From Gemmatimonadales bacterium (GTDB lineage: Bacteria > Gemmatimonadota > Gemmatimonadetes > Gemmatimonadales > GWC2-71-9), in assembly GCA_035577025.1 (NCBI GenBank), contig DATLVU010000052.1, forward strand, positions 7,303-71,302: 64,000 nt of DNA, read 5' to 3'. The notes under the pieces were generated by a model. The model saw nothing but the letters and a program-made list of their open reading frames with translations. It was not told where the DNA came from and searched no databases. Shown piece after piece: positions 1 to 64,000 of the stretch (its first letter is position 1; each line of letters begins with the position of its first letter). Both the position numbers and the translations under genes were made by a program.

Positions 1-2
1 CG

Positions 3-1118
3 ATGGCGAACGTATTCCGCAATCTGTCCAAGGCTCGGCGGTCGACGGAGGTCGCGGCGGCAACGTTCCGAAAACTATCGCCGGACACCACGAAGGACGC
101 CGGGCTCTCCGAGATGCTGGGCCTTGCGGGCTTCGCCTACGTGATGTTTGCGGAGAACTATTGCTCCGGCATTCCGGTGAGCAACCTGAACTCCGATGGC
201 TCCTTTACCTTCGGCACACCGCTCACGACGGCGCAGCTGCTGGATACGGCGATCAATCGGTTCACCCAGAGTCTGGCGGCGGCCGCGGCGCTCGATACCA
301 GCGGCGCAACGGCGGCTGCTCGTGTGCCGAAGGTCGCGGCGCGGAAGAATGCCATGAGTCTGCCGAGCGTGGGTCTCGCGCGTGCCTACCTCGACTTAGG
401 CCAGTACACCGCCGCGGCCGCGGCCGCCGCGCCTGTTGCCACGACCTTCTCGTACGTGGTGACGCATGACCTCAATACCACGCGGCAGAACAACGGCGTG
501 TTCAAGGGCACGTTCACCTTCAAGCGGTACGGAATGGCGGACAAGGAGGGGACGAACGGGTTCCCCTATATCTCCGTCGCCGACCCGAGGACGCCAATTT
601 ATCGGCCGGCGGGTCCTGGTGGCGTCGGGTTCGACAACAATACACCGCAGATGGACCAGTTGCGGTACTTCGACGAAAAGGCCTCGGTCACCGTCGCAAC
701 TGGTCTGGAAGCACGTCTGATTCAAGCAGAGGCTGCATTGGATTCAGGCGACGCAACCGGAATGTACGCGATCTTGAATGCCCTGCGGGCGGCGCCGCCG
801 AGTTATATCCTGGCGGGGGTGCCCTCGAGTCCAACTACGACGCCCACTCCGGTGGCGGCGATGGCGGCCCTCAGCGGCACGGGGGACCCGGTGGATACGT
901 TATTCGCCGAGCGCGCGCGGTGGCTGTGGCTCACGGCGCACCGGCTCTCCGATCTGAGACGGCTGATCCGGCAGTACGGGCGTCCCGCGTCATCGGTATT
1001 CCCGACGGGCAACTATTTCAAACAGGGATTGGTCTACGCAACCGACGTAAATTTCCCGGTTCCGATTGACGAGCAGAACAACCCGAACTTCCAGCAGTGT
1101 CTCGATCGGAATCCGTAA
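3..1118 (+). CDS. SusD/RagB-family outer-membrane nutrient-binding protein (5' end outside window)
   Basis: ORF is open to the window edge. It is collinear with the complete SusD-like ORF at 7208-8593, sharing blocks such as GLEARLIQAEA / GIEARLIEAEA and ERA.WL...HRL.D.RRL. The C-termini also match: PVPIDEQNNPNFQQCLDRNP vs PVPFDEENNPKFAHCTDRNP. Confidence 0.85.
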   Translation: MANVFRNLSKARRSTEVAAATFRKLSPDTTKDAGLSEMLGLAGFAYVMFAENYCSGIPVSNLNSDGSFTFGTPLTTAQLLDTAINRFTQSLAAAAALDTSGATAAARVPKVAARKNAMSLPSVGLARAYLDLGQYTAAAAAAAPVATTFSYVVTHDLNTTRQNNGVFKGTFTFKRYGMADKEGTNGFPYISVADPRTPIYRPAGPGGVGFDNNTPQMDQLRYFDEKASVTVATGLEARLIQAEAALDSGDATGMYAILNALRAAPPSYILAGVPSSPTTTPTPVAAMAALSGTGDPVDTLFAERARWLWLTAHRLSDLRRLIRQYGRPASSVFPTGNYFKQGLVYATDVNFPVPIDEQNNPNFQQCLDRNP

Positions 1119-1140
1119 CGCGGTCGCGGGGAGCATGAAA

Positions 1141-1180
1141 GGCGGGGGGGGTCGCGTTTTGCCCCCCCCCGTTCCGTTTT
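1141..1180. terminator. bidirectional hairpin terminator (G8/C9 stem)
   Basis: G-run 1144-1151 pairs with C-run 1162-1170 across a 10-nt loop. T-rich tails follow on both strands. It lies between the convergent stops at 1118 and 1180. Confidence 0.5.
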
Positions 1181-1614
1181 CAGGTGGATCCGTTCTTCGT
1201 GCGAATCAGGATGACGCCGCTCACGGCGTTGGAGCCGTAGTACGTCGTCCCATCGATGCCGTTCAAGACCTCGATGCTCTCGATCGTGGATGCGGAAAGC
1301 TGCTGGAGGTTGCGAAAGTCCGGCATGCGTACGCCGTCAAGGAACACCAGCGGCGCATCGTTCAACAGAAGGCTCGATTGGCCCCGGCGTTCGAGCCTGG
1401 AGGGCTGGCCGCTCTTCTTTTCGCCGTAGGTCAGCTGTGGCACGAGCTTCCTGAGCGCCTCCCACGCCGTGGCGCTCCCGGAGTGCGCGATTTGATCGGC
1501 CGTAATGAAGATGCGATCGCCGTCATTCCCCGGCACATTTCGGGTTGCGTGTGCGGCGCACGAGAGTGAGAGCGTGACTGAAAGGGCGACGACGAAGGGG
1601 CACCTGCTGCCCAA
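1180..1614 (-). CDS. stand-alone TonB-dependent-receptor plug-domain protein, secreted (about 144 aa)
   Basis: The C-terminal ~110 aa resemble the plug of the SusC ORF in this window (IESIEVLNGIDGTTYYGSNAVSGVILIRTKNG vs IESFEVVRGPSASTLYGTDAANGVIVIKTKRG). No barrel follows. Start is placed at TTG 1614 after GGAGGA, giving the signal peptide MGSRCPFVVALSVTLSLSCAAHA; the longest ORF runs to 1800. Confidence 0.7.
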   Translation of the reverse strand: MGSRCPFVVALSVTLSLSCAAHATRNVPGNDGDRIFITADQIAHSGSATAWEALRKLVPQLTYGEKKSGQPSRLERRGQSSLLLNDAPLVFLDGVRMPDFRNLQQLSASTIESIEVLNGIDGTTYYGSNAVSGVILIRTKNGST

Positions 1615-1747
1615 GAGGTCCTCCGGCGGGGATGACCAAGCTTGCCGCGTTGCCGGGACGGGGTCAAGCAAGCACGTTGCAAAGGTGAACGTTCGATGTT
1701 GGTCGAGGCGACACCTAAACCCCGGCCCTGCGTAGTATTCTGCCGCC

Positions 1748-2512
1748 ATGCCTCTCGCCGCCCTCATCGCGCTCTTCCAGATCGGCCTTCCTGCCCCCAA
1801 AGGCTACGTCAACGATTTCGCGGGCGTGCTCGATCCTGCCGCCGTCACGCGCATCGAAGGCGTCGTAGCGGAGGTGCGTGAGAAAACGCGCGGTGAGATC
1901 GTCGTAGTCACCTTGGCCGACATCGGCGATCGGTCCGCGAGCGACGTGGCGCTGCAGATCGGGCGCGCCTGGAAAGTGGGTCCGGGGGGCTCCCCAGGAG
2001 ATCCCGCGCACAACCTCGGCGTGATCGTCCTGATGGTCCCCCGCAAAAACCACCGCCCCGGGACGGGCTCCTTTTTCATCGCGACCAGCAACGGAGCGGA
2101 GGGGTTCCTGACCGACGCGGCGGCCGGCCGGATCAGGGATGCGGTGAGCCCCGACTTGTCGCGCGAGGACTACTCCACGGCGATGGAGCGGGCGGTGGGC
2201 CTCGTGGCGGGTGCGTTTGCGCGCGAGTTCGGTGTCACCTTGTCCGGGGGGACGCCATCGGCGCCCGAGCCCGCGCCGGGCCTCCCCATACCGGTCGGAT
2301 GGATCATCGCCGCCGTGATCCTCCTGATCATGCTGAGCCGCGGCAGGATTCTCCTGCTACCGTTCTACCTGGGTGGTCTTGGGGGAGGCCGCAGTGGCGG
2401 TTGGGGCGGTGGTGGGTTTGGGGGAGGATGGAGTGGTGGCGGGGGAGGGGGGTTCGGGGGCTTCGGCGGGGGTGGAGGGTTCTCGGGTGGTGGCGCGGGA
2501 GGGCGCTTCTAG
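1748..2512 (+). CDS. TPM-domain (YgcG-like) membrane protein with Gly-rich tail
   Basis: Shows GYVNDFAGVL and EIVVVTLADIG motifs typical of TPM domains. A TM helix (WIIAAVILLIML) is followed by a GGGFGG-type tail. It clusters with a LemA gene, as is usual. Confidence 0.85.
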   Translation: MPLAALIALFQIGLPAPKGYVNDFAGVLDPAAVTRIEGVVAEVREKTRGEIVVVTLADIGDRSASDVALQIGRAWKVGPGGSPGDPAHNLGVIVLMVPRKNHRPGTGSFFIATSNGAEGFLTDAAAGRIRDAVSPDLSREDYSTAMERAVGLVAGAFAREFGVTLSGGTPSAPEPAPGLPIPVGWIIAAVILLIMLSRGRILLLPFYLGGLGGGRSGGWGGGGFGGGWSGGGGGGFGGFGGGGGFSGGGAGGRF

Positions 2513-2515
2513 TCC

Positions 2516-3202
2516 ATGGCCAAGCTGACGATCGACACCTTTGGCGATGCGGTCGCGCGCGCTCTCGGCCCGCGGCTGATCTCGCTCATCTTGTACGGGT
2601 CCGTGGCCCGCGGGACCCACGTTCCCGAGCGCTCGGACGTGAATACCCTGCTTATCTGTGACGCCGCGGACGATGCCTTGTTCGCGGCCCTTGCGCCCGT
2701 GTTGCGGGAGTGGCGTCGTGCCGGGCACCCGGCCCCGCTGATCTTCACCGAGCGCGAATGGCGGGCGTCCGGCGACGTGTTTGCGATCGAGTACGAGGAC
2801 ATCCGCCAGCACCACCGCTTGCTCGCGGGTCGCGACCCCTGGTCCGAGATCAGGATCGAGCGCGCGGACGTGCGCCGGCAGCTCGAGCGCGAGCTGATGG
2901 AAAAGCTCGTGCGGCTGCGCCAGGCGTATGCCGGCCTGCGCGACCAGCCGAAACAGCTGTCCCGCGCGATCGTAGGAAGCTCCGGCGGGTTTTTCACGAT
3001 GCTCCGCACCGTGCTGCGCCTCGCCGGTCGGCCCGTGCCGGGCCCGGCGGAGGCGGTGGTCAAGGAGGCCGCGGCGCTTGTCGGCTTTCCGGCCGCTGAG
3101 CTCGAGCCGCTGGTGCGTCGATCGGGCAACGGCGAGCGCCTCGCGCCAGCATACCTGGCGGCGCTCGCTCGCACTGTCGAATATGTGAACAGTCTTACAT
3201 AG
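2516..3202 (+). CDS. nucleotidyltransferase-domain protein
   Basis: N-terminal signature LILYGSVARGTHVPERSDVNTLLICD (GS...D.D minimal NTase fold). The C-terminal half is helical. Tightly packed between the TPM and LemA genes. Confidence 0.65.
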   Translation: MAKLTIDTFGDAVARALGPRLISLILYGSVARGTHVPERSDVNTLLICDAADDALFAALAPVLREWRRAGHPAPLIFTEREWRASGDVFAIEYEDIRQHHRLLAGRDPWSEIRIERADVRRQLERELMEKLVRLRQAYAGLRDQPKQLSRAIVGSSGGFFTMLRTVLRLAGRPVPGPAEAVVKEAAALVGFPAAELEPLVRRSGNGERLAPAYLAALARTVEYVNSLT

Positions 3203-3215
3203 AGAGAGGATCTCC

Positions 3216-3782
3216 GTGCGCGCTTCGAGGCTCTTTGCCGTGATCGCCGGTCTGATGCTCGTCACCGGCTGCGGGTACAACACGATTCAGACGTATGACG
3301 AGCAGGTGAACGCCGCCGGATCGCAGATCAAGGTCCAGCTGCAGCGGCGCGCCGATCTGGTGCCCAATCTGGTCGAAACAGTGAAGGGGTACGCCAAACA
3401 GGAGCAGACCATCTTCGGCGAGGTCGCCGAGGCCCGCGCCAAACTCGCCGGCGCAGTGCAGGGCGGGAACCTGCAACAGATGGCGCAGGCCAACGCCGCC
3501 CTCACGGCGCCGCTCGGCCGCTTACTCGCCATCGCCGAGAACTATCCGCAGCTCAAGTCCAACGAGAATTTCCGAGCGTTGCAGGACCAGCTCGAGGGGA
3601 CGGAAAATCGGATTGCCGTCGCGCGGCAGGATTACAACGACGCGGTGAACCGGTACAACGCGTACATCCGGCGATTCCCGCAGGTGCTCACCGCGAAGGC
3701 GATCGGGAAGGGGCCGCGGGAGTACTTCGAGCTCCAAACGCCCGAGGCGGCGCAGGCACCGAAGGTGGACTTCTCGAAGTAG
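3216..3782 (+). CDS. lemA: LemA family protein
   Basis: N-terminal lipoprotein-like anchor LMLVTGCGYN. Characteristic LemA blocks are present: RRADLVPNLVETVKGYA, ENYPQLKSNENF and DYNDAVNRYNAYIRRFP. Confidence 0.9.
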   Translation: MRASRLFAVIAGLMLVTGCGYNTIQTYDEQVNAAGSQIKVQLQRRADLVPNLVETVKGYAKQEQTIFGEVAEARAKLAGAVQGGNLQQMAQANAALTAPLGRLLAIAENYPQLKSNENFRALQDQLEGTENRIAVARQDYNDAVNRYNAYIRRFPQVLTAKAIGKGPREYFELQTPEAAQAPKVDFSK

Positions 3783-3789
3783 GCGTTGC

Positions 3790-3825
3790 GCGGGCGCCAC
3801 ACCACCGCTGGCGCTCGCTTTGTTT
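3790..3825 (+). terminator. rho-independent terminator after lemA
   Basis: GCGGGCGCCA (3790-3799) pairs with TGGCGCTCGC (3809-3818) with one mismatch across a 9-nt loop. The stem is followed by TTTGTTT. Confidence 0.6.
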
Positions 3826-4068
3826 CAGAATGGCGCAGTATCTGCAGCACTAACTGGGCGCGTTCCGGGAACCGTCTTCCCGGCCCGCGCTCAGTTCGTT
3901 TTCGGCTGTTGCCGTGCGTGTTCGCCTCGTCCTGCCGTCGGGGCGGCTCGCGCGAGATGTCATTTGCCAGACAAGTCGTGATCGCGTCGGACAGGCGTGG
4001 TACCCCTTGCGGTATCACGCCATGCGTGCGTCGCATCCGTCGCGTTGACGCAACACCGGGAGGGTCAT

Positions 4069-7000
4069 ATGTCACTCAGCCGTCTGCGCTTCGCCATCCG
4101 TCATTCGTTGCCGGCCGTCGCGGTCTTGGTTGGGCTCACCGGTTGGCTCCCCGCCGCCGTGAGGGCTCAGCAAGGCACCGTCGCGGGCCGGGTTACCGAC
4201 CAGGCGTCCGGACAACCGCTCGGCGGCGCCCGGGTCACCGTCGCCGGGACGTCGCTCATCACACAGACCAACGCCGACGGTCGCTACACCGTTTCACGAG
4301 TTCCGATCGGCCAGGCCACCGTCCGGGCGAACGCGGTCGGCTTCGGCGCGCAGTCGCGCACCGTGACTGTCAATGCAGGGGAGACGACGGTCGTTGATCT
4401 CGCGCTGACGCTGGCCCCGTATTCACTCGAAGAAGTGGTCGTGACCAGCACGGGAGACCAGGCCAAGAAGGAGGTCGGCAACGCGATCACTACGATTCGC
4501 GCGGACAGTCTGGTGGCGACCCGACCGATCACCAATATGAATGACCTGCTGGTGGCGAAGGTCGCGGGCGTGCAGCTGCTCCCGAGCCCCCTCACGGGTG
4601 GCGGAGGGCGCGTGCGGATTCGTGGCACGACATCCCTCTCGCTCTCCAACGAGCCGGTCTACATCATCGACGGGATCCGCATGGAGAGTGCCGTCGGGTC
4701 GTCGAGTATCGGCATCGGCGGAACGATTCCCTCCAGGGTCAACGACATCAATCCCGAGGAAATCGAATCCTTCGAAGTGGTGCGCGGCCCCTCGGCCTCG
4801 ACGCTCTACGGCACCGACGCGGCCAACGGCGTGATCGTCATCAAGACCAAGCGCGGGCGACCGGGCCCGGCGCAATGGTCCTTCTACACCGAAGGGGGGA
4901 TCATCAAGGATTACAACACCTGGCCTACGGCCTACCGCGGGTGGCGGACGGGGGCGACGGGGTCGACCAACTCCCTCCCGACCAACGGCGTGCAATGTAT
5001 CCTCACGCAAACGGCGCGCGCGCCGACGGACCCCCAGTTCTGCAGGCAGGACAGCGTCACGGCATACAACGTCTTCGAGGATCCAGACGCCTCGGCGCTC
5101 GGGACGGGGTACCGCGGGCAGGTAGGGGTGCAGGTCTCCGGGGGCGCGGAGACGGCCCGGTATTTCTTTGCGGGGGAAGTGAGCGACGAGCGAGGGCTGC
5201 TGCGGATGCCCCCAGCGTTCTACAGCAAGCTCACCACCGCGCGCCAGATCAGCGACGTCCCCTACGACCAGTATCGCCCCAATGCGCGCAAGTATTCCTC
5301 TCTGCGCGCCAACGTGAACGCCAGCCTCTCCCCGAGGCTCGACGCCGGGATCTCGACCGCGTTCATCACGAGTACGCAACGCCTGCCCCAGACCGACAAC
5401 AACACCACCGGGCTTCTCTCGAACGGATTCGGCGGCCCTGGAAACAAGAACAACGGTCGGCTGGGATATCGTCTGTACACGCCGGATCAGTTCTTCTCCG
5501 AGACCGTGAACCAGGACATCAACCGGTTTATCGGGAGCGGAACGCTAGACTGGCGGCCTACCAATTGGCTGACCGGTCGCACGGTCGCCGGGATCGACTA
5601 CACCGGACGAGTGGACCAGGACCTGTGCCGCCGTGATCAGTGCGCGCCGATCGACTCCGTCGCGATCACCGGCAACAAGACGGACAACCGGACCTTTTTC
5701 TTCGACTACACGTTGAATGCCGATGCGACGGCGACATTTCAGCTCAACCCCACGCTCGTCTCCAAGACGACCGTCGGGGCCCAGTACTTCAAGAGCATCT
5801 TCGACCGCAACGGCGCGTTCTCCTACAACCTGCCCCCCGGTGCGACCCAGGTCGGCGCGGGTGCCGTGCAATCGACCGGCTCATCGCGGAGCGAGGCGAA
5901 AACCGTCGGCGCGTTCGTGCAGCAGGAACTCGCGTTCCGGGACCGGCTGTTCGTCACCGCGGCGTTGCGCGCGGATGACAACAGCGCCTTCGGAGCGAAT
6001 TACAAAGCCGTGTATTACCCGAAGGCAAGCGTTTCCTGGGTCATCTCGGACGAGCCGTTCTTCCCGCGGTGGTCGTGGATCAATAGCGTCCGCGTGCGAG
6101 GTGCCCTCGGCTTCTCGGGGAACCACCCGGGCTCGACGGACGCGTTGAAGTTCTACGCGCCCAAGCCGGCCAACGTCGATAACGCCGACGCCGCCAGCCT
6201 CGTGGACAGCGCGATCGGCAACCCAAACCTGAAGCCGGAGCGGGCACGCGAGATCGAGCTGGGCGGTGAAGCGACGTTGCTCGCCAGCCGCCTGCACGTG
6301 GACTTCACCTACTACAACAAACGCACGAAAGACGCTCTGATCGCGCGGACGGTGGCTCCCTCCGTAGGGTCCGGGAACGTCACGCGGTTCGAGAACCTCG
6401 GTGCGGTCGTGAACCGCGGAGTCGAGTTCCTCGTGGAGGGGCAACTCATCACGAAGCCCTCCATCGGTTGGGACGCCACCGTGACCGGCTCGTACAACAC
6501 CAATTTCATCGCCGACATGGGCGGCGTGCCGCCCATCATTGGGACCACCATGGAAGAGCGCCAAGGCTACCCGATCGACGGCTATTGGCAGCGCGCCTAC
6601 ACGTACTCGGACCTGGATGGGAATGGGATCATTACGGCGAACGAGATTACCGTCGCCGATAGTATGACGTTCGTCGGGTATAGCCAGCCGCGCTGGGAGG
6701 TGGCGTTCACGAACGGGATTGACCTGTTCAACCGAAAGGTCCGGATCGTCGGGATGTTCGACCTGAAGGCTGGCCACTACCTCCTCAATGGTACGGATCG
6801 CATCCGCTGTCAGTCGCGGAACAACTGTCGCGGCCTCGTGGATCCGTCGGCGCCGCTGTGGGAGCAGGCCCGCGTTGTCGCGTTGCGCGAGTCGGGGACC
6901 ACCACCCAGTTCGGCTTCATGGAGAAGGCGGATTTCATCCGCCTGCGCGAGGCCTCCATCACGTATGAGCTTCCGTTGCAATGGGCCCGTGCGATGCGGG

Positions 7001-7176
7001 CGAGTCAGGCGAGCGTCACGCTGGCCGGCCGCAATCTCTGGAAGAGCACGAGTTACAGCGGCGTGGACCCGGAGAGCAATTACATCACGAATTCGGCTTC
7101 GACCGGATCGGTCAACGATTTCCAGACTCAGCCGCCGCCCACGTACTGGACGTTCCGGCTGAACGTCACCTTCTGA
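4069..7176 (+). CDS. SusC/RagA-type TonB-dependent outer-membrane receptor
   Basis: ATG 4069 is preceded by GGGAGGG. The order is signal peptide, carboxypeptidase-regulatory-like domain (GTVAGRVTD...ADGRYTV), plug (VVRGPSASTLYGTDAANGVIVIKTKRG), then a long barrel ending in a terminal F. A SusD-like gene follows. Confidence 0.92.
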   Translation: MSLSRLRFAIRHSLPAVAVLVGLTGWLPAAVRAQQGTVAGRVTDQASGQPLGGARVTVAGTSLITQTNADGRYTVSRVPIGQATVRANAVGFGAQSRTVTVNAGETTVVDLALTLAPYSLEEVVVTSTGDQAKKEVGNAITTIRADSLVATRPITNMNDLLVAKVAGVQLLPSPLTGGGGRVRIRGTTSLSLSNEPVYIIDGIRMESAVGSSSIGIGGTIPSRVNDINPEEIESFEVVRGPSASTLYGTDAANGVIVIKTKRGRPGPAQWSFYTEGGIIKDYNTWPTAYRGWRTGATGSTNSLPTNGVQCILTQTARAPTDPQFCRQDSVTAYNVFEDPDASALGTGYRGQVGVQVSGGAETARYFFAGEVSDERGLLRMPPAFYSKLTTARQISDVPYDQYRPNARKYSSLRANVNASLSPRLDAGISTAFITSTQRLPQTDNNTTGLLSNGFGGPGNKNNGRLGYRLYTPDQFFSETVNQDINRFIGSGTLDWRPTNWLTGRTVAGIDYTGRVDQDLCRRDQCAPIDSVAITGNKTDNRTFFFDYTLNADATATFQLNPTLVSKTTVGAQYFKSIFDRNGAFSYNLPPGATQVGAGAVQSTGSSRSEAKTVGAFVQQELAFRDRLFVTAALRADDNSAFGANYKAVYYPKASVSWVISDEPFFPRWSWINSVRVRGALGFSGNHPGSTDALKFYAPKPANVDNADAASLVDSAIGNPNLKPERAREIELGGEATLLASRLHVDFTYYNKRTKDALIARTVAPSVGSGNVTRFENLGAVVNRGVEFLVEGQLITKPSIGWDATVTGSYNTNFIADMGGVPPIIGTTMEERQGYPIDGYWQRAYTYSDLDGNGIITANEITVADSMTFVGYSQPRWEVAFTNGIDLFNRKVRIVGMFDLKAGHYLLNGTDRIRCQSRNNCRGLVDPSAPLWEQARVVALRESGTTTQFGFMEKADFIRLREASITYELPLQWARAMRASQASVTLAGRNLWKSTSYSGVDPESNYITNSASTGSVNDFQTQPPPTYWTFRLNVTF

Positions 7177-7207
7177 CACTCGGACACGCATGAGGAGGCA
7201 CGACACC

Positions 7208-8593
7208 ATGGCTCGCTCTCATTGGCCGCGGTCCCTGCGCGCCCTGAGCGTCATCGGGCTCGCCGCACTGCTACCGCTGCACGGATGCAACTCGCTCGGG
7301 CTTCTGGACGTCACGAACCCGGACATCATCCCGACCGTCAATTCGGCGTCGGGCGCTATTGCATTGAAGAACGGCGTCGTCCTGCGGCTGGCTCAGGTGA
7401 CTGCCGGCATCGGAGGAAACGGCCCGGACAACCTCTTCATTTACGGAGGGCTCTTAGCAGACGAGTATCGCTCGGGCGACACGTTCGTCCAGCGGAACGA
7501 CATGGATCAGCGGCGCTGGGACCCGACCAATACGTTCCTCGCCGGCCCGTTCCGTGACCTCAACCGCGTGCGCGCCGCGGGAGCGACCGCGATCACGGCG
7601 CTCCGCCAGTACTCGCCCGCGCCGTCTTCCAATATCGGGCTCATGTTTGCGTTTATCGGGTTCGCGGACAACCTGGCGGGAGAATACTACTGCAACGGGA
7701 TTCCGCTCAGCTCGGTGGTCGGGACCACCATCGTGTACGGGGATCCGGTGCCCTACGATTCGCTCTTCGGGCTGGCGATCGCCAACGCGGATTCCGCGGT
7801 CGCGATCGCCACCGGCACCGATAGCGTCAGCGCGCGCGTCCGACAGCTCGCGTGGGTCGTCAAGGGTCGGGCGCTCCTGAACCGCGGGCAGTTCGCAGCG
7901 GCGGCCGCGGCTGTGGCTTTGGTTTCGACCTCCTTCCACTATGATGTCTCGTTTTCCTCGAATGCCGGGCAGAACGAGATTTGGAATCTCAACACGAGCA
8001 TCAAGCGATACACGGTCGCCGACACCGAAGCCAACGTGGGTCTTCCCTTCGTCAGCGCCAACGATCCCCGCGTCCCCCGTGCAACGGGGGGGCCGGTGTT
8101 CGATAGTGCGTTTCCGATCACGTCGAATCGCGAGGGCATCTGGGGTCAGTTCAGCTCGGTGGCGATTGCGAGCGGCATCGAAGCGCGGTTGATCGAGGCG
8201 GAGGCCACGCTCCAGGCGGGTGATGCGGCCACCTGGCTGACCGACCTCAATGTGCTGCGCACGAACCCGTCGTTGTACGCACCGATTCAGTCAGGCTACA
8301 CCAGGGGACCGACGCTCGGGAACCTGACGGATCCGGGGAGCTTTGACGGGCGGGTGAACGTGATGTTCTACGAACGCGCCTTCTGGCTTTTCAGCACGGG
8401 CCATCGCCTGGGCGACATGCGTCGGCTGGTTCGGCCAACAGCACAAGGGGGATACGCGAGGCCGGTCAACACCGTGTACCCGAACGGAATCTTCATCAAG
8501 GGTGGTCTGTACGGGGACGCCCTCATGATGCCCGTCCCGTTCGACGAGGAGAACAACCCGAAATTCGCGCACTGCACGGATCGCAATCCATAA
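7208..8593 (+). CDS. SusD/RagB-family nutrient-binding lipoprotein
   Basis: Lipoprotein signal (LAALLPLHGCNS). It lies immediately downstream of SusC. It is a paralogue of the partial ORF 3-1118 with the same C-terminal motif. Confidence 0.88.
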   Translation: MARSHWPRSLRALSVIGLAALLPLHGCNSLGLLDVTNPDIIPTVNSASGAIALKNGVVLRLAQVTAGIGGNGPDNLFIYGGLLADEYRSGDTFVQRNDMDQRRWDPTNTFLAGPFRDLNRVRAAGATAITALRQYSPAPSSNIGLMFAFIGFADNLAGEYYCNGIPLSSVVGTTIVYGDPVPYDSLFGLAIANADSAVAIATGTDSVSARVRQLAWVVKGRALLNRGQFAAAAAAVALVSTSFHYDVSFSSNAGQNEIWNLNTSIKRYTVADTEANVGLPFVSANDPRVPRATGGPVFDSAFPITSNREGIWGQFSSVAIASGIEARLIEAEATLQAGDAATWLTDLNVLRTNPSLYAPIQSGYTRGPTLGNLTDPGSFDGRVNVMFYERAFWLFSTGHRLGDMRRLVRPTAQGGYARPVNTVYPNGIFIKGGLYGDALMMPVPFDEENNPKFAHCTDRNP

Positions 8594-8605
8594 TGCCGAA
8601 CGTGG

Positions 8606-9115
8606 TCATTCGGAACCGTTCTTGGTGCGGATGATGATCACTCCGCTCGTGGACGTGCCTCCGTAGTGGGTGGTGGCATCGAGCCCGCTCAACACCTCGA
8701 TGCTGAGCACGGTACTCGCGGGCACCTGGTCGAGTACCCGGATGTCGTAGACGGGCGTGTTGTCGAGGATCACGCGGACCTGGTCGTCGAGGTAGATGCT
8801 GGCTCGTCCGCGCCGCGCGATCCGAGCCGGCTGGCCGTCGCGCTCGCGGAGTTGCACGTTGGGGACGGTCTTCCGCACCGCGTCCCATGCGGTCTTTGCC
8901 CCCGACGCGGCGATCATTTCGGCGGTGATCACCTTGCCCGCGCTCGGCGTGCTCGACCGCTCGCTCCCGGCTCGCGCGCCCCCACACCCCATCGCGCACA
9001 GCAACCCCAGCCCGGCGACCCCATGAAACTTCCTTAAACGACGCAGGGGGCGCGATACGCTGCGCCCCCTTGCACGGCCGGCATCTACCCGCGACTCGTC
9101 AATCCACGATCGCAT
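8606..9115 (-). CDS. stand-alone TonB-dependent-receptor plug-domain lipoprotein (start uncertain)
   Basis: By eye about 45-50 % identical to ORF 1180-1614 over the plug region, ending IIIRTKNGSE. Lipobox-like LLCAMGC. ATG 9115 gives a long Arg-rich N-region (RRLRKF); a hairpin at 9045-9070 lies inside that extension, so the true start may be further downstream. Confidence 0.65.
   Translation of the reverse strand: MRSWIDESRVDAGRARGRSVSRPLRRLRKFHGVAGLGLLCAMGCGGARAGSERSSTPSAGKVITAEMIAASGAKTAWDAVRKTVPNVQLRERDGQPARIARRGRASIYLDDQVRVILDNTPVYDIRVLDQVPASTVLSIEVLSGLDATTHYGGTSTSGVIIIRTKNGSE
9045..9070 (-). terminator. hairpin downstream of the M23 peptidase gene (possible terminator)
   Basis: AGGGGGCGC (9045-9053) pairs with GCGCCCCCT (9062-9070) across an 8-nt loop. 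On the minus strand it is followed by TCGTTT. This conflicts with the longest reading of ORF 8606-9115. Confidence 0.3.
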
Positions 9116-10037
9116 CCGGCATCACGTATTTCATCGGGTCCACCGGCTTGCCGTTCACCCACACTTCGTAGTGGAGGTGCGGGCCCGTGGAGAGACCGGT
9201 CGAGCCGACGAGCGCGATCTTCTGTCCGCGCTTCACACGCTGCCCGCGCACCACGAGGATCTTCGAGCAGTGCGCGAACCGCGTCACCAGCCCGAACCCG
9301 TGATCCATCGTGATCATGTTGCCGTACCCCTCTTCCCACTTCACGTCCGTGACCACGCCGGCGGCGGGCGCCTCGATCTCGGCCCCCATGGGGGCGCTGA
9401 CGTCGATGCCCTCGTGCGGGCGGGCCAAGTGGAGGATCGGGTGGTAGCGCTCACGCGCGAATGCGCTGGTGAGCCATCCCTTGGTCGGCATGATGGACGG
9501 TGTGGCGGCGAGCCGGTCGCGCTGGCGGGACAGCGAGTCGTACGCCTCGTTCAGCGAGCGGACCAGGATGTTCGCCCGGCGGGCGAGCGCGTCGACGTCG
9601 AGGCGGGCCGCCAGGGCCTGCTGGCCGTTGGGGCCGAGCCCCTTCAGGCTGTCGCGCTCCGACCACGTGCCCGCGGGACCGCCGATGCCTGCCTGTTGCA
9701 CCGATGTATCGGTGGGCGTGAGGCCGGCGAGGAGGCGCAGCTCCTGCTCCCGCTCCCCGAAGCGGTGGAGCGTGTCGCGCAGCCCGGCCATGCGCTCGCG
9801 CATGCGCTGGATCTCGTCGGCGAGGATGCGATTCTCGTTTTCGAGCGCGCGGCTGTGCGTGATGTTCACGCCGCGGGAAACGGCGGCGACGCCCAAGACC
9901 AGGAACGCCAGCGCCAGCACGCTGCCGATCCCGACCAGGACCTTCACGAACGTCTGCGATACCTCCACGGCGCGGGACGATCCCGAGCCGTGAGGCACGA
10001 CCATGACGGTCCAGCGTCGCTCTGCCTTCTTAGTCAT
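9099..10037 (-). CDS. M23 family metallopeptidase (LytM-type)
   Basis: HEGIDVSAP...GSTGLSTGPHLHYEVWVNGKPVDP motifs. N-terminal TM segment and coiled coil. ATG 10037 is preceded by GGGGGA. Confidence 0.9.
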   Translation of the reverse strand: MTKKAERRWTVMVVPHGSGSSRAVEVSQTFVKVLVGIGSVLALAFLVLGVAAVSRGVNITHSRALENENRILADEIQRMRERMAGLRDTLHRFGEREQELRLLAGLTPTDTSVQQAGIGGPAGTWSERDSLKGLGPNGQQALAARLDVDALARRANILVRSLNEAYDSLSRQRDRLAATPSIMPTKGWLTSAFARERYHPILHLARPHEGIDVSAPMGAEIEAPAAGVVTDVKWEEGYGNMITMDHGFGLVTRFAHCSKILVVRGQRVKRGQKIALVGSTGLSTGPHLHYEVWVNGKPVDPMKYVMPDAIVD

Positions 10038-10159
10038 TTCCCCCACGCTACCTCGCATCGAAAAACAATTCACCTGGTGCACTGATGCACCAGTCCCGCG
10101 CGGACCAGCGGTTGGAGAATCCGGACAGGGCGTGGGGTCCGGTTCCCGAGTGGAGGTCT

Positions 10160-10188
10160 AAAGTACGGCTCGATTTAGAAAGCGTCAA
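10160..10188 (-). promoter_or_regulatory. putative sigma70-type promoter for the M23 peptidase gene
   Basis: The minus strand reads TTGACG, a 17-nt spacer, then TACTTT. It lies about 120 nt upstream of ATG 10037. Confidence 0.35.
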
Positions 10189-10229
10189 CACAGGCGATGG
10201 TGATGAAAATCACCGTCTTTGTGGGCTTT

Positions 10230-11759
10230 TTAGGCGGGTGCGGCCTTCGGCTTCGGGAAGAGGATGGGAGGCTTGGCGATGCGCTGTCCCCGCACGTCGA
10301 GCCCGGCCACGTCCCCCAGCCTGACCGTCTCGAGGGCCGGCGCATCGGGGAACAGGGCCCAGATAGCCCGAGCGGCCGCCGGGATGAACGGCTGAGCGAG
10401 AAGCGCGAGTCGCGCCACCGTCCTGGCCAGGCCGGCGAGCACCTGGTCGAGCTCGCCATCCTTGTCCGCCTTCGCGAGCTCCCACGGCGCGGTCTCCTGG
10501 ATGTAGCGATTGGCGCGCGCCGCGAGCTCCATGCACTGCGCCGCGCCTTCCTCGAGTCGATAGCCGTCCATCGCCCGCTGGTATCCGGCCACGCGCTCAC
10601 ACGCCGCCTCTTCGAGTGGACCCGAGTCCGCGGCGCCCGAAGCGCTCGGCACGCTTCCGCCACGATAGCGGTGGATCATGTCGAGGGAGCGTTTCACGAG
10701 ATTGCCAAACGTATCCGCGAGGTCGGCGTTGTAGCGCGCGTCGAGGCGCTCCCAGGTGAAGTCGCCGTCGTTCGCGAACCCGACCTCACGCAGCAGGAAA
10801 TACCGCAGCGCGTCGACGCCGCGATGGTCGATCGCGTCGTCCACGCTCAACGCGCCACCGGTGGACTTGGACACTTTGGCGCCGCCCCACTGGACGTACC
10901 CGTGTGCCCATACGAGGCGCGGCAGGGGGAGCTCGGCCGAGAGCAGCATGGCGGGCCAGAGCGCGCAGTGCAGCCGGGTGATGCCCTTGCCGATCACGTG
11001 CAGGTCCGCCGGCCAGAGCTTGTCGTACCCGCGCTCCGGGAAGCCGGCGGCGGTGATGTAGTTGATGAGCGCATCGAACCAGACGTACACCGTGTGCTCG
11101 GGCGCGCCCGGAAACGGAATCCCCCACGGGAAGCGCGCGCGTGAGACGGACACGTCTTCGAGACCGTCCTCGAGCAGGCGGAGGATCTCGTTGCGCCGAA
11201 TCTCCGGCTCGACCTTGAACTCACCCGACGTTATGAGCGCGTGGAGACGTTTGGCGTAGCGGCTCAGACGGAAGAAGTAGTTTGTCTCCTTCAACCGTTG
11301 CAGCGTGAGCGTCGGGTGCTCGATGCAGTGGCCATCGACGATCTGCGACGGCTGCTTGAACTCCTCGCACCCGACGCAATACCAGCCTTCGTACTCGCCA
11401 ATGAAGATGTCGTCCGGATTGCGCTCTCGAATGCGGCCGATGAACGCAGTCACGGAGGCGGTGTGGCGTGCCTCGGTGGTGCGGATCCAATCGTCGTTCG
11501 AGCAGTCGAGACGGCGCCACGTGGCTTCGAACCGCTCGGCGATGCGGTCGACCCACGCCTGCGGCGCGAGACCCTGCTTCTCCGCGGCCTGCGCCACCTT
11601 CTGCCCGTGCTCGTCCATGCCCATGACGAAATGGACGTCGTCGCCCTTGAACCGGTGGTAGCGAGCGATGCAATCCGCGCCGACCTTCTCGAGCGCGTGC
11701 CCGAGGTGGGGCTCGCCGTTCGAGTAATCGATGGCGGTCGTGAGGTAGAACTTAGGCAT
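10230..11759 (-). CDS. metG: methionine--tRNA ligase
   Basis: N-terminus MPKFYLTTAIDYSNGEPHLGHALE (HIGH motif) and KVSKS (KMSKS motif). Confidence 0.95.
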   Translation of the reverse strand: MPKFYLTTAIDYSNGEPHLGHALEKVGADCIARYHRFKGDDVHFVMGMDEHGQKVAQAAEKQGLAPQAWVDRIAERFEATWRRLDCSNDDWIRTTEARHTASVTAFIGRIRERNPDDIFIGEYEGWYCVGCEEFKQPSQIVDGHCIEHPTLTLQRLKETNYFFRLSRYAKRLHALITSGEFKVEPEIRRNEILRLLEDGLEDVSVSRARFPWGIPFPGAPEHTVYVWFDALINYITAAGFPERGYDKLWPADLHVIGKGITRLHCALWPAMLLSAELPLPRLVWAHGYVQWGGAKVSKSTGGALSVDDAIDHRGVDALRYFLLREVGFANDGDFTWERLDARYNADLADTFGNLVKRSLDMIHRYRGGSVPSASGAADSGPLEEAACERVAGYQRAMDGYRLEEGAAQCMELAARANRYIQETAPWELAKADKDGELDQVLAGLARTVARLALLAQPFIPAAARAIWALFPDAPALETVRLGDVAGLDVRGQRIAKPPILFPKPKAAPA

Positions 11760-12624
11760 CCGCGACCTCGGTCTTCAGCTTCTCGAGCGAGAGGACGCGG
11801 GTATCGCCTGCGTCCGTCCGCAAGGTCACCGTTTCGCGGAAGATATCCACCGCGAGCACGCGCTCGGCGCCGACCTTCGTGCGCAGCGTCTTGCCTTCCT
11901 TCGGGAAGCGCTTCCGCGTCTGCACGTAGTAATCGTGCTCGTAGCGGAGACAGCACAAGAGGCGCCCGCAACCTCCCGAGATCTGCGACGGATTGAGCGA
12001 CAGGTGTTGGTCCTTCGCGAGCGCCAGGCTCACCGGCCGGAGCTCGGGGAGCCAGCTCGAGCAGCAGAACTGGCGCCCGCAGCGGCCCACGCCGTCCAGC
12101 CGCTTGGCCTCGTCCCGCGCGCCGATCTGGCGCAGCTCGATGCGCGTGTGAAACGCGCTCGCCAGATCCCGCACCAGGGCGCGAAAGTCGACGCGTTGCT
12201 CGGCGGTGAAGTAGATCGTGAGCTTCCGGCGGTCCCACTGCCACTCGGCGTCCGACACCTTCATAAGGAGCGCGTGGCGTTTCACCTGCTCCATCACACG
12301 GCGCCGGACATCGTCCTCCTCCGCGTGCAGCAGATCGGCCTGCGCCGCATCGGTCGAGCTCGCGCGTCGCAGCACGCGCCGCGGCGTGGAGGGTGGGGGA
12401 CTCGCGGCTGCCTCGGCGAGGCTGCATCCGCTGCAGCCCCCCCCCGCCCCCCCCGCGCCGCATTTCTTCGCGGCCACGGGGCCGAGCGCCGACACGCGGC
12501 CGAAATCCTGGCCGCGCTCGACTTCGACGATCACCGGATCGTGTAAGGCGAGGGGCTCCGCGGATGGCCAGCTGAAATATTCTTTACGGTTCCCTTTGAA
12601 CCGGACTTCGACGAGATCGGTCAA
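11752..12624 (-). CDS. PSP1-domain protein (YaaT/RicT-like)
   Basis: LRQIGARDEAKRLDGVGRCGRQFCCSSWL and GGCGRLLCCLRYE blocks are typical of PSP1/YaaT. It carries a Cys/Gly-rich low-complexity insertion. Confidence 0.88.
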   Translation of the reverse strand: MTDLVEVRFKGNRKEYFSWPSAEPLALHDPVIVEVERGQDFGRVSALGPVAAKKCGAGGAGGGCSGCSLAEAAASPPPSTPRRVLRRASSTDAAQADLLHAEEDDVRRRVMEQVKRHALLMKVSDAEWQWDRRKLTIYFTAEQRVDFRALVRDLASAFHTRIELRQIGARDEAKRLDGVGRCGRQFCCSSWLPELRPVSLALAKDQHLSLNPSQISGGCGRLLCCLRYEHDYYVQTRKRFPKEGKTLRTKVGAERVLAVDIFRETVTLRTDAGDTRVLSLEKLKTEVADA

Positions 12625-12625
12625 C

Positions 12626-13585
12626 TCACTTCTCGCTCAGCGCTCCCATCGAAAGGTACTTCTCTTCCCGCCGTTTGAGGAGCTTTTCGATTTTGACCTT
12701 GCGGAGCTGCCGCACGTGCCGGCGCAGGGCGTCGCCCAGCGCCTCGGCCGCGGCCTCAGGGTCGGCGTGGGCGCCGCCCGGCGGCTCGCTGATGATCTCG
12801 TCGATCACGCCCAGCTCGAGCAGATCGTCGGCGGTGATCTTGAGCGCCTCGGCGGCCCGCTCCCGCTGGCTCGCGTCCTTCCACAGGATGGCCGCGCACC
12901 CTTCGGGCGAGATCACCGAATAGACGGAGTTCTCGAGCATCATGACGCGGTCGGCGAGCCCGACCGCCAGCGCGCCCCCGGAGCCACCCTCGCCGATCAC
13001 CGCCGTGATGATCGGCGTCCGGAGCGTCGCCATCTCGACCAGGTTGCGGGCGATCGCTTCCGCCTGGCCGCGCTCTTCGGCCCCGAGCCCCGGATAGGCG
13101 CCCGGGGTATCGACCAGCGTGATCACGGGGGCGCGGAACTGCTGCGCCAGGTGCATCAGCCGGAGCGCCTTGCGGTACCCCTCGGGGTGCGCCATCCCGA
13201 AATTGCGCCGCAGGTTCTCCTTCGTGTCGCGGCCCTTTTGATGACCGATGACCATAACGCTCATGCCGTCCAGCCGCGCCCAGCCGCCCACGATGGCGGG
13301 GTCGTCGCGGAACAGACGGTCGCCGTGCAGCTCCACGAAATCCGTGAACACCGTGCTCAGGTAGTCGAGCGTGTAGGGCCGTTTCGGATGGCGCGCCACC
13401 TGGACCCGCTGCATGGGCGTGAGGTTCTTGTAGACCTCGGCGCGCAGCTCGGCGAGGCGCTTCTCGAGCGGCGCGAGCTCCTTGGTCATGTCCACGGCCG
13501 TCTCGCCCGCTACGCGCTTCACCTCCTCGATCTGGCGCTCGAGCTCGAGGAGCGGGCGCTCAAAATCGAGAGTATGGGTCGCCAC
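12626..13585 (-). CDS. accA: acetyl-CoA carboxylase carboxyltransferase subunit alpha
   Basis: Full-length AccA-like sequence: LDFERPLLELE..., MAHPEGYRKALRLM, GEGGSGGALA. Confidence 0.95.
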   Translation of the reverse strand: MATHTLDFERPLLELERQIEEVKRVAGETAVDMTKELAPLEKRLAELRAEVYKNLTPMQRVQVARHPKRPYTLDYLSTVFTDFVELHGDRLFRDDPAIVGGWARLDGMSVMVIGHQKGRDTKENLRRNFGMAHPEGYRKALRLMHLAQQFRAPVITLVDTPGAYPGLGAEERGQAEAIARNLVEMATLRTPIITAVIGEGGSGGALAVGLADRVMMLENSVYSVISPEGCAAILWKDASQRERAAEALKITADDLLELGVIDEIISEPPGGAHADPEAAAEALGDALRRHVRQLRKVKIEKLLKRREEKYLSMGALSEK

Positions 13586-13587
13586 GG

Positions 13588-16500
13588 TCAGGAAGTTCGC
13601 ACGAGGTGGACGCGGTCGGGACCGACGAGCTCGCGCAACGCGGCCAGCAGGTCGTCCGCCGCGTCCACGCGGAGCGAGCGGCTACGCAGCCGGGCGACCT
13701 CGCCCGGGGTGAGCGGACGGGCGCCGTCTTCGTCACTCCACTCGAGCAGGACCGGAGCCGGCCCCGGATGCGCGGCGCACAGGGCGGCGACGGCGCGCGT
13801 CGCGTCCACCGGTGCATCCGGGGACCAGCGCAAGGCGACGCCGATGGCCCCGCTCGCCTTCAGCTCGTCGAGCGGTTGGGCGGCTTCGACGATGAACGGG
13901 GCCTGCTCCTCCCCCCGGTCGCGCGCGCTGTGACTCCCCGACAGGAGCAGCGCGCGGTCGGTGCGGATCACCTCGTTCAACTTGGCCCAGGCCTCCGGGA
14001 ACACGAGCGCCTCCGCGGTGCCGTGAAAGTCCTCGAGCGTCAGCCGCGCGTACTCCGCGCCGGTCTTTTTCGAAATCTGACGCTTGACCATCGTCACCAC
14101 CGCTCCTACCCGCACCTTCTGTTCGCTCCAGTGACCCAGGGTGGCGGTGGTGCGCGTCCCGAAAAGCTCCACCTCGAGGCGGTATCGCGCGAGAGGGTGC
14201 CCGGAAATGAAGAAGCCGAGCACGGCCTTCTCGCGCGCCAGCCGATCGTGCTCGCTCCAGGGGGGGACGTCGGGAAGCGGTGAGCGGTGAGCGGTGAGCG
14301 GGGCCGCCTCACCGAACAGCCCGACCTGACCGGATTCGCGGTCCCCCTGGCGCGTTTGGGCTTCGGAAAAGGCGTGGTCCAGCGCCGCGACGAGCTGGGC
14401 GCGTTGGCCGCCCCCATTGCCGGTGAGCGAGTCGCATGCGCCGGCGTCGATCAGCGACTCGAGCACGCGCTTGTTGCAGAGGCGCAGGTCGATGCGGTCG
14501 CACAAATCCACGAGCGAGGCATAGGGGCCACCGCTCGCGCGGCCCGTGAGGATGGACTCGATCGCCCCCGCTCCGACGTTCTTGATGGCCCCGAGCCCGA
14601 ACCGGAGACGCCGATCGGCGACCACCGTGAACTTGAAACCCGATTCGTTCACGTCGGGGGGCAGCACCTCGAGCCCGAGCTCCCGGGCCTCGTTGATGTA
14701 GCGCACCACGGTATCGGTATCGCCGATCTCCGATGACAAGAGGGCCGACATGAACTCAGCCGGGTAGTGCGCCTTGAGCCACGCCGTCTGGTAGGAGAGA
14801 ACCGAGTAGGCGACCGCGTGCGACTTGTTGAACCCGTACCGGCCGAACGTCTCGATCTGCGCGGCGATATCCTCGATGACGCGTCGGGGGTGGCCGAGCC
14901 CCACGGCGCGCTCCACGAAGCGGCCGAGCTCGCGCTGAATCAGCTCCTTGTCCTTCTTGCCCACGGCTTTGCGCAGCACGTCGGCTTCGGCGAGCGTGAA
15001 GCCCCCGAGCACGTTCGCGATCCGCATCACCTGCTCCTGATAGGTGATGACGCCGTAGGTGGGCCTGAGAATCTCTTCGAGCGCGGGGTGCGGGTAGCGC
15101 ACCGGCTCGCGGCCGAGCTTGCGGTTGATGAACACCAGATGCATGCCGGTGTCGAGCGGGCCGGGACGGAGCAGCGCGTTCGTCGCCACCAGATCGTCGA
15201 AGCGATCGCACTTCATGCTGCGGAGGCAATCGGTGGCGAGCGGCGACTCGAACTGGAAGACACCGGCCGTACGACCGGAGCCGAGCAGCTCGTAGACCGC
15301 CGGGTCCGCGAGGTCGAGTCGGTTCATGTCGACGGTCACGCCGTGACGTTCGCGAACCATCGCGCAGGCATCGTGGATCACGGTCAGCGTGCGGAGCCCG
15401 AGGACGTCGATCTTGAGCATCCCGACCTTCTCGAGCGCGACCATGTCATACTGGGTGATGATCGCCTCCGCCTCCTGCGGCGCGAGGCACACGGGCACGT
15501 AATCGGTGAGCGGGCCCGGGGCGATCACCACGCCCGCCGCGTGTACGGAGGCGTGGCGCGCCAGGCCTTCGATCCGGGTGCCCAGCTCGAGGATCTTCCG
15601 AACGCGGTCGTCCTGGCGCGCGAGCTGCCGCAGCTCGGGGGACCGCTCGGAAGCTTCCGCCAGCGTGACGGCGATGCCGGGCCCGGCCGGAATCATCTTG
15701 GTGAAGCGATCCACCTCGCCCGGCTCCACGCGGAGCGTGCGGGCGACGTCGCGGAAGGCCGCGCGCGCCTTCAGCGTCCCGAAGGTGATGATCTGCCCGA
15801 CCGAGTCGCGCCCGTAACGCTCCCGGATGTACTGGATGACCTCCCCGCGGCGCTCGAAGCAGAAGTCGAGGTCGATGTCCGGCATCGAGATGCGCTCGGG
15901 ATTCAGGAACCGCTCGAACAGCAGGTCGAACGCGAGCGGGTCGATATCGGTGATGCCGAGGGCGTAGGCCACGAGCGAGCCCGCGGCCGAGCCCCGGCCG
16001 GGGCCCACCGGGATGCCTCGGTCCTTCGCTGCCTTCACGATGTCGTAGACGATCAGGAAGTAGCCGGCGTACCCGGTATGCGCGATGACCTGCAGCTCGT
16101 AGTCGAGCCGCGTCTGGACCTCCGGGGACAGCGTCTCTCCATAGCGCTGCCGCGCCCCGGCGCGCGCGAGGTGCACGAGCAGATCGTGGTCGGTCGCGAA
16201 CTCGGCCGGCCGCGGGTACTGGGGGAGGAAGTATCGCTTCTCGAAATCGAACTCGCACAGCCCCGCCACGCGTTGGGTTTCCTCCACCACCTCGGGGTGG
16301 TCGGGGAACAACGCGCGCATCTCTTGCTCGGCCTTGACGTAGCTCTCTTGACCGAAGAACCGGAAGCGGTTCGGATCGTCCAGGTCCTTGCCGGTGCCGA
16401 TCGCGAGGAGGACGTCGTGTGCCTCGGCGTCCTCTTTCTTCAGGTAATGCGCGTCATTGGTGGCCACGACCGGCAGGCCGAGCTCCCGGGCGAGCTGAAA

Positions 16501-17073
16501 CATGCCGGCGGTGACGGTGGTCTCATCGGCCAGGCCGTGGTTCTGGACTTCGAGCCAGAATCCGTCGGGACCGAACACCCGGGCGAAGTACTGGGCGCTC
16601 GCCTTCGCCGCCTCGTAGTTCCCCTGCCGCAGGTACAGGGCGATCTCGCCCGAAAGGCAGGCCGCGAGTCCGATCACTCCGTCGGCGTACTGCTCCAGGA
16701 CCTCACGGTCGATGCGGGGGCGACGGTAGAAGCCCTCCAGAAACCCGATGGAGGACAATTTGACGAGATGGTGATACCCGGTGCGGTTCTTGGCGAGGAG
16801 GACGAGGTGTGAGTAGGGGCCCGGCGCCTCGGCCGGTCGTTCGCGCCGGTGGCGATCGCCGAACGCGAGATACGCTTCGAAGCCCAGGATCGGACGCACC
16901 TTCCGGGCCCGCGCCTCGGCATAGAACTGCCACGCGCCGTGCAGATTGCCGTGGTCGGTGATCGCGAGCGAATCCATCCCGAGCGTCTGGACCCGCTCGA
17001 GCAAGTCGGGGATCCGGTTCGCGCCGTCGAGGAGGGAGTACTCGCTGTGGGTATGGAGGTGAACGAACGCCAT
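13588..17073 (-). CDS. dnaE: DNA polymerase III subunit alpha
   Basis: PHP-domain start MAFVHLHTHSEYSLLDG at ATG 17073; the ORF-track extension to 17316 is not coding-like. Polymerase core and C-terminal OB region are present. Confidence 0.95.
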   Translation of the reverse strand: MAFVHLHTHSEYSLLDGANRIPDLLERVQTLGMDSLAITDHGNLHGAWQFYAEARARKVRPILGFEAYLAFGDRHRRERPAEAPGPYSHLVLLAKNRTGYHHLVKLSSIGFLEGFYRRPRIDREVLEQYADGVIGLAACLSGEIALYLRQGNYEAAKASAQYFARVFGPDGFWLEVQNHGLADETTVTAGMFQLARELGLPVVATNDAHYLKKEDAEAHDVLLAIGTGKDLDDPNRFRFFGQESYVKAEQEMRALFPDHPEVVEETQRVAGLCEFDFEKRYFLPQYPRPAEFATDHDLLVHLARAGARQRYGETLSPEVQTRLDYELQVIAHTGYAGYFLIVYDIVKAAKDRGIPVGPGRGSAAGSLVAYALGITDIDPLAFDLLFERFLNPERISMPDIDLDFCFERRGEVIQYIRERYGRDSVGQIITFGTLKARAAFRDVARTLRVEPGEVDRFTKMIPAGPGIAVTLAEASERSPELRQLARQDDRVRKILELGTRIEGLARHASVHAAGVVIAPGPLTDYVPVCLAPQEAEAIITQYDMVALEKVGMLKIDVLGLRTLTVIHDACAMVRERHGVTVDMNRLDLADPAVYELLGSGRTAGVFQFESPLATDCLRSMKCDRFDDLVATNALLRPGPLDTGMHLVFINRKLGREPVRYPHPALEEILRPTYGVITYQEQVMRIANVLGGFTLAEADVLRKAVGKKDKELIQRELGRFVERAVGLGHPRRVIEDIAAQIETFGRYGFNKSHAVAYSVLSYQTAWLKAHYPAEFMSALLSSEIGDTDTVVRYINEARELGLEVLPPDVNESGFKFTVVADRRLRFGLGAIKNVGAGAIESILTGRASGGPYASLVDLCDRIDLRLCNKRVLESLIDAGACDSLTGNGGGQRAQLVAALDHAFSEAQTRQGDRESGQVGLFGEAAPLTAHRSPLPDVPPWSEHDRLAREKAVLGFFISGHPLARYRLEVELFGTRTTATLGHWSEQKVRVGAVVTMVKRQISKKTGAEYARLTLEDFHGTAEALVFPEAWAKLNEVIRTDRALLLSGSHSARDRGEEQAPFIVEAAQPLDELKASGAIGVALRWSPDAPVDATRAVAALCAAHPGPAPVLLEWSDEDGARPLTPGEVARLRSRSLRVDAADDLLAALRELVGPDRVHLVRTS
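14277..14304. repeat. heptamer tandem array (GCGGTGA)x3 + GCGGGGC inside dnaE
   Basis: Read directly from the sequence. It encodes LTAHRSPL in the variable linker upstream of EKAVLGFFISGHPL. Confidence 0.95.
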
Positions 17074-17146
17074 ACGGCTACGAGGAATGATACCGGCGCC
17101 TCGATGCATTGTCAAAAGCGCGCGGCGCCGGATATCTTGTGGCCCC

Positions 17147-18523
17147 ATGCGCCGCGTGGCGAGTCTGTTCGCGCTGATTGTGGTGATGGCGCTGCTGCAT
17201 CGGGCGACCGCGAGCAGCCCACTCGACGCGCGGGCCACGCTCGCGCTCGCGTTTTTGTTGCTCGCGGCATACCTGGGCGGGGACCTCGCGCGGCAGGCGC
17301 GACTCCCCCGTCTCACGGGCTACGTGCTGCTCGGATTCGCCGTCGGACCCGCCTGGCTCGGCGTGGTGCGACGCGACGAAGTGGAAGCCCTCGGCTTCCT
17401 CCAGGACGCCGCGCTCACCCTCATTGCCCTCACCGTGGGACTGACACTGCGCCTCGCCGAGCTGCGCCGGAATCGGCTCGCCCTGGCGCGCCTCGGTGCC
17501 GGCGCCGTCGCATTTCCCTTCGTCGTCGTATCGCTCATCGCCTTCACGATCACCCCCTGGCTCCCCTTCACGGCACATCAACCGTTCGGCGATCGCGCCG
17601 TGGTTGCGCTCGTGCTCGGCACGCTCGCCGCCGCTTCATCGCCGGTCGTGGCCATGGCCATGCTCGAGGAGTGCGACGCCCGGGGTCCCTTCGCGCGCGG
17701 TCTGCTCGACGTGTCGGTCGCCCAGGATCTAGTGGTGGTGATTCTGTTTGCGCTGGTCATCGCCGTGGGCAAGGCGATGGCGAGCTCGGGCACGGTCACG
17801 GTCTCCATCGCGGGGTTCGCGTTGGGTGGAGTCCTGGCGTCAGTTGCGGTGGGACTCCTGCTCGGGTACGCATCGCACCGTGCCCTGCGACTGGCGCGCC
17901 GCGATACGACGATCCTCGTGGTCGCCCTGGCGTTCCTCACTCCTCAGATCGCCCGCCTGGCGCATCTCGAGAGCCTGATCATCGCGCTCGGCGCGGGCTT
18001 CTATCTCGAGAACTTTTGTCCCGCCGCCGACATCGATCGCTTGCGTAGCGACCTGAAACGCGGGGCGCTCGTCGTGTACGTCCTCTTCTTCGCGCTCAGC
18101 GGGGCCGGGTTGCGGGTGGGTGTGCTCGCGGAGTGGTGGCCCTGGGCGTTGCTCCTGATCGGGTTACGGGTCGTGAGCGTGCGCTACGGTATCCGCTGGG
18201 CGGGACGCGACCCGAGTGTGACGCCCGCCCTCGCCGGGGAGGGCTGGCTCGGCCTCTTTTCCCAGGTGGGAATGGCGTCGGTGCTCGCGCAGCTCGCCCG
18301 TCGTGCGTTCCCCGAGTGGGGGGTCTCCCTCGAGGCCCTGCTCGTGGCGATGATTGGAGTCCACACGGTGGCTGGGCCGATCTGTTTCCGTCTAGCGCTC
18401 GAGCGCACCGGTGAAATCACCGATAAGACAGGGGGAGGGGGGTCACGCCATGCCGAAGCGTCTCTGGGCGATCGGGGTGAGGGTGGGGATGGGGGTGTCG
18501 TCGCTGCTGGCGGCGGCGTGTAG
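17147..18523 (+). CDS. cation:proton antiporter (Na+/H+ exchanger family)
   Basis: Polytopic membrane protein; LPRLTGYVLLGFAVGPAWLG is typical of CPA-type exchangers. ATG 17147 was chosen over the upstream extension. Confidence 0.8.
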   Translation: MRRVASLFALIVVMALLHRATASSPLDARATLALAFLLLAAYLGGDLARQARLPRLTGYVLLGFAVGPAWLGVVRRDEVEALGFLQDAALTLIALTVGLTLRLAELRRNRLALARLGAGAVAFPFVVVSLIAFTITPWLPFTAHQPFGDRAVVALVLGTLAAASSPVVAMAMLEECDARGPFARGLLDVSVAQDLVVVILFALVIAVGKAMASSGTVTVSIAGFALGGVLASVAVGLLLGYASHRALRLARRDTTILVVALAFLTPQIARLAHLESLIIALGAGFYLENFCPAADIDRLRSDLKRGALVVYVLFFALSGAGLRVGVLAEWWPWALLLIGLRVVSVRYGIRWAGRDPSVTPALAGEGWLGLFSQVGMASVLAQLARRAFPEWGVSLEALLVAMIGVHTVAGPICFRLALERTGEITDKTGGGGSRHAEASLGDRGEGGDGGVVAAGGGV

Positions 18524-20114
18524 CTCCAGTCCACCGGCGCCCAAGCCGCTCGCGGCATGCACGGCGACGAGCGGCGGCCAGGTCAACCTCGGCGTCGCGG
18601 CGTACACGGCTGTCGACCCGACGCAGACGGCGGGCTGCGCCGTGTTTCCGGCGAACGGGTCGACCTCCGCGGCCGAGGAGTATCTCGTGATCGCGCAGTC
18701 GGCGAGTAACACCGGGGACGACTCCCAGGCGTTCAGGCTCGGTGGCAACGCACTCGCTGCCCCGCCGCGCGCGGCGGTCGTGGCGCCCGGCCCGTCCATC
18801 GCGCAACGGTTCGACTTCACGCTGCGCCGGGCCGAGCGGGAGCTGGCTCTGCAGGCGCCGCCGCGACGGCGGCCTGCCGCGACGGGTCCCGCGCGCGTGA
18901 TCACACCGGGCTCGTCGAGCACCTTCAAGGTGTGCGGCGACTTGACTTGCTCCACCCATCCGACGGTCACCGCGACCGCGAAGACGGTCGGAGTGCACGT
19001 CGCCGTTTACGTCGACAACGCCTCACCGGACACGCTCGCGACGATCGACCTCGATTCCGTCGCCGCGGTGTTCGACACGCTCCTCTATCCGACCGACACC
19101 GCCGCATTCGGACGGGAGTCCGACATCGATGGCAACGGGCTGGTGCTCGTGCTCATGACCCCCAAGGTCAACTCGCTCGTGACCACGGCCCAGTGCAACG
19201 ACCCAGCGGGCGGCTTTGTGGCCGGATACTTCTTCGGGGGTGATTTGGTGACCGGCTTCTCCGGCGGTAACAGCGCGGAGATCTTCTATTCGATGTCACC
19301 CGACCCGGCAGGCACCGTCAGCTGCATGCATTCGACGACCGAAGTGAAGAAACTCGTGCCCGTGACGTTCATACACGAGTTCCAGCACATGATCAGCTTC
19401 AATCAGCATTTCCTCATACGAGGAGGATTCCCGGAAGACTTGTGGCTCAACGAAGGGATGTCGCACTACGCGGAGGAGAACGGCGGCCGCCTGTTCCTGG
19501 CCGACACGGCGACGCTCTGCGAGTTCGTGGGTGGGGACCTGTACAACGCCGGGCTCTATCTCGGGGCGCCTCAGAATCACTTCCTAGTCGACACGGCTGG
19601 CATCGGGGGGTTGGCCGAGCGGGGCGCCTACTGGCTGTTCGTCCGCTTTCTGGTCGATCAGTTCGCCGGGGGCACGACGCAGGCCGCCGCGAACGCGTTC
19701 ACTCGCTCCCTCGACGCCACGAACCAGCTCGGCGTCGCGAATGTGGTCGCGCGGACCGGCACGCCCTTCTCGACGCTGGTCGAGCGGTGGACGCTGGCCA
19801 ACTACGTTTCGGACCTGCCGTCGTTCCCGACCCCGCCGGAGCTGCAGTACGTCAAATGGCAGTTCCGCACCGCGTTCCCCGCGTTCAACTCCAAGTGCAG
19901 CAGCAAGATTCCCGGGACGTTCCCGCTGGTCCCGCCGTCGGTGACCGGCAGTTCGGCGCAGCTTGCGGGTATGCTCCGGGCCGGCTCGGGGAGCTTCTAC
20001 CTGATGCAACAGGCACCCAGCGCGCCCAGCTTCACGCTCTTGTTCTCGAACAGCGTCGGCGCCGCTTTGCGCACGACGATCGTTCCCCAGCTCGCGATCC
20101 TGCGCCTGCAATAA
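18450..20114 (+). CDS. putative zinc metalloprotease lipoprotein (HExxH; possibly M30/gluzincin-like)
   Basis: ATG 18450 follows GGGGGAGGGG. Lipoprotein signal SSLLAAACSS. HEFQH motif (VTFIHEFQHMISF) with a downstream NEGMSHYAEE. The family assignment is tentative. Confidence 0.7.
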   Translation: MPKRLWAIGVRVGMGVSSLLAAACSSSPPAPKPLAACTATSGGQVNLGVAAYTAVDPTQTAGCAVFPANGSTSAAEEYLVIAQSASNTGDDSQAFRLGGNALAAPPRAAVVAPGPSIAQRFDFTLRRAERELALQAPPRRRPAATGPARVITPGSSSTFKVCGDLTCSTHPTVTATAKTVGVHVAVYVDNASPDTLATIDLDSVAAVFDTLLYPTDTAAFGRESDIDGNGLVLVLMTPKVNSLVTTAQCNDPAGGFVAGYFFGGDLVTGFSGGNSAEIFYSMSPDPAGTVSCMHSTTEVKKLVPVTFIHEFQHMISFNQHFLIRGGFPEDLWLNEGMSHYAEENGGRLFLADTATLCEFVGGDLYNAGLYLGAPQNHFLVDTAGIGGLAERGAYWLFVRFLVDQFAGGTTQAAANAFTRSLDATNQLGVANVVARTGTPFSTLVERWTLANYVSDLPSFPTPPELQYVKWQFRTAFPAFNSKCSSKIPGTFPLVPPSVTGSSAQLAGMLRAGSGSFYLMQQAPSAPSFTLLFSNSVGAALRTTIVPQLAILRLQ

Positions 20115-20977
20115 TGAAGGGGCGCGTCCCCGGCGGGCTCCTGCTGACCGTGCTGTGCGCCGTTCTGCTCGCTCCCGGGCTCGTCGCACAAGGTGAGGGC
20201 AGTCTGCCGGGCCTGCCGGGCTCGGCGCGCGGAGCGGGGATGGGTGGCGCGGGGGCGGCCCTCGTGGGCGACGCGGGCGCCATCTTTGCGAACCCGGCCG
20301 GCCTCGCCACGATCCACCATCTGGCCGTCGAGGGCGCGTACGAGGCCTATCCCGGGGGGACGACGCTGTCGACCGGCGCGCTCGCGCTGCGCGTGAGCCG
20401 CTTCACGTGGGGGGCCGGCGCGGCGGCCCTCGGACCGAACTACAACCGCGCCGACGTGCTGGGCGTGTCGTCGTTGGTGTTCCGGACCGGGGTCGTGGCG
20501 CTGGGCACGTCCATCAAGTACGGACGCGAGACGATCGGAGGAGCACGGCTCGACGCCTGGGCGGGTGACGCCGGGCTGGCCATCGCGGTGTTCGACCTGA
20601 TGGCGTTGGGCGTCAGCGTGCAGAACATCGGTGGCGATCTCGGCCTCGGGCTCCACTTTCCGCGTCGCACGCGAGCCGGGTTCACGTTGAATTACGTCGA
20701 TCCCCAAGGCACCTACCGTCTCCTCACGACACTGGAGGGGCAGTGGCCGTCGGACGGGAGCGCCTTTGTGGTCCTGGGTGTCGAGAGCGGGATGGTCACC
20801 CACGGGCTCGGTTTGCTTGCGCGCGTGGGGTATGTGGGTCACTCGGCGGCGACCACGGCGTCGCCGTTCACGGCGGGGGCGGGCGTCGAGGTGGGTCGGC
20901 TGCATCTCGATTATGCCTATCGGCAGGATGATGCGCTCGGCGCGCGGCATCGCGTAGGGTTGCGATGGACACCGTAG
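20114..20977 (+). CDS. PorV/PorQ-like outer-membrane beta-barrel protein
   Basis: The start overlaps the upstream stop (TAATG). Signal peptide, then [30 protein letters not shown], a motif typical of PorV/UPF0164-type barrels. The rest has an alternating beta-strand pattern. Confidence 0.65.
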
Positions 20978-22071
20978 TCGAGCGCCGTCCACCGAACTGG
21001 GGGCGTGTCGGTCGCCGACTCCTGGCGTGGGTGGTGATCGGCGTTCCCACGCTGCTGGTCGTGACCCTGGTGACGAGCGCCGAGGTCCGGTACTTGGCGC
21101 GGGCGGGCGTCGAGGAAGCTCGCATTCTCCTGCGGCGCCGCGCGATGGACAAGCTCGCCGGGGACCCCAAGACCTCGCCGGCCCTGCGGCAGCGGCTCGA
21201 GCTGGTCCTCGCCGCCCGGACGTACGCGGCTGACTCACTCGGCTTGCTCGTCGGTGAGACGTATACGACCTATGCGGACGTGGGACGGGATACGCTGCTC
21301 TTGGTCCTGTCGGCGTCGCGTCGTGATCGGCTACGCGAGTACACGTGGCGCTACCCTATCGTCGGCACGGTCCCGTACAAGGGGTTCTTCAACTTCGCTC
21401 AGGCCCGGAGCGCGGCCGCGGAGCTCGAGCGGAACGGTTTCGACACGTACCTGCGCCCCGCGGGCGCCTTCTCGACGCTCGGATACTTCGCGGATCCCCT
21501 GCTCTCGACCGTGATGGAGCGGGACACGATGGAGCTCGTCGCGACGGTGATTCACGAGCTGGCCCACAACACCCTGTATCTGAAGAGTCAGACCGCGTTC
21601 GACGAGAGCTTCGCGAGCTTCGTCGGCTATCGGGGCGCGCAGGCCTTCTTTCGCTCACGGGGCGACTCGGTGGACGCGAATCGCGCCGTGGCCCGCTGGC
21701 GGGACGAGCGGCGGCTCGATCAACTGTACGCCGAGCTGGCGCGACGCCTCGATTCAGTCTATGCGGCGGGCCCGATGGGCACGGCGCTCGAGCGCTCGCG
21801 CGCCACGATCTTCGGGTGGGCCCGGGCGCAGCTCACGGGGGCGGTAGGACAATCACTGGAAACGTACGACTGGCGCTGGTACGCCAAGGCTCCGCTCAAC
21901 AACGCGGTCGTAATTGCGCAGCGGTTGTACCGCATGAACCTCAACCAATTTGAAGAGGTCTACCTGCAGTCCAAGGCGGACCTGCGGGAGGCGATCCGCG
22001 CCATTCAGGTGAGGGTGTTCACGGACCCTGGGCAGGATCCGTATCAGGCGTTGTATTCGCGAGGCGGATGA
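20965..22071 (+). CDS. predicted zinc aminopeptidase (DUF2265/COG4324-like)
   Basis: N-terminal TM segment. HELAHNTLY plus [10 protein letters not shown] motif. Overlaps the upstream gene by 13 nt. Confidence 0.75.
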
Positions 22072-22084
22072 AGGGTGGCGGGTT

Positions 22085-22130
22085 GGCGGTCGAGAGGCAA
22101 CGGCGGCGGTCAGGCGGGCTGGCGGTCACG
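22085..22130. repeat. left inverted-repeat arm flanking the four-helix-bundle gene (GGCGGTC units)
   Basis: GGCGGTCGAGAGGCAACGGCGGCGGTCA (22085-22112) is the reverse complement of 22538-22565 in 26 of 28 positions. It overlaps the gene's stop codon. Confidence 0.9.
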
Positions 22131-22472
22131 CACCGCTTTATAAAGTCGCCAGGTCAGCCGACTGGCATCGGCCCGGAGGCGATCCAATTCGCGCCACTGC
22201 CCCTCCTGCAGGAACCCGAGCTTCCTGCACACCCGCAAGGTGTATGAGAGCTCTGACAGCGATCCCATGGCGATGTCCAGGTAGCGCCGGAACTCGCGTG
22301 GACCTCGTTTCGCTGAGCCTTCCACGATGTTCGCGGCCGCACTGAACGCCGCCCGACGCGCCTGCGATGTGAGACCATACAGTTCTTGTCGAGGAAACCC
22401 TGCGGTCTCGCGATAGACCGCGACGACGAGTTGGTCGCAGGCCTGCCATGCGCGGAACCGCTCGTAGGGCAT
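22110..22472 (-). CDS. four-helix-bundle protein (23S rRNA intervening-sequence protein / Avd-like family)
   Basis: MPYERFRAWQ..., LTSQARRAAFSAAANIVEGSAKR..EF.RYL.IA.GSL.EL motif series is characteristic of this family. ATG 22472. Confidence 0.9.
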   Translation of the reverse strand: MPYERFRAWQACDQLVVAVYRETAGFPRQELYGLTSQARRAAFSAAANIVEGSAKRGPREFRRYLDIAMGSLSELSYTLRVCRKLGFLQEGQWRELDRLRADASRLTWRLYKAVRDRQPA

Positions 22473-22537
22473 CACCCCACTAAGTGTCGCTCGTTTTGAT
22501 CGCGCGCCGGGATCCAATACGCGCGCGCCGTATCAAC

Positions 22538-22614
22538 TGACCGCCGCCGTTGATTCTCGACCGCCTGATCGCCGCATTGTCGTTTGACCGGCCGACCGCC
22601 TGACCGCCGCCGTT
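22538..22614. repeat. right inverted-repeat arm (two TGACCGCCGCCGTT copies)
   Basis: TGACCGCCGCCGTTGATTCTCGACCGCC at 22538-22565 plus a second partial copy, CGACCGCCTGACCGCCGCCGTT, at about 22594-22614. The arm abuts the gdh stop codon. Confidence 0.9.
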
Positions 22615-22615
22615 T

Positions 22616-23881
22616 TCAGTTTCCCCTCAGCCGCTCCGCCTCCGCTACTCTCTGCAGCGCAATCGCATACGCGGCCGTCCGGAACGTCACGCCCTTCTGC
22701 TTCGCGAGGTCGCGCACGCCCACGTAGGCCTTGGTGATCGTCGCTTGCAGCTCGCGGTTCACCTGCTCATGGGTCCACCGGTACTGCTGGAGATTCTGGG
22801 CCCACTCGTAGTAACTCACCGTGACGCCACCGGCGTTGGCGAGGAAGTCGGGAATAACAGGGATGCCCCGCTCCTCGAGAATCAAGTCCGCTGTAGGCGT
22901 CGTCGGCTCGTTCGCGCCCTCGACGACCACCTTGCAGTTGACCGTTCGCGCGTTCGACTCCCGGGTGATCACGCCGCCCAGCGCTGCCGGCACGAGCCAG
23001 TCGCACGGCACCATCCACAACTGATCGTTCGTGATGGCGGTGCCGCCCTTCCACTCGGAAACCGGTCGGCCGCCGGCGGTGTGGGCGAGCAGGCCGGGAA
23101 CGTCGAGCCCACCGTCGTTCATGATGCCGCCGTTGACATCCGAGATGGCGACGACCTTCGCTCCCCCCTCCGTGTGTAGCAGCCGGGCGAGGTTGCCACC
23201 GACATTGCCAAACCCCTGAATGACGACACGGCTGCCCTTCAGCGGAACGCCGAAGTCGCGCGCGTACTCCATCATCACGTACATCACGCCTCGCCCCGTG
23301 GCCTCCTCGCGGCCGAGCGAGCCGCCGAGTGATATGGGCTTGCCGGTGACAGCGGCCGGGGTATAGCCGTGCCGGCTCGAGAACTCGTCCAGGATCCAGG
23401 CCATCACCTGGGCGTTCGTCGCGACGTCGGGCGCGGGGATGTCCCGATACGGCCCGAGAACGATGGAGATCCGCTGCGTGAAGCGGCGCGTGAGCCGTTC
23501 GAGTTCGAGCTTGGAGAGCTTCTTGGGATCGACGGCGACGCCGCCCTTGGCACCGCCGAACGGGATGTCCATCAGAGCGGTCTTCCAGGTCATAATGGTG
23601 GCCAGGCCCAGGACTTCATCGTGGTCGGCGTCGAGATGGTAGCGGATCCCGCCCTTGCAGGGCCCCCGCGCCCCGTTGTGCTGGATGCGGTACCCGGTGA
23701 ACACCTCGATGCGACCGTCGTCCATGCGCACCGGCACCTCCACCTGCACCTCGCGGAAGGGCTTCATCAGAATGCGCCGCATATACTCTTCGAGGTTGAT
23801 CAAATTGGCGGCGCGCTCGAACTGGCTGTCGACGATAGACTTCCCCGTCATGGTGCGCGGGGATCGTGCGGTAGCGGTCAC
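22616..23881 (-). CDS. gdhA: Glu/Leu/Phe/Val dehydrogenase (glutamate dehydrogenase)
   Basis: CKGGIRYH and PFGGAKGGVAVDP motifs with a Rossmann GFGNVG. The start could be the internal ATG at 23851. Confidence 0.92.
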   Translation of the reverse strand: MTATARSPRTMTGKSIVDSQFERAANLINLEEYMRRILMKPFREVQVEVPVRMDDGRIEVFTGYRIQHNGARGPCKGGIRYHLDADHDEVLGLATIMTWKTALMDIPFGGAKGGVAVDPKKLSKLELERLTRRFTQRISIVLGPYRDIPAPDVATNAQVMAWILDEFSSRHGYTPAAVTGKPISLGGSLGREEATGRGVMYVMMEYARDFGVPLKGSRVVIQGFGNVGGNLARLLHTEGGAKVVAISDVNGGIMNDGGLDVPGLLAHTAGGRPVSEWKGGTAITNDQLWMVPCDWLVPAALGGVITRESNARTVNCKVVVEGANEPTTPTADLILEERGIPVIPDFLANAGGVTVSYYEWAQNLQQYRWTHEQVNRELQATITKAYVGVRDLAKQKGVTFRTAAYAIALQRVAEAERLRGN

Positions 23882-23891
23882 CGAGCCTCCG

Positions 23892-25055
23892 TCAGGATCG
23901 TTCGGTCTTGAGGCGGCGCCCGGCCAACCGGCCCGCCGGGTGCTGCGCTTCGGACAGCGCGTGGGCGACGTTCAGCCGCTGGGGCCGGCGGCCGCTCGAG
24001 TCCGCGAGGACGCCGATCACGTCGGCGGCGGCGCTCGTGGGCTCGGTGAGAGAAAGCGCGGCGGGGGACAGGGAAACGGGCGCCTGCTCGAGCACGAATA
24101 CCAGACCCGACGCCTGCTCGGCGACCGCGGCGGTGAGCATGGACCACCGGGCGTCCGCCGGCTGGGGGCGCTGCGCTACCACCAAGGGGCACGCGGCCGG
24201 ATCGAAGCTCGTGCCCGACACCAACGGGGCTCGCAGTGAGTCCGCGAGCGTGCGCCAGACCAGCAGGGTCGGTCCCACGGTGACCACCTGGCCGAACCGC
24301 CATCCGGAATCGCGCGCGAGGTCGAGAAAGGCGGTGGCGAGCGCCTCGTCGTCCGGGACGACGGTCCCTTCTTGCGAGGCCAACACGACCGTCCCGGTCT
24401 CGGCGAACCATCGCTCGGCTGTGGTGAGCTCGTCGGGACGGCGCGGGGAGTAGAAAGCGTAGCGCTGCGTCACCGCGATCTCCCGCTCCGCCGCGACGCG
24501 CTGCTCGGCGTGCTCCGCGGCTTGAGCCGCGCCCTCGTACGAGACTTCGGCCGCCTGATAGCGGCCCGCGTCCCGCAGGATGCGTCCGCGCAACCGCAGC
24601 GTCTCGGTGTGGGGCTCGAGCCCGAAGGCACGGTCCAACGCAAGCAGCGCGCGGTTCCGATCGCCCAGTCGAAATGCGGCGTAGCCCAGCTCGTGCCAGA
24701 CCAGTGCGAGGTCGGGATCCACGTCGACCGCGTGCTCGAGGGTGGTCAGCGCTTCAGGGTAGCGCTCGAGCTCGATGAGCGCGGCGCCCGTGAGCGCCAG
24801 CGAAAAGGCAGAGTCTCCGAATTGGGCCCGCGCGCCCTCTGCCAGACGAAGCGCGTCTTCCTTTCGCCCCTGACGCCTCAACAACTCGAAGCATTCCGCC
24901 CATCCGGACTTCAAGTCCGGATGCTCGGCAAGGAGGTCGCGGTAGGCTTTTTCGGCGTCAACCACTCGGCCTTCGCGGGCCAGGTAGCGAGCGCGGGCCA
25001 TCGCGCGCTCGCTCGGTGCGTCGGGAAACAGCTCGTACGACGCGGTCGTCCTCAT
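23892..25055 (-). CDS. tetratricopeptide-repeat protein
   Basis: The N-terminal half contains TPR-like repeats (AEKAYRDLL..., ALRLAEGA..., WHELGYAAFRLGDRNRAL). The C-terminal half is of unknown function. Confidence 0.75.
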   Translation of the reverse strand: MRTTASYELFPDAPSERAMARARYLAREGRVVDAEKAYRDLLAEHPDLKSGWAECFELLRRQGRKEDALRLAEGARAQFGDSAFSLALTGAALIELERYPEALTTLEHAVDVDPDLALVWHELGYAAFRLGDRNRALLALDRAFGLEPHTETLRLRGRILRDAGRYQAAEVSYEGAAQAAEHAEQRVAAEREIAVTQRYAFYSPRRPDELTTAERWFAETGTVVLASQEGTVVPDDEALATAFLDLARDSGWRFGQVVTVGPTLLVWRTLADSLRAPLVSGTSFDPAACPLVVAQRPQPADARWSMLTAAVAEQASGLVFVLEQAPVSLSPAALSLTEPTSAAADVIGVLADSSGRRPQRLNVAHALSEAQHPAGRLAGRRLKTERS

Positions 25056-25081
25056 GGCGGGGACGAATATAGTCCTAAGCG

Positions 25082-25127
25082 TCGAGACGGCTAGACGGCT
25101 AGCCGTCCAGCCATCTAGCCGTCTAGA
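25082..25127. repeat. 46-nt near-palindrome of octamer units in a divergent promoter region
   Basis: (GACGGCTA)x2 is followed by GCCGTCCA, GCCATCTA and GCCGTCTA, which are inverted copies. It lies between divergently transcribed genes whose starts are at 25055 and 25139. Confidence 0.9.
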
Positions 25128-25138
25128 TTTTGCGCTCC

Positions 25139-26497
25139 ATGGATACCGAACGCCTGTTGCATGAGCTCAGCGATTTCTTGCGCATTCCATCAGTGTCGAC
25201 CAGCACGTCTCACAACGCCGACTGCCGGGCCGCGGCGGAGTGGGTCGCGGGCGAGCTGCGCCGGCTCGGTTGTCGCGAGGTGCAGTTCCTCGCCAGCGGC
25301 ACGCACCCGGTGGTCTGGGGCGTGGGTCCGGACGTGCCCGGTGCGCCGACGCTCCTGATCTACGGGCACTATGACGTCCAGCCTCCCGAGCCGCTCGACC
25401 AATGGACGACGCCACCGTTCGATCCGGCGGTGCGGGACGGCCAGCTGTTTGCGCGCGGCGCGGCGGATGACAAGGGACAGGTGTTCTGTCTCCTCAAGGC
25501 AATCGAGGCCGGCGGCCGGCCGCCCATCAACTTCCGCTTCCTGATCGAAGGGGAGGAAGAGTACGGCAGCCGCGTCCTGTTCGAGCTGCTGCGACGGGAG
25601 CCCGAGCGGACCCGCGCCGATGTCGTCCTCATCGCCGACATGGCCTATGTCGCGCCCCGCTGGCCCGCCGTCTACACGACCCTGCGCGGGCTCTGCTACG
25701 CCGAGATCGCCGTCCGGACGGCGAGAACGGACCTTCACTCGGGCGAATTTGGCGGGGCCGCCCCCAACGCCCACGAGGAGCTCGCCCGGCTGCTCGGCCG
25801 CCTCAAGACGTCCGACGGGAAGATCCACATTCCCGGGTTCTATGCGCCGGTCAAACGACCGTCCAAGCGCGAGCTCGCCACCTGGAAACGCCTTCCATTC
25901 AAGGAGAGCGATTTCCTCAAGCATCGCGTACAGGCCAAAGCGCTCACGGGGCTCAAGGACCACTCGGTGCTGGAGCGCCTCTGGGCGCTCCCCACGTTCG
26001 AGATCCACGGCATCATGGGAGGGTTTACCGGCGATGGCGCGAAGACCGTGATTCCCGCCGAGGCCACCGCGAAAGTGAGTCTCCGTCTCGTGCCCGACCA
26101 GAAACTCAAGACCGTCGAGCGACAACTCACGGCCGCGGTCAAGCGGTTGGCGCCCAAGTACGTTCAGGCGAGCGTGAAATTCCTCCATGGCGCCGACCCC
26201 GCGACGGTGGAGGTGACGCACCCGGCCTTTGGCCTGTTGGATCAGGCCTTTCGTGAGGTGGTCGGGCGGGGGACCGTGCCAGCTCGCGCCGGGGGCTCTA
26301 TTCCCGTGGTCCCCGCGCTCGGCAAGGGTGGCGCCCCCGTGATCCTCACCGGGATCGGCCTGCCCGACGATCGCCTCCACGCTCCGAACGAAAAGCTGGA
26401 CTTGAAACAGTTGTGGGACGGTATCAAGGTTTTCCGACGGTTTTACGAGCTGCTGCGAGAAAAGGGCGTGGAGGGAAACCGTAGAGGAGAGTCGTAG
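25139..26497 (+). CDS. M20 family dipeptidase/peptidase
   Basis: LSDFLRIPSVS, IYGHYDVQP, ARGAADDKG and EGEEEYGS motifs. ATG 25139 (the ORF track begins at TTG 25130). Confidence 0.9.
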   Translation: MDTERLLHELSDFLRIPSVSTSTSHNADCRAAAEWVAGELRRLGCREVQFLASGTHPVVWGVGPDVPGAPTLLIYGHYDVQPPEPLDQWTTPPFDPAVRDGQLFARGAADDKGQVFCLLKAIEAGGRPPINFRFLIEGEEEYGSRVLFELLRREPERTRADVVLIADMAYVAPRWPAVYTTLRGLCYAEIAVRTARTDLHSGEFGGAAPNAHEELARLLGRLKTSDGKIHIPGFYAPVKRPSKRELATWKRLPFKESDFLKHRVQAKALTGLKDHSVLERLWALPTFEIHGIMGGFTGDGAKTVIPAEATAKVSLRLVPDQKLKTVERQLTAAVKRLAPKYVQASVKFLHGADPATVEVTHPAFGLLDQAFREVVGRGTVPARAGGSIPVVPALGKGGAPVILTGIGLPDDRLHAPNEKLDLKQLWDGIKVFRRFYELLREKGVEGNRRGES

Positions 26498-26520
26498 AGA
26501 AACCGCTCTACGTCGTTTTT
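26493..26520 (+). terminator. rho-independent terminator
   Basis: CGTAGAG (26493-26499) pairs with CTCTACG (26506-26512) across a 6-nt loop, then TCGTTTTT. It overlaps the stop codon of the M20 gene. Confidence 0.65.
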
Positions 26521-27178
26521 ATACGGTTTTTTTGCTGAGGTTCCGCAGTTTATTAATGTCATGCTGGCTCAGCCCGCGCCCGCCGTAGCGCTCTTCCTTC
26601 CACGGATCGCCCCGCATGTGATAGCCGTTCTGCTCCCAAAAACCTGGGACGTCCGCGTCGAGCAGCGTCAGGCCCCGAACCCACTTGGCACTCTTCCAGA
26701 AATACAAGTGCGGTACGAGCAGACGGGCGGGCCCACCATGTTCCGGCGTCAGCCGCTCGCCGCTCCACTTCAACGCGATGAGGTTGTCCGGTCGATCCAG
26801 ATCGCCGAGCGGGAGGTTCGTGGTGAAACCCTGCTCGGCCGACACCAGGCAAAACGCCGCCTCCGGCTTTACACCCGCGCGGGCGAGTAACAGCTGCACC
26901 GGTACGCCCTCGAAGTCGTTGTCGAGCCGGCTCCACCGCGTCACGCAATGGATGTCGCAGTGCACCGACTTACGCGGTAGCTCGACCAGCTCGTCGTACG
27001 TCAGCGTGAACGGTCGCTCGACCAGGCCGGACACTTCGAACGTCCACGTGCGAGTGTCGACGCGTGGGACGTCGCCGTAGTGCAGGACGGGCCACTTCGT
27101 GGTGAGCACCTGCCCGGGGGGGAGCCGCTCCTGAGACCCGGGATTCCGTTGGCGCAGCTCGTCGAGGTACTTGGTCAC
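26519..27178 (-). CDS. sulfite-oxidase-like molybdopterin oxidoreductase
   Basis: DIHCVTRWS, HGGPARLLVPHLYFWKSAKWV and GFWEQNGYHMRGDPWKEERY motifs. GTG 27178 is the proposed start; the longest ORF runs to 27268 and overlaps lipB. Confidence 0.85.
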   Translation of the reverse strand: MTKYLDELRQRNPGSQERLPPGQVLTTKWPVLHYGDVPRVDTRTWTFEVSGLVERPFTLTYDELVELPRKSVHCDIHCVTRWSRLDNDFEGVPVQLLLARAGVKPEAAFCLVSAEQGFTTNLPLGDLDRPDNLIALKWSGERLTPEHGGPARLLVPHLYFWKSAKWVRGLTLLDADVPGFWEQNGYHMRGDPWKEERYGGRGLSQHDINKLRNLSKKTV

Positions 27179-27182
27179 GCCA

Positions 27183-27884
27183 TCAATACGTCTGCGCCGT
27201 TGCGCTGGGACGCAGCTCCGGGACGTCGGCGTCTGCGGGTCTCGTCGTAACACCGAAGGCCGTCTCAAATCCTCGCATCACTGCTTGCACGGCTCGCCCC
27301 CGCAGGTTCCGCTCCCCGCTCCCCGCTCCCCGCTCCCTCTCGACCGATGTCATCTCCACTCCGGCGATTCCGCACGGCACGATCCGGTCGAACTGCGTGA
27401 GATCGGTGGTGACGTTCAGGGCGAACCCATGCCACGTCACCCATTGCTTCACGTGAATCCCGATGCTCGCGATCTTGCGGTTGGACGTCCAGACGCCCGT
27501 ATGCGGCGGGTTCCGGCCGGCTGGAATCCCGAGCTCGGCGAGCGCGCTGATGATCGCGTCCTCCAGGGTCCGGAGATACCAATGCAGGTCGCGTCGGTGG
27601 CCCGTGAGGTCGAGAATCGGGTAGCCGACGAGCTGGCCTGGGCCATGGAAGGTGACATCGCCCCCGCGCTCGATCTCGAAGATGTCGATTCCCTCGCGAC
27701 GCAGGACGTGTGCGGCGTGGGAGGCGCGACCCAGCGTCACCACAGGTGGGTGCTCGAGCAGCAGGAGGAGGTCCTTCGCCAACCGCCCATCGATGCGAGC
27801 CTGGGCGAGGGCGCGCTGCCACGGTAGCGCATCGCCGTAGGGCACGAGCCCGGCATCAAGGACCTGCAGCGTACGATCGCCCAC
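27183..27884 (-). CDS. lipB: lipoyl(octanoyl) transferase
   Basis: RGGDVTFHGPGQLVGYPILDL and IVPCGIAGVEMTS motifs. Confidence 0.93.
   Translation of the reverse strand: MGDRTLQVLDAGLVPYGDALPWQRALAQARIDGRLAKDLLLLLEHPPVVTLGRASHAAHVLRREGIDIFEIERGGDVTFHGPGQLVGYPILDLTGHRRDLHWYLRTLEDAIISALAELGIPAGRNPPHTGVWTSNRKIASIGIHVKQWVTWHGFALNVTTDLTQFDRIVPCGIAGVEMTSVERERGAGSGERNLRGRAVQAVMRGFETAFGVTTRPADADVPELRPSATAQTY
27311..27338. repeat. heptamer tandem array (GCTCCCC)x3 + GCTCCCT inside lipB
   Basis: Read directly from the sequence. It encodes RERGAGSGER near the LipB C-terminus. Its flanks resemble those of the E2 copy at 30645-30680. Confidence 0.95.
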
Positions 27885-27888
27885 TCTG

Positions 27889-28302
27889 CTACCCCTTCAC
27901 CGCGTCATCGTGGCTTCCCTTGACTGCCCACGCGCTTCCAGTGGCACCGACGATGAAGCTCGTGACCGCCCATGCGATCAACCCCGGCGTCTGGAGCCAG
28001 CGATCGACGGGCCATGCGATGAAACCGACCAGCATGGCTCCGACTGCGGACATCACTCCGATGACACCACGCTGCCACAGGTTCTCGAGCGCGCGCGTGC
28101 GTCGCCAGCCGAACGTCGCCGCGACCGCGAGACCGGCGAACGTCGCGGCGATGACCGGGTCTCCGGCGATGTCCTCGTAGCCGGCGGTGCCGGCGTGATG
28201 TTCCAGGGACCGGACGATGGCGAGCCCCGCGACGATGGTGCCGCCGCCGAGCCCCACACCACTCGTGAGCGCGCCGAGCCCGATCGCCAGAGGGTCTTTC
28301 AC
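27889..28302 (-). CDS. small integral membrane protein (about 4 TM), unknown function
   Basis: Hydrophobic segments throughout. Wedged between lpd and lipB with a 4-nt overlap with lpd. Confidence 0.6.
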   Translation of the reverse strand: MKDPLAIGLGALTSGVGLGGGTIVAGLAIVRSLEHHAGTAGYEDIAGDPVIAATFAGLAVAATFGWRRTRALENLWQRGVIGVMSAVGAMLVGFIAWPVDRWLQTPGLIAWAVTSFIVGATGSAWAVKGSHDDAVKG

Positions 28303-29690
28303 ATGTCCACCACTCGGCCGAGCGAGTCGAGCGCGGCCTGGGCCACCGCCTCCGACAATGTCGGATGCGCGTGGATCGCGAGCTCGACTTCCTCCACCGT
28401 GTATTCGTTTTCTCGGGCCACTGTCAGCTCGTGGATAAGCTCGGACGCCTGGGCGCCGACGATGTGCGCGCCGAGGATTTCACCGTACTTCTTCTCGCGC
28501 AAAATCTTCACGAACCCTTCGGTCTCACCCGTGCCGCGCGCCCGCCCGTTCGCGGAAAAGGGGAAGCGGCCGGCCACGTACTCGAGCTTTCGCTCCTTGC
28601 AGAGATCCTCGGTGAGCCCGATGCTGGCCACTTCGGGTTGGCAGTAGGTCACGCTGGGGACGTTGTCGTACTTGATCGAATGCGGCTTCTGGCCGGCAAG
28701 GAGCTCTGTGACATAAACGCCTTCGCGCATTCCCTTGTGGGCGAGCATCGGTGGGCCCGCCACGTCACCGATGGCGTAGTAGCCGGGCGCCGTGGTCTGG
28801 AGGTTCTTGTCCACCTTGATGAAACCGCGCTCGTTGATTTGGACACCGCACTCCGCCAGGCCGATGTTCTCGGTGTTCACGGCGCGCCCGGCGGCCATGA
28901 GGACGGCCGCCACCTCGAGCTTCTGGGTCGCGCCGCCCGCTTCGACCTCGAGCGTCACCTTGTCCTTGGCCGGCGTCCCTTTCTTGACCTTGGCTGCCGG
29001 GATCACCTCAATGCCCCGTTTCTTGTAGCTCCTCGTGAGCGCGTCCGACGCCTCGGCATCCTCGAGTGGCAGGATACGGGCAAGCGCTTCGATCAAGGTG
29101 ACCTTGGTTCCGAAGGCGTGGAAGATATTGGCGAACTCCATCCCCACGGCGCCCGCTCCGATGATGGCGAGCGACGTCGGCGCCTTCTCGAGGAACAGGG
29201 CCTCGTCGGAGGAGATCACGGTGGTCTTGTTGATCTCGAGTCCGATCTGCGGCAGACCTTTGACGCGCGACCCGGTCGCGATCAGGACGGCCTTCTTCGC
29301 GTCGTAGACGTCGCTGCCCACTTTCACCTTGCGCCCCGGTTGCAGGATGCCGGTGCCTCTGACGACGGTGACTTTATTCTTCTTCATCAGGAACTCGACG
29401 CCCTTCGAGTTCTGATCGCTCACCTTGCGTGAGCGCTGCATCGCGACTCCATAGTCGGTCTTCACGGCGCCGGCCTCGACGCCGAACTCCTTGGCGTCGC
29501 GCAGCATCGAGGCGATGTGCGCCGAGTGGAGGAGGGCCTTCGTAGGAATGCAGCCGATGTTGACGCACACGCCACCGAGCTTGTCCTTCTCGACGAGGGC
29601 CGTGGTCATGCCGAGCTGCGCCGAGCGGATCGCGGCGACGTAGCCCGCGGGCCCGCCGCCCAGAATGATGACGTCGAACGTATTCGCCAC
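28299..29690 (-). CDS. lpdA: dihydrolipoyl dehydrogenase (E3)
   Basis: GGGPAGYVAAIRSAQLG, the redox disulfide GGVCVNIGCIPTKALL, and a C-terminal HAHPTLSE. Confidence 0.95.
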   Translation of the reverse strand: MANTFDVIILGGGPAGYVAAIRSAQLGMTTALVEKDKLGGVCVNIGCIPTKALLHSAHIASMLRDAKEFGVEAGAVKTDYGVAMQRSRKVSDQNSKGVEFLMKKNKVTVVRGTGILQPGRKVKVGSDVYDAKKAVLIATGSRVKGLPQIGLEINKTTVISSDEALFLEKAPTSLAIIGAGAVGMEFANIFHAFGTKVTLIEALARILPLEDAEASDALTRSYKKRGIEVIPAAKVKKGTPAKDKVTLEVEAGGATQKLEVAAVLMAAGRAVNTENIGLAECGVQINERGFIKVDKNLQTTAPGYYAIGDVAGPPMLAHKGMREGVYVTELLAGQKPHSIKYDNVPSVTYCQPEVASIGLTEDLCKERKLEYVAGRFPFSANGRARGTGETEGFVKILREKKYGEILGAHIVGAQASELIHELTVARENEYTVEEVELAIHAHPTLSEAVAQAALDSLGRVVDM

Positions 29691-29702
29691 TGATGATTCT
29701 CC

Positions 29703-30974
29703 CTAAAGCAGCATTGCGAGTGGATTCTCGAGCATCTGTTTCAGCGTTTTCAAGAACGCCGCGCCCGTGGCGCCGTCGATGACGCGGTGGTCGCAGCTCA
29801 TGGTAATGCGCATCCGGCGCCCCGGCGCAAGCTGACCGCCCACGACCACCGGCTTCTGCGTGACGGACCCGATCGCGAGGATACCAGCCTCGGGCGGATT
29901 GATCACCGCCGTGAACTGGTCGATCTCGAACATCCCCAGGTTCGAGACGGAGAACGTCGATCCGGTGTACTCGGTCGGCTGGAGCCGACGGCTACGAGCC
30001 TTCTCGGCCAGCTCCCGCGCCTCCCGCCCGATCTCGACGAGCGATTTGCGATCGGCGTTCCGGATCACCGGAGTAATCAGCCCGTCCTCCACCGCCACCG
30101 CGATCCCGATGTGAACCTCGTTCCAGTAGCGAATGTGGTCGTCCTGGAACCAGGCGTTGCAGGCCCGATGCTTTACGAGCGCCAGTGCGGTCGCCTTGAT
30201 GATCACATCGTTGTAGGAAATCTTCCCCTGGTCCCCGCGCTGCTGGTTGAGCGCATCGCGTGCTTCGGCCGCCCGCTCCATGTCCACTTCGGTCGTAAGG
30301 AAGAAATGGGGGATGGGGCCGAGGGACGTGACGAGCCGCTTGGCGATGGTCTTGCGGATCTGGGTGAGGGGGACGTCGTCGTAGGCCGCTCCTCCTCCTC
30401 CCACCACCGGGGAGCGGGGAGCGGGGAGCGGTACCTCGCGCTGCACGGCTGGCTGCGTAGCTACGGCCCGACCTTCCAGGTCCCGCTTGGTGACCCGTCC
30501 GCCAGGACCCGTTCCGGTCACTAGCTTCAGGTCAACGCCGGCATCTTTTGCCATCCGTCTCGCCAGCGGGGAGGCCTTCACCCGCGTAGCGTCGGCTGGC
30601 GTCGCCACGGAGGGTACCGCTCCCCGCTCCCCGCTCCCGACGTTCAGGACCGCTCCCCGCTCCCCACTCCCTGTCGCCGCAGCGACCGCCGGCCGGGGGG
30701 AGGGCACGGAAGCCGGTGCGGCGGCGGACGTCTCTCCGGGGCCGAGAATGACCGCCACCACCTTACCCACCGGCACCGTCTGACCTTCGGCGACACTCAC
30801 CTGCCGCAGCACGCCGTCCGCGCGCGCGATCAGGTCCATCACGGCCTTGTCGGTCTCGACCTCCGCCAACGTGTCGCCGGTCTTCACGGCGTCGCCGTCG
30901 CCCTTGTGCCACTTCACCACGCGTCCCTCCTCCATCGTCGGGGAGAGCGCTTCCATGTAAACGTTCGTGGCCAC
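29703..30974 (-). CDS. pdhC: dihydrolipoamide acetyltransferase (E2) of the pyruvate dehydrogenase complex
   Basis: Lipoyl domain (LAEVETDKAVMDL), PSBD (ASPLARRMAKDAGVDLKLVTGTGPGGRVTKRDLE) and catalytic domain (SCDHRVIDGA). Confidence 0.93.
   Translation of the reverse strand: MATNVYMEALSPTMEEGRVVKWHKGDGDAVKTGDTLAEVETDKAVMDLIARADGVLRQVSVAEGQTVPVGKVVAVILGPGETSAAAPASVPSPRPAVAAATGSGERGAVLNVGSGERGAVPSVATPADATRVKASPLARRMAKDAGVDLKLVTGTGPGGRVTKRDLEGRAVATQPAVQREVPLPAPRSPVVGGGGAAYDDVPLTQIRKTIAKRLVTSLGPIPHFFLTTEVDMERAAEARDALNQQRGDQGKISYNDVIIKATALALVKHRACNAWFQDDHIRYWNEVHIGIAVAVEDGLITPVIRNADRKSLVEIGREARELAEKARSRRLQPTEYTGSTFSVSNLGMFEIDQFTAVINPPEAGILAIGSVTQKPVVVGGQLAPGRRMRITMSCDHRVIDGATGAAFLKTLKQMLENPLAMLL
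30409..30435. repeat. (GGGGAGC)x3-GGTACC, left arm of a 26-bp perfect inverted repeat inside E2
   Basis: 30410-30435 is the exact reverse complement of 30613-30638. Confidence 0.95.
30613..30672. repeat. GGTACC-(GCTCCCC)n right arm plus a 33-nt tandem duplication inside E2
   Basis: Arrays lie at 30619-30639 and 30652-30672. They encode GSGERGAVLNV followed by GSGERGAVPSV. Confidence 0.95.
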
Positions 30975-30990
30975 GGGGGGGAGGGCGGCG

Positions 30991-31974
30991 TCAGTCGAGG
31001 TACAGCGTGCGTCGCGCAGCGGCGACCACGCGCTCGACGCTCGGCTTCGCCAGGCGCTCGAGCTGCTTGTTGTACGGCATGGGCACGTCGGCCTGGGTCA
31101 CGCGCAGGACCGGCGCGTCGAGCTGGTCGAAAGCGTCCCGTTGGATCACGTCGACGACCTGCGCGCCGATGCCGCAGTGCGGCCACCCCTCCTCCACCAC
31201 GACCGCGCGGTTGGTGCGCGCCACGGACTCGAGGATCGCGGCTTCATCGAGCGGCCGCAGCGAGCGCAGGTCGAGCACTTCGGCCGAGACCCCTTCGTGT
31301 TCGGCGAGCTGCTCGGCGGCCTTAAGGGCGACGCTCACGGTCTTGGAGTGGCACACGATGGTAACGTCGCGACCCGGCCGTTTCACGTCGGCGCGACCGA
31401 GGGGAACGACGTGCTCCCCCTCCGGCACGTCGCCTTTGAGGTTGTACAGCATCTCGCCCTCGAGCACGATGACCGGGTTGTTGTCCCGGATCGCCGACTT
31501 GAGCAGACCCTTGGCATCCGCCGGCGTCGCGGGCGCCACGACCTTCAGGCCCGGGATGTGGGCCAGCCAGGACTCCCAGGCCTGGGAGTGCTGGGCCGCG
31601 AGCTGGAGCGCGGCGCCGTTCGGGCCGCGGAACACGATTGGGACCGGAATCTGGCCGCCCGACTCGTACAGCATCTTCGCGGCGGAGTTGACGATCTGGT
31701 CCAGGGCGAGGACCGCGAAGTTCCACGTCATGAACTCGACCACGGGCCGCAGACCCGCCATGGCGGCCCCGACGCCGATCCCCGCATAGCCCAGCTCCGC
31801 AATCGGGGTGTCCACCACGCGCGTCGGCCCGAACTCTTCGAGCAGGCCCCGGCTCACCTTGTAGGCACCCTGGTAGACACCGACTTCCTCCCCGATGAGG
31901 AACACGTCGGGATCCCGTTGCATCTCCTCGCGGAGCGCCTGATTGAGCGCATCGCGATAGGTGAGCGTGGCCAT
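30991..31974 (-). CDS. pdhB: pyruvate dehydrogenase E1 component subunit beta
   Basis: Begins MATLTYRDALNQALREEMQRDPDVFLIGEEVG. The start overlaps the pdhA stop (ATGA). The ORF-track extension to 32670 is a read-through of the same frame. Confidence 0.93.
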   Translation of the reverse strand: MATLTYRDALNQALREEMQRDPDVFLIGEEVGVYQGAYKVSRGLLEEFGPTRVVDTPIAELGYAGIGVGAAMAGLRPVVEFMTWNFAVLALDQIVNSAAKMLYESGGQIPVPIVFRGPNGAALQLAAQHSQAWESWLAHIPGLKVVAPATPADAKGLLKSAIRDNNPVIVLEGEMLYNLKGDVPEGEHVVPLGRADVKRPGRDVTIVCHSKTVSVALKAAEQLAEHEGVSAEVLDLRSLRPLDEAAILESVARTNRAVVVEEGWPHCGIGAQVVDVIQRDAFDQLDAPVLRVTQADVPMPYNKQLERLAKPSVERVVAAARRTLYLD

Positions 31975-32972
31975 CAGTCGGCGAGCACGTGCGTGGTGAG
32001 CTCGGCGGGATCGGGGTCCGGACTCGCGTCCGCGAATCGGACCGCTTCCTCCACTTCCGCGCGGATCTCCGCGTCGAGCGCGTCGAGGCCGGGCTGATCC
32101 AGCGTGCCCTCTTCCTTGAGCTTCATGGCGAGCTGCGAGATCGGGTCGCGCTTGCGCTGCTCTTCCACCTCTTCCTTGGTCCGATATACGCCGTGGAGCG
32201 GATCGGACATGGAGTGGCCCATGTAGCGATAGGTCCGCACCTCGAGCAGAGTGGGGTGCCCCCGCTTTCGGGCCCGTTCCACGGCCCGGCGCGTCGCGTT
32301 GTATACGGCGAGGGCGTCCATGCCATCCACGAGCTCGGCGGCCATGTCGTAGCTGCACGCGTGCTCCACCACGTCCGTCACGGCCGCGACGCGCTCGAAG
32401 GCCGTGCCCATGCCGTAACGGTTGTTCTCGCAGCAGAAGATGACCGGCAGCTTGTACACGGACGCCATGTTCAGCGCCTCGTGGAAGGCGCCGATATTGA
32501 CGGCCGCCTCTCCGAAGTAGCAGAGGCAGACCTGATCGCCGCCGCGATAGCGGATCGCGAAGCCGATGCCGGCCGCGAGGGGAATGTGGCCCCCGACGAT
32601 GCCGTGACCTCCCATGAAGCGCTTCTCGGCGTCGAACAGGTGCATCGACCCGCCTTTGCCCTTCGAGCACCCGGTCGCCTTCCCGAACAACTCGGCCATC
32701 ACGGCGTTGGGAGACACGCCCCGCACCAATGCCTGCCCGTGCTCGCGATACGAGGAGATCACGTAGTCGTCGTCGCGCAGCGCGGCGAGCGAGCCGACCG
32801 CGACCGCTTCCTGGCCGATGTACAAATGACAGAATCCGCCGATCTTGCCCAGCGCGTACGCTTCTGCGGCCTTCTCCTCGAAGTGCCGAATGAGGAGCAT
32901 CTGGCGGAGCATGCGGCGCTCCACGTCAGAGGACGCGGTCTTGTTGGCGGGCTGGGCGGTCGCCGTAGCCAT
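31974..32972 (-). CDS. pdhA: pyruvate dehydrogenase E1 component subunit alpha
   Basis: LLIRHFEEKAAEAYALGKIGGFCHLYIGQEA and KGKGGSMH motifs. The start is at Met58 of the tracked ORF, derived from the ORF-track frame. Confidence 0.92.
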   Translation of the reverse strand: MATATAQPANKTASSDVERRMLRQMLLIRHFEEKAAEAYALGKIGGFCHLYIGQEAVAVGSLAALRDDDYVISSYREHGQALVRGVSPNAVMAELFGKATGCSKGKGGSMHLFDAEKRFMGGHGIVGGHIPLAAGIGFAIRYRGGDQVCLCYFGEAAVNIGAFHEALNMASVYKLPVIFCCENNRYGMGTAFERVAAVTDVVEHACSYDMAAELVDGMDALAVYNATRRAVERARKRGHPTLLEVRTYRYMGHSMSDPLHGVYRTKEEVEEQRKRDPISQLAMKLKEEGTLDQPGLDALDAEIRAEVEEAVRFADASPDPDPAELTTHVLAD

Positions 32973-32991
32973 GGCGGTCGGGGGGGGGCGG

Positions 32992-33885
32992 CTAGCGGGA
33001 GGCGGACAGGTTCGCGCGCTCGACCTGCTCCCATGCGTGGTAGCTCGACCGCACGAGCGGTCCCGCCTCCACGTGGCGATACCCCATGGCCATGCCGAGG
33101 CGACGCAGCTCGGCGAACTCGTCGGGTCGATAGTAGCGCGCAATGGGAAGATGCTGGCTCGACGGACGGAGGTACTGGCCGACCGTCAGGATGTCGACAC
33201 CCTGCGCCCGCAGATCGCGCATCGCGACCAACAGCTCATCCCACTCCTCGCCGAGGCCGCAGATGAGGCCAGATTTGGTAAGCAGCCTCGCGTCGAGCGC
33301 CTTTGCTCGCCGCAACAGCTCGAGCGCCCGTGGATAGCGTCCCCCCGGCCTGGCCAGGCGGTACAGCCGCTCGACCGTTTCGAGATTGTGGTTGAGGATA
33401 TCGGGCTTCGCCTCTACCACGATCCTCAGTGCCTCGGCGCTGCCCTTGAAGTCGGGGATGAGCACCTCGACGGACGTCCCGGGGGTGCGTCGCCGGATCT
33501 CGGCGATCGCGGCCGCGAACATCTCCGCGCCGCCGTTGGGCAGGTCGTCGCGGTCCACGCTCGTGATGACCACGTGCCGGAGCCCCATCCGCTCGACCGC
33601 CGTGGCGAGGCGGACCGGTTCGTGGCGGTCGAGAGCGGCCGGCGTGCCGTGGGCGACCGCGCAGTAAGTGCAGTTTCGAGTGCAGACGTCGCCCAGGATC
33701 ATGAACGTGGCGGCGCGGTGCTCCCAGCACTCCCCGATGTTGGGGCAGTGCGCCTCTTCGCACACCGTGTGGAGCGACAAGTCTCGCATGAGGTGCTTCA
33801 GCTCGGTGTAGTTCGGGCCCCCGGGGGCAGGCACCTTGAGCCATGCGGGTTTACGAGCGGCGAGCTGGGTGAGCGTTGTGGCCAT
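32992..33885 (-). CDS. lipA: lipoyl synthase
   Basis: CEEAHCPNIGECW and the radical-SAM motif CTRNCTYCAV. Confidence 0.95.
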   Translation of the reverse strand: MATTLTQLAARKPAWLKVPAPGGPNYTELKHLMRDLSLHTVCEEAHCPNIGECWEHRAATFMILGDVCTRNCTYCAVAHGTPAALDRHEPVRLATAVERMGLRHVVITSVDRDDLPNGGAEMFAAAIAEIRRRTPGTSVEVLIPDFKGSAEALRIVVEAKPDILNHNLETVERLYRLARPGGRYPRALELLRRAKALDARLLTKSGLICGLGEEWDELLVAMRDLRAQGVDILTVGQYLRPSSQHLPIARYYRPDEFAELRRLGMAMGYRHVEAGPLVRSSYHAWEQVERANLSASR

Positions 33886-33933
33886 CAGGATTCGGAAGAT
33901 AGTGGAGCCCGAGAGACGGCAAAAGACCGAATT

Positions 33934-34938
33934 TCAACTAGGCGGTTGATCGCCCTCCGGGCGCTTCTTCAAGCGCCGCAGCTCTTCTTCCAGCTCCGTC
34001 GTCGTGGACAGCAGCCCGTCGGCGATGTCGGCCAGTTCCTCGGCATCCCGCCACTGGCGCTCCAGCTCCGCGACTTCCGCGCGCTCATCCACCGCCATCT
34101 CGAGCGCCAGGCGTCGTTCTGGCGCCAGGCTCCGCAGCGTGAGCTCCCGGCGGGCGACGTCGTGAATCAGCTGCTCAGGTCCCCCCGCGCCTTCCACCAG
34201 GCGCGCCGCGTCCTCGACGCGCTGACGGCCCGAGCGGGCCAGGGCCAGATACGTCAGCCCTTGTCGCAAGGCCATCTGTGCGTCGCGGCCGACCAGCATC
34301 GCCCCCTCGGAGTGACAATTGGGGCAACTCAGAATGAGCGCGATGTCGCTCTGGGCCTGTCTCACCACGCGTGCATGCGCGATGTGACGCGCCCGGACCA
34401 GGAGTACGCTCCCGCAGCGCTCGCAGATGGGTGGCTCGGCCACGCTCACCGAGCGACGGCCGATCATCCGCGTGTAGAGCCATTGAGCCCCGCGCGGCAC
34501 GTTCCACACGAATACGCCGAGTGAGCCGCCGGCCGTCACGTTCACGGCCACGGCAAGGCCCACGGCGGCGATCGTGACGGGCAACACGAACTTGAGCTGC
34601 TCGCGACGCCGAGCCTTGAGACGCTCACCGTAGCGCCACGTCGCGAATTCCAACCGCCGGGGCTTTCCGACGCGCACCAAGTCATACTGCTGCCACCGGA
34701 TCAGGGCGACCTGCTCCGTGGCCGCCGCCACGCGGCCTTCAGCGGCGGCGCGGGCCAGCGCCTCGATTTTCTCGAGACGGTCCTCGAGCGGCGCGAGGTT
34801 CCAGCGGGAGCACTTCGGACAGATCACCCAGAGCCGAGCTTTCCACTCGTCGAACGCGAGCCGCTGGCCCACGCCGAGACCGGAGGGACCGCCATCGCCC
34901 GGAAGGTTGCCGTTACAGAACGCGCAGGTGCGATACAT
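33934..34938 (-). CDS. hypothetical membrane protein with two CxxC...CxxC zinc-ribbon-like motifs
   Basis: CAFC...CPKC at the N-terminus, a central TM segment (VLPVTIAAVGLAVAVNV), CERC...CPNC, and an acidic coiled-coil tail. I recognise no family. Confidence 0.6.
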   Translation of the reverse strand: MYRTCAFCNGNLPGDGGPSGLGVGQRLAFDEWKARLWVICPKCSRWNLAPLEDRLEKIEALARAAAEGRVAAATEQVALIRWQQYDLVRVGKPRRLEFATWRYGERLKARRREQLKFVLPVTIAAVGLAVAVNVTAGGSLGVFVWNVPRGAQWLYTRMIGRRSVSVAEPPICERCGSVLLVRARHIAHARVVRQAQSDIALILSCPNCHSEGAMLVGRDAQMALRQGLTYLALARSGRQRVEDAARLVEGAGGPEQLIHDVARRELTLRSLAPERRLALEMAVDERAEVAELERQWRDAEELADIADGLLSTTTELEEELRRLKKRPEGDQPPS

Positions 34939-34952
34939 CGGGGTGTCCGGTG

Positions 34953-36059
34953 CTAGGTGCCCGGTGGAAAACGGTCGATGCCGAATGGCGTGAGGTCCAC
35001 GTCCGTCTCGCCCTCGGCGAGCAGATCAGCGGTGATCTCGCCCGTCAGCGCCGCCAGCAGGATCCCGTTGCGCCCGTGACCCGCGGCGTACCACAGTCGT
35101 TCGACCGCGGGATCGCGCCCCAGAATGGGCCGGCCGTCCGGCGTCGCCGGGCGGAGTCCGGCCCACATCCGCTGCACCGGTTGTATGCGCAGCGCCGGGA
35201 GTAGCCGGACGGCGCCGCGGAAGATCTGGGCGAGCCCCTCGTTCGTGACGCGCGCGTCATAGCCGGCACGCTCCATGGTGCTGCCGAGCAGCGCCTCGCC
35301 GCCGCGCGCGAGTACGTAGCCGTGGTCCTGATAGAGGATCGCCGGGGGAGTCCCTTCGGGCCATGCGGTGGCCGCCATCTGACCGCGCACGGGCTCGATC
35401 GGCAGCGCGCGGGGCAGGCCGCGGACCTGTGGTGACCACACGCCCGCCGCGAGCACGACGTGCTCGACCGGAGTCGTGCCGCGTGCTGTGACGACGCCGG
35501 TGATCCGATCCCCCCCGATCTGGAGGGCTTCGACCTTCTCGACATGCTGGGTCGCGCCGAGCCGGCGAGCGTCGGCGAGACACGCGCGAGCGAGGGCTTC
35601 AGGGTCCAGGGCTCCGTCCTCGGGAGCGAACAGGGCGCCGAGGCAATCCGGACTGGCCCCCGGCCAACGCTCGCCGATTTCCCCGGCATCGAGCCAGTCG
35701 CACCGAAGGCCCGCCTGGCGCTGCCGAGCCACGTCTTCCTTGAGCCGGTCGGCCGTGGGCTCGTCGAACGCGAGGGAGGCGATCCCGGCGCGCCAGAAGC
35801 CGATGTCGATGCCGGTGGTCTCCTGGAGCGCCGGGCCGAGCGGCTCGTACAGGTCGCGGGCGCGCACGGAGAGGGAGACGAGTGCCTCATCGCCCGGTTC
35901 AATCTGGGCGGCCAGCATGCCGGCGGAGGCGGGGGACGCGGCGGCCGGGGCCGGGCCGGGCTCGAAGATCGCGACTTCCAATCCACGACGCGCTGCCGAC
36001 CGGGCGCACGCGGCGCCCACGGCCCCCCCGCCGACGATCGCGACTGCGACGGCCTTCAC
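34953..36059 (-). CDS. FAD-dependent oxidoreductase (glycine oxidase ThiO-like, DAO family)
   Basis: VAIVGGGAVGAACA dinucleotide-binding motif and a C-terminal AGHGRNGILLA typical of the DAO family. Confidence 0.8.
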   Translation of the reverse strand: MKAVAVAIVGGGAVGAACARSAARRGLEVAIFEPGPAPAAASPASAGMLAAQIEPGDEALVSLSVRARDLYEPLGPALQETTGIDIGFWRAGIASLAFDEPTADRLKEDVARQRQAGLRCDWLDAGEIGERWPGASPDCLGALFAPEDGALDPEALARACLADARRLGATQHVEKVEALQIGGDRITGVVTARGTTPVEHVVLAAGVWSPQVRGLPRALPIEPVRGQMAATAWPEGTPPAILYQDHGYVLARGGEALLGSTMERAGYDARVTNEGLAQIFRGAVRLLPALRIQPVQRMWAGLRPATPDGRPILGRDPAVERLWYAAGHGRNGILLAALTGEITADLLAEGETDVDLTPFGIDRFPPGT

Positions 36060-36137
36060 GGCCTGGCGTCCTCCTGAAACCCGCTGCTACATTCCGTCGT
36101 ACGGGCCCCTCGTCGGAGCTCTACGGAGGAATCTCTC

Positions 36138-36356
36138 ATGCTTCGCAGCATCCTGGGTTTCGCGCTCTTCGCCGTGCTCGCGTGGCTCGGCCTCAAGATC
36201 GTGTTCAGCGTGCTCGGTGGTCTGGTCGCGCTGGCCATGACCCTGCTCTGGTTGGCCGCCCTCGGCTTCATCTTCTATCTCGTCCTGCGGGTGATCAGTC
36301 CGAGCACCGCGGACAAGGTTCGCGAGATGATCAAGGGCCGTCCCGCCGACGCCTAG
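36138..36356 (+). CDS. small 2-TM membrane protein
   Basis: 72 aa with two clear hydrophobic helices. The ATG is preceded by GGAGGAA. Confidence 0.55.
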   Translation: MLRSILGFALFAVLAWLGLKIVFSVLGGLVALAMTLLWLAALGFIFYLVLRVISPSTADKVREMIKGRPADA

Positions 36357-36358
36357 CG

Positions 36359-37315
36359 TCAGCGGGCCTCGAGCTCGCGTAACACCGCCCACGCCAAGAG
36401 CGGAATCAGGATTTCGTGGTGTCCGGTGAGTTGGACCCCACGGCCACCCCCGAGCGTCGGGCGTTCCACGACATTGACCCGCGGCCGGTAGTGACGCTGC
36501 ATGTCGCAGTCGCACGCCGTGAACCCCGCGGGCCGACCCCCATTCAGGTTGCGCGCCACCGTGAGCGCCTTGAGGAACACCTCGGGCATCACGACCGCGC
36601 TGCCGATGTTCAGCACTACTCCGCCTTCGTGCAGCGAAGGGAGTGACGCCGCCAGCCGCCTGAAATCCCGATAGCTCGTTGCGCCGAGCGCGGCACCATC
36701 CGCGGTCGGGTGCTGATGAATGATGTCGGCGCCGATGGTGGCGTGGACGGTCACGGGGACCCCTCGCTCGGCGGCACCAAGGAGCAGGGAGGCCTCGGGA
36801 GCGGCGAGCCGCGGCCGCGCCCGGAGATAGTCGACGAGGGCCTCGCCCATCCCCTTGTCGCTCTTCGCGCCGGCCGCCACGGCGGCATTCATTTCGCGCC
36901 CGGTCTCCTCCGCCATGCCGAACGTGCCGTCCGCGAGGCCGGCCGCGACGTCCTCGCTCGTCCCGCCGTAGGCCGCCAGCTCGAAGTCGTGAATCGAGGC
37001 ACTGCCGTTCAAGGCGAGGTGCGTGATCACGCCACGCCGCATCAGCTCGCGGAGCAGGGGTCCGAGGCCCACCTTGACGACGTGTCCGCCGAGCATGACG
37101 ACCACTCCGTGGCGTCCGGTGGCGGCGGCGAGCCGATGGGCGACGTCGCGGAGGTCTTTCGCCGCGAGCACGTCCGGCAGGGCATCCCAGAACGCCGCGA
37201 AGCTGCGGTCGGGGCCGGGCGCGTGCGCGAGGAGGGAAGCGTCGACTTTGTTGGAGCGTTTCGCGATGGGGACCGTCTTGAGCCGCGACACGTCCGCCTC
37301 GCGGTAGTCGGTCAT
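36359..37315 (-). CDS. conserved hypothetical protein (possibly deoxyhypusine-synthase-like fold)
   Basis: 318-aa ORF translationally coupled (ATGA) to the upstream GT2 gene. Motifs VVMLGGHVVKVGL, LNGSASIHDFE, VHATIGADIIHQHP. The fold suggestion is weak. Confidence 0.6.
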   Translation of the reverse strand: MTDYREADVSRLKTVPIAKRSNKVDASLLAHAPGPDRSFAAFWDALPDVLAAKDLRDVAHRLAAATGRHGVVVMLGGHVVKVGLGPLLRELMRRGVITHLALNGSASIHDFELAAYGGTSEDVAAGLADGTFGMAEETGREMNAAVAAGAKSDKGMGEALVDYLRARPRLAAPEASLLLGAAERGVPVTVHATIGADIIHQHPTADGAALGATSYRDFRRLAASLPSLHEGGVVLNIGSAVVMPEVFLKALTVARNLNGGRPAGFTACDCDMQRHYRPRVNVVERPTLGGGRGVQLTGHHEILIPLLAWAVLRELEAR

Positions 37316-38886
37316 GGGTGCTCCGGAGGGGCGTCGGAGTACTCCTTGAGCTTGAGCGTCACCTGGCCGAACGAGAAGTTGGACTGCAACGCCACCATGA
37401 CGCGCAGGCTGTCATCGGAGAGCCACATCCGGGCATCGGCCTTCTCGGCGAAGATCCCGCCCCCGTTGGGAATGCGCGGCCGCACGACGATCGTGTTCCA
37501 CTTTCGTCCCGCAGCGCCGACTTTCTCCCGCTTGAGCACCTCGACGATGACTGGATTGCGCTCGGGACGAAAGTAGCGGTTGTACTCGTACTTCTTCCCG
37601 ACTTCGAGCGGCACCGTGCGAATCCAGTAGAGAAACGCGGCGTCGTCGAGCGGATCGGCGACGGTCGCGACCGTGGTGTCGTGGCCCGCCTCGCGGTAAA
37701 AGCCTGAATCCGGATAGATCTCGAACCTCCGCTCCCACGACTTGCCCTTCTCCTCGGTCTGATTCACAAACCGGCGGGAGTGGAAATCGCGACGCCCGAC
37801 CCACGATTCGAGGTTCTGATGAATGTGATACCAGAGCGCGCCCCCGTCGATCAGGAACACGAAATGGACCGATTCGACACCCCGGACCGTGTCGATGCCC
37901 GCGACCTGCATCGTCGCCGTGCCGACGCTGAAGGGTCCGTAGCGGGCGCCATAGACCAGGCGCTCTCCGACCGGGAACGGGACCGCCAGGGGCTGGGGAG
38001 CGGGAGCGGGAGCGGGAGCCGGAGCGGGGGCGGCCGGGGTCGGTGGAATCGCGCGGGCAGTATTTGAGTCGGACTGGCACGGCCGGGGCGGGGTCGAGTC
38101 CACGCGCGCACTGTCCGACTGCGCCTGCAAGGTCACGGCGACGAGAAGGAGCGCCGTCGCGGCGCGGGCGGCCCGGATCACCGCGCGGGCGCGCCAGGCA
38201 CCGAGGAGCTGGCGCCACGGCCGAACCCGCGACGGACGCTGCACCAGGTCGTAGCGCGTCGCGGCCTGGACGGTGTCGAGCCGACGCGCGTGCGGCGCAA
38301 GGCGTGCGACCAGCTCCGCACTCGCGCACCAGCCGTCCGTCCGAAGGAAGGGCGCGGCATCGCCGCGCAGCGCCTGGCGCAGAATGATCAGCCGTAGCGC
38401 GAGATATCCCGAGACGCTGTCCCGCACCCCGGCGATGCGCAGCAGCCGTGGGGCCCAGCGGCGGGCGAAACGGAGCGCCTGCGAAACCCGACCCCCCCCC
38501 TGCTCCTCCAGGAGCTCGGCCACCACGAGATCCGCGCCCGATTCGAGGCGCTTCACGAGGTCTTCCATCGCCTCCGGCGAATGGGCGAAATCGGCGTGCA
38601 GGGTAATCGCGCAATCCCGCTTGGGCCGGTCCGTCCGTTGCAGGGCGAGGCGGAGGAGGGCCTCGAGGCTCCGCGCGTACCCGTGGCGCTCCCTGTGCGT
38701 GACGATCGTCATCGGCAGCACCTTGGCGTAGGAGGCGAGCACCTCCGCGGTGTTGTCCGTCGAGGCGTCGTCGAGCACCAGGAGCTGATACTCGCGCGGA
38801 AACGCCGTGAAAACCTGGCGCACCTTCCAGAGCACCAACCCAGCGGTGCGGGCTTCGTTATGCACGGGCACGCAGACGTAGATCAT
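37312..38886 (-). CDS. glycosyltransferase family 2 fused to a DUF3108-like domain
   Basis: The N-terminus (IYVCVPVHNE...LVLDDASTDNT) is GT2. A TM segment follows, then a (PA)n linker. The C-terminal domain (ERLVYGARYGPFSVGTATMQV...) resembles DUF3108. ATG 38886. Confidence 0.75.
   Translation of the reverse strand: MIYVCVPVHNEARTAGLVLWKVRQVFTAFPREYQLLVLDDASTDNTAEVLASYAKVLPMTIVTHRERHGYARSLEALLRLALQRTDRPKRDCAITLHADFAHSPEAMEDLVKRLESGADLVVAELLEEQGGGRVSQALRFARRWAPRLLRIAGVRDSVSGYLALRLIILRQALRGDAAPFLRTDGWCASAELVARLAPHARRLDTVQAATRYDLVQRPSRVRPWRQLLGAWRARAVIRAARAATALLLVAVTLQAQSDSARVDSTPPRPCQSDSNTARAIPPTPAAPAPAPAPAPAPQPLAVPFPVGERLVYGARYGPFSVGTATMQVAGIDTVRGVESVHFVFLIDGGALWYHIHQNLESWVGRRDFHSRRFVNQTEEKGKSWERRFEIYPDSGFYREAGHDTTVATVADPLDDAAFLYWIRTVPLEVGKKYEYNRYFRPERNPVIVEVLKREKVGAAGRKWNTIVVRPRIPNGGGIFAEKADARMWLSDDSLRVMVALQSNFSFGQVTLKLKEYSDAPPEHP
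37995..38031. repeat. GGGGAGC-(GGGAGC)n hexamer array encoding the (PA)n linker
   Basis: Read directly from the sequence. This is a hexamer variant of the GGGGAGC unit and stays in frame as PAPAPAPAPAPAP. Confidence 0.9.
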
Positions 38887-38897
38887 GGCCCTGCAAT

Positions 38898-39956
38898 CTA
38901 GACGAGCGACCGATAGACAGCCAAGACACCGGCGGCCATGGCGGACGCGGTGAACTGCGCGGGAAGGGGGAAGGGGGAAGGGTGATCCAGTGCTTTGATC
39001 ACCTTCCGCGCGAGTGCCGCCGCGTCGCCCACCGGAACGATCCACTCGGACGGCACGACCTCGGGGAGGCCGCCCGCCGCCGTCGCGACGACCGGTTTCC
39101 CGAGCGCCAGGGCGTGGAGCACGACGGTCCCCAGGCCTTCCGCTCGCGACGACATGACGACGACGTCGCTCTCCGCCAGGAGCGCGTCGGCCCGGGCCAC
39201 GTGCCCAAGCAGGTGGACGCGATCGGCTAGCCCCAGGCGTCGTACCTCGACATCCAGCGCGTCACGCTCGGGGCCGTCTCCCGCGATGATCCAATGCAGG
39301 TCGGGACACGACGACCGCGCCGTGTGCGCGGCCAGTAGCAGCGTCCGCTGGTCCTTCGGCGGCTCGAGCGCGGCGACGTTGGCCACGAGCAGCGTCCCCC
39401 CCGGCAACCCGAGCGACTCCCGAATCGCGAAGGGCGGCGCGGCGGCGCGGCGGATCTCGTCTGGGTCGATGCCCGATCGGACAACCCGCACCTCCCCGGG
39501 CGGGAACCCCGCCGCGAGCAACGCCGCCCGCGCCGCTTCGGAGATCGCGATCACCGTGTCGGCCTGGCGCAATGCGCTGCGCCGCCCCGCGGGGAACACC
39601 ACCCGGCGCGTCGCCACGAGTCGGGGGGGGGGGACGCGGCCCGCGAGCCCGAGAAACCGACGCGCCCAGAGCGCGAGGGTCACCGCATGCGCGTTGTGGG
39701 CGTGGATGACATCGGGAGGCCAGGCGAGCGCTTCCACGGCGATGCGCCACGACGCTCGCGGGTCGAGCCCCATGGCCCACGGGACCTCCCGCACCGTGAC
39801 GCCGTCGGCGGCCGTGCGACGCGCCAGCTCGCTGGCGCGCTTCGTGATGAGGCGCTGCTCCACGTCCGGCTCGCGGGCCAGCTCCCGCGCGAGCAGGCGT
39901 ACCTGATCCTGCCCGCCCCGGTACTCGCGGCCGGAGTCAACGTGCAGGACGCGCAC
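38898..39956 (-). CDS. glycosyltransferase family 4 (GT-B)
   Basis: MRVLHVDSG...GGQDQV at the N-terminus and a C-terminal EGLG...LHALALGKPVVATAAGGLPEVV (E-X7-E region). Confidence 0.85.
   Translation of the reverse strand: MRVLHVDSGREYRGGQDQVRLLARELAREPDVEQRLITKRASELARRTAADGVTVREVPWAMGLDPRASWRIAVEALAWPPDVIHAHNAHAVTLALWARRFLGLAGRVPPPRLVATRRVVFPAGRRSALRQADTVIAISEAARAALLAAGFPPGEVRVVRSGIDPDEIRRAAAPPFAIRESLGLPGGTLLVANVAALEPPKDQRTLLLAAHTARSSCPDLHWIIAGDGPERDALDVEVRRLGLADRVHLLGHVARADALLAESDVVVMSSRAEGLGTVVLHALALGKPVVATAAGGLPEVVPSEWIVPVGDAAALARKVIKALDHPSPFPLPAQFTASAMAAGVLAVYRSLV
38961..38981. repeat. heptamer tandem array (GGGAAGG)x3 inside the GT4 gene
   Basis: Read directly from the sequence. It encodes PSPFPLP near the C-terminus. 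Confidence 0.95.
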
Positions 39957-39971
39957 GTCTCCCTGCTTCCC

Positions 39972-41936
39972 TCAGGCCGGCTGCTTCCCGGCGTGGCCGA
40001 GGGCCGCGCGCAGCTCGGCCAGGGTGAACGGCTTCCGCAGGTACGGCCGGCCGAGTTGTTCGAGGAACTGGAGGGTGTCGCCGCGGACCGTGTCGCCCGT
40101 GGCGAAGATGATCCGCTCGGCGACCCGCGGGTCCTGCCGGGCCAGCTTGGAGTACATCTCGCGTCCCGACAGGTGCGGCATCCGCAGATCGCAGATGATG
40201 ACGTCGAACGTGCCCGCCAAGGCCCGTTCCAGCGCATAGGTGCCGTCGCTCGCCACCTCGACGGTATGGCCCCAGCTCTCGAGCGTGGCGCGCATGTAGT
40301 GTAGGATGTGGGGCTCGTCGTCGACGACGAGAATACTGAGCTGGGGCGCCTCTGTCGCCAGCCGGGGTGCGGTCTCCGCGGGCGCAGCCTCCGCGCGCAG
40401 CGGCAGTTCCACGGTGAAGGTCGCTCCGCCGCCTGGTGGAGTCTCGAGCGTGATCCGCCCGCCATGCTCCTTCACGATCCCCTGGGAGATCGAGAGCCCG
40501 AGACCGGTTCCCGCGCCCTCAGGCTTGGTGGTGAAGAAGGGCTCGAACACGCGGGAGGCGATCTCTTCCGGCATGCCCGGTCCCGAGTCCGTCACGCTCA
40601 CCGCCACACTGTCGTGGACGCGCTTGGCGGTGATCCAGATCCGGCCCGACGGGGCGTCGCTCGCGATCGCCTGGCACGCGTTATTGATGATGTTGACGAA
40701 CACCTGCTTGATCTGGTTGGCGCTCACCTCGATGTCGGGAAGCCCCGGTTCGACCTCGAGTGTGGCCTCGACTTTGTCTGCCATCAGCTGGTTGCGCAGC
40801 AGCGCGAGCGTCGAGTCGAGCAGAACCCGGACCGGCAGCGGCGTCCGCTCGCCCTCCTGGCGCCGGGCGAAGGAGAGGAGGTTCTTGACGATCGTGGCCG
40901 CCCGCTCGGCCTCCTGACGAATCACCTGGAGCGGCTCCTGCAGCGACGGCGGGATCCCGCCCGCTTCGGCGAGGAAGTCGCTGAACCCGACGACCGAGGC
41001 GAGGGGGTTGTTTAGGTCGTGCGCCACACCGGCGATGAGTTGACCGATCGCCGACATTTTCTCAGACTGTATGAGCTGTTCCTGGAGGCGCCGGCGGTCG
41101 GTCTGATCCTCGAACACGAGCACGGCTGCGCCAGGATCGGCCATCGGGATCGCGGTGAGCAGGAGCGTCCGGTCCCCCGCGCGGATCTCGGCTGTGCTGG
41201 CGGTCGGCTCGGCGATCGCGCGCGCGACGGGATCCGACCACTGGGGCGGGAGCAAGCCGATCCAGGGGCGGCCCGGGATGGCCGTGACGGCGGTCTGAAT
41301 CAGCTCGGCGAATACGCGATTGGCTCGTCGGACCGTGCCGTGCGCGTCCACGATGCAGATCGCTTGGGAGATGGCGTCCACGGTCTTCTCCCACTCGCGC
41401 TTGGCGGACGACAGCAGCTCCACGAGGCGGGCGTTCTCGAGCGCGATGGCGGCCTGGGCCAGGACGGCGGCGACGAGCGTCAGCTCGGTCTTGCCGAAGG
41501 TGCCCGCGCGCTCGCTCGAGAGCGAGACGGCGCCCATGGTCCGACCGCCGGCCACCAGGGGCGCTCCAAGCCACGACGCCGGGGCGTCGGACAGCTCCGT
41601 GCCGCGCCGGCGGGCTTCCTCGCGGACGTCCTTGAGAAAGGCGAGCGGACCGCGCCGGAGCGCCAGCTGGAGCAAGGGGTCGTCGGTGCTGGCGGGGACA
41701 GGTTGCGTGTCGTAGGTCACCGCGAGCCGGTTCGTTTCGGCGTCTAGTAGGATGACGGACAGGCGGTCGGGCTTGAGCGTCTCGCCGAGGGCGCGCGCCA
41801 CGAGCTCGATCACCGTCGCCGGCCGGTATGCCCCGGTCAGTTCCTGGGCCAGCGTCGTCAGGCGCGCCAGCAACTCGGCGCCGCCTGGGGGGGTAGGAGC
41901 GCTAGAGGGAGGCTTGGGCATGATCCTGGCCAACAT
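39972..41936 (-). CDS. hybrid sensor histidine kinase/response regulator (GAF-PAS-HisKA-HATPase-REC)
   Basis: H-box AGVAHDLNNPLASV. ATPase motifs DSGPGMP and GTGLGLSI. C-terminal receiver ILVVDDEPH...DVIICDLRMPHLSG. The start could be ATG 41921. Confidence 0.9.
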   Translation of the reverse strand: MLARIMPKPPSSAPTPPGGAELLARLTTLAQELTGAYRPATVIELVARALGETLKPDRLSVILLDAETNRLAVTYDTQPVPASTDDPLLQLALRRGPLAFLKDVREEARRRGTELSDAPASWLGAPLVAGGRTMGAVSLSSERAGTFGKTELTLVAAVLAQAAIALENARLVELLSSAKREWEKTVDAISQAICIVDAHGTVRRANRVFAELIQTAVTAIPGRPWIGLLPPQWSDPVARAIAEPTASTAEIRAGDRTLLLTAIPMADPGAAVLVFEDQTDRRRLQEQLIQSEKMSAIGQLIAGVAHDLNNPLASVVGFSDFLAEAGGIPPSLQEPLQVIRQEAERAATIVKNLLSFARRQEGERTPLPVRVLLDSTLALLRNQLMADKVEATLEVEPGLPDIEVSANQIKQVFVNIINNACQAIASDAPSGRIWITAKRVHDSVAVSVTDSGPGMPEEIASRVFEPFFTTKPEGAGTGLGLSISQGIVKEHGGRITLETPPGGGATFTVELPLRAEAAPAETAPRLATEAPQLSILVVDDEPHILHYMRATLESWGHTVEVASDGTYALERALAGTFDVIICDLRMPHLSGREMYSKLARQDPRVAERIIFATGDTVRGDTLQFLEQLGRPYLRKPFTLAELRAALGHAGKQPA

Positions 41937-42630
41937 CCGAGGTCGGTTGCGAGGGCCGGACCTTCGGCTCGTGGCGCTCGCGCTGGCGCGCGGGGACGCC
42001 GCGCGCCGCGCGCGTTACGAGCGCGTGATGCTCGAGCAGGGACCCGATGAGCTCCTCGACGAGCCGGGCCTGCTCGAGGCCCTGCTCGCGGTGCGCACGC
42101 TCGCCGTTCCATCGCCCGCGCTGTTCGCCTACGTCGCGGTCCGTCACACGCTCCGGGCCGCCGGCGTCGACGACCGGCTGCTCGCCGACTACCTCGCGGC
42201 GCTCCTGCTGGAGTTCGGCGATCACGACCGGCGTTCCCGCGTGCGGAGTGGGGCCGACGACGAGACCTATCACTATCTGGTCGACATGGTGGAGGACCTC
42301 GCGGGGCTCGACGACGCTGGAGAACGCGGCTTCCTGCTGCGTGTGCACCTCGGGAACTACAGCCTGTGGCTTGCCGGTCTGTTTCCTGATTACATCGCCG
42401 CCCGGCGCTCGCGGAAAGGTGGGCCCGACCTCCCGTATTACGACGAGCTGGGCCGCCAGGGCTACCGCCTCGCCGCGGCGCATCGCCTCGCCGAACGCTT
42501 CGGTGTGGCTCCGATCTATCGCGCCGCCGCCGACCGGTTCCCGACGCTCCGCGTGGCGTTCAATCGCCTGAGCGACCGGGTGTTCTTCCCGAACGTCAGT
42601 ACTCCCGAGAAGATACTTCGAAATCTGTGA
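41920..42630 (+). CDS. hypothetical protein
   Basis: 236-aa ORF from ATG 41920, or from the internal ATG 42025. No recognisable motif. Convergent with the SCP2 gene. Confidence 0.5.
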   Translation: MILANIRGRLRGPDLRLVALALARGDAARRARYERVMLEQGPDELLDEPGLLEALLAVRTLAVPSPALFAYVAVRHTLRAAGVDDRLLADYLAALLLEFGDHDRRSRVRSGADDETYHYLVDMVEDLAGLDDAGERGFLLRVHLGNYSLWLAGLFPDYIAARRSRKGGPDLPYYDELGRQGYRLAAAHRLAERFGVAPIYRAAADRFPTLRVAFNRLSDRVFFPNVSTPEKILRNL

Positions 42631-42688
42631 GCCGTGAGCGGTGAGCGGGACTGTAACGACCTCTCACCGCTTACCGCTCCCCGCTCAC
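42627..42688. repeat. inverted heptamer arrays forming a long hairpin between convergent genes (likely bidirectional terminator)
   Basis: GTGAGCC GTGAGCG GTGAGCG (42627-42647), a 16-nt spacer, then TCACCGC TTACCGC TCCCCGC TCAC (42664-42688). It overlaps both stop codons (42628-42630 and 42685-42687). Confidence 0.85.
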
Positions 42689-43107
42689 TCGTCCAGGAAT
42701 CGCGTCGGCACCCGCGTGGCCGCCTCGACCAGCTGCTCCGCGGACTTCACGAATCGGACGACAATCGGCAGCGAGCCCTTGAGCGACAGTTTCCGCTGCA
42801 TGATCCCGGCGATCGGTCCGAGCTCCTTGCGAATCACGCGCTTCCAGTGAGCGTAATCCCCTGAGATCACGAAGGGCGCCTTGTCGGCGTCACCCGGAGA
42901 GACCACCCGGGCGGCCCGGCAGGCACCGCGATCGAGGTCGAGCCAGATGCCGACCGGATCGGCGATCCCGATCTCGGGCTGTCGGTTCACCACGAGCGCG
43001 ACCGGACCGTGCGTCCACTCGAGCGACGCCGCGCGGTATGCGTCGCTTGCGTTGATCGCCACCTCGTACGCTTGGACCCATTCGGCCGACGGAAACGCCA
43101 GGCTCAT
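42685..43107 (-). CDS. SCP2 sterol-binding-domain protein
   Basis: 140 aa. The pattern FVISGDYAHWKRVIRKELGPIAGIMQRKLSLKGSL is typical of SCP-2-like domains. ATG 43107 overlaps the upstream stop. Confidence 0.7.
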   Translation of the reverse strand: MSLAFPSAEWVQAYEVAINASDAYRAASLEWTHGPVALVVNRQPEIGIADPVGIWLDLDRGACRAARVVSPGDADKAPFVISGDYAHWKRVIRKELGPIAGIMQRKLSLKGSLPIVVRFVKSAEQLVEAATRVPTRFLDE

Positions 43108-43790
43108 GGCAAGGCCTCCGCAAAACTGCCGAATACCGCCGCGTCCAGATCTTCTTCCGGGTGCCACTGAACGGCGAGCGTCCAGGGCGCGTTCGTGTCC
43201 CGCGGCTCGACGCTCTCGATCACGCCGTCTGCGGCCCAGGCGGTGGCGCGCAGGCCCGGGGCAAGGTCGCGAATCGACTGATGGTGCCGCGTGTTCACCA
43301 TCGCGGTCTCGGCGTCCACCGCGCGGTGCACGCGTGTACGGGGCTCGACCCGCACGGCGTGCCGCGCGTTCGTATCGGTGTGATCGATTGGTCCGGGGCG
43401 CTCGCTCGGGAGATCCTGGTACAGGGTTCCGCCCAGCGCCACGTTCAATATCTGGAGGCCGCGACAGATCGCCAACACCGGGAGTCCCCGGCGCTCCGCG
43501 CCGGCGATGAGCGCGAGCTCTACCGCGTCGCGCGCGGCGTCGGTCTCCCCCAGCTTCGGGTGAGGCTTCGCCCCGTAGCGGGCCGGCTCGACGTCCTCGC
43601 CGCCCGAGAGCACGAGGCCCTGCACCCGGTCGAGCACCGAGCAGGCCGCATCCGGATCGAGCAGGGGAGCAACGAGCACGGGCACCATGCCTGCACGGGT
43701 GAGCGCGCGCACGTAGGCGGTGTTCAACGCGACCCGCTCACGTCCGTCGTCGGTGCGGCGCGTCGCGCTGACGGCGACGATCTTGGTCAC
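43104..43790 (-). CDS. class I glutamine amidotransferase / peptidase C26 (gamma-glutamyl hydrolase, PuuD-like)
   Basis: LSGGEDVEP, the nucleophile elbow LAICRGLQILNVALGGTLYQDL, HHQSI and QWHPE. GTG 43790 is the proposed start; the longest ORF runs to 44258. Confidence 0.8.
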   Translation of the reverse strand: MTKIVAVSATRRTDDGRERVALNTAYVRALTRAGMVPVLVAPLLDPDAACSVLDRVQGLVLSGGEDVEPARYGAKPHPKLGETDAARDAVELALIAGAERRGLPVLAICRGLQILNVALGGTLYQDLPSERPGPIDHTDTNARHAVRVEPRTRVHRAVDAETAMVNTRHHQSIRDLAPGLRATAWAADGVIESVEPRDTNAPWTLAVQWHPEEDLDAAVFGSFAEALP

Positions 43791-44305
43791 GCAGGGGGGA
43801 CGGGGGCGGGGGGCGCTCCGAACAGCGGGCACCGCGGGTTGCTCATGTTCGCCCACTGCACCCGCACGCCGAACAAGGGGATCGTGCGGTCGCCCGCGAC
43901 GAGCTGGCCGATGCTCGGATACCCCGGCGGCGGTCGCTGCGACTCGTAGATGAGCACACCCTGCGCTCGTTGCGTGGAGTCGTCCACCACGAGGAGCGCA
44001 TAGACGGTCGAGTCGGACACCGATGTGGCGGGGAATCCCGAGCCCTGGTAGTCCATCGTCAATGCGCCCTTGGTGTAGGTCACCTGCACCGTGCTTTGCG
44101 CTGTCGTACCGGCGACGCGAACGGGCAGCGATGCCGGCAACCCCCGGGGCGGCTCGGTGAGCACGAACGGGAGGTGCCTCAGCTGTTCCTGGATGAGCGA
44201 CGGGGAAATGAGGAGCGCCATCCCGCAGGTGGGAGAGCGCGTCCGGTCCCCGCCGCACGCCACGGCGAAGATCGTGGCCACGCGTGCCAGGTCGCGGGGC
44301 ATCAT
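43787..44305 (-). CDS. hypothetical lipoprotein
   Basis: MMPRDLARVATIFAVACGG lipobox. The start overlaps the upstream stop. I recognise no family. Confidence 0.6.
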   Translation of the reverse strand: MMPRDLARVATIFAVACGGDRTRSPTCGMALLISPSLIQEQLRHLPFVLTEPPRGLPASLPVRVAGTTAQSTVQVTYTKGALTMDYQGSGFPATSVSDSTVYALLVVDDSTQRAQGVLIYESQRPPPGYPSIGQLVAGDRTIPLFGVRVQWANMSNPRCPLFGAPPAPVPPA

Positions 44306-44772
44306 GGGACGGTCACCACTTCCGTGACTGTGGTTGGGTACGGCGCGTCCGCGGCGATGCGCCGCAGCTCGAGGCTGTCGGCGTCGGGGACGAGCGATGT
44401 ACCGAAGCGCAGCGTGTCGCCCCCCCCGCCCCCGACCAGCCACGCGGCCGTTCGAGCCTTGGTCGAGGCGGGCCGGTCGAGCTCCACGCCGATGATCCAG
44501 CGTCCGGTGTGGCCCAGCGGACCACCCTCGACCTTGCTCCGCTCGGGCTCCCCGTGATAGCGGCGGTACAGGCGCCCCGAAATCCAGTCGCCCGCATGCG
44601 TCTCGAGGGTGATCCGGAGATAGACGGTGGAGTCAACGGGCACGGCGCTCGTGGCCGCTGCTCGTCCAGACCGAAAGATGCGTGTCAGCTCCCAGGTACC
44701 CTCGAGCGGGCCGGTTTGCGCGGTCGAGAAGGAGAGTGCCATCGCGAGCAGCACGCCGGCGGCGTGGATCAT
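44302..44772 (-). CDS. hypothetical secreted protein (lipocalin-like GTWEL motif)
   Basis: Signal peptide MIHAAGVLLAMALSFSTAQ followed by GPLEGTWELTR. It lies 10 nt downstream of the receptor gene. Confidence 0.6.
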   Translation of the reverse strand: MIHAAGVLLAMALSFSTAQTGPLEGTWELTRIFRSGRAAATSAVPVDSTVYLRITLETHAGDWISGRLYRRYHGEPERSKVEGGPLGHTGRWIIGVELDRPASTKARTAAWLVGGGGGDTLRFGTSLVPDADSLELRRIAADAPYPTTVTEVVTVP

Positions 44773-44782
44773 CGCCCCCAAT

Positions 44783-46975
44783 CTAATACGTCCAGGTCGC
44801 GACGACCGACATCGTGCGTACGGGCTCGAGGGTACGCGGCACGAAGTTGTACATGTAGTTCAGGGCATTGGTGACGAGCAGTCGTGCGGAAACCGGACCC
44901 CGCTCCCATCCCGCGCGCAGGTCCAGCACGCGCGCCGCCACGCGGGGATCCTGGCCGAAGATCTGGTCGAGCTCGATGCGCTCGATCCTGCTCGTGTACC
45001 GGAAATCGGCGCCCACGGACCACGATCGCCACCGATAGTCGGAGCTCACGGTGAAGAGATGCCTCGGCCGGAACGACAGGACCGTGTCGCGGGTCAGGTC
45101 GCGGCTATCGAGATACAGATAGGCAAGGGTAGCGGTCAGCGCCGGAACGGGCGTGACCGCGATCGATGCGTCGAGCCCTCTGAGCCTCGCACGCGAGACG
45201 TTCCGGATCTGGATCTCAGGCGTGGAATCCACGAGGATGAACGCGGGCTCGATTAGCTGGCTCGCCTCGGTCCAGAAGAGCGCAGCATCGAGGTGACCCC
45301 ACGACGCAAATGCACCCGAGTTGCCGATCTCGAACGACCACGCGGTCTCCGGGCGGAGATCGGGGTTCGGAACCACCTTGAATCCGAATGCCGTCGTCGT
45401 CACGTACCGCTCGGCGAGCGTCGGGGCACGGAAGCCGCGTCCGGCGGAGGCACGCCAGGTGCCCAGTGCGCTGGGCATCACGGCCCCGATGCGCGGACTT
45501 GCTACGGTCGTCGCGATGGAGTCATCGACGATGACGTGGTCGAGCCGCGCGCCCGCGGTCAGCATGAGGCGACCGATTCGCTGCTCCGCCTCTCCGTACG
45601 GCGCGAGCTCGATCTCCGTATGGTCGCCCACGCGCCCGGAGTCGCCGAAGATGTCGCTCGTGGTTCCCGTATGCGCGCCTTCGATCCCCACCGTGAATAC
45701 GCGGTCATCGCCACCCCCGACATGGAGTACCCCACGCGCTTCGGCGCCGAGGCGATTCGCCACGGACCAATCGTCGGGATTCGCGTCCGTAAAGTGGGTG
45801 CGCAGCCACGAGCCGCGCGCCTGCCACGCGAAGCTAGGCGACGAGGTTCGATCGAGCGTGGCCGCGACGTATCCCTTGTTGGACCGCGTGTAGCTGCCGC
45901 GCCCCGAGTTGTCGATCATGAACGGTTGATAGGCTTGCCCGCGCGTGTCACACGCTCCGGCGACGCACCAGGTGGGGAAGTTCTGGTACTGATGGCTGGT
46001 CCATGCGCCCGAGGCCGTCACGCGCGTGCCAGGCTCGGGTACCCACTCCGCGCGGCCTGACGTCTCCCATTGGTTGCTCCGGTCCTGCTCGCGATAACCA
46101 TCCGAATGGCGCCCGCCCAGTGTGAGGCTGCCACGCACGGTCTCGGTCCCATAGGAGCCCGTGGCGTCAACGCCCGCCAGTCCACCGGTGTAGTCCCGGA
46201 ACTGCCACGCATCGTATGGCGGGTTCGCATATGTGCCACCTGTCGCGCGGAATCGCCCGTGAAAGCCGACGGGGATATCGTGCGTTATCAGATTCACCAC
46301 GCCGCCCAGGGCGGCTGATCCGTACAGCGCGGATCCCGCGCCCTTCACCGCCTCGACGTGATCCACGTCGGCGACCGGGACCATGTCCCAGTCGATGCCG
46401 CCTCGGTCGCCCTGGTTGGCCGGCACACCGTCCACGAGCAGCAGGACGCGCGACCCCAGGCCTTCGACAAAGCCGCTCGAGCCGCGGATGTTCACCTGTC
46501 CGTTGAGGAACAGGACGCCAGGGGCCTTGTTCACGGCCTCGTCCACCGTACTCACGGCCCGCCGGGCGAGGTCGGTGTCGCTCACGAGCGCCACGCTCGT
46601 GACGGACTGATCGAGGAGCTGGGAGTGCTTCGCGGCCGTGACGATGGTCGGTTGGAGCTCGACGGCCGCGGCTTCGAGACGATAGTCGCGCTCGAGGGAG
46701 TCGCCCGCGGCCAGGACGACGGTGTCCACGATCGATCGCAAACCGAGGTACGCGACGCGCACCACGGCCGTTCCCCCGACGATCATCAAGCGATAGCGAC
46801 CGGTGGCGTCCGCGGTCGTTTCGCGGCCGCTCTTTACATCGCGCACGTTCGCTCGGACGGGGTGGCTGAGCGTGTCCCGCACGACGCCGTACAGCGTGGC
46901 TGTTCCCTGCGCCGTCGCGGCGCCGAGGGGTATGGTGGCGAGCCCCATCAGAAGGAGGAGGCGTCTCAGGGGCAC
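44783..46975 (-). CDS. TonB-dependent receptor with carboxypeptidase-regulatory-like N-domain
   Basis: Signal peptide, then LYGVVRD...ATGRYRL domain, then plug (VNIRGSSGF...VEAVKGAGSALYGSAALGGVVNLIT). The barrel ends in ATWTY. Confidence 0.9.
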   Translation of the reverse strand: MPLRRLLLLMGLATIPLGAATAQGTATLYGVVRDTLSHPVRANVRDVKSGRETTADATGRYRLMIVGGTAVVRVAYLGLRSIVDTVVLAAGDSLERDYRLEAAAVELQPTIVTAAKHSQLLDQSVTSVALVSDTDLARRAVSTVDEAVNKAPGVLFLNGQVNIRGSSGFVEGLGSRVLLLVDGVPANQGDRGGIDWDMVPVADVDHVEAVKGAGSALYGSAALGGVVNLITHDIPVGFHGRFRATGGTYANPPYDAWQFRDYTGGLAGVDATGSYGTETVRGSLTLGGRHSDGYREQDRSNQWETSGRAEWVPEPGTRVTASGAWTSHQYQNFPTWCVAGACDTRGQAYQPFMIDNSGRGSYTRSNKGYVAATLDRTSSPSFAWQARGSWLRTHFTDANPDDWSVANRLGAEARGVLHVGGGDDRVFTVGIEGAHTGTTSDIFGDSGRVGDHTEIELAPYGEAEQRIGRLMLTAGARLDHVIVDDSIATTVASPRIGAVMPSALGTWRASAGRGFRAPTLAERYVTTTAFGFKVVPNPDLRPETAWSFEIGNSGAFASWGHLDAALFWTEASQLIEPAFILVDSTPEIQIRNVSRARLRGLDASIAVTPVPALTATLAYLYLDSRDLTRDTVLSFRPRHLFTVSSDYRWRSWSVGADFRYTSRIERIELDQIFGQDPRVAARVLDLRAGWERGPVSARLLVTNALNYMYNFVPRTLEPVRTMSVVATWTY

Positions 46976-47475
46976 GGGGGGCTGTAGTAGTGGCAGGGGG
47001 GGTGCATGTGACCGAAGTCGATGACGAAGTTGATCGAGTCCGCCGGCTGCGTCGCTCCGGCGACGGTCACCACGCCGGGCTGACTGGTGTCAGCTGGATC
47101 ACGGTAGTAGCCAGCCTCGCGCAGCGTGGAGTCGGCGTTGGTGAGGTTGAATCCCTGCTTTACCCACACGGCCAGGACCCACTCGTAGCGTCCCGGCGGC
47201 ACGGCGGCGTCATAGAAGGTCGGGATGCCGGTGAGTGGGAGCGCCCGCAGGGCGGCGAGTGATGGCTGAAATTTGAACAAGCTATCCTGCGAATGCGGAA
47301 ACGTGTGGTAGGCGACGACGTACACGGCCTGGGTGCTCTCGGGCGCCGTGCCGTTGAACGTCACCGTGCCGCAGATGCCGGAACACGTGGTGGGACGCAG
47401 CCCGTCGTTGCAAGCCAACGCGGCCACGACGGCGAGCGCGGCCCGCGCAACCCGACTCCGCATGGCAGCAATCAT
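46966..47475 (-). CDS. hypothetical lipoprotein
   Basis: MIAAMRSRVARAALAVVAALACN lipobox (the start could be 47463). The stop overlaps the receptor start by 10 nt. Cys-rich C-terminus (HPPCHYYSPPCP). Confidence 0.6.
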   Translation of the reverse strand: MIAAMRSRVARAALAVVAALACNDGLRPTTCSGICGTVTFNGTAPESTQAVYVVAYHTFPHSQDSLFKFQPSLAALRALPLTGIPTFYDAAVPPGRYEWVLAVWVKQGFNLTNADSTLREAGYYRDPADTSQPGVVTVAGATQPADSINFVIDFGHMHPPCHYYSPPCP

Positions 47476-47539
47476 TGGCGCGTGCCCCCGGAGCGTCAAC
47501 TTGACAGCCTGTTTCACGGCGGAATACGTTCTTTCCGCC

Positions 47540-47704
47540 ATGCCGATTTACGAATACCGCTGCACGAAGTGTCGCGCGCGCTTCAGCCAGCAACAGGCGA
47601 TCGACGAGCACGCCCGCAAGCGGCCGGCCTGCCCCAAATGCAAGTCGCACGCGGTGGAGCAGGTACTGTCGCCGTTCTTCGCGAAAACCGTCCGGAAAAG
47701 CTAG
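47540..47704 (+). CDS. FmdB-family zinc-ribbon protein
   Basis: MPIYEYRCTKCRARF...CPKCKS is the CxxC_CxxC_SSSS pattern. Confidence 0.8.
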   Translation: MPIYEYRCTKCRARFSQQQAIDEHARKRPACPKCKSHAVEQVLSPFFAKTVRKS

Positions 47705-47710
47705 CGCGCC

Positions 47711-48280
47711 GTGTTCGAGCGCCTCCGGCACGCCTTGGGCGCCGCCCTGGACGCGGCGACGCCGCCGGGGGATTTGCGTGACCTGACGCGCCAGATGCGC
47801 GAGGCGGTGGTCGAGGCGAAGGTCGCCGTGCAGGAAACGCGCGACGCCGTGGCCCGCACCGAGGGTGAGCTGACGCAGGAGCGGCAGCGGCTCGCCGACG
47901 CCGAGCGCCGCGGTCGACTGGCGGCGGAGATCCAGGACGCGGAGACGGCCGAGATCGCGCAGCGGTTCGCCGCGAAGCATCGGGAACGGGTGACGGTGCT
48001 CGAGAAGAAGCTGGCGGCACTCCGGGATGAATCGAGTCTCTACGAGCGCGAGCTCGGTGACATGCAGACGCAGCTCGCCCGCGCCGAGCGGGAACGGCCG
48101 CAGACCGAGGCGGAGCGCTCAGCCGAGCGGGCCTGGCGCAATCTGCAGAGCGCCGGGGGCGCCCGCCCGGGTGTCGACCCCAAGGAAGAGCTGCTCAAGT
48201 CGCAGATGGACCGCGCGGCGCGCGAGGCAGCCGCCGACCGCCAGCTCGAGGAGCTCAAGAAAAAGATGAAGAAGGACTGA
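47711..48280 (+). CDS. coiled-coil protein, PspA/IM30-like (tentative)
   Basis: 189 aa, almost entirely heptad-like charged helix (EAKVAVQETRDAVARTEGELTQERQRLADAERR). The family call is weak. Confidence 0.5.
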   Translation: MFERLRHALGAALDAATPPGDLRDLTRQMREAVVEAKVAVQETRDAVARTEGELTQERQRLADAERRGRLAAEIQDAETAEIAQRFAAKHRERVTVLEKKLAALRDESSLYERELGDMQTQLARAERERPQTEAERSAERAWRNLQSAGGARPGVDPKEELLKSQMDRAAREAAADRQLEELKKKMKKD

Positions 48281-48283
48281 CCG

Positions 48284-49270
48284 GTGCTCGCTCTAGTACT
48301 CCTCGCCTTGCAGGCGCCGACCCCGACCCCGCGCCCGCCCGACCTGCTCAAGCGAGCTCACACCTACAGTATCGTCGCCTACGACTCCGCCACGGGGGAC
48401 TTGGGCGTTGCCGTTCAATCCAAGTTCCCGAACGTCGGGGGCATCGTGCCGTGGGCCAAGTCCGGCGTGGGTGCGGTGGCCACGCAGTCGCTCGGCAACA
48501 CGGATTACGGCGACAAGGGTCTCGAGCTCATGGCGATGGGCGCCAGTGCGCCGGAAGCGATGCGCATTGTGATGCGAACGGATCCGCGGCCCGCGCAGCG
48601 GCAGGTGGGCATGATCGACGCGCACGGCGCGGCGGCGAGCTGGACGGGCGACTCCTGCTTCGACTGGGCCGGAGGGCGTAGCGGCGGTGGGAGCGTGGGT
48701 GGGAAGGGCCAGCTGATCGCGGGGCGAGGCTACGCGGCGCAGGCGAACATCATGGTCTCGGACCAGACCGTGAAGAACATGGCGGCGGCCTTCGAGCGTT
48801 CGACCGGCGCGCTGTCGGACCGGTTGCTCGCGGCGCTCATCGCCGGCCAGGCGGGCGGGGGCGACAAGCGGGGTATGGAATCGGCGGCGCTGCTCGTGGT
48901 GCGGAAGAACGGCGGATATCTCGGGCTGAACGATCGCTACATCGATATCCGCGTGTACGACGACTCCAATCCGATTCGCGAGCTCGAGCGCTTGTATCGT
49001 CTCCACCAGCTGTACTTCTTCACGAGCCGCCCCGAAGACCTCGTCCCGCTCACGCCGGCCCTGGTGAAGCGTTTCGAGCCGATCCTTATGCGCGAGCCGG
49101 TCGGCCAAGCGGAGAAGTGGCTGGACGCGCCTCAAGGCACCGCGAACCGCAAGTTTCTCGAAGCGCTCGCCAATTTCATGTACTGGGAGAACTACGACGT
49201 CCGCGTGCGGATGGACGGCAAGATCGACACGGTGGTGGTGAACGACATCTTCAAGCGGCGCAAGCCATGA
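48284..49270 (+). CDS. DUF1028-family (Ntn-hydrolase-like) protein with C-terminal extension
   Basis: HTYSIVAYDSATGDLGVAVQSKFPNVGGIVPWAKSGVGAVATQS is typical of the DUF1028 N-terminus. Confidence 0.8.
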   Translation: MLALVLLALQAPTPTPRPPDLLKRAHTYSIVAYDSATGDLGVAVQSKFPNVGGIVPWAKSGVGAVATQSLGNTDYGDKGLELMAMGASAPEAMRIVMRTDPRPAQRQVGMIDAHGAAASWTGDSCFDWAGGRSGGGSVGGKGQLIAGRGYAAQANIMVSDQTVKNMAAAFERSTGALSDRLLAALIAGQAGGGDKRGMESAALLVVRKNGGYLGLNDRYIDIRVYDDSNPIRELERLYRLHQLYFFTSRPEDLVPLTPALVKRFEPILMREPVGQAEKWLDAPQGTANRKFLEALANFMYWENYDVRVRMDGKIDTVVVNDIFKRRKP

Positions 49271-49356
49271 GCTTGATCGGCGGCGTGCTGTCCTGGTTCC
49301 GGGTGGCGTTCGGGCCGGGACCGCGCTCCGCGGACGGGCGGCGCTCCGGAGGAAGC

Positions 49357-49752
49357 ATGGATATCAAGCGCGACCGCATGGTGTTCCTCGGCTACGGCAA
49401 GTATTGGCGCTCGGACGGCATCATCGGACTGATGCCGATCGAGGAAGAGCGCGGGCCCAAGCGCCGGACCAGTGTGTTCGTCCAGGGGCGTCCCGATCCG
49501 ATCGTGGCGTCGCGGACGGAGCAAAGCATCCTGGAGGACATGGGCGCCACCGAGAGCGGCTTCCAGACGCAGGCGCTGCGCGAAGCCGTCACGGAGCTGC
49601 TCGCGGCGTTTCACGAGTTCTCGCCGGTGCTGCGGCGCGCCCTGCTGAGCGAGAACCATTTCGACGTGGAGCAGTGGGAGCAGCGCGTGGGCGAGCTATT
49701 ACGCTCGCAGCCGGCCGCGGAATCCGACGATCAGAATGAGTTGTTCGAGTGA
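49357..49752 (+). CDS. hypothetical protein
   Basis: ATG 49357 follows GGAGGAAGC; the alternative ATG 49267 overlaps the upstream stop. No confident family; there is only a faint DUF370-like feel. Confidence 0.5.
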   Translation: MDIKRDRMVFLGYGKYWRSDGIIGLMPIEEERGPKRRTSVFVQGRPDPIVASRTEQSILEDMGATESGFQTQALREAVTELLAAFHEFSPVLRRALLSENHFDVEQWEQRVGELLRSQPAAESDDQNELFE

Positions 49753-51068
49753 CCGCGGCGACCCCCGTTTCGCCGTTACGCGACACCAGCTGGCTGGGGC
49801 ACCCCCGCGGGCTGTCGACCCTCTTCTTCACGGAGATGTGGGAGCGGTTCAGCTACTACGGGATGCGCGGATTCCTCATCCTGTACATGGTCAAGGCGCT
49901 CGGCTTCAGCGACCAACACGCGGGCGCCGTGTACGGGAACTACGTCGGCAGCGTGTGGCTCGCGGCGATCTTCGGTGGGTTTATCGCGGACCGCTGGCTC
50001 GGCCACTATCGCAGCGTCCTCATCGGCGGCGCCGTCATCGCGCTGGGCCATTTCACCCTCGCCTTGCACGCGCTGCCGTTCTTCTATACCGGTCTGTCCC
50101 TGATTGTGGTGGGTACCGGTTTGCTCAAACCGAACGTAAGCACGCTCGTGGGGGGACTGTACGATCAGGGCGACGAACGACGCGATGCTGGGTTTTCGAT
50201 CTTCTATATGGGCATCAACCTCGGGGCGTTTCTCGGCCCCATTATCGCGGGGAAGCTCGCCGAGGGCGTGGATTGGCACATCGGGTTCGCGTGCGCTGGG
50301 GTCGGCATGACCTTGGGACTCGTGCAGTACGTGGTTGGCCGAAGGCGGCTGCAGCCGGCGATGGATCGCCTGGCCGCCCGACCTGGGCCTGGGTCGACCG
50401 CTGTAGACATGTCCGGAGCTGATTTCACGGTCCAAGACTCGAAACGCGTAGCGGCGGTTGTCGTCTTCTTCGCGTTCGCCTCGCTTTTCTGGGGGGCGTA
50501 CGAGCAAGCCGGATCGACGCTCAATCTGTTCGCAGACCGCTACGTGCACCTGGAGCTGCTCGGGATAAAGCTCTATGCATCGTGGTTTGTATCGATCCAG
50601 GCTGCCTTCGTGATCCTGCTGTCGCCGGCCTTCGCGTGGTTGTGGGTGAAGCTCGGACCACGACAGCCCTCAAGTCCGGCCAAGTTCGCACTCGCGCTCA
50701 TGTTCGTCGGCTTGGCATTCGTCCTCCTCATCCCAGCGGGTGCGATCGCGCAGGGAGGCGTGAAGATCAGCCCCTTATGGCTGGTCGGGTGCTACTTCAT
50801 CGAAGAGCTCGGCGAGCTGTGCCTGAGCCCCGTCGGGCTGTCGGTCGTCACGAAGCTCGCACCGACACGGATCGTTGGACTCATGCTCGGTGTGTTCTTC
50901 CTCTCCAACGCCTTGGGTAACAAGCTGGCCGGCTGGTCGGCCGGGTTCATCAGCACGACCCCGTTGCCCACCCTGTTCGGCGCGACCGCAGCGGTGACTC
51001 TGGGTGCCGCCGTGGTCATGTTCTTGCTCATTCGGCCGGTGCAGCGATTGATGGGCGACGTGCGTTGA
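49749..51068 (+). CDS. POT/PTR2-family proton-dependent oligopeptide transporter
   Basis: GHPRGLSTLFFTEMWERFSYYGMRGFLILYM signature; about 12 TM segments. Confidence 0.92.
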   Translation: MTAATPVSPLRDTSWLGHPRGLSTLFFTEMWERFSYYGMRGFLILYMVKALGFSDQHAGAVYGNYVGSVWLAAIFGGFIADRWLGHYRSVLIGGAVIALGHFTLALHALPFFYTGLSLIVVGTGLLKPNVSTLVGGLYDQGDERRDAGFSIFYMGINLGAFLGPIIAGKLAEGVDWHIGFACAGVGMTLGLVQYVVGRRRLQPAMDRLAARPGPGSTAVDMSGADFTVQDSKRVAAVVVFFAFASLFWGAYEQAGSTLNLFADRYVHLELLGIKLYASWFVSIQAAFVILLSPAFAWLWVKLGPRQPSSPAKFALALMFVGLAFVLLIPAGAIAQGGVKISPLWLVGCYFIEELGELCLSPVGLSVVTKLAPTRIVGLMLGVFFLSNALGNKLAGWSAGFISTTPLPTLFGATAAVTLGAAVVMFLLIRPVQRLMGDVR

Positions 51069-51970
51069 CGCGCTACCGGGCACTTCTCGGGATGCTCTGC
51101 TTCGGCACGGCATCCGGGGCTACCGCCCAGGGGACCGCCCCTCGCGAGAGCACCGTCGTGGTGTTGCTCGGCACCGGCATGCCGCGCCCCGACCCGGAGG
51201 CATCGGGTCCGGCGACGGCGATCGTCGTCGGCGCACGAGTGTTCCTGGTGGACGCGGGCCCGGGCGTCGAGCGGCGGCTCGCCGCCGCCCACCTCCCGAT
51301 CGACGGCGTGACCGCACTGTTCGTCACCCACCTCCATAGCGATCACACGCTCGGGTATCCGGACCTGATCTTCACGTCGTGGGTGATGGGGCGAACGAAA
51401 CCGCTTGCGGCGTACGGTCCCCACGGCCTGCGTGCCATGACCGACCATATCCTCGCGGCCTGGGCGGAGGACATCGACGTGCGCACCAACGGGCTAGAGA
51501 AGCGCACGCCGGGCGGGTACCGGGTCGACGTGCACGAGATCAGTCCGGGGGTTGTGTACGACTCAGCGGGAGTGCGCGTGACGGCATTCGCCGTCGAGCA
51601 TGGGACCTGGCGCGAGGCGTATGGCTACCGCTTCGACACGCCGGGCCGGAGCGTGGTAATCTCCGGCGACACCAAACCAAGTGAGAGCCTGGTGCGCGCG
51701 GCCGCGGGAGCGGACGTGCTGGTGCACGAGGTCTACCCCGCCGCGCGCATGGTCGCCAACGCCACCGAGAGCACCCCCTGGCCGACCTACATGCGCGAGT
51801 TTCACACGTCGGACGTGGAGCTCGGGCAGCTCGCGGCGCGCATCCGGCCCAAGCTGCTGATCCTGTCGCACATCATCCGCCGCGGCGCGACCGACGAGGA
51901 ACTGCTCGCTGGTGTGCGGCAGTCGTTCGACGGCCGGGTGGTCGTGGGGCACGATCTGGAGCGGTACTGA
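51065..51970 (+). CDS. secreted MBL-fold metallo-hydrolase
   Basis: Signal peptide and the THLHSDH motif. The start overlaps the POT gene stop. Confidence 0.85.
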   Translation: MTRYRALLGMLCFGTASGATAQGTAPRESTVVVLLGTGMPRPDPEASGPATAIVVGARVFLVDAGPGVERRLAAAHLPIDGVTALFVTHLHSDHTLGYPDLIFTSWVMGRTKPLAAYGPHGLRAMTDHILAAWAEDIDVRTNGLEKRTPGGYRVDVHEISPGVVYDSAGVRVTAFAVEHGTWREAYGYRFDTPGRSVVISGDTKPSESLVRAAAGADVLVHEVYPAARMVANATESTPWPTYMREFHTSDVELGQLAARIRPKLLILSHIIRRGATDEELLAGVRQSFDGRVVVGHDLERY

Positions 51971-51980
51971 ACCGCTCCGC

Positions 51981-52008
51981 GGGAGGTTGGGGAGGTTGGG
52001 GGAGGTTA
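51981..52008. repeat. three tandem GGGAGGTT(G/A) units (Shine-Dalgarno-like GGAGG cores)
   Basis: Read directly from the sequence; the period is 9-10 nt. It lies in the intergenic region, next to the left REP. Confidence 0.9.
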
Positions 52009-52032
52009 GTGAGTTTTCCACTTCTTGTGTTG

Positions 52033-52056
52033 CCCCGGGCTTGCGCCCGGGGTCAG
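52033..52056. repeat. REP hairpin CCCCGGGC-TTGC-GCCCGGGG + TCAG
   Basis: 8-bp G/C stem with a tetraloop. It overlaps the RAYT stop codon (52053-52055). Confidence 0.9.
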
Positions 52057-52454
52057 TGAACCCGTCCAGTCCGAGGGATGCGATCGGGGTGGTGCTCGAA
52101 TTGGCGCGCCACGTAGACGATCGCACGGGCGAGATCCTTCTTGTGCAGGGTTGCCGCGTAGAAACCTCGCGACCAGCGCACCGCGCCAGGAATTCGGCGG
52201 TTGGCGCGTACCGCTCCGACACTCTTGGCCAATCGTACGAAGTCGCTCTGGCGCGTATTCGGCCGAAAGCTCACGACCAGATGGACATGGTCCGCTAGGA
52301 TCGCCTGCCGTAGGACCCGCACACCGGAATTGTGGCAGGCGCTCCTGATTGCGCTCTCGAGGTCGTTAGCTGCCGTTCGGTCGATGCATCCTACACGCTT
52401 CCAGGTGTGCCAGGTGACGTGGGCGTAAAGCTGGTATGCGCGGTGATCGGACAT
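52053..52454 (-). CDS. REP-associated tyrosine transposase (IS200/Y1_Tnp family)
   Basis: YQLYAHVTWHTW..., the HUH motif ADHVHLVVSF, and C-terminal IVYVARQFEHH carrying the candidate catalytic Tyr. ATG 52454. Confidence 0.85.
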   Translation of the reverse strand: MSDHRAYQLYAHVTWHTWKRVGCIDRTAANDLESAIRSACHNSGVRVLRQAILADHVHLVVSFRPNTRQSDFVRLAKSVGAVRANRRIPGAVRWSRGFYAATLHKKDLARAIVYVARQFEHHPDRIPRTGRVH

Positions 52455-52470
52455 TGGACTGGTGCCTTTA

Positions 52471-52590
52471 CTGACCCCGGGCGCAAGCCCGGGGATCACC
52501 AAAGGCTCGATGAGGGGTCTCCCTGACCCCGGGCGCAAGCCCGGGGATCACCAAAGGTTCGACGAGAGGTCTCCCTGACCCCGGGCGCAA
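52471..52590. repeat. tandem REP array, 52-bp unit x about 2.3
   Basis: CTGACCCCGGGCGCAAGCCCGGGG occurs at 52471 and 52523, with a truncated copy at 52575. The inter-REP segments are nearly identical (ATCACCAAAGG(C/T)TCGA(T/C)GAG(G/A)GGTCTCC). Confidence 0.95.
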
Positions 52591-52660
52591 TCTTCGCAAC
52601 GATGCCCTGTCCACAGCGCCCGAATTCGGCGCTGAGGTCCAGACTATTGCAGCGACGGGG

Positions 52661-53944
52661 TCAGTTAAGCCTGGTGGTGCGCCAGAGCAGCAAGCCGGCC
52701 CCGAGGAGTAGCGCCGCCATCATGGCGGCCAGACCTACCACCCATCCCCACTGGATCGACAATGAGGGGACGCGGGCTATCACACCAAATCCAACGAACA
52801 CGGCCGTGGCGCCGGCGACGAGCGTCCAGTCGAGCCAGCTTCGACGGGTAGGCGCCGGGCCCGCGCTCTCGCCGGCGAGGGCGGCACGGACGTACGTGGG
52901 GTCGATGCCGTAGCGCGAGCCCTCACGCTCCGCGGCCTCTTGCCAGCGGCGGTGCTCGCCGCCCGTGGCGGAGGCGAGCGCGATCGCCGCCGCGCCCAGC
53001 GCCATCAGGAGCGAGCCGCCGATCACCTGGCCGAGCGTCGCTGCGGAACGGCCTCGTAGCTCCCCGAAGACGAGCAGGCCCCACGCCAGACCCCAGAGCT
53101 GATTCGTGTTCGACAGCGGAATGCCGCGGCTGATGCCGATGTACTTGGCGGCGTACTGCTGGAACAGGTCTCCCAGCACCCACACGAATCCGCCGAGCAA
53201 CAACCAGAACAGCACGTCGCGAGCGCCGCAGAGCGCCGCTAGGAGCGGGCCGACGCCGCCGCGGTCGGTGACGGCAAGCGCGGTCATCATGCCGACCTCA
53301 CCCACCGTGAAGAATGTGACGAAGGCGAGCGGGTTCATGCCCGTGAGATAGGCTTTGCGGTACGGGATGTACATCGTGCCCCACAGGGCGCCCGCCGCCA
53401 AAGCGGCCGCGACGCCGCGGGCCGCGTGTCCGCCCACCGCGCCGGCCGAGGATGCGATCGCGAGGAGGGTAGCGCCGACGCACATGAGCACGGCGCCGCC
53501 CAACACACCGAGCCGGCGCGACCAATCCGCGCCGCGCAGCTCGTTGAAGAACACCGCGCCCCACAGGATGCCGAGCAGGCTGTTCGCGTTCCACAGGGGG
53601 AACGCGATGCTGAGCCCGATGTCGCGGATCGCGAACACCGTAAGTGTGTTGGCGACGGCCCAGAGGCACCCCGCCAAGATCGCCCACACCACGAGGTGCG
53701 GCGCCTGGCGAACGTCGGCGCCGATCGCCGCGGTGCCCCTCAGCAGCGCCGGAAGGCTCCACCGCGCGAGAAAGACGCCGAGCACCATGGTCAGCGAGAT
53801 CACAACTGGCGAAAGGCCGAGCGTGACCATCTTGGTCGGCGCCTCGGCCGCGCCGAGCCAGGCGCCGGCCGCGAACCCGCTCGCGATGCCCGCGAGCTGC
53901 AGGCGCCGCAACCGCCCGGCGTCGAGTGCGACTAGCGGATCCAC
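52661..53944 (-). CDS. DMT-superfamily membrane transporter (GRP/EamA-like) with a C-terminal 2-TM extension
   Basis: About 10 TM segments with an internal duplication (FNELRGADW / FGELRGRSA). GTG 53944 is the proposed start; the ORF-track extension to 54301 overlaps the ABC ATPase gene. Confidence 0.6.
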   Translation of the reverse strand: MDPLVALDAGRLRRLQLAGIASGFAAGAWLGAAEAPTKMVTLGLSPVVISLTMVLGVFLARWSLPALLRGTAAIGADVRQAPHLVVWAILAGCLWAVANTLTVFAIRDIGLSIAFPLWNANSLLGILWGAVFFNELRGADWSRRLGVLGGAVLMCVGATLLAIASSAGAVGGHAARGVAAALAAGALWGTMYIPYRKAYLTGMNPLAFVTFFTVGEVGMMTALAVTDRGGVGPLLAALCGARDVLFWLLLGGFVWVLGDLFQQYAAKYIGISRGIPLSNTNQLWGLAWGLLVFGELRGRSAATLGQVIGGSLLMALGAAAIALASATGGEHRRWQEAAEREGSRYGIDPTYVRAALAGESAGPAPTRRSWLDWTLVAGATAVFVGFGVIARVPSLSIQWGWVVGLAAMMAALLLGAGLLLWRTTRLN

Positions 53945-54009
53945 CAGAGAACCACCAAGCCGAGGAGGAGAACGACCACGGGCACCCAGAATTGGGCGTC
54001 CCGCAGCAT
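53932..54009 (-). CDS. possible 25-aa single-TM micro-protein
   Basis: MLRDAQFWVPVVVLLLGLVVLWWIR. Its stop overlaps the proposed GTG start of the transporter. No other support. Confidence 0.25.
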   Translation of the reverse strand: MLRDAQFWVPVVVLLLGLVVLWWIR

Positions 54010-54038
54010 CGTCCCGATGCGCCCACGTGCGTCCGGCG

Positions 54039-55066
54039 TCACAACGGCTCCTCGGCGAAATGACAGGCGGCGAGCTGACCGGGCGCCACTTCGCGTAACG
54101 CGGGCGGCTCGGTGCGGCAGCGCTCGTTTTTCTTGGGATGCGGGCACCGGGGATGAAACGGACACCCCGCCGGTGGATGCACCGGTGACGGGACGTCCCC
54201 CGCGAGCACGATCCGGTCACGCTGCGCCTGCGGGTCGGGCACCGGCACGGCCGAGAGCAAGGAGGTCGTGTACGGGTGGCGTGGCGCGGCGTACAGCGCA
54301 CCGGCGGGGGCGCGCTCGACGATCTTTCCGAGATACATCACGGCGACCTGGTCGGCGATGTGCTTCACGACCGCGAGGTCGTGAGCGATGAACAGGTAGG
54401 TGAGCCCCCGTCGCTCCTGCAGCTCCACGAGCAGGTTCAGCACCTGCGCCTGCACGGACACGTCAAGCGCGCTCACCGGTTCGTCGAGCACGAGGAACTC
54501 CGGCTCGACCGACAGCGCCCGCGCGATGCCCACGCGCTGGCGTTGCCCGCCCGAAAGCTCGTGCGGGTAGCTTCGGGCCATGCCGGTGTTGAGCCCGACT
54601 TCCTCGAGCAAGGCCGCGATGCGCCGCTCGGCGTCCGCTCCAGTCGCGATATGATGAATCACCAGTGGCTCGGCCAGCATCTGGCGAATCGTCATGCGCG
54701 GGTTCAGGGAGCCATACGGGTCCTGAAACACGATCTGCATGCGGCGCCGCAGTGCCCGCAGCTCGCGCGGGGCCAGCATGAGCACGTCGATGCCGTCGAG
54801 CGTGACTCGCCCCCCATCGGGCTCGACCAACCGCAGGATCGCCCGGCCCGTCGTGGACTTTCCGCAGCCCGATTCGCCCACGAGGCCGAGCGTCTGGCCC
54901 GGCGGGATGGCGAAGGACACCCCGTCCACCGCCCGCACGACGTTGCGTGGTCGCCCGAGGCCGAGCCAGGCGCGCTCGCCCGGGAAGTGCTTCACGAGGT
55001 CGTGCACGGCCAGGAGGGCCGGGAGGATGGTGGACGCGGGGGACGCGGGGGACGCAGGCGCGTGCA

Positions 55067-55067
<1 letters not shown>
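54039..55067 (-). CDS. Opp/Dpp-type peptide ABC transporter ATP-binding protein (F-type)
   Basis: Walker [10 protein letters not shown], signature LSGGQRQR, Walker B LVLDEP, and a C-terminal oligopeptide-type Cys motif. ATG 55067 overlaps the upstream stop. Confidence 0.92.
55032..55058. repeat. nonamer tandem array (GGACGCGGG)x2 + GGACGCAGG at the 5' end of the ATPase gene
   Basis: Read directly from the sequence. It encodes (PAS)x3 at residues 4-12. Confidence 0.95.
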
Positions 55068-56118
<1,051 letters not shown>

Positions 56119-56122
<4 letters not shown>

Positions 56123-57045
56123 ACCGCCTCCTTGCGGGGGTCGAGCGCGTCGCGCAGCGCGTCGCCCACGGCGTTCAGCGCCATCACGACCAGGGAGATC
56201 GCCAGGCCGGGGAAGGTCGCGGACCAGGGCGCGACCGCCATCTTGGACCACCCGTCGGCGATCATGTTCCCCCAGCTCGGCGCTGGTGATGGCACGCCCA
56301 TGCCCAGAAATGACAGCCCGGCTTCGAGCAGCATGACGTTGCCGATGCCCAACGCCGCCGAAACGATGATCGGCGCGGCGGCGTTGGGCAACACGTGGCG
56401 GACGATCACCCGACTCGGTCTCGCACCCAGCGCCCGCGCCGCGGCCACGTACTCACGCTCGCGCAGGCTCAGGACCTCGGCGCGCACCAGCCGGCTGGTG
56501 GCGAACCAGCCCGTGAGTCCGATGACGAGCACGAGCACCGGTACCGCGATGCGGTCCCACAGCGCCACGACGACGAGCAAGGCGAAGATGCGTGGCATCG
56601 CGAGTCCAACGTCCACCAGGCGCATCAGCGCCGTGTCTACCCAGCGACGAAAGTATCCGGCCGTCGCGCCCACTGCCGCGCCGATGGTCACGGCCACGAA
56701 CATCGCGAGCGCCCCGATGCCCAACGAGATCCGGGCCCCGTGCGCGAGCCGGCTCCAGACGTCCCGGCTGAGTGGGTCGGTGCCGAGGATGTAACGCGTC
56801 GACGGCGCGTGATTCTGGAGGTGATCGACGTCGATCTGCTCGTACGGCTGGAACGGCGCCACGAGCGGCGCGGCGAGCGCCACCATGACGAAGAAGGTCA
56901 GCACGAACAACCCGGGCGCGGCGGTGGGGTGGCGGAAGAACCGCCGCCCCGACGCGCTTGCCCCCGCGCGCCGCCGGACAGCCCCGACGACGATCAACGC
57001 GAGCACCGCGGCCCCGCTGAGGGCGACCCAGTTCCAGATATTCAT
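56119..57045 (-). CDS. ABC transporter permease (OppC/DppC-like)
   Basis: 6-TM BPD-transport permease with the EAA-loop-like region [24 protein letters not shown]. Confidence 0.9.
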
Positions 57046-58022
57046 GCGCCTGCCCCGCGCACTCGGATACGCGGATCGGCGACCGCATACAACAGGTCGG
57101 CGATCAGGTTCCCGAGGACCACCATCGTGCTCGTGACGAGCGCGGCGCCCGTGACCACGTAATAGTCCCGCTGCAGGATCGCCCGTACCGCGAGCTGGCC
57201 CATGCCCGGCCAGGCGTACACCGTCTCGACGAGGACCGCGCCGGTGAGTAGGAACGGAAACGCCAGCCCGACGAGCGTGATGAACGGGAGCAGGGCGTTC
57301 CGCAGCGCGTGGACCAACAACACGCGGCGCTCCTGCAGGCCCTTGGCGCGGGCCGTGCGCACGTACTCCTGGCGAATGACTTCGAGCATGGCTGCCCGCT
57401 GGAAGCGCGCCGTTCCCGCTGCGCCGACGAGCCCAAGTGTCAGGGCGGGAAGCGTCAGGTGCCAGACGAAATCACCAAGGCACGCGGCGGAGTCGAGCCG
57501 GGGGCAGAGCACGGGGTCGGAGATTCCGCCGACCGGAAAGGCGTGCAAGCGCTGGGCGAATACGAGCAACAACACCAGCCCCAGCCAGAACGTCGGCATC
57601 GAGTTCACGAACAAGGCGATGTTGCCGAGCACGATGTCCCCGACGCTCCGCTCTCGCACCGCCTGGTAAATCCCCAGGGCGAGACCCACGGCGAAATCGA
57701 TGAGTAGGGCGGCGAGCGCGAGGACGAACGTGTTGGGAATGGCGTCCGCGAGGGCGTCGGCCACTGGGCGGCGCAGTGCGAACGACTCTCCCAGGTTGCC
57801 CGTCGCCAAGTTCCGAAGGTACAGCACGTACTGGACCCAAAGCGGTCGGTCGAGTCCGAACTGGTTCGTGATCCGAACGATCGTTTCCGGATCGACGCTT
57901 TGGCTGCTTTCCGGCAGGAATGGCGACCCGCGGGCCGCGTGAATGACGAAGAACGTGAGGGTGACGACCGCCCAGACGATGGCGATCGAGGCGGCGACGC
58001 GCCGCACCACCCACACGATCAC
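57042..58022 (-). CDS. ABC transporter permease (OppB/DppB-like)
   Basis: N-terminus IVWVVRRVAASIAIVW... and EYVRTARAKGLQERRVLLVHALRNALLP. Confidence 0.9.
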   Translation of the reverse strand: MIVWVVRRVAASIAIVWAVVTLTFFVIHAARGSPFLPESSQSVDPETIVRITNQFGLDRPLWVQYVLYLRNLATGNLGESFALRRPVADALADAIPNTFVLALAALLIDFAVGLALGIYQAVRERSVGDIVLGNIALFVNSMPTFWLGLVLLLVFAQRLHAFPVGGISDPVLCPRLDSAACLGDFVWHLTLPALTLGLVGAAGTARFQRAAMLEVIRQEYVRTARAKGLQERRVLLVHALRNALLPFITLVGLAFPFLLTGAVLVETVYAWPGMGQLAVRAILQRDYYVVTGAALVTSTMVVLGNLIADLLYAVADPRIRVRGAGA

Positions 58023-59687
58023 CTAGCGCTCCACGCGGTCTCGATCCGTCAGGCGGTCAGAGGGAACGCGCCACGAGCGCACGAGCGCCAGCCACGAGTC
58101 CGGCCGAATCGTCACGTCCGTGAAGCGCTTGCTCACGGCGGCGACGTTCTCGGTGGCGAACAGGAAAATGCCCGGTGCGTCCTGGTTCAGCATCTCGAAC
58201 GCGGACCGCCACGCCCGGCGTGCCTGATCGCGATTCGCCGCGGCGGAGACGGCGCGGTCTACGAGCTGGTCGACCTGCGGATTGAAATAGCGTCCGTAGT
58301 TCGAGCGGCCGAATCCCGCCTTGGTCCACGTCTGCGGGAAGCCAGAGGAGGGCGTGGGATCGGTGTTCCAGACGTTGAGCAATGCGTCGAACCGGCCGGC
58401 CCGGGCACGCTCGTTGAAGACGCTGAAGTCGACCTCGTCGAGCTGCACGTCCACTCCGGCCGTGCGGAACGACTCCTGCAAGAGGCGCGCGTACTGACGG
58501 CGGATAGCGCTGGTGGTCGGCACCAGCAGTCGGAACGATAGCGCGTGGCCGTCCTTGTCGCGGATCCCGTCGCCGTCGGAATCGATCCACCCGAGTCGCT
58601 TGAGTAGGCGCGCGGCTTGCGCACTGTCGTAGGGGAGCTCTCGGATCTCAGGATCCCAGATCCACCAGAGCTGCGACATGGGGCCCGGGGGCACGCGCGC
58701 GAGCTCGCCGAACACATTGTGCAGCGGCCGCTCGCGGTCCGTGGCCAGCACGAGCGCGCGCCGCAGGTCGCGGTCCGCGAACAGCGGATGCGGCTTCGTC
58801 GTGTCGCCCGGTGCGGCGAGATTGAAGCCCACGTAGCCGTAGGCCGATCCTTTGTAGGGATAGCACGCGAGTTTGGGGTCGGCGCACGCGCGTTGGACGT
58901 TGTCCGGAGTGATCAGCACCTCGATCGCGTCGGCGTCGCCGGCGAGCAGCTGGGTCACCGCGACTTGCTGGTCCGGCGTGAAGCGCCAGATGAGGCGCCG
59001 GATGTACGGCCGCCCCAGGAAAAACGTCGAGTCCGCCGCCAGCTCGATGCTTTGGCCCGCTTTCCACGCCACGAAGCGATAGGGCCCGTCGCCCACGGGA
59101 GCCCGCCCGAATGCCGTGCTCCGCCACTGGTCGCGCGGCACCTCGCGCAGCAGGTGCGAGGGCATGATGCGCATGTGGTAGACGGCGTCGTAGAACATCT
59201 CGGGGTACCGCTGCCGGAACCGGAACACCACCGTGAGCGAGTCGCGCGTGGTGACGGCCGAGATCTGGCGCAGCGATGACCGAAACGGCGAGTTCACGAG
59301 GGTGTCGGTGTACACGTCGTAGGTGAACGCGACGTCCGCCGCGGTCACGGCCTGACCGTCCTGCCAGTGTGCCCGCGGATCCAGGTGAAATACCAGCGTG
59401 GTCGGGGTGTCCCATTCCCAGCGCTCGGCGAGCTGCGGCTGGAAATCCTCGTCGCCCACCGTGTTTCCCGAGGGACCCAGGTCGGCGAGCTTGAGAAAAA
59501 TCGGCTCCGTCACGTCCCGCGTCGCCGCGAATTCACTCACTGGAGGCAGCAGGATGTCCGGCTCGCCCGCGTAGGCGATGACCAGGGTCCCGCAGTGGTC
59601 GCCCGTGCAGCCGCCGCGCCGCTCACAGCTTCCGAGCAGCGCGAGGCACGCGACGGCGGCGAAGACAGTCGGTCGAGGGGTATGCAT
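58023..59687 (-). CDS. ABC transporter substrate-binding lipoprotein, family 5 (peptide/nickel)
   Basis: Lipoprotein signal FAAVACLALLGSC. Size (about 550 aa) and position are typical of OppA/DppA. ATG 59687. Confidence 0.88.
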   Translation of the reverse strand: MHTPRPTVFAAVACLALLGSCERRGGCTGDHCGTLVIAYAGEPDILLPPVSEFAATRDVTEPIFLKLADLGPSGNTVGDEDFQPQLAERWEWDTPTTLVFHLDPRAHWQDGQAVTAADVAFTYDVYTDTLVNSPFRSSLRQISAVTTRDSLTVVFRFRQRYPEMFYDAVYHMRIMPSHLLREVPRDQWRSTAFGRAPVGDGPYRFVAWKAGQSIELAADSTFFLGRPYIRRLIWRFTPDQQVAVTQLLAGDADAIEVLITPDNVQRACADPKLACYPYKGSAYGYVGFNLAAPGDTTKPHPLFADRDLRRALVLATDRERPLHNVFGELARVPPGPMSQLWWIWDPEIRELPYDSAQAARLLKRLGWIDSDGDGIRDKDGHALSFRLLVPTTSAIRRQYARLLQESFRTAGVDVQLDEVDFSVFNERARAGRFDALLNVWNTDPTPSSGFPQTWTKAGFGRSNYGRYFNPQVDQLVDRAVSAAANRDQARRAWRSAFEMLNQDAPGIFLFATENVAAVSKRFTDVTIRPDSWLALVRSWRVPSDRLTDRDRVER

Positions 59688-59692
59688 GGCGC

Positions 59693-60400
59693 CTAAGATT
59701 TCACCAGCGCCCTGATGGAGCAAGTGAGCTCCGCGCCCCAGGTGGCAACAATGGCATTGGCCACCTCATCGAAGCTCACACGTCGTCCGAGGACGGCGGA
59801 CAACGTCGTCTCACCGCCCACCGCTGACCGCTGACGGCTCACGATGCTGACGATGTCCTGTGAGCCGTCCAACAGGATCGATCCATGTTGCAAGAAGGCG
59901 CTCCGCATCCGGACCTGCGCCGAGCCGATCAGCTTGCGGCCGGCGACGAGCACCTCGCCGCCAGTTGGAAAGGCGAAGCACGCCGCAGGATGGTGGAAGA
60001 TGGTCGAGGATGGTGGAGGATGGTGGAGGGCCAGCGTGGCGTCCACCCCAAGGGACCGAAGCGCGAGCGCGAGTCGGTCGTGGATCGCGTGGTACGCTCT
60101 CCGCAACCCGCCGAAGACGGCGATCGGGGCGGCGACGGCGTAGGTGACCTCGTCCTGGTGCCACACGGCTCGCCCACCCGTTGGCCGCCGGACGACATCG
60201 AGGCCGAGACGGGCGATCGCGGCCTGATCGTATTGGTCCGCGGGCTCGTTTCGTCCCAATGAGAGGCAGGGAGGGTCGAAGCGGTAGAGGCGGAGAAAGG
60301 CTTGGCCGGTGACGTTGGACTCCGCGAGAAGGGCCGCGTCGGAGGCCATGTTCTCCGCACCGGTTCGGCCCGTCGCCTCCTTAATCAGCCGCCAGCGCAT
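59693..60400 (-). CDS. lipoate-protein ligase A family protein (LplA/LipM-like octanoyl/lipoyl transferase)
   Basis: [50 protein letters not shown]. The start is taken at ATG 60400 (MRWRLIKE). Confidence 0.85.
59811..59845. repeat. degenerate heptamer array TCACCGC CCACCGC TGACCGC TGACGGC TCACGAT inside the lplA-like gene
   Basis: Read directly from the sequence. It belongs to the same TCMCCGC family as 14277 and 42664. Confidence 0.85.
59988..60030. repeat. decamer tandem array (GGATGGTGGA-like)x4 inside the lplA-like gene
   Basis: GGATGGTGGA AGATGGTCGA GGATGGTGGA GGATGGTGGA GGG. It encodes [13 protein letters not shown] immediately before the conserved ACFAFP motif. Confidence 0.95.
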
Positions 60401-63278
60401 ACGCCTCCATCGGCGGGCAGACACACACCAGATTCCGATCCCCGTAGGCTCCGTCCACCCGGCTCACCGACGGCCAGACCTTGTGCGCGCGGGTCCAGGC
60501 CGCCGGGAAGGCGGCGCTTTCGCGGGCGTACGGCCGGTCCCACGTGTTCGCGATCACGTCCTCCAACGTGTGCGGCGCGTTGGTGAGCACGTTGTTGCCG
60601 CGCGGCTGCTTGCCCTGCTCGACCTCCTTGATCTCCTGACGGATCGCGATCAGCGCATCACAGAAGCGGTCGAGCTCTTCCTTCGACTCGCTCTCCGTCG
60701 GCTCGATCATGAGGGTCCCCGCGACCGGGAAGGACACGGTGGGCGGGTGGAAGCCGTAATCGATGATGCGCTTGGCGATGTCCTCCACCTCGATCTCCGC
60801 GGACGTCTTGAATGGTCGACAATCGATGATGCACTCGTGCGCCACGAGGCCGTTCTGGCCGGCGTAGAGGAGCGGATAGTGTGGCGCCAGGCGCCGCGCC
60901 ACATAGTTCGCGGCGAGAATGGCGGTCTTGGTCGCCTCGACCAGTCCTTCGCGGCCCATGAGCGCGATGTACGCCCACGAGATCGGCAGGATCCACGCGC
61001 TGCCCCAGGGCGCGGCCGACACCGTCCCACACGGCTGTTCCTGGCGGAGCGGCACCACCGGGTGGTCCGGGAGGAACGGTCCGAGATGCGGGGCCGCGCA
61101 GATCGGCCCCATGCCCGGGCCGCCGCCGCCATGCGGAATGCAGAACGTCTTGTGCAGGTTCAAATGACAGATGTCGGCGCCGATGTCCGCGGGGCGCACC
61201 AGACCGACCTGGGCGTTCATGTTGGCGCCATCCATGTAGACCTGGCCGCCGTGCGCGTGCACGATCTCGCAGATCTCGCGGATGGAGGCCTCGAACACGC
61301 CGTGGGTGGATGGATACGTGACCATCAGGCCGGCGAGCGTGTCCTTATGCTGGGCCGCTTTGCTGCGCAGGTCCGCGACGTCGATGTTGCCGCGAGCATC
61401 CGACTGCACCGGCACCACCTCGAGCCCGGCCATGATGGCGCTCGCGGGATTGGTGCCGTGCGCGGAGGTGGGGATGAGGCACGTGGTCCGGTGCCCCTCG
61501 CCGCGCGAGCGGTGGTACGCGCGGATCACGAGCAGGCCTGTGAACTCGCCCTGGGCACCCGAGTTGGGTTGGAGCGAGACCTTCGGGAACCCCGTGATCT
61601 CGGCCAACATGTCCTCGAGCTGGCGGAACAACGTGCGATAGCCCGTCGCCTGCTCACGCGGGGCGAACGGGTGGAGCCGATTGAACTCCCGCCACGAGAG
61701 GGGGACCATCTCGGTCGTGGCGTTCAGCTTCATGGTGCACGAGCCGAGCGGGATCATCGCGGACGTGAGCGACAGGTCGCGCGCCTCGAGCCGCTTGATA
61801 TAGCGGAGCATCTCCGTCTCGGAGCGGTAGCGGTGGAACACGGGATGCGCGAGGTAGGAGGACGTGCGGCGCAGCGCGTCGGGGATGGACGGATCGGCCT
61901 TCGCGCCCAGGTCCTCGACCATGAACGGCAGGACTTCATTAAGAGAAAACGCCGTGACCAGGTCGGCGAGGTCGCCGAGCGTCGTGGCCTCGTCGAGAGC
62001 GACACCCACGCGCGTCGGTGAGATCACGCGCAGGTTGATGCGGCGGGCACGGGCCGCATCGAGCAGCCGCGGCAGCGCCCACGACTCGACCTCCACGCAC
62101 AGCGTGTCGAAGAACGAGGAGTGCACCACGCGATAGCCGAGCCGCCCGAGCGCCTGGGCGAGCAGGACCGCGAGCGTATGCACCCGCTCGGCGATCCGGC
62201 GTAGACCGTCGGGGCCATGGTACACGGCGTACATGCTCGCCATCACGGCGAGCAACACCTGAGCCGTGCAGATGTTGCTGGTGGCTTTCTCGCGGCGGAT
62301 ATGCTGCTCGCGGGTTTGCAGCGCCATGCGGAGGGCGGGCCGGCCCGCGGCGTCCTTCGAGACGCCGATGATGCGACCGGGCACATGCCGCTTATGCGCT
62401 TCGCGCGTGGCGAAGAAGGCCGCGTGCGGCCCGCCGTACCCCATCGGTACACCGAATCGCTGCGAGTTGCCCACGGCGATGTCCGCCCCCCACTCTCCGG
62501 GCGGCGCGAGCAGGGTGAGAGCGAGGAGGTCCGTCGCGACGGTCACGAGGGCACCGGCCGCGTGCGCCCGCTCGCAGAAGGACCGGTAGTCCTCGATTCT
62601 CCCGTCGGTCGTGGGATACTGCAGCAGCACCCCGATCACACCGGGACGGAATTCGAAGCCAGCGGGGTCCGCGACCACTGTCTGCACGCCGCGCGCTTCG
62701 GCCCGCGTCCGCACCACCGCGATCGTCTGGGGATGGCAGCCCTCCGCGATCATGAACATCGGCGTCGTGCCGGCGGGCACGTGCGCCACGGCCTCCGTAA
62801 GGTTCATGGCTTCGGCGGCGGCGGTGGCTTCATCGAGGAGGGAGGCGTTGGCGATCGGAAGGGCGGTGAGATCGGCGACCATCGTCTGGAAGTTGAGCAG
62901 GGCCTCGAGTCTGCCCTGCGCGACCTCCGGTTGGTAGGGCGTGTAGGCGGTGTACCACCCCGGGTTCTCGACGATGTTGCGTTGGATGACCTGGGGTGTG
63001 AACGAATGGTGATACCCCATCCCGATGTAGGAGCGGTAGAGCTGGTTCTGCGCCGCGAGACCCCGGAGCGCCTGGAGCACCTCGCGCTCGGTGCGGCCCG
63101 GTGGGAGCTGCAACGGACGGCCCAGCCGGATATCCGAGGGAACCACCGCGTCGATGAAGGCGTCGAGCGATTCATAACCCACCGTCGCCAGCATGCCCCG
63201 TACTTCGTCAGGGCTCGGTCCGATGTGGCGGGTGGCGAATCGGTCGGCGGGGGCGAGGGAAGCGCGTACGGTCGGCAT
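60381..63278 (-). CDS. gcvP: glycine dehydrogenase (decarboxylating), single-chain P-protein
   Basis: 965 aa, full-length. [10 protein letters not shown]-terminus and the PLP region [18 protein letters not shown]. Confidence 0.95.
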
Positions 63279-63300
63279 GAGATGGATCGGTATGAGGGCG

Positions 63301-63984
63301 TCAGGAAAGAGTGTGCGACTGGCCCGGCGCGAGCACGACGACGCGTGCCCGGTCTCCTACCTGACGCTTGAATTGTTCCGGGTCGGCCTGGATCACATCC
63401 CAGGTATTGTAGTGCATGGGAATCACCGTGGCGGGCTTCACGAGCTCTACCGCCCGGACGGCATCTTCGATCCCCATCGTGTAATTGTCTCCGATCGGGA
63501 CCAGCATCACGTCGACGCGGCCCTGGAGCAGCTGCATCTCGAGCGTCAGACCCGTGTCCCCGCAATGGTAGGTGGACTTCCCACCCATGGTGACGACCGC
63601 GCCGCAGGGATTGGTGGTGAATTGGCCCGTCGCGTCTCCTTCCACTCCTCCGCCGTGAAATGCGGGCACGAGCTTCACCCGCCCGAACGGGAACTGATGC
63701 GCCCCGCCGATGTGCATGGCGTGCACGGTGGCGCCGCGTTGCCCGCAGAACCTGGCCAGCTCCGCGGTGGCGACGATCGTCGCTCCGTCGCGCTTGGCGA
63801 TGGGAATCGCGTCGCCCAGGTGGTCGCCGTGCCCGTGCGACAGCAGGACCGCGTCGACCTTCGGGAGCCGGGCGACCTGAACGTCCGCCGCCGGATTGCC
63901 GGTGAGGAACGGGTCGATCACCACGTGTCGTCCGTCCGCTTCCAGCGAGAAGCAGGCATGCCCGTGGAAGGTGAGCTTGAGCAT
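63301..63984 (-). CDS. UPF0173-type metal-dependent hydrolase (MBL fold)
   Basis: [15 protein letters not shown]... and [12 protein letters not shown]. Confidence 0.88.
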
Positions 63985-64000
63985 CCCCGACGGCCCTATT

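Follow-up and report, generated by a model that had tools for sequence, protein, structure and literature searches.

A mosaic operon pairing a TonB-dependent receptor with a C26-family hydrolase in uncultured soil Gemmatimonadales

Why would an outer-membrane receptor be encoded together with a predicted cytoplasmic amide hydrolase and a lipid-binding protein? The question was raised by a 64,000-nt stretch of Gemmatimonadales DNA (hereafter, the window), in which a first-pass annotation had picked out six tightly spaced genes and tentatively proposed that they serve uptake and processing of an amide-linked hydrophobic compound. Here, we examine the architecture of this locus, the identity of its products and its conservation in relatives, and weigh the explanations for their association.

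Results

Six tightly spaced genes form a predicted operon

Six co-directional genes occupy positions 42685-47475 on the minus strand in the order g1, g2 (the TonB-dependent receptor, TBDR), g3, g4, g5 (Peptidase_C26) and g6 (SCP2), as the first-pass annotation had it. In the sequence itself, g1 and g2 overlap by 10 nt (GTGCCCCTGA), g2 and g3 are separated by a 10-nt gap, and the remaining junctions are overlaps of the form ATGA (g3/g4), GTGA (g4/g5) and ATGA (g5/g6), which matches the coupling described earlier, i.e. overlaps at four of five junctions and a 10-nt gap at the fifth. By contrast, gene callers place the g2 start at an ATG a short distance downstream of the g1 stop codon. Gene order was the same, and spacings nearly the same, in 36 species-level genomes, with conserved intergenic overlaps or gaps of ≤ 32 nt; the g4–g5 spacing was −4 nt in almost all of these species. 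Values of dN/dS of 0.05–0.21 show purifying selection on each of the six genes. In these uncultured soil bacteria, the six genes are thus real and constitute a predicted operon; their spacing and the single recognizable promoter argue for co-transcription, and they are probably translationally coupled.

A promoter scan identified a −35 box (TTGACG, 47494..47499, minus strand) at a distance of 17 nt from a −10 box (AATGAT, 47471..47476, minus strand), the latter also being evident in aligned upstream regions. The −35 box lies within an invariant palindrome, GTCAAGTTGAC (47495-47505), whose opposite strand supplies the −35 box of a divergent FmdB-type gene. The sequence GGTCAAGTTGACG was invariant in 33 aligned upstream regions, and occurs exactly once per in-clade locus and once in the whole window. 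In the same alignment, the spacer between the boxes was not conserved and no conserved operator was visible; Rfam elements, cobalamin riboswitches included, were absent from the window. The operon is probably read from this one σ70-type promoter, and because the −10 box ends 7 nt upstream of the g1 ATG at 47463, a transcript with little or no leader is predicted. The ATG at 47475, from which g1 had been annotated, falls inside the conserved −10 element and is replaced by ATC, ATT or AAG in many orthologues, whereas the ATG at 47463 is common to all of them. Thus, the location of the genes stands, and g1 most likely starts at 47463 rather than 47475. At the distal end, a GC-rich hairpin (42627..42688, minus strand; −37.9 kcal/mol, z = −5.0, with none of 200 shuffles as good) overlaps the g6 stop codon, between g6 and a convergent 236-aa gene ending at 42630. 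This hairpin lacks a T-run and is a probable bidirectional terminator.

The receptor and its partner lipoprotein

The receptor gene g2 (44783..46975, minus strand) encodes 730 aa. From the N-terminus, the protein comprises a signal peptide (MPLRRLLLLMGLATIPLGAATAQG), a weak CarboxypepD_reg-like domain (1.2e-5, below the Pfam cut-off), a TonB-box-like PTIVTAA (in ...ELQPTIVTAA...), the plug (PF07715; 2.6e-20, 73.3 bits versus a cut-off of 23.9), a 22-strand-type barrel (PF00593; 1e-37, 131.5 bits versus 27) and the C-terminus ...ATWTY; the signal peptide, TonB box and aromatic C-terminus were judged by eye, with no predictor score. Both Pfam domains and all three of these features together mark g2 as a predicted TonB-dependent transporter. 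It shares the signal peptide, TonB-box-like segment, plug, barrel and aromatic end with the 22-strand transporters of the BtuB/CirA/PhuR/ShuA type, and its plug and barrel total ∼630 aa, as in small members of this class. In contrast to these, g2 carries the extra CarboxypepD_reg-like extension, its locus has neither a riboswitch nor a conserved operator, and its operon lacks genes for a periplasmic binding protein, an ABC importer or a TonB-ExbBD system, and indeed for any inner-membrane transporter.

All scores of g2 against NCBIfam equivalogs were far under the curated cut-offs, which set it apart from the named BtuB-type transporters as well. This applies to BtuB (TonB-B12, 139 bits versus 599.7), haem receptors (TonB-hemin, 135 versus 316.9), CirA (85 versus 745), siderophore receptors (TonB-siderophore, 78 versus 223.5) and the SusC/RagA type (TIGR04056, 48 versus 368, and no adjacent SusD-like lipoprotein). 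Matches to solved structures (CirA, PhuR and BtuB) were confined to the plug region.

Upstream of the receptor gene, g1 (46966..47463, minus strand; annotated as 46966-47475) encodes 165 aa, or 169 aa if started at the ATG at 47475. Its signal peptide ends in the lipobox AALAC (...VVAALAC), and two local Cys pairs follow, which are missing pairwise in three related loci (L032, L036 and L037). The lipobox Cys is invariant in the alignment of g1 orthologues, and likewise in that of g4. By signal peptide and lipobox (judged against a PROSITE-type pattern), g1 and g4 are predicted bacterial lipoproteins. An HMH motif (His/Met/Cys motif) of g1 was not conserved among orthologues. Distant g1 homologues (31–41% identity) are always encoded directly upstream of a TBDR gene, with a 4-nt overlap. 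Such g1-TBDR pairs also occur in unrelated contexts, without the C26 and other operon genes; for example, genes for a Poly_export (Wza-like) protein and an epimerase come after a paralogous pair in CP070823.1.

This arrangement resembles the Bacteroidota-style systems SusC/SusD, BtuB-BtuG and XusA-XusB, in which a small lipoprotein gene also adjoins the receptor gene. The likeness extends to the carboxypeptidase-regulatory-like N-terminal domain of g2 and to the retention of the pair across contexts. However, g1 differs from SusD, BtuG and XusB in its size of only ∼165 aa, its position 5′ of the receptor gene and its lack of similarity to them or of any Pfam match; its surface exposure is putative. 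SusD/RagB matches in Pfam were absent for g1, g3 and g4.

Two lipoprotein families and a predicted lipocalin-like barrel

Searches of Pfam and NCBIfam gave no match for g1, g3 or g4, the three products for which the first-pass annotation had recognized no family. For g1 and g4 this still holds. The lipoprotein g4 (43787..44305, minus strand; 172 aa, lipobox FAVAC in ...IFAVAC) is marked by conserved Cys27/Cys159 and the motifs VVDDSTQRA and NPRCPL, and all members seen of its family come from Gemmatimonadota records or from metagenome contigs that are unlabelled. Neither its AF2 model (pLDDT only 69) nor its sequence matched a solved structure in the PDB.

By contrast, g3 (44302..44772, minus strand; 156 aa, exported), which has an invariant GTWEL motif, can be placed by its model. 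AF2 predicted an up-and-down β-barrel (pLDDT 89), and the top 50 Foldseek matches in the PDB were all lipocalins (E 4e-3 to 5e-2); measured against an eight-stranded antiparallel barrel, the model has ten strands, and TM-scores were all < 0.5 (0.36–0.48). The predicted fold class of g3 is a lipocalin-like barrel, in agreement with the label given to it in the first-pass annotation. The predicted barrel and the N-terminal G-x-W (GTWEL) are shared with lipocalins and calycins such as retinol-binding protein, nitrophorins and bacterial Blc. However, g3 lies outside their sequence families, with the G-x-W motif alone in common: at E values as high as 5, Pfam matched neither the window protein nor any of 17 homologues, and a sequence search of the PDB gave no match. 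Unlike in lipocalins, the invariant residues of g3 are unusually rich in Arg and Tyr (e.g. GRLYRRY), which suggests a pocket that is not purely hydrophobic.

The hydrolase and the SCP2 protein

The family assignments made earlier for the last two products were corroborated by Pfam and by solved relatives. The class I glutamine-amidotransferase-like hydrolase g5 (43104..43790, minus strand; 228 aa, GTG start) matched Peptidase_C26 (PF07722) at 6e-62 (209.7 bits versus a cut-off of 20.5). When aligned to Lin1909, the triad Cys109 (AICRG), His210 and Glu212 (WHPE) was intact, and these residues were ≥ 97% conserved in 95 orthologues. By family and triad, g5 is an intact C26 enzyme with predicted amidohydrolase activity; it lacks a signal peptide and is presumably cytoplasmic. 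Family, fold, Cys-His-Glu triad and cytoplasmic location would be common to g5 and the γ-glutamyl-amine hydrolases PuuD and SpuA. However, its closest solved relative is Lin1909 (3fij, 9e-40), a depositor name without function, ahead of SpuA (7d4r, 1e-26) and PuuD (6vtv, 3e-23). As a PuuD equivalog (γ-glutamyl-GABA hydrolase) g5 was rejected, scoring 93.2 bits against NF008471 (cut-off 266), so that its specificity is not readable from sequence. Also unlike PuuD, it has no ligase partner nearby: a PuuA-like or glutamine-synthetase-like γ-glutamyl ligase gene was absent from the operon and the surrounding 20-kb contig stretch.

The last gene, g6 (42685..43107, minus strand), encodes a 140-aa, predicted cytoplasmic SCP2-fold protein (PF02036; 5.8e-8, 33.4 bits versus a cut-off of 21.3) and is the most constrained of the six (dN/dS 0.05). 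Over residues 8–133 it aligned with Thermus thermophilus SCP2 (TT1886; 1wfr/2cx7) at an E value of 5e-20; both are single-domain bacterial SCP2 proteins of ∼140 aa that align end to end. This identifies g6 as a true SCP2 relative. The genomic partners differ: g6 is coupled to a C26 hydrolase gene, and in some lineages only, whereas Thermus TTHA0401, which we take to be the solved TT1886, lies in an operon with a zinc-binding dehydrogenase gene.

An invariant core with optional modules

Absence of the neighbourhood from relatives had been named as grounds for abandoning the proposal; as the 36 species above attest, it is kept. To resolve its composition, we took a census of ∼115 related loci, in 107 of which the presence of the TBDR and C26 genes could be judged. 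Together, g1, TBDR, g4 and C26 were present in 102 loci; TBDR and C26 were both absent from the other five, and neither was ever found without the other. The pairing with a hydrophobic-ligand carrier that the first-pass annotation had stressed did not hold up. The SCP2 gene was missing from at least 19, and g3 from at least 30, related loci that retain TBDR and C26; the two genes come and go independently of each other, and the gaps left at such loci are too short for missed genes. The operon is therefore a mosaic, in which g1, TBDR, g4 and C26 form an invariant core, g3 and g6 are lineage-variable, optional modules, and the system can do without its SCP2 ending.

In distant Gemmatimonadota, g4 homologues (30–38% identity) occur by themselves, flanked by the same genes, which points to g4 as the oldest resident of the locus. 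Elsewhere among distant relatives, the coupling partners of g4 are glycosyltransferase genes rather than a receptor gene: in locus L049 it shares 4 nt with a GT4 gene, a GT2 gene being next in line, and other loci have GT2 and DUF3108 genes downstream of g4. Relative to g4, the gains or losses of TBDR and C26 lie on opposite sides. The operon thus appears to have been assembled by accretion around this older lipoprotein gene.

Discussion

The co-occurrence of TBDR and C26 fits a functional link. The most likely role of the operon, as we infer it, is to take up a small compound that is then cleaved at an amide bond in the cytoplasm. The receptor and its partner g1 would bring a small organic compound through the outer membrane; handling of the compound at that membrane or in the periplasm would fall to g4, joined by g3 where present; entry into the cell would depend on an inner-membrane carrier encoded at another locus; the C26 enzyme would cleave a γ-glutamyl-type amide bond; and SCP2, where present, may buffer a poorly soluble product. 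The protein locations in this scheme are themselves predicted. To an accreted mosaic with this role, taken as a whole, we give even chances; against it speak the paralogous g1-TBDR pairs that work without C26, the coupling of g4 to glycosyltransferase genes in distant lineages, a C26 specificity that the sequence does not reveal, and the lack of inner-membrane transporter, TonB-ExbBD and γ-glutamyl ligase genes in the operon.

Alternatively, the operon could be an accident of history, its genes sharing a promoter and coupling but no substrate. The g1-TBDR pair would then be a generic nutrient importer, g4 an envelope lipoprotein with an ancestral role of its own, and C26, with or without SCP2, a cytoplasmic housekeeping function that landed downstream. 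We consider this possible, if doubtful. It would accommodate g4 homologues that are solitary or tied to glycosyltransferases, g1-TBDR pairs without the other genes, the dispensability of SCP2 and g3, and the different partner of the Thermus SCP2 gene. Moreover, synteny within the clade extends over the whole 12-kb neighbourhood. With flanking genes no less syntenic than the operon, conservation by itself is a weak argument for joint function, and because the loci are phylogenetically non-independent as well, the TBDR–C26 co-occurrence may reflect one or two historical events. On the other hand, mere accident does not readily explain why two genes on opposite sides of g4 were never discordant in 107 judged loci, or why the 4-nt overlaps g4/g5 and g5/g6 were kept over deep divergence.

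Uptake of a metal cofactor (haem, cobalamin or a siderophore), with g3 as a hemophore- or siderocalin-like binder, is quite unlikely. In NCBIfam and the PDB, the receptor comes closest to BtuB, haem/haemoglobin receptors and CirA, and the fold matches of g3 include nitrophorins, siderocalin and a haem-binding plant lipocalin. However, the former are plug-only or far under cut-off (TonB-B12, 139 versus 600 bits), many lineages that retain the receptor lack g3, and the HMH motif of g1 is not conserved. The window has no cobalamin riboswitch or other Rfam element, a conserved operator is not visible in the promoter spacer, and the operon is also devoid of haem oxygenase, ABC importer and reductase genes. 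That the barrel and lipoproteins serve export or envelope maintenance in a region for cell-surface glycan/lipid assembly, rather than import, is very unlikely: glycosyltransferase genes do lie just past the kinase gene on the window's own contig, in keeping with the distant g4 couplings and the Poly_export neighbour in CP070823.1, but the link is one of adjacency, export offers no obvious task for a cytoplasmic C26 hydrolase, and plug-and-barrel receptors of this size are, to our knowledge, importers in every well-studied case.

If uptake followed by amide cleavage is indeed the role of the operon, its core of g1, receptor, g4 and C26 could represent an undescribed import-and-deconjugation pathway, in which a γ-glutamyl or similar amide conjugate would be taken up in a TonB-dependent manner via two orphan lipoprotein families and cleaved by the C26 enzyme, with the lipocalin-like and SCP2 proteins standing in for each other as chaperones of a poorly soluble moiety. 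We think this unlikely. Overall, we regard the locus as a variant, restricted to its lineage, of an otherwise ordinary type of locus.

Gene order, coupling and conservation of the operon

Direct reading of the sequence bore out the first-pass annotation in that six co-directional genes lie on the minus strand, in the order it proposed, between 42685 and 47475. The first gene, g1, encodes a lipoprotein; it is followed by g2, a TonB-dependent receptor (TBDR, 730 aa, Plug and barrel in Pfam), g3, a GTWEL protein (156 aa), g4, a second lipoprotein (172 aa; neither g3 nor g4 has a Pfam or NCBIfam match), g5, a Peptidase_C26 (228 aa, GTG start, Pfam 6e-62), and g6, an SCP2 protein (140 aa, Pfam 5.8e-8). 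The g1 and g2 genes overlap by 10 nt (GTGCCCCTGA), g2 and g3 are separated by 10 nt, and the remaining junctions are ATGA (g3/g4 and g5/g6) and GTGA (g4/g5) overlaps. In public annotations of this contig, the TBDR instead begins at a downstream ATG, leaving a short gap after the g1 stop and no overlap. Each of the six genes evolves under purifying selection (dN/dS 0.05-0.21 in comparisons with four orthologues), with the strongest constraint on g6. Since the G+C content of the window is ∼68%, long opposite-strand ORFs are expected from composition. The tightly coupled six-gene block is real.

Scanning a single genome for each species, we recovered 36 loci, all from metagenome-assembled genomes of Gemmatimonadales/Gemmatimonadota. 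Wherever the contig was long enough, the six genes were present in the same order and with conserved spacing, so the neighbourhood is kept in related genomes. The flanks, i.e. an FmdB-type gene, a 189-aa coiled-coil protein, DUF1028, a 236-aa protein and a hybrid kinase, are as syntenic as the operon itself, and the 36-locus comparison therefore cannot tell functional linkage from general synteny. Three loci are irregular in stretches free of N runs: in L009 (5743-6353) the C26 match runs only to residue 119, and the SCP2 start lies 187 nt beyond the stop in the g5 frame; in L013 (5796-6356) and L027 (2318-2907) the first ∼190-220 residues of the receptor are missing from the match. Frameshifts, pseudogenes or errors of assembly may account for these.

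Several neighbouring genes lack a Pfam family, namely those of a 236-aa protein convergent with g6 (41920-42630, plus strand) and of the 189-aa coiled-coil and a 161- to 165-aa protein (47711-49752, plus strand); all three proteins are conserved and syntenic in distant lineages as well. A divergent plus-strand string at ∼48284-51982 comprises DUF1028, a POT/PTR2 peptide transporter and metallo-beta-lactamase-fold genes, with oligopeptide ABC transporter genes beyond it, and this peptide-uptake neighbourhood is kept whether the receptor operon is present or absent. Because the POT-family transporter, 2 kb upstream of the operon, is equally present in receptor-less lineages, it is not specific evidence on the substrate. 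At ∼52065-52466 (2307-2708 of L002, a public copy of the region), a Y1-transposase gene of the IS200/IS605 type is called on one of the two public contig copies and not on its counterpart; samples JGI 3300024182 and ERZ27256708 both contain this contig.

A predicted bidirectional promoter upstream of g1

The g1 start lies 76 bp from the divergent FmdB-type zinc-ribbon gene. In an alignment of 33 orthologous upstream regions, GGTCAAGTTGACG at 47495-47505 is invariant. This palindrome, GTCAAGTTGAC, consists of overlapping back-to-back −35 boxes: the operon strand reads TTGACG, with a −10-like AATGAT 17 nt on, and the other strand reads TTGAC, followed by a conserved TAnnnT element. Together they would form a compact promoter (47463-47542) serving the operon and the zinc-ribbon gene on both strands. 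In distant lineages that lack the receptor, the motif is reduced to the half of the divergent gene, and g4 has its own −10 box (TACAAT/TAGAAT) near its ATG. The motif is thus best read as two back-to-back promoters rather than as an operator. The spacer between the boxes is unconserved and an Rfam scan of the whole window returned zero families and no riboswitch; hence, no riboswitch or conserved repressor site is visible.

The promoter alignment also points to a different start for g1. The ATG at 47475 first assigned to it falls within the −10 box, and many orthologues have ATC, ATT or AAG in its place; the ATG that all orthologues share is at 47463 (MRSRV...), 7 nt past the −10 box. Both −10 boxes end 7-9 nt ahead of their ATG, and leaderless or nearly leaderless transcripts are predicted for the operon and the zinc-ribbon gene alike. 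One public call of the zinc-ribbon gene (67 aa, L002; 47501-47704, plus strand) begins within the palindrome; the conserved start is ATG 47540 (MPIYEYRC..., 54 aa). At the other end of the operon, the stretch between g6 and the convergent gene is predicted to fold into a hairpin (−37.9 kcal/mol, z = −5) that takes in the g6 stop codon.

Receptor and C26 hydrolase co-occur in a mosaic operon

From context look-ups for distant homologues, and from a scan of metagenomes in which intermediate g4 sequences served as seeds, we obtained ∼80 further loci. The full g1-TBDR-g3-g4-C26-SCP2 order was found at 59 loci, the window's clade included. One variant (g1-TBDR-g3-g4-C26) lacks SCP2 and runs straight into a kinase gene, another (g1-TBDR-g4-C26-SCP2) lacks g3, and a third (g1-TBDR-g4-C26; 16 fully judged loci) lacks both. 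Intergenic gaps in these three variants are < 100 nt, so the absences of g3 and SCP2 are real. In a neighbour-joining tree of g4 plus C26, the g3-bearing loci fall into separate groups, as do the SCP2-bearing loci, a scatter that points to repeated gain or loss of each gene. At five loci (L056, L057, L059, L060 and L062), SCP2 and the 236-aa gene are missing, and ∼54 nt downstream of C26 begins a co-directional hybrid histidine kinase gene that may share the operon's transcript in these cases.

The receptor and C26 genes lie on opposite sides of g4, and they were both present at 102 loci, both absent at five and discordant at none. That receptor and hydrolase evolve as a unit is the strongest functional statement the data allow. 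It agrees with the earlier proposal of uptake followed by amide cleavage; the accompanying stress on a carrier of hydrophobic ligands loses weight, since both SCP2 and the lipocalin-like g3 are dispensable. We put uptake plus cleavage, in which a compound would be taken up by the receptor and its amide then cleaved by the C26 hydrolase, ahead of three alternatives. The operon contains no inner-membrane carrier, TonB-ExbBD genes or regulator site to narrow down the substrate.

One of these alternatives is a role in envelope biogenesis. A lone g4 (30-38% identity) amid the same flanking genes was seen at L042, L045 and L047-49. At L049 (1907-4247), the g4-like gene and a GT4 glycosyltransferase gene share 4 nt, and a GT2 gene comes next; in distant Gemmatimonadota, including L042 and L047, glycosyltransferase and DUF3108 genes lie downstream. 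This hints at an envelope-related ancestral role for g4; for the operon as a whole, we ranked such a role behind uptake plus cleavage. Genes for lipoproteins resembling g1 (31-41% identity) also occur in unrelated contexts, each overlapping by 4 nt a downstream receptor gene of the same architecture as g2. In CP070823.1, a 3.04-Mb record of a Gemmatimonadota MAG, such a pair precedes one gene for polysaccharide export and one for an epimerase, and g3, g4, C26 and SCP2 are all absent from the 10 kb fetched on either side. The block is thus assembled from modules: a portable g1-receptor cassette, a resident g4, the C26 hydrolase and two optional small binding proteins. In P0289, a predicted 272-aa protein, ∼107 residues from the start of a g1 orthologue run directly into the receptor N-terminal domain and plug; an in-frame fusion or deletion of natural origin and an artefact of assembly are both conceivable.

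Assignment of the receptor, C26 and SCP2 proteins

Pfam/NCBIfam searches of g2 returned Plug and barrel, with CarboxypepD_reg below threshold, and we assign it to the TonB-dependent transporter family, outside every characterised subfamily. Classical haem, B12 or siderophore uptake was likewise placed behind uptake plus cleavage. The nearest solved relative of g5 is Lin1909 (3fij; 9e-40), followed by SpuA and then PuuD. Its Cys109-His210-Glu212 triad and HHQ motif are at least 97% conserved in 95 orthologues, and the PuuD equivalog cut-off is not reached; judged by sequence, g5 is a C26 enzyme and not a PuuD equivalog. No gene for a glutamine-synthetase-like ligase was found in the 20-kb contig stretch around the operon. 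The g6 protein aligns end to end with a Thermus thermophilus SCP2 structure (5e-20) and is an SCP2 protein; an SCP2 search of plasmids gave distant haloarchaeal matches only. Thermus SCP2 TT1886 may be TTHA0401; with this identity provisional, the link to the FadR regulon was not counted as functional evidence. Neither g5 nor g6 has a signal peptide.

Three families without annotation

As the first-pass annotation had noted, three products belong to no recognized family: g1, g3, g4 and their homologues gave zero Pfam/NCBIfam matches, even at relaxed thresholds. A phmmer search with the concatenated g1, g3 and g4 proteins against 1.84 billion representative proteins yielded only 222 matches at E ≤ 1e-3, which marks these as small, lineage-restricted families. 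The ∼250 g3 homologues all come from Gemmatimonadales-type records and are highly conserved, with Arg- and Tyr-rich invariant residues. The g3 AlphaFold model is confident (pLDDT 89), and its top 50 Foldseek PDB matches are all lipocalins, at modest similarity (E 4e-3 to 5e-2, TM 0.36-0.48); a g3 profile found nothing among PDB sequences. The lipocalin-like label is therefore supported for the predicted fold class only. For g4 (∼350 homologues), we found a lipobox, a conserved Cys27/Cys159 pair and strongly conserved motifs. Its low-confidence model (pLDDT 69) matched PDB folds with a best E no better than 0.7, and its profile had zero matches among PDB sequences. A DSTVY motif common to g3 and g4 raised the question of paralogy, which was ruled out (hhalign probability 0.9%).

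The g1 protein carries a lipobox and two local cysteine pairs, which are lost pairwise in three orthologues, a disulfide-like behaviour. Its C-terminal His/Met-rich motif is unconserved, and with the cysteines behaving as disulfides would, a metal site (HMHPPCH) was ruled out. So was an origin of g1 as a copy of the receptor N-terminal domain (probability 3.3%). Two to four tandem copies of g1-like domains occur in longer proteins and lipoproteins (P0278, P0317 and P0363), four of them in a 542-aa protein; the domain is thus modular, and has no Pfam model.

Implications

Accidental co-location of the genes was also ranked behind uptake plus cleavage. Among the papers searched, none deals with both Peptidase C26 and TonB-dependent systems. 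Gemmatimonadota are plentiful in soil and barely cultured, and to our knowledge few of their many TonB-dependent receptors have a known substrate. The locus is a lineage-specific variant of a common locus type from organisms not yet amenable to culture; specialists would find little in it to surprise them, and its use is as a lead for annotation and an illustration of operon accretion. Three unannotated protein families are defined by it, namely g3, g4 and the receptor-partner lipoprotein domain of g1, and the gain and loss of modules around its receptor make it a clean natural experiment. Should the link between receptor and C26 hydrolase prove non-functional, the locus would still be a well-documented case of operon accretion and a warning against inferring function from tight coupling. 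A functional link would point to amide-conjugated compounds, a nutrient class not now tied to TonB-dependent uptake.
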